Positions 1 to 32,000 of a DNA stretch of 32,000 nt are shown one piece after another. The position numbers and the translations under genes were made by a program. Positions within the stretch are counted from its first letter, which is position 1. Each line of letters begins with the position of its first letter. Location: positions 2,175,604 through 2,207,603 of the forward strand of contig NZ_JBHSTI010000008.1 of assembly GCF_042660085.1 (NCBI RefSeq), read 5' to 3'. This DNA is from Longivirga aurantiaca (lineage in GTDB: Bacteria; Actinomycetota; Actinomycetes; S36-B12; CAIYMF01). The notes beneath the pieces were generated by a model. That model ran no database searches. It saw only the letters and a list, made by a program, of their open reading frames with translations, and was not told where the DNA came from.

Positions 1-51
1 TTACAGCCGTCTCCAGCCTGGCACCGCCCGTTGGCGCGTGTCCTGCCGTAC

Positions 52-672
52 TCAGGAGCGGGTGACGGCAGCCTGGAGGTTCTTCCGGTGCCGGACGACG
101 ACGAGGATCGTGAGGAGCGCGGCGAAGACGACGTCGCTCGTCGGGTCATCGAACCACAGCGCCGCCGGCACGAGCATCAGGCAGCCGGCGACCGAGGCGA
201 GGCCGATGCGCCGCGTGATCGCCCACGCGATGCCGAACACCACGAGCACCGGGACCGCCCAGATCGGCTGCACGGCGAGGATCGCGCCGAACGACGTCGC
301 GACCCCCTTGCCGCCCTTGCCGCGCAGCAGCGGCGACGTCACGTGCCCGAGGACGGCGGCGAGCCCGGCGACGAGCGCCGGCACGTGCAGCCCGAACGCC
401 TCGAACCCAACGACCACGACGTACCCCTTGAGGATGTCGAGGACGCCGACGACGACACCGACCTTCCAGCCGAAGGCGCGGCCCGCGTTGGTGGCACCCG
501 GGTTCCCCGAGCCCACCGCGGAGAGGTCGGTGCCGCGCAGGCGGGCGATGCCCGTGGCCGGGTTCAGCATCCCGACGCAGTAGCCGATCACCGCGGCGAG
601 GAGCACGAGCAGCACCTGCACCATCGTGCTGCTCGACTCCCAGATGGCGGCGAGTCCGTCGTACGTCGGCAT
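52..672 (-). CDS. plsY: Glycerol-3-phosphate acyltransferase PlsY
   Basis: The C-terminal 190-206 aa of ORF 52..1797 read as a typical PlsY: multi-TM, with motifs GSGNPGATNAGRAFG and HVTSPLLRGKGGKGVATSFG. The start is either ATG 672, which overlaps the degV stop (TGATG), or ATG 624 (MVQVLL..., GGGAG upstream). The rest of the 581-aa ORF overlaps degV in another frame and is spurious. Confidence 0.85.
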   Translation of the reverse strand: MPTYDGLAAIWESSSTMVQVLLVLLAAVIGYCVGMLNPATGIARLRGTDLSAVGSGNPGATNAGRAFGWKVGVVVGVLDILKGYVVVVGFEAFGLHVPALVAGLAAVLGHVTSPLLRGKGGKGVATSFGAILAVQPIWAVPVLVVFGIAWAITRRIGLASVAGCLMLVPAALWFDDPTSDVVFAALLTILVVVRHRKNLQAAVTRS

Positions 673-1520
673 CACGCCACGGGCCGCGGCGACACCGCGA
701 CGGCGACCATGCCCGGGCCGACGTGCGCGCCCACGACGGCGCCGACCTCGCTCACGAGGACGACCGAGTCGTCGAGGCGCGCGTGCAGCTTGGCTGCGAG
801 GGCGCTCGCACGCTCCGCGGCGTCGAGGTGGTGGACGGCGATGTCGCACGGACGGCCGTCCGCGCGCTCGACCACGATCTCCTCGAGCCGCGCGAGGGCG
901 CGGGACGACGTGCGCACCTTCTCCAGCGGGGCGACGCGACCGTCGATCAGCTCGAGGATCGGCTTGACCGCGAGCGCCTGGCCGAGCAGCGCCTGGGCGG
1001 CGCCGATGCGGCCGCCGCGGCGCAGGTAGTCGAGGGTGTCGACGTAGAACAGCGCGGACGACGCTCCAACCCGCGCGCGGACGACGTCGGCCACCTCCTG
1101 CAGCGAGCCGCCCGCCCCGGCTGCGCGCGCGCCGTCGAGCACGCCGAAGCCCATCGCCATCGCGACCGTGCGCGAGTCGACGACCTCGACCGGCACAGGG
1201 GCGTCGCGGGCGGCGAGCGTCGCCGAGTCGACCGTGCCGCTCATGTCCCCGGACAGGTGCACCGACACGATGCCGTCGGCACCGGCTGCCGCAGCAGCGG
1301 CGTACGCCTGGGCGAACCGCTCGGGCGAGGGCCGAGACGTGGTCACCACGCCCCAGCGCCGCAGCGCCGCGGCCACCTCGGTCGGCGTGATCTCCGTGCC
1401 CTCGTCGTACGCCGTGCCGTCGACGACGACCTGCACCGGCACGACCGTGATGCCGTGCGACGCGACGAGGTCGGCGGGCAGGTAGGCGGTCGAGTCGGTG
1501 ACGACCGCGACCCTGCCCAT
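672..1520 (-). CDS. DegV family fatty-acid-binding protein
   Basis: The 282-aa protein has the DegV hallmark N-terminus VAVVTDSTAYLP and a typical length. It starts 9 nt after the leuS stop and overlaps the plsY start, so the three genes read as an operon. Confidence 0.9.
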   Translation of the reverse strand: MGRVAVVTDSTAYLPADLVASHGITVVPVQVVVDGTAYDEGTEITPTEVAAALRRWGVVTTSRPSPERFAQAYAAAAAAGADGIVSVHLSGDMSGTVDSATLAARDAPVPVEVVDSRTVAMAMGFGVLDGARAAGAGGSLQEVADVVRARVGASSALFYVDTLDYLRRGGRIGAAQALLGQALAVKPILELIDGRVAPLEKVRTSSRALARLEEIVVERADGRPCDIAVHHLDAAERASALAAKLHARLDDSVVLVSEVGAVVGAHVGPGMVAVAVSPRPVA

Positions 1521-1529
1521 GCGCCGACC

Positions 1530-4022
<2,493 letters not shown>

Positions 4023-4224
4023 CGATGTCTCTCGTCAGCTCGTCATGGCCCCGGACAAGGAAAGACCCCTCACGCAGGAGGGGTCAGCCGCACCGGTGCC
4101 GCCGGCGGGGATGCCTAGCGGCTGTCGTTCCGGTGCGGCCCCGTAAGCAGGAGGCCGTTTCGCACCCGCTCAGGATAGCCGAGCCGGGCGTGCCTCCTCG
4201 CGCAGGATGGCCGCCGTGGCCAGG
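4023..4224 (-). promoter_or_regulatory. Structured ~200-nt leader upstream of leuS (candidate attenuator)
   Basis: Three consecutive hairpins form on the minus-strand RNA: A (4149-4198, AGGAGGC/GCCUCCU stem), B (10-bp stem 4087-4096/4130-4139) and C (4064-4085, followed by a U-rich tail). The 8-mer CCUCCUGC occurs twice in the RNA (4147-4154 and 4074-4081). The second copy lies inside hairpin C, so one upstream GAGGAGG (4193-4199) could pair with either copy. Confidence 0.4.
4055..4085 (-). terminator. Intrinsic-terminator-like hairpin with U-rich tail
   Basis: The minus-strand RNA reads GACCCCUC-CUGCGU-GAGGGGUC followed by UUUCCUUGU: a perfect 8-bp GC-rich stem, a 6-nt loop and a U-rich tail. 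It sits 140 nt after the methyltransferase stop and only about 40 nt before the leuS ATG. Confidence 0.5.
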
Positions 4225-4842
4225 TCAGGACCTCGACCTACGGCGGAGCACGGCGACCACGAAGTCGGCGTCGTCGCGCCAGGGCCGCAGGTCCCACGTG
4301 GAGAACAGGTGCTCGACGTCGAACCCGGCGGTCGCAGCATCGTCCGCGAGGTGATCGGGCTCGTAGCCGCGACCGGTGGCGAAGCCGAGCACCGCGGGGC
4401 CGTCGTCGACCAGGTGCGCGGCGAGGCGCTCGAGCACGGCGCCCTCGGTGCCGGGTGCGACGAACACCATGACGTTGCCGGCCACGACCGCGCCGTGGAA
4501 CGGCTCGGTGTGGCCCTCGGCCGCGAGGTCGAGCTCGGTCAGGTCGGCCACGTGCCACGCGGGCCCGGCGTGGTCCTCGCGGGCGGCGGCGACGAGCACG
4601 GGGTCGGCGTCCACCCCGACGACCTCGTGGCCGCGGCGATGCAGCTCGGCGCCCACGCGCCCGGTGCCGCAGCCGGCGTCGAGCACCCGCGACCCCGGCG
4701 GCACGAGCGCGTCCAGGAGCCTCGCCTCGCCCGAGATATCGCGCCCCTCGGCGGCGTACGCGCGGAACGTGGCGACGTACTGCGCTGAGTGCTCGTCCGG
4801 TGTCTCGGTCGCCCAGCGGGTCGGCTCAGCCATGCGCTGCAC
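4225..4842 (-). CDS. Class I SAM-dependent methyltransferase
   Basis: 205 aa with the SAM-binding motif I VLDAGCGTGRVG and an acidic post-I residue (VVGVDAD). The GTG start lies 1 nt after the anSME stop; an alternative ATG is at 4833. It appears co-transcribed with the sulfatase and anSME. Confidence 0.8.
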   Translation of the reverse strand: MQRMAEPTRWATETPDEHSAQYVATFRAYAAEGRDISGEARLLDALVPPGSRVLDAGCGTGRVGAELHRRGHEVVGVDADPVLVAAAREDHAGPAWHVADLTELDLAAEGHTEPFHGAVVAGNVMVFVAPGTEGAVLERLAAHLVDDGPAVLGFATGRGYEPDHLADDAATAGFDVEHLFSTWDLRPWRDDADFVVAVLRRRSRS

Positions 4843-4843
4843 G

Positions 4844-6112
4844 CTACCCGCGGGCGTCCCGGGCGGCGTACCAGCCGCGAAGACCCGTGGCGTCCTGCCC
4901 GTTGCGCAGCAGCGCGGCCATGACCTGCATGGGCTCGTCGACGTGCCGGAAGAACCGCTGGTAGCCCTCGCACAGGTAGTGCAGGCCCGGCTCGCCGTCC
5001 GGCGTCGTGAGGAACCGGTCCTTCGGGCAGCCGCCGTTGCAGGCGAACCGCACGTCGCAGGAGCGGCAGTACGCCGGCAGCGTGTCGAGCTTGGCGCGGC
5101 CGAACGCCTTCTGCTGCGGCGAGTCGACCATCTGCAGAAGCGTCCTGCCCTCGGCGATGTTGCCGAGCTTGTGCGCGGGCTCGACGTAGTGGTCGCAGGA
5201 GTAGAGGTCGCCGTTGTGCTCGAGCGCGAGCGCCTCGCCGCAGACCTGCGCGTGCACGCAGGCGCCGGTCTGGTGCATGCCGAGCCAGTGCGCGAGCGCG
5301 GTGTCGAAGACGGGCACGAAGACGTCGCCGACGTCCTTGCGCGCCCACTCGTCGAAGACCTCGACGAGGAACTGGCCGTACTGCGCGGCGCCGACCGACC
5401 GGGTCGTGACGAGGTCGCCCTCCTGCTTGTACAGCGGCCGGTCGCGCGCCCGCGAGCCCCAGCCCGCCTCCGCCAGGGGCAGCAGCTCCGGCGTCACCCG
5501 CTCGACGATGGGGATGAGCTGGATGTACTGCGCGCCCAGCTCGTCGCGCAGGAAGCGGTAGACCTCGAGCCCGTGGTCGGCGTTCGCGGCGTTGATGGTC
5601 GTGAGCGCGTTCCACTCGACGCCGTGCTTCTGCAGGGTGCGTAGCCCCGCGATCACCCGGTCGTACGTCGGCTTCCCGCCCTTGTCGACGCGGTAGGCGT
5701 CGTGCATCTCGCGCGGTCCGTCGATCGACACCCCGACGAGGAACCCCTGCTCGGCGAAGAACGCGGCCATCTCGTCGTCGACGAGGGTGGCGTTGGTCTG
5801 CACCGTGTTGAGCACGTGCTGGCCCGGCACGGCGTACCGGCGCTCGAGCTCGACGACCCGACGGAAGAAGTCGGTGCCCATGAGCGTGGGCTCGCCGCCC
5901 TGGAACGCGACCACGACCTCGTCAGCACCCCGGTGCGCGGCGAGCAGCTGCGTGACGTAGGCCTCGAGCACCTCGTCGGGCATCCGGAACTCGCTTCCGG
6001 GGTACAGCGACTCCTTGGACAGGAAGAAGCAGTAGTCGCAGTCGAGGTTGCAGATCGCGCCCGTCGGCTTGCTCATCACGTGGAAGACACGCGGAGCCTG
6101 CGGACCGGTCAT
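4844..6112 (-). CDS. Anaerobic sulfatase-maturating enzyme (radical SAM/SPASM, AslB/AtsB/ChuR family)
   Basis: 422 aa. The radical-SAM motif is CNLDCDYC, followed by GGEPTL. Auxiliary-cluster cysteines are GACVHAQVC...SCDHY, YCRSCDVRFACNGGCPKDR and LHYLCEGY. A strong SD (GGGGAGGGGGG) precedes the ATG, which lies 40 nt downstream of the sulfatase stop. Confidence 0.9.
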   Translation of the reverse strand: MTGPQAPRVFHVMSKPTGAICNLDCDYCFFLSKESLYPGSEFRMPDEVLEAYVTQLLAAHRGADEVVVAFQGGEPTLMGTDFFRRVVELERRYAVPGQHVLNTVQTNATLVDDEMAAFFAEQGFLVGVSIDGPREMHDAYRVDKGGKPTYDRVIAGLRTLQKHGVEWNALTTINAANADHGLEVYRFLRDELGAQYIQLIPIVERVTPELLPLAEAGWGSRARDRPLYKQEGDLVTTRSVGAAQYGQFLVEVFDEWARKDVGDVFVPVFDTALAHWLGMHQTGACVHAQVCGEALALEHNGDLYSCDHYVEPAHKLGNIAEGRTLLQMVDSPQQKAFGRAKLDTLPAYCRSCDVRFACNGGCPKDRFLTTPDGEPGLHYLCEGYQRFFRHVDEPMQVMAALLRNGQDATGLRGWYAARDARG

Positions 6113-6152
6113 CGACCCCCCTCCCCTGCGGGCAGCGCCCGGCGTCCGTCGC

Positions 6153-8504
6153 TCAGTCGAGCATGAACCACCCTCTCACCTCGGCCTCGTGGTCTCGGTA
6201 CGGCGTACCGCTGAGGTCGATGACCACGCGGTCGATCGTGCCGCCGGTGAACCGGAACGGTGCGACGTACGCGCGGGTCACCGGGGATCCGTCGTCGCGG
6301 CCGACGCAGTGCCCGTCCCCCGTCGCGTTGAAGAAGCCCGGCTGTGTCACGAGCGGTGACGTGCCGACCTCCTCGCCGTCGACGTACAGCCGCAGCGTCC
6401 CGGCCGCGCCGGGGCGCGGTGGGGCGCTCTTGCCCTCGGCACTGAACTCGGCGGTGAAGACGTGCGCCCCCGGCGTGATCGCGCGATCGGCCACCACCGT
6501 GGTCGTCTCTATGTCCAGCCAGTTGTAGGCGTAGGCCAGGCGGCCGCCCTGCACGTAGAGGCTGTGGCCCCCGGACACCCCGCCGTGGGCGTAGAGCACG
6601 CCCTCGGCGTCCGCGGATTCGAGCGTCACGCCGGCAGACACCGTGTACGAACGGCCGGGCAACCGGGGACCCGACAGCTCGGGCACCGGCGCCGTGTCCG
6701 GGTAGAACACGTAGCGGTCGCGCGGGGGCGCGCCCGACGGCCGCGGCGACAGCGTCTGCTCGAGCGCGTTGCGGTCGTCGAGGGGCAGGCCGTGGTACTG
6801 GTCGGCGAGCTCGAACCACCGTGCGACGAGCTCCTGAACCTTCTCCGGGTGCTCGGCCGCGACGTTGCGGGCCTGCGCCCGGTCCTCCGCGACGTGGTAG
6901 AGCTCCCACTCGTCTTCCTCGAACTTGCCCCAGCCCGACAGCGGCGGGTGCAGGGTGCACGCCAGCCAGCCGTCCTCGTAGACCGAGCGCTGGCCGAGCA
7001 TGGCGTAGAACTGCGTCGACTTCGCCGGCGCTGCCGGGTCGGTGAGCGCTGCGGCGAAGCTCTCGCCCTCGAGGGGCGACTGCGTGTACCCGGCCACCTC
7101 CGCCGGCGGCTCGAGCCCGATGAGGTCGTAGATCGTGGGGACGACGTCGACCGCGTGGACGTACTGCTGGCGCGGCACGGAGTCGGCGGGGATCCGCGCG
7201 GGCCAGGACACGATGCACATGTCGGCGATGCCGCCCTCGTACCCCGCCCACCGCTTCCAGTAGGGGAACGGGGTGTCGAAGGCCCAGGCCCATCCGGTGT
7301 TGTAGTGGTTGTGCGTCTCCGGGCCGCCGAGCTCGTCGATGTGCTGCAGCGACAGCTCGGTCGGCGTGGCGACGCCGTTGAAGAACTGCCACTCGTTGTA
7401 CGTCCCGTTGGGGCCGCCCTCGCCGCTGGCGCCGTTGTCGCTGACCACGACGACGATCGTGTTGTCGAGCTGCCCGCTCTCCTCGAGGAAGTCCAGCAGA
7501 CGGCCGACCTGGCTGTCGGTGTACTCGACGTAGCCCGCGAAGACCTCGGCCATGCGGACGAAGAGGCGCTTCTCGTCGTCGCTCAGGGTCGCCCACGGGC
7601 GGACGGTGTCGAGGAGCGGCCAGGGCTGCCCGTCGGGGCCGGTCCGCATCGGCTCGCCGTGCGGGTTGATGGGCGAGAGCTCGGTGCCCTCAGGAAGGAG
7701 CCCCAGCTCGACCTGGCGGGCGAGGATCCCCTCGCGGATGGCCTCGTAGCCCTCGTCGAAGACGCCCTTGTAGCGGTCCGCCCACTCCGGCCACACGTGG
7801 TGCGGGGCGTGCGCCGCGTCCAGCGAGAAGTACAGGAACCAGGGCTTGTCCGGGTCGATGGTGGTGGAGTCCTTGATGAACTCGATCGACCTGTCGGTGA
7901 GGTCCCAGGCGATGTGATAGCCCTCGGCCGGCGTCGACGGCGGCTCGACCGGGTGGTTGTCGTGCACGAGGTCGGGGAACCAGCTGCTCGCCTCACCGCC
8001 GAGGAAGCCGTAGAAGCGCTCGAACCCGCGGCCCAGGGGCCAGCGGCGCTTCCACGCGCTCATACCCGTCTCCTCGCCGGGGGTCAGGTGCCACTTGCCC
8101 ACGCAGTACGTGTTGTAGCCCTGCTCGACGAGCACCTCGGAGATGAGCCCGTTCTCGAACGGGATGCGTGTGGAGATGCCGGGGAATCCGGAGCTGAACT
8201 CGGCGATGGTCGCCATGCCGTTGCTCGTGGCGTTGCGGCCCGTGAGCAGGGAGGCTCGCGTCGGCGAGCACAGGGCGGTCGTGTGGAAGTTGGCGAGCTT
8301 CACGCCCCGCTCTGCGATGCGGGTCATCGCCGGGGTGCGCACGGGGCCGCCGAAGGACTCCATCGTCCCGTAGCCCACGTCGTCCCAGCAGATGACCAGG
8401 ACGTTGGGCGAACCCTTCGGCGCCTGCGGCGCCAGGAACGGGGCCCAGTCCGGCTCGGCGTCCCTGATGTCGAGAGCGACCTTCCCCTTCCACTCCACGG
8501 CCAT
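6153..8504 (-). CDS. Arylsulfatase, large AtsA-like type, Cys-type (formylglycine) active site
   Basis: Sulfatase signatures are NVLVICWDDVGYG, the formylglycine motif CSPTRASLLTGR, GKWHL and VVVSDNGASGEGG. A C-terminal extra domain is present. ATG 8504 (MAVEWKG) is preferred because GGAAGGGGA lies 6 nt upstream; the ORF-track start at 8555 adds an Arg-rich 17 aa. No signal peptide is visible. Confidence 0.9.
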   Translation of the reverse strand: MAVEWKGKVALDIRDAEPDWAPFLAPQAPKGSPNVLVICWDDVGYGTMESFGGPVRTPAMTRIAERGVKLANFHTTALCSPTRASLLTGRNATSNGMATIAEFSSGFPGISTRIPFENGLISEVLVEQGYNTYCVGKWHLTPGEETGMSAWKRRWPLGRGFERFYGFLGGEASSWFPDLVHDNHPVEPPSTPAEGYHIAWDLTDRSIEFIKDSTTIDPDKPWFLYFSLDAAHAPHHVWPEWADRYKGVFDEGYEAIREGILARQVELGLLPEGTELSPINPHGEPMRTGPDGQPWPLLDTVRPWATLSDDEKRLFVRMAEVFAGYVEYTDSQVGRLLDFLEESGQLDNTIVVVVSDNGASGEGGPNGTYNEWQFFNGVATPTELSLQHIDELGGPETHNHYNTGWAWAFDTPFPYWKRWAGYEGGIADMCIVSWPARIPADSVPRQQYVHAVDVVPTIYDLIGLEPPAEVAGYTQSPLEGESFAAALTDPAAPAKSTQFYAMLGQRSVYEDGWLACTLHPPLSGWGKFEEDEWELYHVAEDRAQARNVAAEHPEKVQELVARWFELADQYHGLPLDDRNALEQTLSPRPSGAPPRDRYVFYPDTAPVPELSGPRLPGRSYTVSAGVTLESADAEGVLYAHGGVSGGHSLYVQGGRLAYAYNWLDIETTTVVADRAITPGAHVFTAEFSAEGKSAPPRPGAAGTLRLYVDGEEVGTSPLVTQPGFFNATGDGHCVGRDDGSPVTRAYVAPFRFTGGTIDRVVIDLSGTPYRDHEAEVRGWFMLD

Positions 8505-8637
8505 CGTGCATCCCCTTCCAGGTCCCCGGCGCGGAATCGCCCTGCCGCGCACCACCGCCTCGCCGAAGGCGCGCAGATAGCCCGAACCTAGCCACCGCCC
8601 GGCAGCGAAGGGCCGTCAACGGGAAGATCCGCGGCGA

Positions 8638-9369
8638 TCAGGCCCAGCGCGCGGCGAGCTCCGCCGCGAGCGCGCGGCCGATGGCGTCGTGGACCTCCCA
8701 GCCCCAGTGCATGCCGTCAGGGTTGCCGGTGCCCGCTGCCAGGGACGGCGCCACGATCGCGTCGAGCTCGACGAGGCCGGTGCCGTGGGCGGCCGACCAC
8801 CGACGGGCGGCCGAGACCGCCGGGTCGTGCTGGCGGTGCGAGGGGTACGACGGCGCCGCGTGCGGCGACGGCCCGAGCAGCACGACCGGGATGTCGGGCC
8901 GGTAGTGGTGCACGCCGTCGACGATGCGCCCGAGGTAGTGGTCGGTCGCGGCCTGCGGCAGCTGCCGAAGGCGTCCGTCGGTCGCGCGGATCACCCACGG
9001 CGCCGCCGCGTTGTACGCCGTACGCACCCGCCGGCGCAGCGATCCCGGGCGCACGAACGGGATGCCCTCGCGGAGGTACGTCGGCAGCGCCGCCGGGAGG
9101 TGGTCCATCTGCCCGACGCCGAGCACGAGCGCGTCGGCGCGTGGCATGAGCTCGCCCCAGGTGTTCGGGTCCTTGGTCAGCGACCACCACGCGTCGCGCG
9201 CCGTCCAGCCCAGGCGGGCCACGAGATCGGCGCGCACGTCCTCGCGGAGAGCCTCGGTGAGCGCAGCTGCCATCACCTGCGGGTACAGCCGCGGGTCGCT
9301 CGGCCGGTGCGCCTGGTCGGGGCCGTGGAACGCCAGCGAGTCGCCGAACACCAGGACGTGCCGCATCAT
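8638..9369 (-). CDS. SGNH/GDSL-family hydrolase
   Basis: 243 aa with block I VLVFGDSLA and block V NPDGMHW (DxxH). The start lies 4 nt after the stop of the upstream aminotransferase-fold gene. Confidence 0.8.
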   Translation of the reverse strand: MMRHVLVFGDSLAFHGPDQAHRPSDPRLYPQVMAAALTEALREDVRADLVARLGWTARDAWWSLTKDPNTWGELMPRADALVLGVGQMDHLPAALPTYLREGIPFVRPGSLRRRVRTAYNAAAPWVIRATDGRLRQLPQAATDHYLGRIVDGVHHYRPDIPVVLLGPSPHAAPSYPSHRQHDPAVSAARRWSAAHGTGLVELDAIVAPSLAAGTGNPDGMHWGWEVHDAIGRALAAELAARWA

Positions 9370-9373
9370 CGGC

Positions 9374-10732
9374 TCACTGGCCCAGCTCGGTGAGCACGGC
9401 GTCGAGCTCGGTCACGAAGCGGTCGGCGTCCTCGATCGAGAAGCAGAGCGGCGGCCGGATCTTCAACGCGTCGTTGTAGATGCCGGCGGTGCCGACGAGC
9501 ACGTGGTGCTCCTTCAGCCCGTTGACGACGGCGAGCGTGAGATCCTCGGCCGCAGCGTACGACTCGAGGCCGAACTCGAGCGCGACGAACAGTCCGGCAC
9601 CGCGGACGTCGCTGATGGCGAGGTGCTGCGACTGCAGCGCGCGCAAGGACTCCTGCAGGTGCGCGCCGACGACGCGCGCGTTGTCCTGCAGCCCCTCGTC
9701 GCGCACGATGTCGAGCACCGCCTGCGCGGCGGCGATGGCGACGGCGTTGCCGCCGAAGGTGTTGAAGTAGCGCATGTCACGGCCGAACTCGGCGACGACC
9801 TCGGGGGTCAGCACGGTGGCCGCGACCGGGAACCCGTTCCCCATCGGCTTGCCGATCGTCATGACGTCCGGCACGAACGGCGAGGCGGCGGTCCCGTGCC
9901 GCTCGAAGCCCCACATCGCATCGCCCGTGCGGCCGAACCCCGGCTGCACCTCGTCGGCGAGGTAGACGCCGCCCGCGGCCGCGACGACGGCGCGCGCCGG
10001 CGCGAGGAAGCCGACGGGGTCGGCGAGCACGCCGTCCGAGGCGAAGATCGAGTCGGCGACGAACGCGGCGAACCGCACCCCGTTCGCCGCGAGGTCGTCG
10101 ATTCCCGCCTGCACCTGCGCGGCGAACCACTCCCCCAGTGACGCGTAGCCCGACCAGTCGACGCGGCGCGGGTCCGGCGCCGGCACCCACCGCACCCAGT
10201 CCGGCAGCGCATCGACCCCCACGAGCGACGGCGAGATCGACGCGATCTCGGTCGAGACGCCGTGGTACGCGTTGCGCGTCACGATCACGCCCGTGCCGCC
10301 CGTGTGCTTCTTGGCGATCCGCAGGGCGAGGTCGTTCGCCTCGGAGCCGGTGCACGTGAAGACCACGTGCCCGAGCTCGTCGGGCAGCGTCGAGAGCAGG
10401 TCCTCGGCGTAGCGCACGATCGACTCGTGGAGGTAGCGCGTGTGGGTGCTCAGCACGGCGGCCTGCTCGGCGATCGCAGCAGTCACCCGCGGATGCGCGT
10501 GCCCGACCGAGGGCACGTTGTTGTACGTGTCGAGGTACTCCACGCCGTCGACGTCGTACAGCTTCGTGCCCGAGCCGCGCACGATGTGCAGCGGCCGGCG
10601 GTAGAAGAGCCGGTACGACGGGCCGAGCGCGTCGATGCGGCGGCGCACGAGATCACCGGTGACCGGGTCGAGCCGGTCGACGTCCTTCGGATCGAAGTAG
10701 GACGAGGGGCCGATCGTCCTGGGCTCGCTCAT
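9374..10732 (-). CDS. Class-III aminotransferase-fold PLP enzyme (possible amino-alcohol phosphate phospho-lyase)
   Basis: 452 aa from ATG 10732 (MSEPRTIG). Motifs are TGSEANDLALR, DEVQPGFGRTG and the PLP-lysine context TIGKPMGNGFP. The ATG overlaps the kinase TGA (ATGA). The 81-aa upstream extension in the ORF track is Arg/Pro-rich and overlaps the kinase gene. Confidence 0.9.
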   Translation of the reverse strand: MSEPRTIGPSSYFDPKDVDRLDPVTGDLVRRRIDALGPSYRLFYRRPLHIVRGSGTKLYDVDGVEYLDTYNNVPSVGHAHPRVTAAIAEQAAVLSTHTRYLHESIVRYAEDLLSTLPDELGHVVFTCTGSEANDLALRIAKKHTGGTGVIVTRNAYHGVSTEIASISPSLVGVDALPDWVRWVPAPDPRRVDWSGYASLGEWFAAQVQAGIDDLAANGVRFAAFVADSIFASDGVLADPVGFLAPARAVVAAAGGVYLADEVQPGFGRTGDAMWGFERHGTAASPFVPDVMTIGKPMGNGFPVAATVLTPEVVAEFGRDMRYFNTFGGNAVAIAAAQAVLDIVRDEGLQDNARVVGAHLQESLRALQSQHLAISDVRGAGLFVALEFGLESYAAAEDLTLAVVNGLKEHHVLVGTAGIYNDALKIRPPLCFSIEDADRFVTELDAVLTELGQ

Positions 10733-11784
10733 GACTCCCCCTGACCCGGGTTCGGCGGCTCGGCAGCGACGAGACGGCGCAGTGCTGCGATCGCGTGGCC
10801 GTTGGCACGCAGCGTGTGGTGGGCGTTGTCGGGGTTGGTCGCGGCGAGCCATGAGTTCACGAGCATCCGCTGCGCCATCCGCGCCCGCACCAGGTGCGGC
10901 AGCAGGTCGATCTCGTCGGCGGTCAGCGGGCGGGTGCTCACGTAGCCGTCCGCGAGGTCGTACGCCGGACGCCACGGGTCGACAGCCGGATCCGCGAGGG
11001 CCTCCACCGAGGGGACGGCGTAGGCCATGGCGACGGCGAGGTCGGCCACCACCGCGGTGCTCACCATGTCGCCGAAGTCGAGGATGCCGCTGACCCAGCC
11101 CTCGTCGTCGACGACGACGTTGTCCATGTTGGCGTCGTTGTGCACCACCTGGTGCCGCACGCGCGCGAGTCCAGGCTCCGTCACGGTGGCGTACCGGTCG
11201 AGCTCGGCCTCGACATCAGCGCGGGCCTCGGCGTCGTCGATGTGCGCCAGGTGCGGTCGCAGGGTCGCGAGCCTCTGCAGGTCCCACGCCAGCACCCGGT
11301 CGGCGCCGGGGTGCGAGAACCGCTCGAGCGCCTGCGACAGCCGGCCGATGGCGGCGCCGACTGCGCGACGCTGCTCGGGCGTCGTCCGGTCGTAGTCGAG
11401 CGTGCGGCCCGGCAGGAACGACAGCACGCGCACGAGCCGGGGCTCGCCGTCGGCGCCGTCGATCCAGGACGACGCCGAGCCGTCGCGGTCGAGCACCACC
11501 CGGGGCACGGGGAAGCCGGGGTCCACGGCCGCGACGTGCTGGAGCGCCGCGAGCTGCATCGCGATGACATCGAGGTCGTCGGCGGGGTTCGCGATCTTCA
11601 GCACGTACCGCTGCTCACCGACCGAGACGCGGAACGTGTCGTCGCGCTCGGTGTCGAACCGACGGATACCCGTGACCTGCAGGCCGTAGCGCTCGATCGC
11701 CAGGTCGGCGGCGCGCTCGACGCCGAGAGGCGTGAACGTCGCGGTGATCGCGTCGTCGGTGCGCAGCTCGTCCACGCGCCGCAC
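10729..11784 (-). CDS. Aminoglycoside-phosphotransferase-fold (APH/choline-kinase-like) kinase
   Basis: 351 aa with a GTG start. It has the catalytic loop VVHNDANMDNVVV (HxDxxxxN), the Mg-binding ILDFGD and a nucleotide-binding Lys context (YVLKIANP). It is translationally coupled to the downstream class-III enzyme. Confidence 0.85.
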   Translation of the reverse strand: MRRVDELRTDDAITATFTPLGVERAADLAIERYGLQVTGIRRFDTERDDTFRVSVGEQRYVLKIANPADDLDVIAMQLAALQHVAAVDPGFPVPRVVLDRDGSASSWIDGADGEPRLVRVLSFLPGRTLDYDRTTPEQRRAVGAAIGRLSQALERFSHPGADRVLAWDLQRLATLRPHLAHIDDAEARADVEAELDRYATVTEPGLARVRHQVVHNDANMDNVVVDDEGWVSGILDFGDMVSTAVVADLAVAMAYAVPSVEALADPAVDPWRPAYDLADGYVSTRPLTADEIDLLPHLVRARMAQRMLVNSWLAATNPDNAHHTLRANGHAIAALRRLVAAEPPNPGQGES

Positions 11785-11801
11785 GCTATCCGACGCCCGG
11801 A

Positions 11802-13373
11802 TCAGTCCGCGGGGTCGGTGCGGGTACGCCGGAACCGGGCGCGCAGCACCTCGATGTCGGTCTGCACTACATCCGGGTCGGGATCGCCCTTCTCGCCGTA
11901 CCAGCCCGCGAGCCGGCCGGCGCGGCTGACCGCGCGCAGCCGTCGCTCGACCTGGCTGCGCACCGCGCGCGGAACCACGATGAGGATCTGGTCGCCGCTG
12001 CGCAGCCGCATCTCGCGCGCAGGCACCAGCGGCTCACGGTCACGCGCGATCAGGCTGACGACCGCTCCCTTGGGCAGCCGCAGCTCGCCGATCGTGACCC
12101 CTTGCAGCTTGGACTCGAGCGGCACCTCGAACTGCAGCACGTCGGCCGAGATGTCCTCGAGCGGCGCGGCCTCCACCTCGATCTCGGCCGTGTGCTCGCG
12201 ATCCACCACGCCCAGCCGGCGGGCCAGGTAGGGCAGCGGCGGCGCCTGGATCAGGGTGAAGACCACGACGAGCAGGAAGACCACGTCGAAGATCTCCTGC
12301 GCCACCGGCAGCCCCTGGCTGAGCGGGATCGTCGCGAGCACGACCGGCACCGCGCCCCGCAGCCCGGCCCAGGACAGGAACGCCTGCTCGCGCACGCCGA
12401 CCCGGAAGAGGAACGTCGACAGCACCACCGACGCCGGCCGCGCGATCACGAGCAGCACGGTGCCGAGCACCAGCGCGGTGGGCAGCGCGTCGAGGAGGCG
12501 GTCCGGGCTCGCGAGCAGGCCGAGCAGCACGAACAGCCCGATCTGCGCGATCCAGCCCAGGGCCTCGACAAATCCGACGGTCGTCGAGCGGTGCGGCAGC
12601 TGGGCGTTCCCGAGCCAGAGCGCGGCGACGTAGATGGCGGCGAAGCCCGACGCCTCCACCGCTCCGGCGGCGGCGAAGGCCAGCATCGCCAGCGCGACGG
12701 TCGCGACCGGGTAGAGGCCCGACGACGGCAGTGCGACGCGGCGCAGCATCTCCTGGCCGAGCCGCGCGATCGCCAGGCCGATGAGCACTCCCCCGACGAG
12801 CTCGTAGACGACCAGGGCTGCGGTCGACCAGGGGTTCAGCGCGTCCCAGCCGTCGGAGGAGAGCAGCGTCACGAGCAGGATGGCCAGCGGGTCGTTGAGC
12901 CCCGACTCGGCCTCGAGCGTTGACGACACACGTCGCTTGATCGGCAGCCGGCGCAGCACCGAGAAGACCGCGGCAGCATCGGTCGACGACACGACCGCGC
13001 CGAACAGCAGGGCCGTGCGCAGGTCGAGGCCGAGCAGGAAGTGCAGGAACCCCGCGGTGACGGCGACGCTCACGGCGACGCCGACCGTCGCGAGCATCAG
13101 CGAACGGCCAAGCACGGGTCGGATCGCGTCCCATCGGGTCGTGAAGCCGCCCTCGGCCAGGATGATCGCCAGCGCGACGAAGCCGAGCACGCGGGTCAGC
13201 GCCGCGTCCTCGTACTCGATGCCGAACCCCGCCTCGCCGAGGACGAGGCCGAAGCCGAGGTAGATCAGCAGGGTCGGGAGGCCTGCCCAGCGCGAGAAGC
13301 GCACCGAGACGACGGCGAGCAGCAGCACCCCGGTGCCGACGAGCAGCACCAGGTAGAGGTCGTGCGTGCTCAT
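11802..13373 (-). CDS. K+/H+ antiporter, CPA1 (NhaP2/CvrA-like) with C-terminal TrkA-C/RCK_C domain
   Basis: 523 aa. The multi-TM exchanger core carries VSSTDAAAVFSVL and ESGLNDPLAILL. The C-terminal soluble domain (GVTIGELRLPKGAVVSLIARDRE...SGDQILIVV) is typical of TrkA-C. Confidence 0.85.
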   Translation of the reverse strand: MSTHDLYLVLLVGTGVLLLAVVSVRFSRWAGLPTLLIYLGFGLVLGEAGFGIEYEDAALTRVLGFVALAIILAEGGFTTRWDAIRPVLGRSLMLATVGVAVSVAVTAGFLHFLLGLDLRTALLFGAVVSSTDAAAVFSVLRRLPIKRRVSSTLEAESGLNDPLAILLVTLLSSDGWDALNPWSTAALVVYELVGGVLIGLAIARLGQEMLRRVALPSSGLYPVATVALAMLAFAAAGAVEASGFAAIYVAALWLGNAQLPHRSTTVGFVEALGWIAQIGLFVLLGLLASPDRLLDALPTALVLGTVLLVIARPASVVLSTFLFRVGVREQAFLSWAGLRGAVPVVLATIPLSQGLPVAQEIFDVVFLLVVVFTLIQAPPLPYLARRLGVVDREHTAEIEVEAAPLEDISADVLQFEVPLESKLQGVTIGELRLPKGAVVSLIARDREPLVPAREMRLRSGDQILIVVPRAVRSQVERRLRAVSRAGRLAGWYGEKGDPDPDVVQTDIEVLRARFRRTRTDPAD

Positions 13374-13493
13374 GGCGCGGCAGCGCAGGTCGTGGTCACG
13401 ACTGCCCTGCAGGTCACGCGCCCTCCGTCCGCCGTGGCTCGTTCCTCAGCCTACTGAGACGGTGTCACGCCGAGGTTTCCGCCCGTTGCGGCC

Positions 13494-13546
13494 GGACACC
13501 CCAGCGGCCGGCTCCGAGGGTGTGGGAGCCGGCCGCCGGGGTGTCC
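13494..13546 (-). terminator. Long GC-rich hairpin downstream of the secreted-protein gene
   Basis: The structure is GGACACCCC-agc-GGCCGGCUCC-loop(9)-GGAGCCGGCC-gcc-GGGGUGUCC: a 9+10 bp stem with a symmetric 3x3 internal loop. It lies 27 nt after the stop at 13573. There is no clear U-tract, which is common in high-GC actinobacteria. Confidence 0.5.
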
Positions 13547-13572
13547 GGGGTGGTCGTGCGGAGCGCGGACGG

Positions 13573-14154
13573 TCAGGGGCGCTGGCCAGCGTCGGACGGC
13601 TTGCCTGCGTGGGCGGGCTTGCCGTGACCCGCCTTCTTGTCGGCAGCCTTGGCCTTGCCGTTCGCGCCGGGCTCGGTGGCCGGTGCGTCGGTGCCGTCGT
13701 CGGTGGCCTCCGGCGTGCCCTTCTTGTCGAGGTAGACCTGGGCGCAGTAGTCCTCGACCGTGCCCTCGCCGGCAGCGGCGACGAGCGCAGCAGCAGCGGG
13801 GTTGCCCGCGTCGGCCTTGTCCTGGGTCAGGCCGCCGTGCGCCCACGCGGTGCACAGGCCGTAGGCGGCCGGTCCGGTGGCGTCCGGGCCGGTGGTCGCC
13901 GACTCCTCGGCGGCGGGGCTCGTCGCGTCGTCCGCGACCTCGTCGGTGGTGTCGTCGGACGCCGTGGTCGGGTCATCGGCGGCCGTCTCGTCACCGGTCG
14001 ACGCGCTAGTGGGGTCGGTGCTGGTGACCGTGGGCTCGTCCGAGCCTGCGAGCGCGACGGGCAGGGCAACCGTTGCGGCGGCACCGCCGGCGAGAAGGAC
14101 GGCGCTCACGGCCGCGGCGGCAGCCTTGGAGGTGAGCAGGGCGGTGAGCAGCAT
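13573..14154 (-). CDS. Secreted hypothetical protein (signal peptide, acidic Thr/Asp-rich linker, 2-Cys core, Lys/His-rich tail)
   Basis: 193 aa. GAGGAA lies 5 nt before the ATG. The signal peptide ends in ALA-GS. The core reads AAYGLCTAWAHGG...VEDYCAQVYL and the C-terminus reads GKAKAADKKAGHGKPAHAGKP. GC3 is high in this frame. The function is not recognised. Confidence 0.6.
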   Translation of the reverse strand: MLLTALLTSKAAAAAVSAVLLAGGAAATVALPVALAGSDEPTVTSTDPTSASTGDETAADDPTTASDDTTDEVADDATSPAAEESATTGPDATGPAAYGLCTAWAHGGLTQDKADAGNPAAAALVAAAGEGTVEDYCAQVYLDKKGTPEATDDGTDAPATEPGANGKAKAADKKAGHGKPAHAGKPSDAGQRP

Positions 14155-14673
14155 GTGGATTCCTCACGTCGGCCGGGCGGTGTGCCCGTCTGGGCGAGGA
14201 ACGACGCTCCACTGCGACCCGTTACCGCCGGAACGCCATCTGCGACGAAACTGCGCCGGATGGGTGACGATCCGTGGGCTGCGCGGGTGAACGCCCCGCT
14301 GACCGGACGACCACGACCGCGGCGGAGGCCGAACGGACCGACGAGACCTCCGTCAGCGCCCGGGCCTGCGGTGCGACGAACCCGGTCCCTGCACCCACGT
14401 CGACGCACCTGCCGCGCCGTTCACGGCGCCCTGCTCTCCGTCGCCGTGACGCCGTGATGCCGGGGCGGCTCCGGCGGCTGGCGGGCAGTCCGGGACGGCC
14501 TGTTGCGGCTGCGGCGGCTGGAGCCCTCGGCGATCGTAGGTAGCCATCGCGGCGGTGTGTCCCGCTCGTTGGCACCTCGCGTGGAACGGCGACCGCCATG
14601 AGATCGGGCAGAGCGCGCCCTACCTCTGCGCGGTCGCTGCGAGGCCGCTGACGACGCGGCTCGCCCAGATCGT

Positions 14674-16311
14674 TCAGTCGGCGGGAATCGCCTCGACATC
14701 GACTCCGGACATCGCCAGGACGGCTGCCCGCACGGTGGGGAAGCGGGACGTGTCCGGAAGCAGGTCGGTGAGGCCGAGCGCCTCCAGATGCTGATCGAAG
14801 GCGCGACGGGAACGTGCGATCACGAACTGGATCCCCTTGTCGCGCAGCTGCTCGATCATCTTCCGCAGCCCCTCGGCGCCCGAAGCGTCGAGGCTCACCA
14901 CGGCCTCCGCGTCGAGCACTACCGCACGCACCTCGTGCGGGGCGCCGTCCACCGCCTCTCGGACGCGGCCGGCGAAGTAGCGGCTGTTGGCGAAGAACAG
15001 CCGGTCGTCAAGACGGTAGACGACGACTCCGGGCACGACCCTCGCCTTCGGCCGTCGCTGGACGTCGACGAAGCGGCGCGCCACCGGGTCCCAGCCCAGC
15101 ACTGCGTCGCGGGGCTGTGCGCTCGTACGCACGACGTCGATGATGGACAGAAGGACGGCGAGGATCAGCGAAGGCAGCAGGCCGATCGTGATCATCCCCA
15201 GGACCAGGACTCCAGCGATCGCGAACTCGGGCCGTGAGCCCCGCCAGAGCGCTCTCCAGGCCTGGAGGTCGATGAGGCCGAGGGCGGCGAAGATGATGAC
15301 TGCTGCCAGCGTGGCCTTCGGCAGGAGGGCGAGCACGCCTGTCAGGAACAGCAGGACCACCGCGGCCACGGCCACCTGGACGAGCCCGACCACCTGCGTA
15401 CGTCCGCCCACCCGGACGTTGATCGCGGTACGGGATCCACTCGATCCGAGCGGGAAGGACTGCGACAGCCCGGCGGCGAGGTTGACGCCGGCGAGCGCCA
15501 TCAGCTCCTGGTTCGCGTCGACGGGACGGCCGCCGTCGAGGGCGAAGCTGCGTGCAGCGAGGATGGCGTCGGCGAAGCCCACCAGAGCGACCGCGATCGC
15601 GATCGGGACGAGCTGGAGCACCTGCACTGCTCCGACGCCGGGCCAGTCCAAGGCCGGCAGCCCGGCAGGGATGTCCCCCACCAGCGTGACGCCCAGGCCG
15701 TCGAAGTCCCAAGCCCACGATAGGGCGATCGCGATGACGGTCACCGCGAGCAGTGCCGGGAAGCGGGGAAGCCAGCGTGCTCCGACCATGAGCGCCGCCA
15801 ACGACAGGCCCCCGACCAGGAGCTCGAGCTGGTCCACCTGCCCCACGAACCCGGTCAGGAACGACGCGTACTCCTGCAGCGGGGTGTCGCCCTCGACCGC
15901 GACCCCCGTGAACTCGTCGAGCTGGCCCGCGAGGAGGGTGAGCGCAAGACCCGTGAGGAAGCCCAGCAGGACCGACGTCGAGAAGTAGTCGGCGACCCAG
16001 CCGAGGCGGAACACGCGTGCGAGGACGAAGGCCGCCGCCACCAGGAGCGCCATCATCGCGGCCAGCACCGGGTAGTCGGCCGGGTCCGAGCTGATCGCGA
16101 CCAGCGCCGGCCCCACCATGAGCGCCGTGGTCGCGGTCGGTCCCGTCATCAGGTTGCGTGAGGAACCGAGCAGCGCGTACACAGCCAACGGCAGCAGCAG
16201 TCCGTAGAGCCCCGAGACGACCGGCAGCCCCGCCGTCTGCGCATAGGCCATCGATTGGGGGATCGCGATCGCGGCGAGAGCCACGCCGGCGACGAGATCC
16301 GCGCGCAACAC
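14674..16311 (-). CDS. SulP-family anion (sulfate) permease with C-terminal STAS domain
   Basis: 545 aa from GTG 16311. The SulP N-terminal motif is DLVAGVALAAIAIPQSMAYAQTAGLP...YALLGSSR. The STAS domain reads VVVYRLDDRLFFANSRYF...VVLDAEAVVSLDASGAEGLRK. See the findings for the unusual start. Confidence 0.9.
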   Translation of the reverse strand: MLRADLVAGVALAAIAIPQSMAYAQTAGLPVVSGLYGLLLPLAVYALLGSSRNLMTGPTATTALMVGPALVAISSDPADYPVLAAMMALLVAAAFVLARVFRLGWVADYFSTSVLLGFLTGLALTLLAGQLDEFTGVAVEGDTPLQEYASFLTGFVGQVDQLELLVGGLSLAALMVGARWLPRFPALLAVTVIAIALSWAWDFDGLGVTLVGDIPAGLPALDWPGVGAVQVLQLVPIAIAVALVGFADAILAARSFALDGGRPVDANQELMALAGVNLAAGLSQSFPLGSSGSRTAINVRVGGRTQVVGLVQVAVAAVVLLFLTGVLALLPKATLAAVIIFAALGLIDLQAWRALWRGSRPEFAIAGVLVLGMITIGLLPSLILAVLLSIIDVVRTSAQPRDAVLGWDPVARRFVDVQRRPKARVVPGVVVYRLDDRLFFANSRYFAGRVREAVDGAPHEVRAVVLDAEAVVSLDASGAEGLRKMIEQLRDKGIQFVIARSRRAFDQHLEALGLTDLLPDTSRFPTVRAAVLAMSGVDVEAIPAD

Positions 16312-16543
16312 GCGCGGGGAGTATGAGCGCAGGTCCCCGACGAGGGGGGCAAGCGATTCCAGGACCGGGGGTCGGCTCGAGGCGGATGCACCTCGGTCGG
16401 GTCACCCGCCTGCTGCTGGTCCGCCGGCTCAGGGCGTCGCGACTCGTCCATCGCGCACATTGCATCGCACATGCCCCGACCGATGCAGCAGATGCGCCCG
16501 AGAGATTCCGCATTCGCGGTGCATCCCGGGTCGCCACAAGGCC
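16312..16543. promoter_or_regulatory. Divergent intergenic region between SulP and the anSME-remnant/sulfatase operon
   Basis: About 230 nt with no credible ORF, so it must carry the promoters for both divergent units. It contains nested inverted repeats GATGCA-GATGCG...CGCATT-TGCATC (16482-16525) and direct repeats ATCGC(GC)ACAT (16450-16472). No -35/-10 pair could be assigned with confidence. Confidence 0.3.
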
Positions 16544-17158
16544 ATGCTGTCGCTCGTGATGGGGGTGGACGCGTGGACCGCGGTGCCGCGGCCGTTCCAT
16601 GCCATGTCTGCACCCACGGGCGCCATCTGCAACCTCGGCTGCGAGTACTGCTTCTACCTGGCCGATGAGTCCCTCTACCCCGGCGGCTCCTCCCGGATGC
16701 CCGAGGATGTCCTCGAGGGCTACGTGGTCGGGCTCCTCGAGGCGCAGGCAGGTCTGGCGGAGGTGGTCATCGCCTTCGAGGGCGGTGGGCCCACCCGGGT
16801 CGGGAGCCTGGCCGACGCCCGGACACTGCTTCAGATGGTCGACTCCCCGAAGCAGACGGCGTTCGGCACCGCGACACGCGACAGCCTGCCTCAGTGCTTC
16901 CGGCGGTGCGATGTCGGCTTCGCCTGCGGCGGCTGCTGTCCGAAGGACCGTCTGATCGACGCTCCTGGTGGCGAGGCAGGGCTCAACTGGTTCTGCTCGG
17001 GCCACCGGTCGTTCTTCCGGCACATCGACGCACCGATGCGGACGATGGCCGATGTCGTCCCGACCGGCAGCGGCGCCGCCGATGTCATGGGCTGGTATGC
17101 GCAGCACCAGCCTGATCCGCACTCGGCTGCGCCGGCACCCAGTGGAGGAGCACCATGA
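16544..17158 (+). pseudogene. Internally deleted paralog of the anaerobic sulfatase-maturating enzyme (relic or minimal form)
   Basis: It aligns to the intact anSME (4844-6112) only at the N-terminal ~75 aa (AICNLGCEYC, AFEGGGPT) and the C-terminal ~100 aa (RTLLQMVDSP, CDVGFACGGCCPKDR, FFRHIDAPM). About 235 central codons are missing in frame. SD signals are weak at all candidate starts (16544, 16559, 16604). Its TGA overlaps the sulfatase ATG. Confidence 0.6.
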
Positions 17159-20058
17159 GCAAGACGCAGATGCTGATCGTCGCGGGCTACTCAGACGCCG
17201 ACGTCGCAGAAGCCGAGTTCCGGACGCTGGCCGACATGGTGGCGGCGAAGAAGCTGAGCAGCCAGGGGATCATCCTCGTCGGCAAGGGGCCGGACGGCGA
17301 GCCGCGGCTCATGGACACGGGCAACCACCTCGGCCGTCGCGGCGCTGCGTGGGGCGGTGGCGCCGGGGTCCTGGTGGGCCTGTTCGCGCCGCCCATGCTC
17401 GGTGCCGTCGCCGTGGGCGCCGCCGCCGGCGCCGTGGTGGGTCACTTCGCCGGCAACAAGCTGACGGCAGTGGTCCAGGAACAGATCGGAGCGGCCCTGA
17501 AGGCAGGCACCGCCGTCATCATCGGCGTTTTCCCGGCCGAGGACCGTCTTGTCGTCGAGCGCGCCCTGCCGGGAGCACCGCTCAAGTCCGTCGTGGAGAG
17601 CGACGAGGGCGGCATCGACGAGCTGAAGGCCAAGCTGGCCGAGGCGATGGGCAAGTTCCAGCCCGACCGGACGGTGCTGCCCGTCCCGGACAAGCCATTC
17701 AGCGGGGTGGCCGGGCGCACCATCGACGAGTCCGTGGGCGACTGGTCCATCGTCGCGGCCACGAAGGCTCCCGAGGACGCCCCCAACGTGCTCGTGGTGC
17801 TCATCGACGACGCCGGCTTCGGAGGGCCGGACACGTTCGGGGGCGGGATCCGGACGCCGAACCTCAGCCGCGTGCAGCAGCAGGGACTCACCTACAACCG
17901 GTTCCACGTCACGGCCGTCTGCTCGCCCACCCGCGCCGCGCTGCTGACCGGTCGCAACCACCACCGCGTGGGCATGGGGGGTATCGCAGAGTTCCCTGGC
18001 CCCTTCCCTGGCTACACGGGAATCCGACCCAGGGCGACGACCGCCCTGCCGCGGATCCTCAAGGAGAACGGGTACATCACCGGTGGCTTCGGCAAGTGGC
18101 ACATGACTCCCGGCCATGACATGGGCGCGGCCGGGTCGTTCGACCACTGGCCGACCGGGTGGGGCTTCGACCACTGGTGGGGCTTCCTGACCGGTGCAGC
18201 CGGCCAGTACGACCCCATCATCACCCTGGACAACTCGACCCTGGGCGTGCCCGAGGGCGACGACGGCAAGCTCTACTACTTCCCGGACGACATCACCGAC
18301 AAGACCGTCGAGTGGCTGCACGCGGTGCGCGCGCAGGATGCCGACAAGCCCTGGTTCGTCTACTACTCGACCGGAGCGACGCACGCTCCGCACCACGTCG
18401 CCAAGGAGTGGGCCGACAAGTACAAGGGCCAGTTCGATGACGGATGGGACGTCTACCGCGAGCGCACGCTCGAGCGCCAGAAGGCACTCGGCATCGTCCC
18501 GCCCGACACCGAGCTCACCGAGCGGCCCGACATCTTCCCCGCATGGGACAGCCTCTCCGAAGCGGAGCGGAAGCTCTACGCGCGGCAGATGGAGGTCTTC
18601 GCCGGGTTCTCCGAGAACGCCGACTGGAACGTCGGACGGCTGCTCGATGCAGTGGAGGAGATGGGCGAGCTCGACAACACCCTCGTGATCTACATCTGGG
18701 GCGACAACGGCGCGTCCATGGAGGGCACCGTCACCGGTTCGTTCAACGAGACGACGTTCTTCAACGGGCTGGTCCTCGACGCCGAGGAGCAGTTCGCGCT
18801 GATCGACAAGTACGGCGGCATCGCCGAGCTCGGCGGCTTCCACACCGCACCCCACTTCGCGGCTGCGTGGGCGCACGCGAACAACACGCCGTTCCAGTGG
18901 GGGAAGCAGATGGCCAGCCACCTCGGAGGCACTCGCGACCCCATGGTGGTGTCGTGGCCGAAGCGGATCCCCGCAGGCGGAAGCCTGCGCACGCAGTTCA
19001 CCCACTGCATCGACGTCGTCCCCACGATCCTCGAGGTCGTCGGGCTGCCCGTGCCGACGAGCGTGGACGGCGTGGCGCAGGAGCCGATGGACGGAACCAG
19101 CTTCGCCTACACCTTCGACAGCCCTGACGCCGAGGAGCAGCACACCACCCAGTACTTCGAGATGTACGGGAGCCGTGCGATCTACAAGGACGGCTGGTGG
19201 GCCTGCACCAAGCTCGACAAGCTGCCGTGGGACTTCGGGCCGGCGACGCTCGCTCGGTTCGGTCCGGGCAGCGGATGGGACCCGAACGCGGACGTGTGGG
19301 AGCTGTACCACCTCGCCGACGACTTCTCGCAGGCCCGGAACGTCGCGGCCGAGCTCCCTGACAAGGTCGCCGAGCTGGTCGAGCTCTTCTGGTCGGAGGC
19401 CGAACGCAACCGCGTGCTGCCGCTGCTCGGAGGGTTCGCTGCCTTCTTCGGCATCCTCCCGCCCATGCCCACGCAGACCCGGTTCACCTTCGCCGGTGAC
19501 GTCCAGAACATCCAGACGACCATGATCCCGAGGATCTACGGACGCTCGTACGCCATCGAGGCCGACGTGCACGTCCCGGAAGGAGGCGCGCAGGGTGTGC
19601 TCGTGGCGTTCGCCGACTTCATCGGCGGCTTCGCGCTGTGGGTCGACGAGAACGGCCTGCTCAACCACACCTACCAGTACTTGGGCGTCGACACCTACCG
19701 CCAGACGTCGAAGGAGCCGATCCCGACCGGCGATGTCACGTTGAAGATGCTGTTCCAGGCCGACGAGACCAGACCGGGCACCGGGGGCCGCGTGTCCTTG
19801 TGGGCGGACGATCGACAGATCGGCGAGGGCGATCTGCCGCGCACGATCTCGCTGATCTTCAGCACCTACGCCGGCATGGACATCAGCCGGGACAACGGCG
19901 GTGTCGTCGACCTCGACTACGAGGACCGGGCGCCGTATGCGTTCACGGGGACGGTGCGCAACGTCGTCTTCGACCTCGCGCCGCGCGCTCTGGACGATGA
20001 GCTGGCCCTGCACGAAGCCGCATCACGGGCCGCACTCGCTCACGGCGCCGCGGGATAG
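17155..20058 (+). CDS. Arylsulfatase (Cys-type, AtsA-like) with N-terminal DUF1269-like glycine-zipper membrane module
   Basis: 967 aa with GGAGGAG 5 nt before the ATG. Residues 1-165 read MLIVAGYSD...GAAWGGGAGVLVGLFAPPMLGAVAVGAAAGAVVGHFAG...AVIIGVF, the pattern of the DUF1269 family. From about residue 175 it is a full sulfatase with NVLVVLIDDAGFG, CSPTRAALLTGR, GKWHM and IWGDNGASMEG, plus the C-terminal domain shared with the 6153-8504 paralog. Confidence 0.9.
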   Translation: MSKTQMLIVAGYSDADVAEAEFRTLADMVAAKKLSSQGIILVGKGPDGEPRLMDTGNHLGRRGAAWGGGAGVLVGLFAPPMLGAVAVGAAAGAVVGHFAGNKLTAVVQEQIGAALKAGTAVIIGVFPAEDRLVVERALPGAPLKSVVESDEGGIDELKAKLAEAMGKFQPDRTVLPVPDKPFSGVAGRTIDESVGDWSIVAATKAPEDAPNVLVVLIDDAGFGGPDTFGGGIRTPNLSRVQQQGLTYNRFHVTAVCSPTRAALLTGRNHHRVGMGGIAEFPGPFPGYTGIRPRATTALPRILKENGYITGGFGKWHMTPGHDMGAAGSFDHWPTGWGFDHWWGFLTGAAGQYDPIITLDNSTLGVPEGDDGKLYYFPDDITDKTVEWLHAVRAQDADKPWFVYYSTGATHAPHHVAKEWADKYKGQFDDGWDVYRERTLERQKALGIVPPDTELTERPDIFPAWDSLSEAERKLYARQMEVFAGFSENADWNVGRLLDAVEEMGELDNTLVIYIWGDNGASMEGTVTGSFNETTFFNGLVLDAEEQFALIDKYGGIAELGGFHTAPHFAAAWAHANNTPFQWGKQMASHLGGTRDPMVVSWPKRIPAGGSLRTQFTHCIDVVPTILEVVGLPVPTSVDGVAQEPMDGTSFAYTFDSPDAEEQHTTQYFEMYGSRAIYKDGWWACTKLDKLPWDFGPATLARFGPGSGWDPNADVWELYHLADDFSQARNVAAELPDKVAELVELFWSEAERNRVLPLLGGFAAFFGILPPMPTQTRFTFAGDVQNIQTTMIPRIYGRSYAIEADVHVPEGGAQGVLVAFADFIGGFALWVDENGLLNHTYQYLGVDTYRQTSKEPIPTGDVTLKMLFQADETRPGTGGRVSLWADDRQIGEGDLPRTISLIFSTYAGMDISRDNGGVVDLDYEDRAPYAFTGTVRNVVFDLAPRALDDELALHEAASRAALAHGAAG

Positions 20059-20098
20059 CCGCCTCGACGCGCCGCCAGCAGGTGGCGCGTCGAGGCGG
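20059..20098 (+). terminator. Perfect 15-bp GC-rich hairpin immediately after the sulfatase stop
   Basis: CCGCCTCGACGCGCC (20059-20073), a 10-nt loop, then GGCGCGTCGAGGCGG (20084-20098). It starts 1 nt after the TAG. No U-tract follows. Confidence 0.55.
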
Positions 20099-20280
20099 GA
20101 GCCGCGCGAGGGGGCGATCCGTACCAGGACGGCTCCCTCTCCGCCCCTCTCCGCGGCCAAGCGGGCACGAAGGGACGGCGCGCGAGAGGGCGCCACCTCG
20201 ATCGGTGCACCGGATCATCTGCCGGGCGTCGCGCCCAGGCACCGACGTACTGTGACAGCCACTGAAGGGATGCGGGACTG

Positions 20281-20754
20281 ATGAGGACTCGATTCGCAGG
20301 GATCGTCGTCGCTGCGTCGCTGCTGGCGCTGACAGGCTGCTCGCAGCAGTCGGAGGCCGATGCGGTTGCGTCGTTGGACGCGCGGCTGGCCACGGTGGAG
20401 GACCGGCTCGCGGGCGTCGAGGCGGTCGTGGGCGAGGCGCTCATAGCCGAGCCGGCGAAGCAGCTCCAGGCGGAGCTCGACCAGCTCGTGCTCGATGTCG
20501 CCGGTGCGGAGGTGCCGGCGGACGTCCAGGCCGACCTGGACGCGGCGAAGGACGCCGTGGCCGACGCCCAGGCGGCGGCCGAGGCGGCCATCGCCGCCGA
20601 GGAGGCGGAGGACGCCGCCACGGCGGAGGCCGTGGCGGCTGCTCAGAAGGCGATCGCCGATGCGCGCGCCAAGCTGGAGGCGGTCAAGGAGGCCTTGGCC
20701 GGGTTCCTCGCCACGGCACGGCCGACACCGAGCGCCTCGCCCTCTCCCAGCTGA
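20281..20754 (+). CDS. Lipoprotein, Ala/Glu-rich predicted coiled coil
   Basis: 157 aa. The signal peptide ends in the lipobox LLALTG-C. The remainder is helical low-complexity sequence (AEAAIAAEEAEDAATAEAVAAAQKAIADARAKLEAVKEA) with a Pro/Ser tail. Confidence 0.7.
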   Translation: MRTRFAGIVVAASLLALTGCSQQSEADAVASLDARLATVEDRLAGVEAVVGEALIAEPAKQLQAELDQLVLDVAGAEVPADVQADLDAAKDAVADAQAAAEAAIAAEEAEDAATAEAVAAAQKAIADARAKLEAVKEALAGFLATARPTPSASPSPS

Positions 20755-20814
20755 CGTGGCGGCTCGCGGCAGCACCGCCGTTGTAGCACTGCTCGTACCA
20801 CGGGAGGACATCGC

Positions 20815-21009
20815 ATGAGCAGCACCCCTGCGCCCGAGGACCTGCAGTGGGCCGCCAGCGCGGTCTTCGTCGCCGGCCTCAGCGCCGTCGGCAACTTCAT
20901 GTTCCTGCCGTACCAGCCGCCGTGGGCGATCCTCATCATGGCCCTCGACGTCCTCATCATCTGGGCGCTCGCCACTCGTCGCGAGGCGATCCACCTGCTC
21001 GACAGCTGA
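20815..21009 (+). CDS. Small two-TM membrane protein (hypothetical)
   Basis: 64 aa with a strong SD (GGGAGGA, 7-nt spacer). It has two hydrophobic segments, WAASAVFVAGLSAVGNFMFL and WAILIMALDVLIIWALA. Confidence 0.55.
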   Translation: MSSTPAPEDLQWAASAVFVAGLSAVGNFMFLPYQPPWAILIMALDVLIIWALATRREAIHLLDS

Positions 21010-21056
21010 CCGCGGGCCCGACGCCGCACACAACCCTCGCCGGAAGGACCACGCGC

Positions 21057-21356
21057 ATGTCGCTCCTCGGCTGGGGCAAGGCCAGCTGGATCATCAGCCT
21101 GCTGTTCATCCCGTTCCTCACCCCGCTGATCAACGTCGTCACGCAGGGCCCGACGACGGCCCAGCGCGACGCGCAGCGGTACACCGCGATGCGCGCCCAG
21201 CAGGACGACTACGGCCGCAACCTCGCGGCCCGCGCCGATCCCACCGCGCAGATCAAGCTGGCGCACGACCCGCTGCCGTCCGGCACCATCGCCCAGGCCG
21301 AGTTCGACGCCATCACGTCCAAGGCGCTCGCCTGGCCGGAGGGATTCCGCCCATGA
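21057..21356 (+). CDS. Small membrane protein with PLDc_N-like TM segment and SHOCT-like C-terminus
   Basis: 99 aa from an internal ATG of ORF 20847..21356, with GGAAGGA 8 nt upstream. WIISLLFIPFLTPLINVV resembles the PLD-nuclease N-terminal (PLDc_N) motif. The C-terminus SGTIAQAEFDAITSKALA resembles a diverged SHOCT. Its TGA overlaps the SulP ATG (ATGA). Confidence 0.55.
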   Translation: MSLLGWGKASWIISLLFIPFLTPLINVVTQGPTTAQRDAQRYTAMRAQQDDYGRNLAARADPTAQIKLAHDPLPSGTIAQAEFDAITSKALAWPEGFRP

Positions 21357-23023
21357 CGAAGGTGCGCTGGGGGCGCGAGACCACGGCCGGCCTCGCGGGG
21401 GCCATCGGGTCCGTGCCCGACGGGATGGCCACGGCCGTCCTCGCGGGGGCGAACCCGATGGCAGGCCTGTACGCATCCTTCGCCGGGCCGACGGCAGGCG
21501 GACTGCTCCAGTCGACCACCGTCATGGTGGTGGCGACCACCTCAGCTGCGGCGGTGACAACGGCCGAGGTGATGACCGCCGGTCCCGCCGACCCGCTGAG
21601 GACGCTGGCGACCCTGACCGTCCTGGCCGGCGTCTTCATGCTGCTGGCAACCCGGCTGGGGTTCGCCAAGCTGATGCGGTTCGTCTCCGCATCGGTCATG
21701 GGCGGGTTCATGTTCGGGGTGGGGCTCATCCTGATCCTGGGCCAGCTCGCCGACGCCACCGGCGTGACCACCAGCGGAGGCTCCACGCTGGAGAAGGCGC
21801 TGAACACGCTGCGCCAATGGCAATCCTTCGACCTGGCCTCGATGCTCACCGCCGGCGCCGCCATCGCCCTCAGCATCGCCTTCGGCCGCGGAAAGCTGGT
21901 GGCGCTCGCCCCACTGATCGCCATCGCGATCCCCACCCTCGTCCTGGCGGCGACCGATGGCGAGGTGGCCACGGTGGAGTCGACGTCCGGAGCCATCGCG
22001 GTCGGGCTTCCCCCGCTGGTCCTGCCCGACCCGGGCCTGATCTCGCCCACACTGGTCGCGGCGGCGGCGGCCCTCACGATCGTCGTGCTGGTCCAGGCCG
22101 CCGGCGTCGGCGTGGCCTACCCCAACACCGACGGCACGGCCAACGACGTGACCCGCGACTTCTACGCCCAGGGCGGGTCGAACATCGCTTCAGGCCTCGT
22201 CGGCGGCGTACCGGTCGGAGGCAGCGTCGGCCAGACCGAGTTCAACGTCATGGCTGGGGGGCGGACGCGGTGGGCGGTGATCATCAGCGGCCTCTGGATG
22301 CTGGTCTTCGTCGTCGCCCTCGGGCCGGTGCTGTCGGCTGTGCCCATCCCAGCCCTGGCAGGGCTGCTGATCCTGGCCGGCTTCGGCTCCCTGAAGCCGC
22401 GGACGCTGGCCCGCTCCTGGCGCACCGGCAAGGCCTCCGCAGCTGCTGCGCTGATCACCATGGGCGCCACCTTGCTGGTCCCGATCCACATCGCCGTCCT
22501 GGTCGGCGTGGTCCTGTCGCTGCTCCTGTCGGCGATCACCGGGGCGTCGGCGACCCATATCGTCGCCCTGGAACCCGCGGGACCGGGCCACTGGCGTCGC
22601 GCCGCGGTCCCCACCGAACTGGCACCTGGGCAGGTCACCGCCCTCGACATCGAGGGGGCGGGGGGCTTCGTCTCCGTTCCCGCCCTGTTCGCGCAGTTGC
22701 CCGCCGTTCCCGGCGACGGCGGCCGGGAAGGTGAACGGCTCTTCGCCGTCGTCCTGCGGCTGCGCGGCCACCTCCGGACCAACCTAACCTTCACCAAGGC
22801 TCTCGAGGCCTACGGCGAGCAGCTCGCCGCGTCCGGCGGCCACCTGAGCGTATGCGGCCTGCAACCCGGCACCATCGCCCAGCTGCGAGCCGCAGGACTG
22901 CCGGAGACCATCGCGCTCATCGCCCAGGGCGAGGAGACGGACGGGTCGCTGGCAGTCGCCTACGCCCGGGCCGGCGACTGGCTGACGGAGTCGGGGGCGC
23001 AGCCTCCCTCAGACGCGGTCTGA
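21353..23023 (+). CDS. SulP-family anion permease with STAS-like C-terminal domain (second copy, divergent)
   Basis: 556 aa. The multi-TM core has a SulP-like N-terminus (TTAGLAGAIGSVPDGMATAVLAGANPMAGLYASF) and glycine-rich helices. The C-terminal soluble domain (VVLRLRGHLRTNLTFTKALEAYGEQLAASGGHLSVCGL) is STAS-like. Confidence 0.85.
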   Translation: MTKVRWGRETTAGLAGAIGSVPDGMATAVLAGANPMAGLYASFAGPTAGGLLQSTTVMVVATTSAAAVTTAEVMTAGPADPLRTLATLTVLAGVFMLLATRLGFAKLMRFVSASVMGGFMFGVGLILILGQLADATGVTTSGGSTLEKALNTLRQWQSFDLASMLTAGAAIALSIAFGRGKLVALAPLIAIAIPTLVLAATDGEVATVESTSGAIAVGLPPLVLPDPGLISPTLVAAAAALTIVVLVQAAGVGVAYPNTDGTANDVTRDFYAQGGSNIASGLVGGVPVGGSVGQTEFNVMAGGRTRWAVIISGLWMLVFVVALGPVLSAVPIPALAGLLILAGFGSLKPRTLARSWRTGKASAAAALITMGATLLVPIHIAVLVGVVLSLLLSAITGASATHIVALEPAGPGHWRRAAVPTELAPGQVTALDIEGAGGFVSVPALFAQLPAVPGDGGREGERLFAVVLRLRGHLRTNLTFTKALEAYGEQLAASGGHLSVCGLQPGTIAQLRAAGLPETIALIAQGEETDGSLAVAYARAGDWLTESGAQPPSDAV

Positions 23024-23160
23024 GCCGGCGCCCGGGAGCAGGCGCCTTCAGCGGCCCCACTTCTCCGCGCCGCGGGTGCCGTTCCAGCAGCGGGTGAGAC
23101 CTTCGTCGGGCGGCCCGCAGCGGGGGCTAAGGTCCCCGTCCATCGAACGCCAGAACGGAT

Positions 23161-23195
23161 GATGCTCCGACCCGAAGAGCGTGGGTCGGAGCATC
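23161..23195. terminator. Perfect 13-bp hairpin between SulP (+) and tRNA-Ala (-), potentially bidirectional
   Basis: GATGCTCCGACCC (23161-23173), a 9-nt loop, then GGGTCGGAGCATC (23183-23195). It lies 9 nt beyond the tRNA 3' end and 138 nt beyond the SulP stop. Confidence 0.5.
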
Positions 23196-23204
23196 TTCCA
23201 TAGG

Positions 23205-23277
23205 TGGAGCTGAGGGGACTCGAACCCCTGACCCCCTGCATGCCATGCAGGTGCGCTACCAGCTGCGCCACAGCCCC
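23205..23277 (-). tRNA. tRNA-Ala (anticodon GGC)
   Basis: A manual cloverleaf of the 73-nt reverse complement gives acceptor GGGGCUG/CAGCUCC with the Ala identity pair G3:U70. The D arm is GCGC-AGCUGGUA-GCGC and the anticodon arm is CCUGC-AUGGCAU-GCAGG. The T arm is AGGGG-UUCGAGU-CCCCU and the discriminator is A. CCA is not encoded. Confidence 0.95.
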
Positions 23278-23331
23278 GTGCAGTCGTGCCGGGAAAGCAT
23301 AAGGGAGAGCGCTGCCCGAGGTGAAATCGGG

Positions 23332-23970
23332 CTAGGACTCGTCGCCGAACACGTCCTCGGGCAGCGAACGGGCGTTGTGCTCGGTCAGGCGCCAGCGGCC
23401 GTCGGCCAGCTCCTCGAGCACCGACCAGGCGCAGTTCACGAGGCCGCCGAGCGCCGTCCAGTGCTCCTGCGGCAGGTGCAGCAGGGTGCCGATGCCCGCG
23501 CGGATCGCACCGCCGTGGCTCGCCACCACGAGGGTCCCGCCCGGCGGCAGAAGATCGGCGTGCCGGAGCACGGCGGCGCTCACGCGCACCGAGACGTCGG
23601 TGCGCGTCTCGCCGTCGCCGGCGGGGACGTCGTCGCCGGAGAGCCAGCGGCGGAAGTGGACGCCGTCGGTCGCGATGATCTCGTCGCGCACGAGGCCCTG
23701 CCAGCGGCCGGCGTACGTCTCGCGCAGGTCCGGGTCGGTCTCCACCGGCAGCCCGACGATCTCGCCCAGCTTCTCGGCCGTCACCCGGGCGCGCGCCAGG
23801 TCGCTCGCGACGATGCGCGCCGGGGCGAGGGTGGCGAGGTCGCGCGCAGCGCGCTCGGCCTGGGCGATGCCGACCTCGTCGAGGGGGACGTCGGTCGATC
23901 CCTGGAAGCGCGACTCCGCGTTCCAGGCGGTGCGGCCGTGCCGCCAGAGGACGACGCGGCGCGCGGTCAC
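23332..23970 (-). CDS. Histidine phosphatase (phosphoglycerate-mutase-like) family protein, GpgP-like by position
   Basis: 212 aa from GTG 23970, which overlaps the rsfS TGA (GTGA). It has the catalytic motif LWRHGRT.WN and the C-terminal SHGG motif. It sits directly downstream of rsfS, as the mycobacterial glucosyl-3-phosphoglycerate phosphatase does. Confidence 0.85.
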   Translation of the reverse strand: MTARRVVLWRHGRTAWNAESRFQGSTDVPLDEVGIAQAERAARDLATLAPARIVASDLARARVTAEKLGEIVGLPVETDPDLRETYAGRWQGLVRDEIIATDGVHFRRWLSGDDVPAGDGETRTDVSVRVSAAVLRHADLLPPGGTLVVASHGGAIRAGIGTLLHLPQEHWTALGGLVNCAWSVLEELADGRWRLTEHNARSLPEDVFGDES

Positions 23971-24383
23971 GCGTCGCTCGCTGCGTCGCCGTCCCGCTCG
24001 GCGTGGACGTCGCGCGGCTTCCCGACGGACTCGGGCAGCGGGATCCGCGTGCCGTCCTTCCACAGCCGCTCGAGGCCGTAGTAGTGCCGCTCCTCGTCGT
24101 GCTGCACGTGCACGACGATGTCGATGTAGTCGAGGAGCACCCAGCGGCCGTCGCGCTCGCCCTCGCGGCGCACGGGGTCGACGTCGATCTTGTCGAGCGC
24201 CTCCTCGATGCCGTCGACGATGGCCTTGACCTGGCGGTCGTTGGCGGCCGAGCAGAGCAGGAAGACGTCGGTGATGACGAGGGTCTCGGACACGTCGAGC
24301 GCGACGATGTCCTCCGCGAGCTTCTCGGCGGCTGCCTCGGCAGCGATCGCAGTCAGCTCCAGCGCACGGGCGGAGGCGGTCAC
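23967..24383 (-). CDS. rsfS: Ribosomal silencing factor RsfS (iojap family)
   Basis: 138 aa with a typical RsfS core: DIVALDVSE...TDVFLLCSAANDRQVKAIVDGIEE...WVLLDYIDIVVHVQHDEERHYYGLERLW. Confidence 0.92.
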   Translation of the reverse strand: MTASARALELTAIAAEAAAEKLAEDIVALDVSETLVITDVFLLCSAANDRQVKAIVDGIEEALDKIDVDPVRREGERDGRWVLLDYIDIVVHVQHDEERHYYGLERLWKDGTRIPLPESVGKPRDVHAERDGDAASDA

Positions 24384-24450
24384 GGACGGTCCTTTCGACG
24401 GGGAACGTCCGATTCTCTCACGCGGGCGAGCGACCGCCGAACCGTCGAGG

Positions 24451-26177
<1,727 letters not shown>

Positions 26178-26181
<4 letters not shown>

Positions 26182-26780
26182 GCGCCCGCCTCCCGGTAGA
26201 GGCCGTGGTCGGCGATGTACTGCGCGACGCCGTCGGGCACGAGGTAGCGGAGGGGGGCGCCGGCGGCGACGCGGGCACGGCAGTCGGACGACGAGATGTC
26301 CAGCGCCGGGATCTCGACGTACGTGACCGCGTCGGCAGCAAGACCCAGACGGCCGGGGGCCTCGAGGTCGTGCCCCGGGCGCGTCACGCCGACGAGGTGC
26401 GCCAGCGCCGGGATCTCCTCGGCTCGGTGCCAGGTGGCGAGGCCGGCCAGTGCGTCTGCGCCGGTGATGAGGAAGAGCTCGACGTCCGGGCCGAGCTCGG
26501 CCCGGAGGTCGGCGAGCGTGTCCACCGTGAACGTCGGACCGTCACGATCGACGTCGACCCGGGACGCCGCGAGGCGCGGGTCGGGGTCGGTCGCGATGAC
26601 GGTCATGGCGTAACGGTCCTCGGCTGGGCTGATGTCCGGACGGGTCTTCTGCCACTGCTGCCCCGCGGGCACGAGCAGCACCTGGTCGAGGCCGAGACGG
26701 AAGGCGACCTCGCTGGCCGCGACGAGATGCCCGTGGTGGATCGGGTCGAACGTTCCGCCCAGCACCCCCACGCGACGCAC
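26178..26780 (-). CDS. nadD: Nicotinate-nucleotide adenylyltransferase
   Basis: 200 aa with the motif [14 protein letters not shown] and the C-terminal ISSSDCR (ISST-like) motif. Confidence 0.95.
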
Positions 26781-26796
26781 GGCCGGACGGCGCCCG

Positions 26797-26943
26797 TCAG
26801 CGGTCGATGTTGACGCGGGTGACCACGAAGAGCAGCGCGAGGAGCACGACGAGCGTGAACGCCCCGAAGGCCCACTTCGACGGCAGGTCGGAGTGCTCGT
26901 TGGCGACCATCGTGGCCTCGGCCAGGAAAGCTGCGGCGTTCAT
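26797..26943 (-). CDS. Small single-TM protein (hypothetical)
   Basis: 48 aa from ATG 26943 ([10 protein letters not shown]...), with GAGGGG 8 nt upstream. It has a C-terminal TM helix, [18 protein letters not shown]. It lies 16 nt upstream of nadD on the same strand. The call is tentative. Confidence 0.4.
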
Positions 26944-27022
26944 CGCGCGTACCCCTCGCTCCTCGTCGCACGGCGCGACGCACATGCCCGTGTCCGGGTA
27001 GGGGCGAGAATAGCAACGGGCA

Positions 27023-27045
27023 GGGCCGGAGGCCCTGACCGGCCC
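27023..27045 (-). terminator. Short GC hairpin downstream of proA
   Basis: GGGCCGG, a 9-nt loop, then CCGGCCC, about 30 nt after the proA stop. On the minus strand it is followed by the partly T-rich UGCCCGUUGCUAUUCUC. The support is weak. Confidence 0.3.
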
Positions 27046-27076
27046 GCGGACGCGTCCCGATCGTGACCCGGGCGGG

Positions 27077-28360
27077 TCAGCCGCGCACGTGCCCGTCGCC
27101 GGTGACGACGTACGTCGTGCTCGTCAGCTCCGCGAGGCCCATGGGGCCGCGGGCGTGCAGCTTCTGGGTGGAGATGCCGATCTCCGCACCGAAGCCGAAC
27201 TCGGCGCCGTCGGTGAAGCGGGTTGACGCGTTGACCATGACCGCTGCGGAGTCGACGCCGGTGATGAAGGCCTGGATGGCCGACGCCGAGTCGCTCACGA
27301 TCGCCTCGGTGTGCCCGGACGACCAGCGGCGGATGTGGGTGAGCGCGGCGTCGAGGTCCTCGACGACGCCGGCGGCGATGTCGAGCGAGTAGTACTCCGC
27401 CGCCCAGTCCTCGTCGGTGACGGGCGCGAACGCGATCCCTGCGGCCTCGGCGTACGGCGCCATCCGGGCGTCGCCGTGGATCGTGACGCCCTTGTCGCGC
27501 AGGGCCGACAGCGCGCGCGGCAGGAAGGCGTCGGCCACGTCGGCGTGCACCAGGAAGGTCTCCGCGGTGTTGCACACGCTCACGCGCTGCGTCTTGGCGT
27601 TGACGAGGATCGCGACGGCCTTGTCGAGGTCGGCCGCGGCGTCGACGTAGACGTGGCAGTTGCCCACCCCCGTCTCGATCACCGGCACGGTGGACTCCTC
27701 GACGACGCTGCGGATCAGCCCCGCTCCCCCGCGCGGGATCAGCACGTCGACCAGGCCGCGCGCGGTCATGAGGTGCTTCACCGACTCGTGCGTGGTGCCG
27801 GGCACGAGCGCGATCGCGTCGGCGGGCAGGCCTGCGGCCACCAGCGCCTCGCGCATCACCTCGACCAGGACCACGTTCGTGCCGTACGCCGACGAGCTGC
27901 CGCGCAGCAGGGAGGCGTTGCCGCTCTTCAGGCACAGCACCGCGGCGTCGACGGTGACGTTCGGGCGCGCCTCGTAGATCATCCCGACGACGCCGAGGGG
28001 CACGCGCACCTGCCGCACGTCGAGGCCGTTCGGGAGCGCGTAGCCGCGGACGACCTCGCCGACGGGGTCGGGCAGGGCTGCGACGTCGCGCGCGGCGTCC
28101 GCGATCGCGTGCAGGCGGTCCGGCGTCAGGGTGAGCCGGTCGACGATCGCGGGGTCGGTGCCGTTCTCGACCGCTCGCGCGACGTCGACCGCGTTGGCCG
28201 CCACCACGCGGTCGGTGGCGGCGTCGAGGGCATCGGCGATCGCGAGCACCGCGGCGTCCTTCTGGCTGCGGCGCAGCGCGCGCAGCGTGACGGCTGCCTC
28301 GCGGGCCGCGCGGGCGACCTCGTGGACGGCGTCGCGGTCGCTGCTGGTGTTCTCGCTCAC
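27077..28360 (-). CDS. proA: Gamma-glutamyl phosphate reductase
   Basis: 427 aa with typical ProA motifs: [29 protein letters not shown], the catalytic Cys context [13 protein letters not shown], and [32 protein letters not shown]. Confidence 0.95.
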
Positions 28361-28396
28361 GGGGTCGAGGGTACCGGCGACGCTCCGCCCACCTGC

Positions 28397-29689
28397 TCAG
28401 ACCGGCGTCTCCTCGACCTCGGCGCCGCGCCGGGCGGCCTCGCGCCGCCGTCGCGAGTCGAGGAGCAGCATCACCGGCGTCGCCGTGATCCCATGGACGA
28501 CGATCGAGCCCACGACCACGAGAGCGGTGACGGACCAGATGTAGTCGCCCGCGGGGAAGTCGCCCTCGCTGAGCGCGAAGGCGACGTAGAAGAACGAGCC
28601 CACGCCCCGGACGCCGAAGAAGGCGATGACTGCTCGCTCCCGTGGACCGGTCTTGCCCGGCGTGAGCCCGATCCACCCGGCGAGCGGGCGGACGACGAGC
28701 AGCACCGCCGCGGCCACCACGATCTCGCTCCACCCGATGCCCACGAGCAGCCCGCGACCGACGGCGCCGCCGAGCAGCACGATCACGACGACGGTGAGGA
28801 TGCGTTCGATCTGCTCGACGAAGGTGTGCAGCACCACGTGGTACCCGTGCTGCCGCTCGGCTGCGCGGAGGGTGCAGGCGCAGACGAACACCGCGATGAA
28901 GCCGTAGCCGTGGATCGCCTCCGCAACGCCGTAGGCCATGAAGGTGGCTGCGATCGCCACGAACCCCTCGGACTTCTCGGCGAGGTGGAAGCGCTCGGCG
29001 AGGGTCGAGAAGAACAGGTGACCGAGCAGCCACCCCACGGCCAGACCGGTCGCGATGCCGGCCCCCAGCCTCCAGAGCACGTCCACCAGCACCCACTGTC
29101 CGAGCCACGCCGCGGGCGCGACACCCACGAGGCTGATGGCCACGGCGGCGTAGGTGAACGGGAACGCGAGCCCGTCGTTGAGCCCGGCCTCGGACGTCAG
29201 GGCGAACCGCGCCTCGTCGTCGGCGGCGTCCTCCTCGGTGACCGGCTCGCTGACCTGCACCTCGGTCGCGAGCACCGGGTCGGTGGGCGCGAGCACCGCG
29301 GCGAGCAGCACGGCGCTCGCCGCTCCGAGGCCGAGCACGGCCCATCCGAGGATGCCGACCGCGAGGATCGACACCGGCATCGTGATCGCGAGCAGCCGCC
29401 AGGTGGAGGACCAGGTGCCCCAGCCCACCGGTCGGTTGAGCGCGAGGCCCGCACCCATGAGCGAGACGAGGACGCAGACCTCGGTCAGGTGCAGGGCGAC
29501 GTCGCTGCCCGCGACCGGATCGGGATCGGGGAGGGCCGGGAAGAGCGCGAACGCCAGGATCCCCGCGCCGAGGAACACCATGGGCATCGACACCGGCACC
29601 CGGCCGAGGAGCTTGGGAAGGAGCGCGGCCGCCAGCGTCGCAAACCCCGCGACGGCGTAGAGCACGCCCGAGCCCTCGATCTCCACCAT
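28397..29689 (-). CDS. Cation:proton antiporter (CPA1, Na+/H+ exchanger family)
   Basis: 430 aa, multi-TM, with LAPTDPVLA and SEAGLNDGLAFPF motifs typical of Na_H_Exchanger proteins. There is no RCK domain. Confidence 0.85.
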   Translation of the reverse strand: MVEIEGSGVLYAVAGFATLAAALLPKLLGRVPVSMPMVFLGAGILAFALFPALPDPDPVAGSDVALHLTEVCVLVSLMGAGLALNRPVGWGTWSSTWRLLAITMPVSILAVGILGWAVLGLGAASAVLLAAVLAPTDPVLATEVQVSEPVTEEDAADDEARFALTSEAGLNDGLAFPFTYAAVAISLVGVAPAAWLGQWVLVDVLWRLGAGIATGLAVGWLLGHLFFSTLAERFHLAEKSEGFVAIAATFMAYGVAEAIHGYGFIAVFVCACTLRAAERQHGYHVVLHTFVEQIERILTVVVIVLLGGAVGRGLLVGIGWSEIVVAAAVLLVVRPLAGWIGLTPGKTGPRERAVIAFFGVRGVGSFFYVAFALSEGDFPAGDYIWSVTALVVVGSIVVHGITATPVMLLLDSRRRREAARRGAEVEETPV

Positions 29690-29806
29690 CTGGCCACCGT
29701 AGGCGCGCAGAGCGCACAGCGGTGCTGACGAGCCGACGAGTTCGTGGAGCAGCGCCGCATCAGCGGGCGGCGTGCGGACCGCCGCGGCCGCCGGGCTCGC
29801 CCACGG

Positions 29807-30142
29807 TCAGAACGGGGCTACGCCGACCAGGCTCATCGGCACGGCAGGCATCCGGCCGCGCCGGTGGAACATGTCGCGGTCGACCACCTCGACGCCGACG
29901 ACCTGCCAGTCCGGGAGGCCGCAGCGCTCCTTGTGCTCGGCCCAGAGGCTGAGGGCGAGGGCGACGACCGACTGGGCGTCGGCCGCCTCCTCCCAGTAGC
30001 GCACCTCGGCGCGGTCGGCGCCGTACCGGCCCGAGAGCAGGAACGGATGGTCGTGGCTGAGGTGCTCCAGCGCGACGCGGATCTCGGGCTCGGCGACGGG
30101 GTCGCCGGCGACGGTGAGCGTGACGTGCCAGAACGGGAACAC
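29807..30142 (-). CDS. Hypothetical protein (111 aa)
   Basis: This is the C-terminal part of ORF 29807..30562; the upstream part overlaps proB in another frame. GC3 is very high in this frame. A GTG start at 30142 follows AGGAGG, 28 nt after the proB stop. No family is recognised (FWHVTLTVAGDP...LSLWAEHKERCGLPDWQVVGVEVV). Confidence 0.6.
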   Translation of the reverse strand: MFPFWHVTLTVAGDPVAEPEIRVALEHLSHDHPFLLSGRYGADRAEVRYWEEAADAQSVVALALSLWAEHKERCGLPDWQVVGVEVVDRDMFHRRGRMPAVPMSLVGVAPF

Positions 30143-30170
30143 GGCTCCTGGCACCTCCTCGCGACCGCGC

Positions 30171-31289
30171 CTACGGGCGTAGGACGACCAGGTCGTCGCG
30201 GTGGACGACCTCCCGCTCGTACGCCGGCCCCAGCTCCCGGGCCAGGTCGCGGGTGGAACGCCCGAGCAGGCCTGGAAGCTCTGTCGAGTCAAAGTTGACC
30301 AGCCCGCGGGCCACGGTGTTGCCGTTTTCGTCGAGCAGGTCCACCGGATCACCCGCGACGAACACGCCGGTGACCGACGTGATGCCGGCAGGCAGCAGCG
30401 AGAGCCGCCGGCGTACGACGGCGTCGACGGCCCCGGGGTCGAGCGTGAGCCCGCCGCGTCCCGCCGTTGCGTGGCGCAGCCAGAGCAGCCGGGTGCCGCT
30501 GCGCTCCCCGGTCGCGTGGAAGAGCGTGCCGACCGCGGCGCCCGAGAGCGCGGACGCCGCATTGTCCGCGCTCGTCAGCACCACCGGGATCCCGGCGGAG
30601 GTCGCGATGCGCGCGGCCTCGACCTTGGTGACCATGCCGCCGAGGCCCACTCCTGATCCGGTGCCGCCGACCTCGACCCCGGCGAGGTCGGACTCCCCGC
30701 GCACGTCGGTGATGAGCGAGGACCCGTCGCGGCTCGGCGGGCCGTCGTACAGCCCGTCGACGTCCGACAGCAGCACGAGGAGGTCGGCCTGCACGAGGTG
30801 GGCGACGAGGGCCGCGAGCCTGTCGTTGTCGCCGAAGCGGATCTCGTCCGTTGCGACGGTGTCGTTCTCGTTGACGATCGGGACGACGCCGAGCTCAAGC
30901 AGCCGGTAGAGGGTGCGCTGCGCGTTGCGGTAGTGGCTGCGGCGGATCACGTCCTCGGCGGTGAGCAGCACCTGGCCGACCGTGCGGCCGTGGCGGGCGA
31001 ACGCGCCGGTGTAGTGGGCGAGCAGGATCCCCTGACCCACGCTCGCTGCCGCCTGCTGGGTGGCGAGGTCGCGCGGACGGCGGCTGATCTTCAGCGTAGG
31101 AAGGCCGGTCGCGATCGCGCCGGAGCTGACCAGCACCAGCTCGACGCCGGCGCCGAGCCGGTCGCCGAGAGCGTCGACCAATGCGTCCACGCGCACGGCG
31201 TCGAGCCCGCCGCCGCGGTTGGTCAGGGACGACGACCCGACCTTCACCACGACGCGCGAGGCCCTGGTGACGACCTGCCGCTTGCCCAC
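30171..31289 (-). CDS. proB: Glutamate 5-kinase with C-terminal PUA domain
   Basis: 372 aa with a GTG start. Motifs are VVKVGSSSLT, PIVNENDTVATDEIRFGDNDRLAA and GGMVTKVEAA. The PUA region reads LLPAGITSVTGVFVAGDPVDL. Confidence 0.95.
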   Translation of the reverse strand: MGKRQVVTRASRVVVKVGSSSLTNRGGGLDAVRVDALVDALGDRLGAGVELVLVSSGAIATGLPTLKISRRPRDLATQQAAASVGQGILLAHYTGAFARHGRTVGQVLLTAEDVIRRSHYRNAQRTLYRLLELGVVPIVNENDTVATDEIRFGDNDRLAALVAHLVQADLLVLLSDVDGLYDGPPSRDGSSLITDVRGESDLAGVEVGGTGSGVGLGGMVTKVEAARIATSAGIPVVLTSADNAASALSGAAVGTLFHATGERSGTRLLWLRHATAGRGGLTLDPGAVDAVVRRRLSLLPAGITSVTGVFVAGDPVDLLDENGNTVARGLVNFDSTELPGLLGRSTRDLARELGPAYEREVVHRDDLVVLRP

Positions 31290-31344
31290 GAGCGCACATC
31301 CTGCCAGGGCGGTCGACGTCGGCCCCGGGTGGTATCAACGGCGC

Positions 31345-31641
31345 ATGAGCATCGAGGCGGCCTTCGCCGCGCCGCTGTGGCGCTGGAGCGGCGAGAGCGC
31401 GTGGCACTTCCTCACCGTGCCCGAGGCCGTGAGCGACGACATCCGCTCGTGCGTCGAGCCCGGCCCCGGCTTCGGCTCGGTGCGCGTGACTGTCACCGTC
31501 GGCGCGAGCACCTGGGAGACCTCGGTGTTCCCGGACGCGAAGTCGGGCCGCTACCTGCTGCCCGTGAAGGCCGGCGTACGCCGGAAGGAGCGGATCGAGG
31601 ACGGCGACGAGGTCGACGTGCACCTCGTGGTGCACGTCTGA
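31345..31641 (+). CDS. DUF1905 domain-containing protein
   Basis: 98 aa from an internal ATG of ORF 31060..31641. The pattern WHFLTVPEAVSDDIR...GSVRVTVTVGASTWETSVFPDAKSGRYLLPVKAGVRK is characteristic of DUF1905. The upstream part of the ORF is antisense to proB. Confidence 0.8.
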   Translation: MSIEAAFAAPLWRWSGESAWHFLTVPEAVSDDIRSCVEPGPGFGSVRVTVTVGASTWETSVFPDAKSGRYLLPVKAGVRRKERIEDGDEVDVHLVVHV

Positions 31642-31661
31642 CCCCGCTCGGCGCGTGAATC

Positions 31662-31723
31662 TGCCCCCGGTTTGGTCGTGACTTCACGACCAAACCGCTG
31701 CAGAAGCAGCCAATCCGGGGGCA
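31662..31723. terminator. Nested inverted repeats between convergent DUF1905 and obg genes
   Basis: The inner hairpin is GGTTTGGTCGTGA/TCACGACCAAACC (31669-31696). The outer pair is TGCCCCCGG (31662-31670) and CCGGGGGCA (31715-31723). A small GCTGC-agaa-GCAGC hairpin lies between them. The arrangement fits a bidirectional terminator. Confidence 0.45.
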
Positions 31724-31754
31724 AATCGCCGTGACTGCGCGGGAGGGTGCAGGG

Positions 31755-32000
31755 TCAGTGGCCGAGCAGGCGGTCGTCGCTGCCGCGGGGGCCGCCGAGC
31801 GGCGTGCCGGCGGCGATGGTCGGCTCGAAGTCGAAGACCACGGCGTTGTCCTCCGGGCCGATGACGACCGTGGCACCGGGAACCGCGCCGAGCTCGAGGA
31901 GCTTGTCCTCGACGCCGAGGCGCGCGAGGCGGTCGGCGAGATAGCCCACGGCCTCGTCGTTGGAGAAGTCCGTCTGGCGCACCCATCGCTGCGGGCGCTC
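31755..32000 (-). CDS. obg: GTPase Obg, C-terminal (OCT) domain only; gene continues beyond the window edge
   Basis: The frame stays open to position 32000. The sequence [53 protein letters not shown] is the actinobacterial Obg C-terminal extension. Confidence 0.9.

Follow-up and report, generated by a model that had tools for sequence, protein, structure and literature searches.

The genes for an APH-fold kinase and a class-III-fold PLP enzyme that lie next to each other in the actinomycete Longivirga aurantiaca quite likely encode enzymes that together degrade a small primary amino alcohol in two steps, with ethanolamine as the favored substrate and with the OctT-like gene beside them acting independently. 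The pair itself is a known and widespread one in bacteria, usually mislabelled "aminotransferase". The comparisons made here establish to which families the proteins belong, the conserved pairing, the catalytic residues and the history of the gene order; the chemistry and the substrate are inferred, and so is the view that OctT functions independently. An earlier note on this DNA had joined the kinase, the PLP enzyme and an SGNH hydrolase in a single module with a possible link to the sulfatase operon downstream; its kinase/phospho-lyase pair and its suspicion of mislabelling stand, whereas the membership of the SGNH gene and the sulfatase link are not supported.

Organization of the locus

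The window, a stretch of 32,000 nucleotides, holds three closely packed minus-strand open reading frames, all in the high-GC3 frame (Table 1). The TGA of the kinase gene overlaps the ATG of the PLP-enzyme gene (ATGA at 10732-10729), and the SGNH gene starts 4 nt past the TGA of the PLP-enzyme gene (TGAgccgATG), both as previously described. A GGGGGAG motif is located 4 nt upstream of ATG 10732. In the gene calls of relatives, the kinase and lyase genes meet with a 4-nt overlap or a gap of 1-2 nt (L001, L003, L004, L005 and L006), which indicates that the overlap is not due to chance; the two genes are translationally coupled. A longer open reading frame of 533 aa for the PLP enzyme (from GTG 10975) was rejected, as it over-extends into the kinase gene and ATG 10732 fits the ortholog lengths of 447-456 aa.

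Table 1. Features of the Longivirga aurantiaca locus (positions within the window)
Predicted product	Position	Strand	Details
APH-fold kinase, putative amino-alcohol kinase	10729..11784	-	GTG 11784 to TGA 10729, 351 aa
Class-III-fold PLP enzyme, putative O-phospho-amino-alcohol phospho-lyase (ethanolamine-phosphate type)	9374..10732	-	ATG 10732 to TGA 9374, 452 aa
OctT-like SGNH-fold acyltransferase	8638..9369	-	ATG 9369 to stop 8638, 243 aa
K+/H+ antiporter with TrkA_C domain	11802..13373	-	523 aa; NF003716, Pfam

No intrinsic terminator was predicted from the kinase gene to the sulfatase maturase gene, including the gap between lyase and SGNH gene, and the sole terminator-like hairpin lies outside the three genes at 4085-4064. 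A scan for sigma-70 promoters returned none, a result that carries weak information in an actinomycete of 72% GC, and the Rfam scan found just one tRNA (23205-23277). The antiporter (NF003716, 617 bits against a cutoff of 355; Pfam Na_H_Exchanger and TrkA_C) stops 17 nt short of the kinase gene, on its upstream side, and may be co-transcribed with it. This adjacency is seen only in the closest relatives (L001-L003), with a GGDEF gene in its place in L004. The same DNA was also found in estuary and groundwater metagenomes. A search for RNA evidence across positions 8400-12000 found none.

Families of the PLP enzyme and the kinase

The PLP enzyme matches the Pfam family Aminotran_3 (PF00202) at 2.2e-67. 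Its top match in the PDB is human ethanolamine-phosphate phospho-lyase (ETNPPL, 6TOR) with 332.7 bits, and the Arthrobacter phospholyase A1RDF1 (5G4I/5G4J) scores 320.7 bits. All other matches, which include racemases and GABA and acetylornithine transaminases, reach at most 141 bits, which puts any transaminase in the PDB about 190 bits behind the phospho-lyases. ETNPPL shares the class-III fold, and in a full-length alignment its PLP lysine K278 corresponds to K295 of the L. aurantiaca enzyme, within the same GKPMGNG motif. The segment D260-E-V-Q263 (ADEVQ) is also found, and the active-site check proposed in the earlier note thus finds K295, D260 and Q263 all present.

The genome encodes 11 further class-III paralogs, which were assigned to gabT, rocD, argD, hemL and omega-transaminases. 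In the phylogeny that had been suggested for telling phospho-lyases from true transaminases, the family of the PLP enzyme (P0001) forms one clade (SH-aLRT 100, stem 1.68) apart from all transaminase paralogs and from neighboring paralogs; the characterised phospho-lyases, which are PDB sequences, are not among the rows of this tree and are joined to the clade by bit score instead. Paenarthrobacter locus L075 was considered as a characterised anchor for the tree and rejected: A1RDF1 lies on a different branch of the family, and even this kinase-adjacent locus reaches only 356 bits to A1RDF1 and is not its ortholog. Placement of the PLP enzyme in the phospho-lyase clade, as opposed to a transaminase clade, is well supported by these sequence comparisons. 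Its relatives carry source names such as "aspartate aminotransferase family protein" and "4-aminobutyrate aminotransferase-like enzyme", and the warning that such a label would mislead was fair. The main value of the finding is one of annotation: thousands of bacterial proteins in this clade are labelled aminotransferase.

The 351-aa protein encoded upstream is a putative amino-alcohol kinase, judging from its matches and motifs. It belongs to the Pfam family APH (PF01636, 2.6e-28) and matches NF004799, a model of fused kinase/PLP-enzyme proteins that is itself uncharacterised, with 231.7 bits at model positions 10-326. Among solved structures its top match, the Mycobacterium smegmatis aminopropanol kinase entry 6EF6, is weak (E 2e-8, 37 bits), and the second is homoserine kinase 2PPQ. 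The kinase motifs are intact, with the ATP-binding Lys63, a catalytic loop H215-N-D217...N222 (HxDxxxxN) and the Mg-binding D236-F-G.

Conservation of the kinase and lyase pair

In 71 of 80 genome loci from Actinomycetota and Pseudomonadota, the gene immediately upstream of that for the lyase encodes a kinase homolog; among these 71 are loci of Streptomyces, Arthrobacter, Mycolicibacterium, Pseudomonas, rhizobia and Variovorax. In combination with the PDB scores and the separate clade, this pairing bears out the earlier reading of the two genes as kinase and phospho-lyase. The statement that such genes are often adjacent or fused in bacteria also holds: P0121 is a fused protein of 749 aa, and fused open frames of 1015-1019 aa occur in genomes of the same genus. 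Furthermore, kinase and lyase match opposite ends of the fused NCBIfam models NF004799 (PRK06148, 1015 aa) and NF004800 (PRK06149, 972 aa), in which kinase, middle domain and PLP enzyme form one chain; the lyase scores 456.3 bits at positions 587-1010 of NF004799. In L. aurantiaca, by contrast, there are two genes and no middle domain, and both proteins fall far below the full-length cutoff of NF004799 (1128 bits) because each covers only part of the model.

The more distant loci neighbor genes for GntR regulators (31 loci), PotA/PotD-type ABC transporters, SDR, aldehyde dehydrogenase and HDAC-like amidohydrolase. These amine-catabolism neighbors parallel the set of GntR, SDR, phosphotransferase and aminotransferase genes carried by amino-2-propanol (RMM) loci (PMC4207490). 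Among 61 related genomes, the lyase is restricted to the genus of L. aurantiaca (g1, 25 of 27 genomes) and a sister genus (g2, two of three). The two genes arrived together at the base of these two genera and came to lie directly in front of an octT gene that was already there.

The OctT-like gene and the sulfatase genes

The third gene of the group had been taken for an SGNH hydrolase. Its match to Lipase_GDSL_2 is weak (24.9 bits, below the Pfam cutoff), and it scores 248.8 bits against NF043016, the diglucosylglycerate octanoyltransferase model, 1.2 bits under the equivalog cutoff of 250, with a match that spans positions 1-223 of the 224 in the profile. The scores are 231-247 bits for relatives of the same order and 231-240 bits for OctT-like genes of sister families that do not have the pair; compared with the latter, the score of the L. 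aurantiaca protein indicates no drift from the OctT model. NCBI and JGI name some of its closer relatives OctT. The catalytic residues are Ser11 in GDSL and Asp218/His221 in DGMH, matching the SGNH Ser-Asp-His residues of OctT (PMC4555173). GpgS is also encoded in the genome (416 bits against a cutoff of 262), and thus a glucosylglycerate route exists for OctT. In addition, the window holds degV and a gpgP-like His_Phos_1 gene beside rsfS/nadD, a phosphatase with no match to a specific GpgP model, and the mycobacterial gene order is degV-octT-gpgP (PMC4555173). On sequence grounds, the protein is a homolog of OctT-type sugar acyltransferases with an ortholog-grade score, and probably not a generic hydrolase recruited to a module. 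By analogy with mycobacterial OctT, it most likely keeps its own job of acylating glucosylglycerate-type sugars, and its gene is probably a positional neighbor that takes no part in the kinase/lyase function.

The history of the locus points the same way. The octT gene stands at its ancestral position, gpgP…octT-leuS-degV, and sister families have the order rsfS-gpgP-octT-leuS-degV (L133) or octT-leuS-degV without the pair. OctT was found in 39 of these 61 related genomes, with members of families f4 and f5 among them. Conversely, five genomes of the same genus have the lyase with no detected OctT (G002, G003, G013, G016 and G019). In g2 the pair and octT point away from each other (L098, L108), and in L001 and L002 lyase and octT are kept apart by a beta-lactamase-like gene on the other strand. 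The pair and octT thus occur independently, and a three-gene module is not supported. Open frames suggestive of in-frame lyase-OctT fusions were discarded as high-GC artefacts, with the two genes in different frames or separated. Any co-transcription of octT with the pair would be a matter of position. The tight junction of 4 to about 15 nt in most g1 genomes leaves room for a possible functional benefit of lyase-octT co-expression in that genus.

The sulfatase and maturase (anSME) genes adjoin octT only in this genome and G025, and they are a later strain-level insertion. The sulfatase operon therefore does not hint at the substrate, and a sulfated or esterified substrate was rejected on these grounds.

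Proposed reaction and alternative readings

In the proposed pathway, the APH-fold kinase would use ATP to phosphorylate the hydroxyl of the amino alcohol, and the PLP enzyme would then catalyze a 1,2-elimination of phosphate. Hydrolysis of the resulting enamine/imine would yield an aldehyde, ammonium and inorganic phosphate. The likeliest substrate, as suggested by the closest solved relatives, is ethanolamine, which would give acetaldehyde; 1-amino-2-propanol or another amino alcohol is possible. The results favor a route that depends on a kinase and not on B12; for aquatic actinomycetes such as this one, it would open up ethanolamine and related head-group amines as sources of nitrogen. Genes for amino-alcohol transport, for amino-alcohol regulation or for an aldehyde dehydrogenase were not seen next to the pair in this genome, and a literature search on the physiology of a bacterial ethanolamine kinase/phospho-lyase found nothing.

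It is very improbable that the PLP enzyme is instead a true omega-transaminase beside an unrelated small-molecule or antibiotic phosphotransferase. The names of its relatives and the composition of PF00202, which consists mostly of transaminases, would suit such an enzyme, but the PDB gap and the separate clade speak against it, and a chance neighbor does not explain a kinase that adjoins the lyase in two phyla and is at times fused to it. A kinase/phospho-lyase pair with a different substrate is possible, if somewhat unlikely: (S)- or (R)-1-amino-2-propanol (giving propionaldehyde), 5-hydroxylysine (giving 2-aminoadipate semialdehyde) or an undescribed amino alcohol. The phospho-lyase family includes enzymes for at least three substrates (ETNPPL, PHYKPL and the RMM aminopropanol-phosphate lyase), P0001 is about equidistant from ETNPPL and A1RDF1, the aminopropanol kinase 6EF6 is the only solved relative of the kinase, and SDR and GntR genes are frequent at distant loci, as in amino-2-propanol loci. 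However, both high-scoring solved relatives, 6TOR and 5G4I, act on O-phosphoethanolamine, and no SDR, permease, GntR, microcompartment shell or lysine-catabolic gene was seen at this locus. No other amino alcohol is as generally available as ethanolamine, and a B12-dependent ethanolamine ammonia-lyase (EutB) was not found in this 96.3%-complete genome.

The remaining alternatives concern the third gene. If the three genes formed one module, the SGNH enzyme would de-esterify (or acylate) an amino-alcohol compound, for instance the head group of a lipid or an amino alcohol that carries an acyl or sulfate group, and the freed amino alcohol would be phosphorylated by the kinase and cleaved by the lyase. 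The terminator-free 4-nt gap, the recurrence of the tight co-directional layout in most g1 genomes and in L004, L009 and L013, and lipid-related genes nearby (degV, and plsY in relatives) agree with this arrangement. It is nevertheless quite unlikely, given that the SGNH gene is an OctT homolog of ortholog-grade score, that octT already stands beside leuS-degV in families that do not have the pair, that OctT occurs without the lyase in all other sampled families and the lyase without OctT within the genus, that orientation and spacing break down in g2, L001 and L002, and that the sulfatase genes are confined to two genomes. In addition, an OctT-like neighbor is missing from all 73 of the more distant loci. 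Also unlikely is that g1 has a three-enzyme operon with a new role, for example in the turnover of an acylated amino-alcohol glycolipid or solute, or that the pair acts on a novel amino-alcohol substrate; if so, the upstream K+/H+ (possibly NH4+/H+) antiporter might dispose of released ammonium. With an independent OctT preferred, the locus is an example of how tight spacing alone can mislead, as the 4-nt SGNH coupling reflects insertion beside an older gene and not a shared pathway.

Comparison with known systems

The L. aurantiaca pair follows the same logic as vertebrate ETNPPL and PHYKPL with HYKK, in which an APH-fold kinase feeds a phospho-lyase. The vertebrate genes (ETNPPL/AGXT2L1, PHYKPL/AGXT2L2 for 5-phosphohydroxylysine phospho-lyase and HYKK/AGPHD1 for hydroxylysine kinase) are unlinked, whereas the bacterial genes described here are separate and translationally coupled. 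P0001 is an outgroup to the vertebrate ETNPPL and PHYKPL paralogs, so their specificities are not transferable. In the 2012 work of Veiga-da-Cunha et al. (J Biol Chem 287:7246), bacterial kinase-lyase fusions were reportedly the clue to finding these enzymes.

A1RDF1 of Arthrobacter/Paenarthrobacter aurescens is, like the PLP enzyme, an actinobacterial class-III homolog (aligned over residues 20-450), and it is a phospholyase rather than a transaminase; to our knowledge, its physiological partner and pathway are not established. The aminoacetone/1-amino-2-propanol pathway of the Rhodococcus/Mycobacterium microcompartment (RMM) likewise employs an APH-fold kinase, the (S)-1-amino-2-propanol kinase 6EF6, and a class-III PLP lyase that goes by the name of "aminotransferase". 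RMM loci differ in their shell proteins, SDR, permease and GntR genes, all absent from this locus, and the kinase here is remote from 6EF6; RMM-like GntR and SDR neighbors do occur at many distant loci of the family.

The SGNH protein has the same length as mycobacterial OctT (Rv2418c) and matches NF043016 end to end. Methylglucose lipopolysaccharide is not known from this organism. The OctT described here has a full GDSL motif, while mycobacterial OctT has only DSL (Maranha et al., 2015; PMC4555173). In Mycobacterium tuberculosis, octT is likewise located between a gpgP-like phosphatase gene and degV; unlike at the mycobacterial locus, the kinase/lyase pair has been inserted upstream of octT in this lineage.

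Gene Arrangement

The window has a GC content of 72%, and its high-GC3 frames place three consecutive minus-strand genes that encode an APH-fold kinase, a class-III-fold PLP enzyme (the putative lyase) and an SGNH-fold protein. The earlier note had read the kinase stop codon as overlapping the start of the PLP enzyme and the SGNH gene as starting 4 nt after the next stop, and both junctions are borne out: the stop codon (TGA) of the kinase and the start codon (ATG) of the PLP enzyme overlap in the ATGA at 10732-10729, with GGGGGAG just upstream, and the gap between the PLP enzyme TGA and the SGNH ATG is exactly 4 nt. The first junction is kept in the gene calls of relatives, as an equal overlap or a gap of 1-2 nt.

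Features of the window, with positions in window coordinates
Feature	Position	Strand	Remarks
Terminator-like hairpin	4064-4085	-	8-bp stem, 6 G-C, then TTTCCTTG
anSME (radical-SAM maturase)	4844-6112
Sulfatase	6153-8555
SGNH-fold gene	9369 to 8638	-	243 aa; fold confirmed by Pfam
Class-III-fold PLP enzyme	10732 to 9374	-	452 aa; fold confirmed by Pfam
APH-fold kinase	11784 to 10729	-	351 aa, GTG start; fold confirmed by Pfam
K+/H+ antiporter with TrkA_C domain	11802-13373	-	Ends 17 nt before kinase start
193-aa ORF upstream of antiporter	13573-14154	-	No Pfam or NCBIfam match
Histidine phosphatase	23335-23970	-	At gpgP position, adjoining rsfS; putative GpgP by synteny

The position of the antiporter upstream of the kinase is kept in the related loci L001-L003 and not in L004, and it is conceivable that this predicted transporter exports ammonium freed by the lyase. 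Two related contigs have a called ORF as long as the 193-aa one, also upstream of the antiporter (L001, 3601-4182; L002, 444-1025), and tblastn finds no match of at least 100 aa to the window's ORF in those loci. The leuS gene starts about 30 nt downstream of the hairpin, the only terminator-like one in 4000-14800, which could be the end of the upstream transcription unit or a leuS leader element.

The Kinase and Probable Phospho-Lyase Pair

Biochemical work of the 1970s on Pseudomonas and Erwinia described a route that combines an amino-alcohol kinase with an O-phosphate phospho-lyase. Veiga-da-Cunha et al. (2012) reportedly worked out what AGXT2L1, AGXT2L2 and AGPHD1 do, with bacterial kinase-lyase fusions as the clue. 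As the earlier note had proposed, the two genes of the window appear to correspond to this established enzyme pair, a reading well supported at the sequence level by gene adjacency, fused models and proteins, scores against solved structures and the tree.

Among solved structures, the PLP enzyme scores highest against 6TOR, the ethanolamine-phosphate phospho-lyase of humans (332.7 bits), followed by A1RDF1, an Arthrobacter phospholyase (5G4I/5G4J, 320.7 bits). All other matches, among them racemases, GABA, acetylornithine and putrescine transaminases and dialkylglycine decarboxylase, score at most 141 bits. In a full-length alignment with the human enzyme, K295 of the PLP enzyme (motif GKPMGNG) pairs with K278. 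The window's own genome encodes 11 other class-III paralogs, which NCBIfam assigns to gabT, rocD, argD, hemL and several omega-transaminase groups. A tree was built from 32 members of the lyase family, the paralogs of this genome and a further 15 that lie near family members in other genomes. In it the family groups into one clade, set off by a long stem (1.68 changes per site, SH-aLRT 100) and apart from the transaminase paralogs. The characterised lyases, which are not rows of this tree, are assigned to the clade by score: besides the score gap, L075, a further member of the family, has the same two top solved matches as the window lyase. Taken together, the score gap and the separate clade indicate that an 'aminotransferase' label is likely wrong, as had been suspected.

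Genomic context agrees with the pairing. A scan limited to a single genome for each species gave 593 relatives, from which 80 loci were kept. In 71 of these, tblastn places a homolog of the window kinase directly upstream of the lyase; they span Streptomyces, Pseudonocardia, Arthrobacter, Mycolicibacterium, Leifsonia, Pseudomonas, Variovorax, Cupriavidus, rhizobia and Rhodobacterales. Additionally, NF004799 and NF004800, NCBIfam models of fused proteins, are matched at one end by the window's kinase and at the other by its lyase, and one homolog (P0121, 749 aa) is itself a fused protein. Besides the split pair, six genomes of the same genus (G003, G005, G006, G009, G016 and G019) carry a second lyase copy, 45-47% identical, within a longer open frame; at 1015-1019 aa this frame is as long as PRK06148, a fused model with kinase, middle domain and lyase. 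The window's genome has the split pair only. In the kinase, the ATP-binding lysine, the HxDxxxxN loop and the aspartate of DFG are all present. Its solved relatives are both weak: entry 6EF6 (E 2e-8), an aminopropanol kinase of M. smegmatis, and a homoserine kinase.

A well-supported lyase subclade has no adjacent kinase homolog (L019, L038, L057, L066 and L079, including Cellulomonas, Bifidobacterium psychraerophilum and a Mycobacterium MAG); its members may use another kinase or import an already phosphorylated substrate.

The SGNH Gene and Its Neighbors

The SGNH protein matches the NCBIfam equivalog for OctT, diglucosylglycerate octanoyltransferase, end to end at 248.8 bits (cutoff 250), carries the SGNH triad residues Ser, Asp and His, and has close relatives named OctT by NCBI and JGI. 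It lies in an actinobacterial gene backbone, obg-proB-proA-nadD-(LytR-like)-rsfS-histidine phosphatase ... octT ... leuS-degV, and the order in M. tuberculosis is degV (Rv2417c), octT (Rv2418c), gpgP (Rv2419c) (PMC4555173). The histidine phosphatase has no specific GpgP model match, its best NCBIfam hit being alpha-ribazole phosphatase at 110.7 bits, below cutoff; a glucosyl-3-phosphoglycerate synthase is encoded in the genome (416 bits, cutoff 262). Given the OctT match, triad, naming, synteny and this synthase, it is plausible that the SGNH gene serves a separate role.

The earlier note had counted this gene as a third member of the module, which the comparison does not support; it probably lies outside the kinase/lyase unit. 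OctT and the lyase are distributed independently: OctT occurs in 38 of 60 related genomes, including all five in each of two other families, and the lyase in 25 of 27 genomes of the window's genus, two of three of the sister genus and none of the 33 genomes searched in other genera and families. In five genomes of the window's genus, 90-98% complete, the lyase is present and no OctT was detected, and in loci L010-L012 leuS-degV directly follows the lyase. The order rsfS-gpgP-octT-leuS-degV or octT-leuS-degV, seen in sister families without kinase or lyase, appears ancestral, and octT and the pair are divergently oriented in the sister genus (L098, L108). Two metagenome contigs, L001 and L002, carry a lyase with 89% identity to that of the window, and in both an oppositely oriented gene of the Beta-lactamase2 family (483 aa; L001, 8504-9955, minus; L002, 5347-6798, minus) separates lyase and octT. 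In the simplest history, octT would have been there first, with the pair entering directly upstream of it and the tight spacing coming afterwards. OctT-like proteins of pair-less families score 231-240 bits on the OctT model, not above the window's 248.8, and thus give no sign that function changed once the pair arrived. Long open frames run across lyase and octT; a fusion was rejected, as the genes are in different frames.

The sulfatase and maturase genes sit between octT and the methyltransferase-leuS genes and are a strain-level insertion. In a comparison including L089, L090 and L096, a sulfatase adjoins octT only in the window's genome and in G025, a related genome. In the closest relatives (OctT 91-94% identical) leuS lies within about 0.8-1 kb of octT, which makes the insertion very recent, and octT of L001 and L002 is followed by genes for a small methyltransferase and LeuS. 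Within the genus, the genes for antiporter, kinase, lyase and OctT are shared and of older date, the sulfur genes being the variable part. As a strain-level insertion, the latter carry no information on the pair's substrate; with this restricted occurrence, the esterified or sulfated amino alcohol on which the earlier note speculated finds no support.

Candidate Substrate

In distant genomes the setting of the pair is amine-catabolic, with GntR regulators at 31 loci, PotA- and PotD-type ABC transporters at 29 and 19, SDR dehydrogenases at 15, HDAC-like amidohydrolases at 10 and aldehyde dehydrogenases at nine. These flanks resemble the GntR, SDR, phosphotransferase and aminotransferase gene set of amino-2-propanol microcompartment loci (PMC4207490). 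None of the GntR, PotA/PotD-type, SDR, amidohydrolase or aldehyde dehydrogenase genes adjoins the pair in the window, and EutB is not detectable in the window's genome (96.3% complete). Ethanolamine is favored as the substrate because it is available and because both high-scoring solved relatives, 6TOR and A1RDF1, act on O-phosphoethanolamine; all alternatives together are given the higher probability.

Follow-up and report, generated by a model that had tools for sequence, protein, structure and literature searches.

A sulfatase-linked maturase gene in Longivirga aurantiaca is probably an internally deleted remnant that has kept an open frame

In the genome of Longivirga aurantiaca (Sporichthyales; GC about 72%), a gene for a DUF1269-sulfatase is preceded by a short open reading frame (ORF) whose two ends resemble the sulfatase maturase anSME and whose middle is absent. 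Does this ORF encode a working product, does its translation serve the sulfatase behind it, or is it what is left of a maturase gene? A sequence-only reading of the window, by which we mean the whole 32,000-nt stretch of DNA analyzed here, had leaned toward decay, and this lean is supported by failed family thresholds, changes at invariant sites, the rate of substitution and a series of decay stages in relatives. We conclude that the short ORF is likely a non-functional remnant (pseudogene) of the anSME of a former anSME-sulfatase operon.

The frame can be read from ATG 16544, or from TTG 16460 at the earliest, to the TGA at 17156-17158 (Table 1). Its product is identical to the NCBI 'hypothetical protein ACFQGU_14440' and carries the UniRef name 'Anaerobic sulfatase maturase', but the GenBank, RefSeq and Logan annotations place the start at three different positions (GTG 16556, ATG 16604 and ATG 16544). 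BLASTP against the 422-aa protein encoded at 4844-6112 returns two collinear, gap-free blocks: residues 15-88 of the short product match residues 7-80 of the full one (64% identity, E 1e-30), and residues 85-186 match residues 315-416 (54% identity, E 2e-38). About 234-238 codons are missing (full-length residues ~77/81-314) and the junction is in frame. The two-block match and the in-frame absence of about 235 central codons, both read earlier from the letters, therefore hold, and collinearity over the full length, which would sink the deletion claim, is not seen. The overlap of the short-ORF TGA with the sulfatase ATG, as ATGA at 17155-17158, had also been read correctly. The C-terminal tail of the ORF holds the SD of the sulfatase (GGAGGA, 17144-17149), and its last bases are the TGA of the overlap.

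Table 1. Features of the locus and of the intact maturase gene in the same window.
Feature	Position	Strand	Details
Intact anSME	4844..6112	-	422 aa; TIGR03942 461 bits
Divergent intergenic region, presumed promoter site	16312..16543	.	Between SulP (14674-16311, -) and the probable remnant
Internally deleted anSME, probable remnant	16544..17158	+	204 codons from ATG 16544
N-terminal block	16586..16792	+	Radical-SAM CX3CX2C (C29, C33, C36) through degenerate GGE (GGG); ends ...PT
Deletion junction	16787..16807	+	CCC ACC / CGG GTC GGG AGC (PT/RVGS)
C-terminal block	16796..17101	+	Second half of the SPASM domain
Tail	17102..17158	+	Non-homologous, low-complexity, 18 codons, read through to the first stop
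DUF1269-sulfatase fusion	17155..20058	+	967 aa; Cys-type, CSPTR

Searches with family models place the short ORF outside every anSME family threshold. It scores 106.1 bits against TIGR03942 (cutoff 349.45), in two stretches and far below the intact gene of the window, 111.3 bits against NF010308 (cutoff 484) and 17 bits against the SPASM model TIGR04085 (cutoff 27), and a Pfam search at E <= 0.01 gives no match to it, neither Radical_SAM (PF04055) nor SPASM (PF13186). The lost parts were mapped by aligning the intact paralog at 4844-6112 to anSMEcpe (PDB 4K36), in which Aux I is bound by C255, C261, C276 and C330 and Aux II by C317, C320, C326 and C348 (PMC5715301). The deletion takes out the radical-SAM barrel after beta2, which is most of it, together with the first half of the SPASM domain, and only the equivalent of residues 7-80 is left of the barrel; the alignment thus bears out the suggestion that most of the TIM barrel and the first auxiliary-cluster cysteines are gone. 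Of the four Aux I cysteines only the fourth remains; the counterparts of C255, C261 and C276 fall within the deletion. The Aux II-type cysteines are kept, the first of them moved by one residue (CX2C to CX3C), which agrees with the shift already spotted in LPQCFRRC versus LPAYCRSC. In all, nine cysteines are retained, and the radical-SAM triad is present as C29-N-L-G-C33-E-Y-C36. The SAM-contacting motif GGEP has become GGGP, with loss of a glutamate that is invariant in 21 intact homologs. Because most of the barrel, this glutamate and three Aux I cysteines are lost, the product is predicted to be unable to act as a maturase, to bind SAM or to catalyze, and judging from the 4K36 alignment the retained beta1-alpha1-beta2 piece of the barrel is unlikely to fold alone.

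A comparison of orthologous loci indicates where such an ORF could come from. We searched 80 sulfatase loci (L001-L080) by tblastn for an anSME directly upstream of the sulfatase. A full-length gene is present in L013 (Arthrobacter), L018 (Cellulomonas soli), L024 and L025, an internally deleted one in the window and in L027, a stub of about 200 nt in L022, and nothing detectable at most loci. The relics of L027 and L022 both come from metagenome-assembled genomes. The L027 relic (5368-6003) has an in-frame internal deletion but also at least two frameshifts in 0.57 kb, against none in its 2.9-kb sulfatase, and its first radical-SAM cysteine has become glycine. In the L022 stub (5742-6003) about 30 N-terminal and 45 C-terminal codons remain, shifted in frame and with one radical-SAM cysteine lost; this locus shares the synteny of L018 (LuxR-type regulator, anSME, sulfatase). 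Behind both broken relics the sulfatase is intact. Intact gene, deleted gene, stub and nothing form a decay series at one position, and a full-length anSME is likely the ancestral state for the clade. Relatives carry intact, frame-disrupted or near-vanished versions at this position and no conserved short form. Separately, L074 has an anSME downstream of its sulfatase (11898-13132) in three pieces in different frames; either this is another pseudogene, or long-read indel errors have broken the frame.

On 147 shared columns, the window ORF groups as sister to the intact syntenic gene of C. soli (L018, 4821-6008) with 91% bootstrap. Given this grouping, the deletions in the window and in L027 are independent and the short ORF is no recent in-genome duplicate; its earlier description as a paralog of the 4844-6112 gene is right in that it is an anSME homolog, but it belongs to a separate, sulfatase-linked lineage. 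A deletion shared by descent was considered for the window and L027 and rejected, given that the two relics group together in only 4% of bootstrap replicates and that lineages with the intact state lie between them in the sulfatase tree. Even so, the 3' breakpoints of the two deletions (16793-16801 in the window, 5660-5675 in L027) coincide within three codons, before [LV]-G-[NS], and both relics have a serine just past the junction in place of an asparagine that is invariant in intact genes. Adjacent repeat motifs account for the coincidence only partly, and the site may be a deletion hotspot or mark a selective boundary.

The short-ORF lineage has changed fast and at the wrong sites for a maturase. 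Its branch is about three times longer than that of L018, and the Tajima relative-rate test counts 35 unique replacements in the short ORF versus 13 in L018 (p = 0.0015), with significance for seven outgroups. At positions that are invariant across 21 intact anSMEs, 8 of 47 are altered (K23A, K41D, Q79E, E82G in GGE, N88S, K111T, C119F and L150F), as are 10 of 22 near-invariant ones. Leave-one-out controls give 0-2 invariant changes each, with one divergent outlier at 7/54 (Fisher p about 1e-7). By codon position 1/2/3, unique changes number 24/26/41 in the short ORF and 16/11/25 in L018, an excess of 8/15/16, or about 39 in total and roughly 0.075 per site, that is about equal at positions 2 and 3. 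The changes run toward genomic GC at both positions, 16:6 for AT to GC at position 2 and 15:0 for GC to AT at position 3. Among 22 sequences compared on shared codons, GC2 is highest in the two relics, and GC3 on these codons is 0.88 in the short ORF, 0.95 in its sister gene and 0.98 in the paralog; taken over its full length, the short ORF has a GC3 of 0.84, lower than any of the 20 plausible genes of the window. From composition and counts, this pattern looks like that of an unconstrained phase. The ratio dN/dS, proposed earlier as a discriminating check and computed here with NG86 for pairs and for branches, does not separate the readings: pairwise, it is 0.38-0.51 for short-versus-intact and 0.13-0.47 for intact-versus-intact comparisons, and saturation of dS under the GC3 bias (0.5-1.0 in every pair) makes it uninformative.

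A second strain shows that the deletion is not new. Over 11.5 kb, the Logan assembly SRR22388094 (locus L082) differs from the window by 57 SNPs and one indel (99.5% identity), and it carries the same short ORF, open and with the same junction. Since it is present in this independent assembly, the deletion is real and older than the split of the strains. The only difference between the two short ORFs is R51L, a second-position change at an arginine that all 22 sequences share; one SNP compares with about four expected from neighboring synonymous sites (Poisson p about 0.09, a test of low power). The direction of the strain difference fits an absence of constraint, with numbers too small for a formal test. 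The sulfatase gene is intact, and its differences between the two strains, five synonymous and none nonsynonymous, show it to be under purifying selection. Elsewhere in the alignment, 17 of the 57 SNPs, 15 of them synonymous, lie within 420 nt of a class-III aminotransferase gene (window 9920-10337, L082 172-589), which looks like a recombination tract.

Why, then, is the frame still open? The sequence-only reading found this odd and took it as a pointer to a minimal miniprotein or a spacer kept for coupling; neither inference is borne out. Two 9-bp direct repeats of the intact L018 gene, CTGATGGGC (Leu-Met-Gly) and CTGATCGGC (Leu-Ile-Gly), share their codon phase and are separated by 639 nt, and a deletion between them gives ...GGEPTLIGNLADGRTLLQIVDSP..., exactly the architecture of the window (...GGGPTRVGSLADARTLLQMVDSP...). 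The L027 deletion is likewise accounted for by repeats, GAGCGCCGG and GAGCACCGG. Because GC3 is extreme, repeats in L018 that match at 8 of 9 positions are in phase far more often than out of phase (112 versus 38 pairs; 75% of 150), so a repeat-mediated deletion should keep the frame in far more than a third of cases. In simulations that start from the L018 blocks, a sequence stays free of stop codons with a probability of 0.64-0.44 after 0.05-0.10 neutral substitutions per site. The open frame is thus owed mainly to an in-frame deletion and to the scarcity of stop codons at 72% GC. The ATGA overlap can be traced to the Met-Ser start that is common in this sulfatase: most of the closer orthologs begin ATG-AGY, the window has ATG-AGC, and a remnant simply reads on to the TGA within it, the first in-frame stop. 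The absence of any conserved short form in relatives points the same way.

Selection on the frame in any form, whether as an anti-polarity or coupling leader or as an Fe-S miniprotein, or more broadly with 'hollowed-out' first genes as a recurrent selected route of operon retirement, seems unlikely to us; a hint of such recurrence is the independent in-frame relic of L027, whose 3' breakpoint nearly coincides with that of the window. The least improbable form, though still slightly less probable than selection as a whole, is that the sequence is free to drift while its translation is selected as a leader or spacer that prevents Rho-dependent polarity and delivers ribosomes to the sulfatase start. 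It would explain the in-frame deletion, which the L027 junction repeats, the overlap of stop and start, also found between the ancestral operon genes (the intact L018 anSME likewise overlaps the sulfatase start), and why 173 aligned codons that have taken up about 39 excess, neutral-like substitutions show no frameshifting indel. With an indel-to-substitution ratio of 0.05-0.1, which is our assumption, the probability of no such indel is roughly 0.02-0.14. However, a strong SD of its own, GGAGGA, precedes the sulfatase ATG by 5 nt, and nearly all orthologs have one at about 5-9 nt, with or without a preceding ORF. The earlier impression of weak SD signals is accordingly right for the short ORF, which has none, and wrong for the sulfatase; the intact L018 anSME has GAGGGGG 4 nt before its ATG. 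Having neither an SD nor an agreed start, the short ORF is probably poorly translated. The two frameshifts of L027 and the shifted frame of the L022 stub left the sulfatase intact, and in-phase repeats already account for in-frame deletion. That window, L027 and L022 have all lost internal parts only could also favor a leader, but it would fit a simpler constraint as well, namely that the promoter and the ribosome-binding site of the sulfatase are spared.

Still less probable, and in our view quite improbable, is that the ORF encodes a new cysteine-rich miniprotein of about 20 kDa that binds one or two Fe-S clusters, through CX3CX2C and the remaining SPASM cysteines, or the cysteine-containing peptide of the sulfatase, and acts as an electron carrier, chaperone or regulator for this sulfatase. 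The nine cysteines, with the full radical-SAM triad, four Aux II-type positions and a lost cysteine replaced by its neighbor, would suit such a product, as would a frame that is open and conserved in two strains and the existence of other short ORFs with N- and C-terminal anSME parts in metagenomes. Against it stand the changes at family-invariant residues and their even spread over codon positions, the radical change at an invariant arginine as the sole within-species difference, the lack of an SD, the doubtful folding of the barrel piece and the loss of radical-SAM cysteines and frame in the syntenic relics L027 and L022.

A miniprotein would also be expected to belong to a family, and a conserved 'mini-anSME' family was considered and rejected: each of the short forms with both ends has breakpoints of its own, and most of these forms are singletons or belong to small clusters. 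Among 15 billion proteins, no close relative of the short form was found beyond the same species. A scan of metagenome contigs with the protein and a junction-specific degenerate DNA pattern gave no match, a word-indexed homolog search with the short ORF returned only itself, and a literature search on truncated anSME pseudogenes found nothing relevant. The full-library search did return short anSME-like proteins with both ends from metagenomes (P0004, P0006, P0029, P0061, P0065, P0090, P0105 and P0143), of which P0004 lies downstream of a sulfatase and P0090 and P0006 recur on several contigs; in L081, too, an ORF at 2350-2898 joins a CX3CX2C piece to a C-terminal SPASM piece. Internal deletion seems to be a common fate of anSME genes, although part of this may be ascertainment because the query had both ends. 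An artefact of assembly or annotation that hides a full-length gene is next to impossible, given the same junction in the independent Logan assembly of a different strain, collinear flanks and no collapse-prone repeat.

The remnant reading explains most of these observations together. An anSME-sulfatase operon, still intact in C. soli and some other actinobacteria, would have become redundant in its first gene, plausibly because the intact anSME 10 kb away (4844-6112) made the linked maturase dispensable. Roughly 213-238 central codons would then have been lost through short in-phase direct repeats, in frame by construction, and the remaining sequence, free of amino-acid constraint, would since have drifted by roughly 0.075 substitutions per site. 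Nothing but the two ends, 5' and 3', would survive, as deletions reaching into the promoter or the ribosome-binding site of the sulfatase would abolish its expression. Judged by criteria for a pseudogene, relatives have an intact ortholog at the same position (L018, L013, L024 and L025) and constraint is relaxed relative to the intact sister (35 versus 13; 8/47), whereas the frame is disrupted only in L027 and L022 and neither in the window nor in the second strain. Four observations count against a remnant: the 173 codons free of frameshifting indels, with the low probability computed above under the assumed ratio; the three radical-SAM cysteines kept and the SPASM cysteine 'replaced' by an adjacent one; the 3' breakpoint of L027 within three codons, which is partly explained; and fewer strain differences than expected (1 versus about 4, p about 0.09).

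Directly in front of the intact anSME at 4844-6112 is the gene of another Cys-type sulfatase (6153-8555, -), which has a Laminin_G_3-like C-terminal region; this anSME can plausibly supply maturase activity in trans. The same anSME (4844-8555 locus, -) is 81% identical to the one upstream of the DUF1269-sulfatase in Arthrobacter sp. Ld5 (L013, 4523-5770); maturase genes have apparently changed sulfatase partners. Across the loci the anSME is found upstream of the DUF1269-sulfatase, 4-6 kb downstream of it or not at all. Orthologs of the DUF1269-sulfatase, 70-89% identical, occur in many Actinomycetota and in some Chloroflexota metagenome-assembled genomes. The fusion is unusually conserved across several Actinomycetota orders and genomes labelled Chloroflexia with differing neighbors (L001-L080), and this conservation amid differing neighbors suggests that it may have spread horizontally. 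In the window it is flanked by SulP-family sulfate permease genes, one of which (14674-16311, -) also has a STAS domain and the other of which lies at 21353-23023 (+), and the pair fits a locus for sulfate-ester utilization. The promoter that still drives the sulfatase is presumed to lie in the divergent intergenic region, a location taken from the gene arrangement; a sigma-70 consensus scan of 16312..16543 gave no match, and a promoter and terminator consensus scan together with Rfam found nothing in the remnant region. The only Rfam family match in the window is a tRNA gene (23205-23277, -; RF00005, 64.9 bits). The longest ORFs of the aminotransferase (9374-10975, -) and an APH-family kinase (10729-11784, -) overlap by about 250 nt; because its Pfam domain begins at residue 129, the true start of the aminotransferase is probably further downstream.

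If the short ORF is a remnant, it is misannotated as a protein and should be treated as a relic, and the DUF1269-sulfatase depends on a maturase encoded elsewhere. More generally, in very GC-rich genomes an internally deleted ORF that stays open and in frame is only weak evidence of a function, since in-phase microhomology favors deletions that keep the frame and stop codons seldom occur; pairwise dN/dS is uninformative where dS is saturated. The locus would be a clean case of an operon that decays 'from the inside out' between two limits, the promoter and the downstream ribosome-binding site. Were the minority reading true, selection would act on the translation of a leader and not on its product.

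Compared with known systems, the short ORF is clearly homologous to anSMEs (AtsB, ChuR and anSMEcpe; TIGR03942; PDB 4K36-4K39) over its first ~75 and last ~100 residues. It has their CX3CX2C, the CX5CX3C part of the SPASM motif and FFRH[IV]D, and adjoins a Cys-type sulfatase in an operon-like arrangement, but it lacks about 235 residues and has GGG for GGE and CX3C for CX2C. Its closest counterpart, the C. soli anSME, occupies the same place directly upstream of the orthologous DUF1269-sulfatase and overlaps its start, but is full length, has an SD and evolves about three times more slowly. Twitch-domain radical SAM enzymes show that a reduced SPASM with one auxiliary cluster can work; however, they keep the full barrel and the first SPASM half, exactly the parts missing here. 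With pseudogenes formed by deletion between repeats, the short ORF shares the loss of essential domains, acceleration that is uniform over codon positions, composition moving toward the genomic mean, a lost ribosome-binding site, and patchy presence and progressive shrinkage in relatives. It differs from them in being uninterrupted, annotated as a protein and placed between a presumed promoter and a gene under selection.

Follow-up and report, generated by a model that had tools for sequence, protein, structure and literature searches.

A DUF1269 glycine-zipper module joined to a Cys-type arylsulfatase in fused and split form: a candidate membrane-proximal sulfatase

In Longivirga aurantiaca, a gene for an AtsB-like arylsulfatase carries a complete DUF1269 module ahead of the sulfatase. 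The DUF1269-sulfatase link exists both fused and split, since the closest stand-alone DUF1269 genes lie directly downstream of a sister-clade sulfatase; the split form is newly seen here. The fused architecture is neither rare nor new: it is widespread, occurring in hundreds of soil bacteria, and it is already annotated automatically. Regarding what the module might do, we lean, with caution, towards a cytoplasmic Cys-type sulfatase that the zipper hairpin of DUF1269 keeps, probably in oligomeric form, at the inner side of the membrane. Features of the window, by which we mean the whole stretch of 32,000 nt that was analysed, are collected in Table 1.

Table 1. Features of the window, with positions, strand and the basis of each assignment
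Feature	Position	Strand	Basis or remark
DUF1269-sulfatase fusion gene (AtsB-like arylsulfatase), 967 aa	17155..20058	+	ORF listing, continuous third-position GC
Shine-Dalgarno GGAGGA	17144..17149	+	five bases 5' of the ATG at 17155, read from sequence
Module ferredoxin-like domain, first half, aa 1-56	17155..17322	+	AF2, alignment to stand-alone DUF1269
Glycine-zipper helical hairpin, aa 60-100	17332..17454	+	conserved length, glycines, prolines
Module ferredoxin-like domain, second half, aa 101-168	17455..17658	+	AF2, Pfam match to residue 140
Conserved linker, aa 169-208 (FQPDRTVLPVPDKPFSGVAGRTIDESVGDW...)	17659..17778	+	invariant residues in 33 fusions
Formylglycine-dependent sulfatase catalytic domain, aa 209-746	17779..19392	+	PF00884, PAS alignment
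Cys-type signature C256-S-P-T-R260	17920..17934	+	aligned with PAS motif, read from sequence
C-terminal beta-sandwich, aa ~775-945	19477..19989	+	homologous to paralog ConA-like (Laminin_G_3) domain
AtsA/AtsD-like paralogous sulfatase, 39% identical to fusion core	6153..8504/8555	-	without DUF1269 module
Intact anSME (radical-SAM/SPASM)	4844..6112	-	PF04055 + PF13186; immediately downstream of paralog
anSME remnant with internal deletion	16460..17158	+	directly upstream of fusion; stop overlaps fusion start (ATGA)
SulP permease with STAS domain	14674..16311	-	PF00916 E=6e-83, PF01740; divergent from remnant-fusion operon
Second SulP permease	21353..23023	+	PF00916 E=1e-49; downstream of fusion

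The 967-aa fusion that a sequence-only reading of this DNA had noticed is confirmed as one real gene and not an artefact, because the coding signal is unbroken at the junction, the Shine-Dalgarno site is strong and the same contiguous arrangement is present in 79 of the 80 species genomes retrieved. The ORF starts with ATG, and GC at its three codon positions is 0.66, 0.47 and 0.92. From 17101 to 20058 one and the same frame has the high third-position GC (0.84-0.94), and the frame does not change between module and sulfatase. A long antisense ORF (17191..20013, 940 aa) was rejected as a gene, since it lacks the codon-position GC pattern of the plus-strand ORF.

A frameshift or assembly error joining two separate genes, which would have undone that reading, has a negligible probability. 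We found no support for it. Some gene calls do cover only a short DUF1269 protein or part of a DUF1269+sulfatase protein, but most of these are on short or ENA-sourced contigs and look like fusions that were cut off. Against such an error stand the continuous third-position GC, the conservation of the linker, the uninterrupted 962-970 aa architecture in nearly all full-length relatives among 120 listed protein clusters, and the inclusion of complete isolate chromosomes (Pedococcus, Rhodococcus opacus) among the genomes with an uninterrupted fusion. For practical purposes the artefact explanation is refuted.

The retrieved genomes belong to Actinomycetota and Chloroflexota, and the one in which module and sulfatase are not contiguous is a contig fragment. 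The survey of domain architecture that had been called for gave the same picture: all 120 listed clusters are orthologues of ~967 aa, nearly all with PF06897 and PF00884, and their architecture does not differ from that of the window fusion. Orthologues with 70-93% identity over the full length are found in Intrasporangiaceae/Dermatophilaceae, Nocardioides, Arthrobacter, Cellulomonas, Rhodococcus and Chloroflexota, and the JGI product name of some is 'arylsulfatase A-like enzyme/uncharacterized membrane protein'. A literature search found nothing on a DUF1269-sulfatase fusion; the DUF1269 papers were not about sulfatases, a search for sulfatases with a glycine zipper gave irrelevant items only, and one for Rv3299c as a sulfatase gave none. 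A tblastn search of plasmids returned unfused sulfatases only. One protein, P0136, was discarded as a stand-alone DUF1269 query, as it may be a truncated fusion; many of its relatives proved to be either incomplete DUF1269+sulfatase calls or short DUF1269 proteins from contigs that are short or ENA-sourced.

The proposal that the N-terminal part corresponds to a complete DUF1269-type protein is borne out by a significant HMM match. In the full protein PF06897 matches residues 64-140 with 34.4 bits (E=3e-8), the Pfam gathering threshold being 26.9 bits, and residues 1-180 alone reach 37.5 bits (E=3e-9). Ten stand-alone DUF1269 proteins of 171-193 aa are collinear end to end with fusion residues ~4-170, and stand-alone members terminate near fusion residue 168. 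Residues 1-168 are thus the complete module. Its conservation, at 47-87% identity, is below that of the sulfatase core (74-91%).

An AF2 model of the module alone, made from 86 sequences, resolves the soluble domain and leaves the zipper unresolved (pLDDT 30-50). The soluble part has the order beta-alpha-beta-beta / alpha-beta-alpha-beta-alpha at pLDDT 70-85. Its first half consists of a strand (5-12), a helix (15-30) and two strands (38-44 and 50-54), with pLDDT 71-85 over residues 1-50; its second half, of helix 101-114, strand 120-127, helix 128-137, strand 143-149 and helix 154-168. In the model the module is one ferredoxin-like domain, its two halves separated by the zipper hairpin. A preprint arrives independently at a ferredoxin fold with a glycine-zipper helical hairpin for DUF1269. 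The glycine zipper that had been noticed from sequence thus stands, but the two alpha/beta units on either side of it would not be separate units; by AF2 and the preprint they are halves of one domain.

In all 86 relatives the zipper (aa 63-100) has a length of exactly 38 residues, and its glycines and prolines are 79-100% conserved among them. The hairpin has glycines at 60, 63, 67, 69, 71 and 75, a P79-P80 turn and further glycines at 88, 92 and 96, so that GxxxG ladders run along both arms. There is no charged residue in the zipper of the fusion protein and almost none across the family; the PP turn is uncharged and K/R cluster in the hairpin flanks. The Kyte-Doolittle maximum of the zipper is 1.97, and on the Wimley-White octanol scale the zipper falls outside the top ten 19-residue windows. 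A hairpin that spans the bilayer is not assured, because each arm has only ~16 apolar residues and is Gly/Ala-rich and moderately hydrophobic.

If the hydrophobic stretch were instead a single-pass signal anchor (N in, C out), the sulfatase would be displayed on the outside of the membrane once an anSME had matured it in the cytoplasm. Sulfatases matured by anSMEs are commonly exported, as in the case of Klebsiella AtsA/AtsB and the Bacteroides sulfatases, and 38 residues are long enough for one crossing. For the same reason the cytoplasmic radical-SAM maturase encoded in the window is no sign of a cytoplasmic sulfatase, and that part of the sequence-only argument has to be dropped. We nevertheless regard a signal anchor as highly improbable. 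The PP turn, which is invariant, and the symmetry of the GxxxG ladders speak for a hairpin, and the zipper flanks cannot occupy opposite sides of the membrane because both fold into one beta-sheet domain, as judged from the model and from the stand-alone proteins. Moreover, the sister-clade and paralogous sulfatases have neither a signal peptide nor a fused module.

Behind the module comes a linker in which D171, R172, L175, P176, D179, F182, G184, D196 and W197 are invariant in 33 fusions, and whose second half is the usual N-terminus of unfused AtsA/AtsD-like sulfatases. The ordinary N-terminus of the sulfatase starts at about residue 175-182, in line with the suggested start at about residue 175: homology to the window paralog begins at residue 182, and homology to unfused plasmid-borne arylsulfatases begins at residues 158-177 (tblastn). 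PF00884 matches residues 210-630 above its gathering threshold (222.4 bits, E=1e-65). All five residues of the CSPTR signature are invariant in the 33 fusions, and C256 is predicted to be converted to formylglycine. Equally invariant are D218, D219, K314, H316, H410, D517, N518 and K584, which match catalytic residues of PAS, the Pseudomonas aeruginosa arylsulfatase; their PAS equivalents are D13, D14, K113, H115, H211, D317, N318 and K375. On this alignment the fusion can be classed as a Cys-type formylglycine arylsulfatase with the full set of PAS catalytic residues.

By BLASTP the fusion and the paralog are 39% identical over fusion residues 182-958. The C-terminal region of the paralog matches PF13385 Laminin_G_3; that of the fusion has no direct Pfam match, and AF2 gives it all-beta strands with pLDDT up to 94. 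These features place the fusion among the long actinobacterial AtsA/AtsD/AtsB-like arylsulfatases, which have a catalytic and a C-terminal ConA-like domain. The full-length AF2 model (33 orthologues) is poor, with a mean pLDDT of 52, and docking of the module on the sulfatase is not visible in it.

The paralog, encoded on the minus strand, lacks the module, as had been noted, and its N-terminus (MAVEWKGK...) does not resemble a signal peptide. By inspection neither sulfatase has an evident signal peptide, again as noted before. The ORF directly upstream of the fusion is a deletion remnant of a second anSME, because it retains only two segments of the intact one, residues 7-80 (64% identity) and residues 315-416 (54% identity), and there is no Pfam match, the radical-SAM core and SPASM domain being incomplete. 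The deletion is internal and in frame and covers ~235 codons. In four other loci (L013, L018, L024 and L025) an intact anSME occupies this position.

The scheme that we favour can be put as follows. An AtsB-type formylglycine arylsulfatase has as its N-terminus a complete DUF1269 module, which would be a CutA/PII/NikR-like domain with a rigid 38-residue helical hairpin between the domain halves. Most likely the hairpin enters or crosses the cytoplasmic membrane, or else packs against its own copies, and would keep the enzyme, probably oligomeric, at the inner membrane face. Module and sulfatase would both be on the cytoplasmic side, since the chain has to leave one folded domain for the hairpin and come back to it, and no signal peptide is present. 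The anSME encoded in the window would turn C256 into formylglycine, and the mature enzyme would hydrolyse an imported or membrane-associated sulfate ester. The architecture, its conservation, the catalytic residues and the fused and split link of DUF1269 to this sulfatase clade are observed; membrane insertion, cytoplasmic topology, oligomerisation and the substrate of the fusion, and with them the tethering of the sulfatase by the module, we infer.

In the window the fusion lies between two SulP genes, and it had been suggested that tethering next to these permeases couples ester hydrolysis to transport of sulfate or of the substrate. In the strict form, the module would dock the sulfatase on the permease and the coupling would be physical. 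Among the 79 fusion loci, 24 do have a SulP gene within 6 kb; the arrangements vary and two phyla are represented. This number is far above expectation, since there are few SulP genes per genome. The remaining 55 loci have no SulP nearby, however, and the gene lists of the four split sulfatase-DUF1269 loci whose flanks are complete include no SulP gene. Common involvement in the scavenging of sulfur accounts for the co-location without physical coupling. SulP genes are enriched near the fusion, but the link is not an obligatory one and any coupling is facultative at most; docking on SulP we consider improbable.

The split form is found with the closest stand-alone DUF1269 family, whose members are 171-172 aa long and 41-46% identical to the module. 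In all five contexts examined the DUF1269 gene is 11-15 nt downstream of a sulfatase gene or overlaps it by 4 nt. Compared over the whole gene, the split sulfatase of loci L081 and L088 is 57% identical to the fusion core and 37% to the paralog. More distant DUF1269 members occur in unrelated contexts, e.g. fpg/nei-lhr. In two loci (L089 and L090) a second, stand-alone DUF1269 gene directly follows the fusion, the order being pseudouridine synthase, fusion, DUF1269, Fpg/Nei, Lhr. A DUF6325 gene adjoins the fusion in 21 of the 79 loci, usually just downstream; none was found in the window.

These neighbours bear on a different role, in which the module would serve regulation or oligomerisation by binding a ligand or a subunit, and the zipper would pack helices between subunits of a soluble complex controlling the activity or assembly of the sulfatase. 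Both the zipper-less homologue DUF6325 beside the fusion and the second DUF1269 after it suggest hetero-oligomers, and the hydrophobicity of the zipper is only moderate. The best Foldseek matches of the module are CutA1, NikR and PII (weak, with E >= 0.1 and target-normalised TM-scores of ~0.5), and matches of the same kind are given in the preprint; CutA1, PII/GlnK and NikR are trimeric or tetrameric ligand-binding proteins, and the zipper would sit at the position of the PII T-loop. On the other hand, a charge-free 38-residue stretch with K/R on both sides is rather what one expects of a membrane-inserted segment, JGI names label DUF1269 proteins as membrane proteins, and no ligand-binding residues were identified. 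A regulatory role is possible, but we think it rather doubtful. Regulation or oligomerisation and membrane anchoring are compatible with each other.

A more speculative suggestion, by analogy with GlnK plugging AmtB, is that DUF1269 is a dedicated partner of the AtsB clade: a PII/CutA-like oligomer in which a membrane-inserting zipper hairpin replaces the T-loop. The bundle might attach the sulfatase to the membrane or a transporter, or be a conduit itself, and it could gate access of the ester or release of sulfate. We consider this fairly improbable.

Whatever the mechanism is, DUF1269 is widespread and has no established function, the long actinobacterial arylsulfatases are not known to act on any particular substrate, and the fused and split links give a testable hypothesis for both families, that of a membrane-proximal or oligomeric cytoplasmic sulfatase. 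Taking the fusion as a functional clue for DUF1269 was legitimate, and the clue is strengthened by the split sulfatase-DUF1269 operons. The value lies in the comparative pattern; the window fusion is an ordinary member of a database-annotated architecture.

Among known proteins, M. tuberculosis AtsB (Rv3299c) probably belongs to the fusion orthologues, in view of its length of 970 aa and of the H37Rv atsB neighbourhood, which the gene order of L089 and L090 resembles. M. tuberculosis sulfatases have no known substrates according to the literature. Stand-alone DUF1269 proteins (PF06897 / COG4803 'uncharacterized membrane protein') have the same 38-residue hairpin and the same flanking secondary structure, but are separate polypeptides, and the split gene order, sulfatase then DUF1269, runs opposite to the order of domains in the fused protein. 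DUF6325 (PF19850) aligns with the soluble domain of the module over 122 columns (hhalign probability 89.5%, E=1.9e-6) and has an acidic loop in place of the glycine zipper. CutA1, PII (GlnB/GlnK) and the C-terminal domain of NikR share the beta-alpha-beta-beta-alpha-beta topology modelled for the soluble part, in matches that are not significant; they have no sequence similarity to the module, and none has a hydrophobic glycine-zipper insertion. The closest solved relative of the fusion is PAS/AtsA of Pseudomonas aeruginosa (1HDH, 4CXK), a cytoplasmic enzyme, residues 4-517 of which align with fusion residues 209-746 (E ~1e-62). PAS, of 536 aa, has neither the DUF1269 module nor the C-terminal ConA-like beta-sandwich, but it shares with the fusion the Cys-type CxPxR motif and all metal-binding and catalytic residues, and both are without a signal peptide.

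The fusion of a DUF1269 module (residues ~1-170) with an arylsulfatase core is carried by one continuous gene. Third-position GC stays at 0.84-0.94 in a single frame over the entire ORF, including the junction of module and sulfatase, and the three codon positions have GC contents of 0.66/0.47/0.92 in a window of ~72% GC. A Shine-Dalgarno sequence, GGAGGA, lies 5 bases 5' of the ATG. The possibility that a frameshift or an assembly artefact created the fusion is refuted. An antisense ORF of 940 aa opposite the gene failed the codon-position criterion and was rejected as the usual high-GC shadow. The sequence-only reading had described the sequence correctly apart from the strand of the paralog, the second sulfatase of the window, which is minus. 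A DUF1269 HMM match, which that reading had set as a check, is present: Pfam matches PF06897 to residues 64-140 (E=3e-8, 34.4 bits, cut-off 26.9 bits; 37.5 bits with residues 1-180 alone) and PF00884 (Sulfatase) to residues 210-630 (E=1e-65). The paralog is without the module; its homology to the fusion runs from residue 182 through 958 (39% identity), and alignments of plasmid-borne unfused arylsulfatases begin at fusion residues 158-177. Searching 1.84 billion representative proteins with phmmer gave 621 relatives of residues 1-180 (E up to 1e-3), among them complete stand-alone proteins of 171-193 aa that align end to end with residues ~4-170.

Coordinates of the genes, loci and module elements discussed in the text (L numbers are loci retrieved from other species)
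Feature	Locus	Position	Strand	Remark
Intact anSME	window	4844-6112	-	
Module-less paralog	window	6153-8504	-	
anSME remnant	window	16460-17158	+	directly upstream of fusion; in-frame internal deletion
Fusion ORF	window	17155-20058	+	2904 nt, 967 aa (ORF listing)
Small gene	window	20281-20754	+	lipoprotein-type signal (…LLALTGCSQQ), Ala/Glu-rich body
Small membrane-protein gene	window	20847-21356	+	recurs near fusions in L021, L028, L032, L069
Similar anSME remnant	L027	9433-9965		
DUF6325 gene, ~150 aa	L014	12961-13419		adjoins fusion
DUF6325 gene, ~150 aa	L018	12977-13441		adjoins fusion
DUF6325 gene, ~150 aa	L015, L016, L022, others			adjoins fusion
Split sulfatase + DUF1269	L081	3578-6516		
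Split sulfatase + DUF1269	L088	2656-5516		
Split sulfatase + DUF1269	L082, L086, L087			
Fusion followed by distant DUF1269	L089/L090	1799-5552		
Module, pre-zipper half (AF2)	fusion protein	strand 5-12, helix 15-30, strands 38-44 and 50-54		
Module, post-zipper half (AF2)	fusion protein	helix 101-114, strand 120-127, helix 128-137, strand 143-149, helix 154-168		

At the level of architecture the fusion is not a surprise. All of the 120 relatives listed are orthologues of ~967 aa with 74-93% identity, nearly all with PF06897 and PF00884 precomputed; their names include 'arylsulfatase' and, at JGI, 'arylsulfatase A-like enzyme/uncharacterized membrane protein'. With one genome scanned for each GTDB species, 521 related stretches emerged; the best 80 among them are from Chloroflexota and Actinomycetota (Nostocoides, Terrabacter, Pedococcus, Nocardioides, Arthrobacter, Cellulomonas, Rhodococcus, Thermoleophilia and Acidimicrobiales). 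Module and core are contiguous in 79 of these 80 loci, the remaining one being a 2.3-kb contig fragment. Across them, identity is lower in the module (47-87%) than in the core (74-91%); the linker between the two, unlike the module, is strongly conserved. A literature search for this architecture found no paper on it. The protein is a further member of a widespread, automatically annotated and experimentally unstudied architecture. The Chloroflexota orthologues (Chloroflexia, Anaerolineae and Caldilineaceae, within L035-L078) are 72-75% identical to the window protein, and those of Rhodococcus (L075/L077), which belongs to the same phylum as the window protein, 71%. Such similarity suggests that the gene either moved horizontally from one phylum to the other or is under unusually strong constraint.

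The most telling of the comparative results is that the association of the two domains also exists in a split form. The true stand-alone DUF1269 family nearest to the module (171-172 aa, 41-46% identity to it) is encoded directly downstream of a sulfatase gene in five of the five contexts examined, with a gap of 11-15 nt or an overlap of 4 nt; the gene order, sulfatase then DUF1269, inverts the order that the domains have in the fusion. The split-form sulfatases (~780-800 aa) come from the sister clade, and those of L081 and L088, compared over the whole gene, have 57% identity to the fusion core versus 37% to the module-less paralog. By adjacency and identity pattern, the DUF1269-sulfatase link exists both as a fusion and as a split pair and is specific to a single sulfatase clade. 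Several stand-alone DUF1269 proteins of 171-183 aa (records P0409, P0478, P0479, P0486, P0495, P0496, P0498 and P0505) are called 'sulfatase' or 'arylsulfatase' by NCBI and JGI, misleading names that were probably carried over from the N-terminal module of fusions. Another record, P0230 (1726 aa, on an NCBI contig of 923 kb), has 16 separate matches to module residues 3-75, the first beta-alpha-beta-beta half, and no Pfam match; it may be a large protein made of half-domain repeats.

The sulfatase part looks catalytically competent by its predicted active site. Its closest solved structure, Pseudomonas arylsulfatase (PAS; 1HDH/4CXK), aligns with residues 209-746 (E ~1e-62). In this alignment the PAS motif is matched by the Cys-type signature, C256-S-P-T-R260, and PAS active-site residues by D218, D219, K314, H316, H410, D517, N518 and K584; the signature and all eight residues are invariant in 33 orthologues. 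The C-terminal ~200 residues form an all-beta domain homologous to the Laminin_G_3/ConA-like C-terminus of the paralog. C256 would be matured by the intact anSME of the window, which presumably compensates for the anSME remnant, whose stop overlaps the fusion start (ATGA). The remnant retains residues 7-80 and 315-416 of its intact paralog, ~235 residues between them being missing. The remnant in L027 has the same position and the same C-terminal resumption point and is additionally frameshifted; an intact anSME occupies this position in L013, L018, L024 and L025.

Where does the enzyme reside? The argument from a cytoplasmic maturase to a cytoplasmic sulfatase, put forward in the sequence-only reading, fails, since some of the enzymes that anSMEs mature are exported later. 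An AF2 model of residues 1-180, built with 86 relatives, has pLDDT 70-85 in the soluble parts, on either side of a glycine-zipper hairpin. Its top Foldseek matches in the PDB, CutA1, NikR and PII/GlnK (E 0.1-0.3, target-normalised TM-scores ~0.5), are not significant alone; they are in line with a preprint in which DUF1269 is described as having a ferredoxin fold, similar to CutA1 and NikR, and a glycine-zipper motif predicted as a helical hairpin. Hence the two alpha/beta units noticed earlier would be the two halves of a single domain. The zipper is exactly 38 residues long in all 86 sequences, with conserved glycines (G60/63/67/69/71/75 and G88/92/96) and an invariant or nearly invariant P79-P80 turn. 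The turn is essentially charge-free, and K/R residues are concentrated on both sides of the zipper, whose hydropathy is moderate (Kyte-Doolittle maximum 1.97), with only ~16 apolar residues per arm. This charge-free, glycine-laddered hairpin with its K/R flanks would most likely insert into the membrane or self-associate. Because its flanks must rejoin in one beta-sheet domain, and no N-terminal signal peptide was evident on inspection, module and sulfatase would both lie on the cytoplasmic side. The same split-domain argument, and the hairpin form of the zipper, disfavour a single-pass signal anchor with the sulfatase outside the cell. The hairpin would then keep the enzyme at the inner surface of the membrane, where it might be oligomeric, because CutA and PII are trimers.

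ORFs flanking the fusion by up to 6 kb were clustered for 79 loci. A SulP permease occurs in 24 of these loci, an anSME in 23, DUF6325 in 21 (usually just downstream on the same strand), a LuxR/MalT-like regulator (assigned from a representative sequence without a Pfam scan) in 19, DUF2252 in 17, a Na+/H+ exchanger in 13 and a second sulfatase in 10. The proposed coupling to SulP transport is possible given this enrichment, but it would be facultative: most fusion loci are without SulP, and none is listed in the four split loci whose flanks are complete. In the window, two small genes whose products have no Pfam match separate the fusion from the SulP gene downstream of it. DUF6325 (PF19850), which was not found in the window, is homologous to the soluble domain of DUF1269 (hhalign probability 89.5%, E=1.9e-6) but has no zipper; the homology joins two families of uncharacterised function. 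The presence of DUF6325 and DUF1269 genes beside fusions, like the PII/ACT-like fold of the module, speaks for a regulatory or oligomerisation role that involves no membrane insertion; this is plausible, and compatible with the membrane-held cytoplasmic enzyme that we prefer.

The suggestion that the fusion offers a functional clue for DUF1269 is real and fair, and the split operons make it stronger. More distant stand-alone DUF1269 genes (177-183 aa) lie between fpg/nei and lhr, which encodes the Lhr helicase, in Mycolicibacterium (L083-L085) and in L091. In L089/L090 such a gene comes immediately after a 967-aa fusion, in the order pseudouridine synthase, fusion, DUF1269, nei, lhr. We take this neighbourhood to resemble Rv3296-Rv3300c of M. 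tuberculosis, with lhr, nei, lpqC and atsB (Rv3299c, 970 aa).
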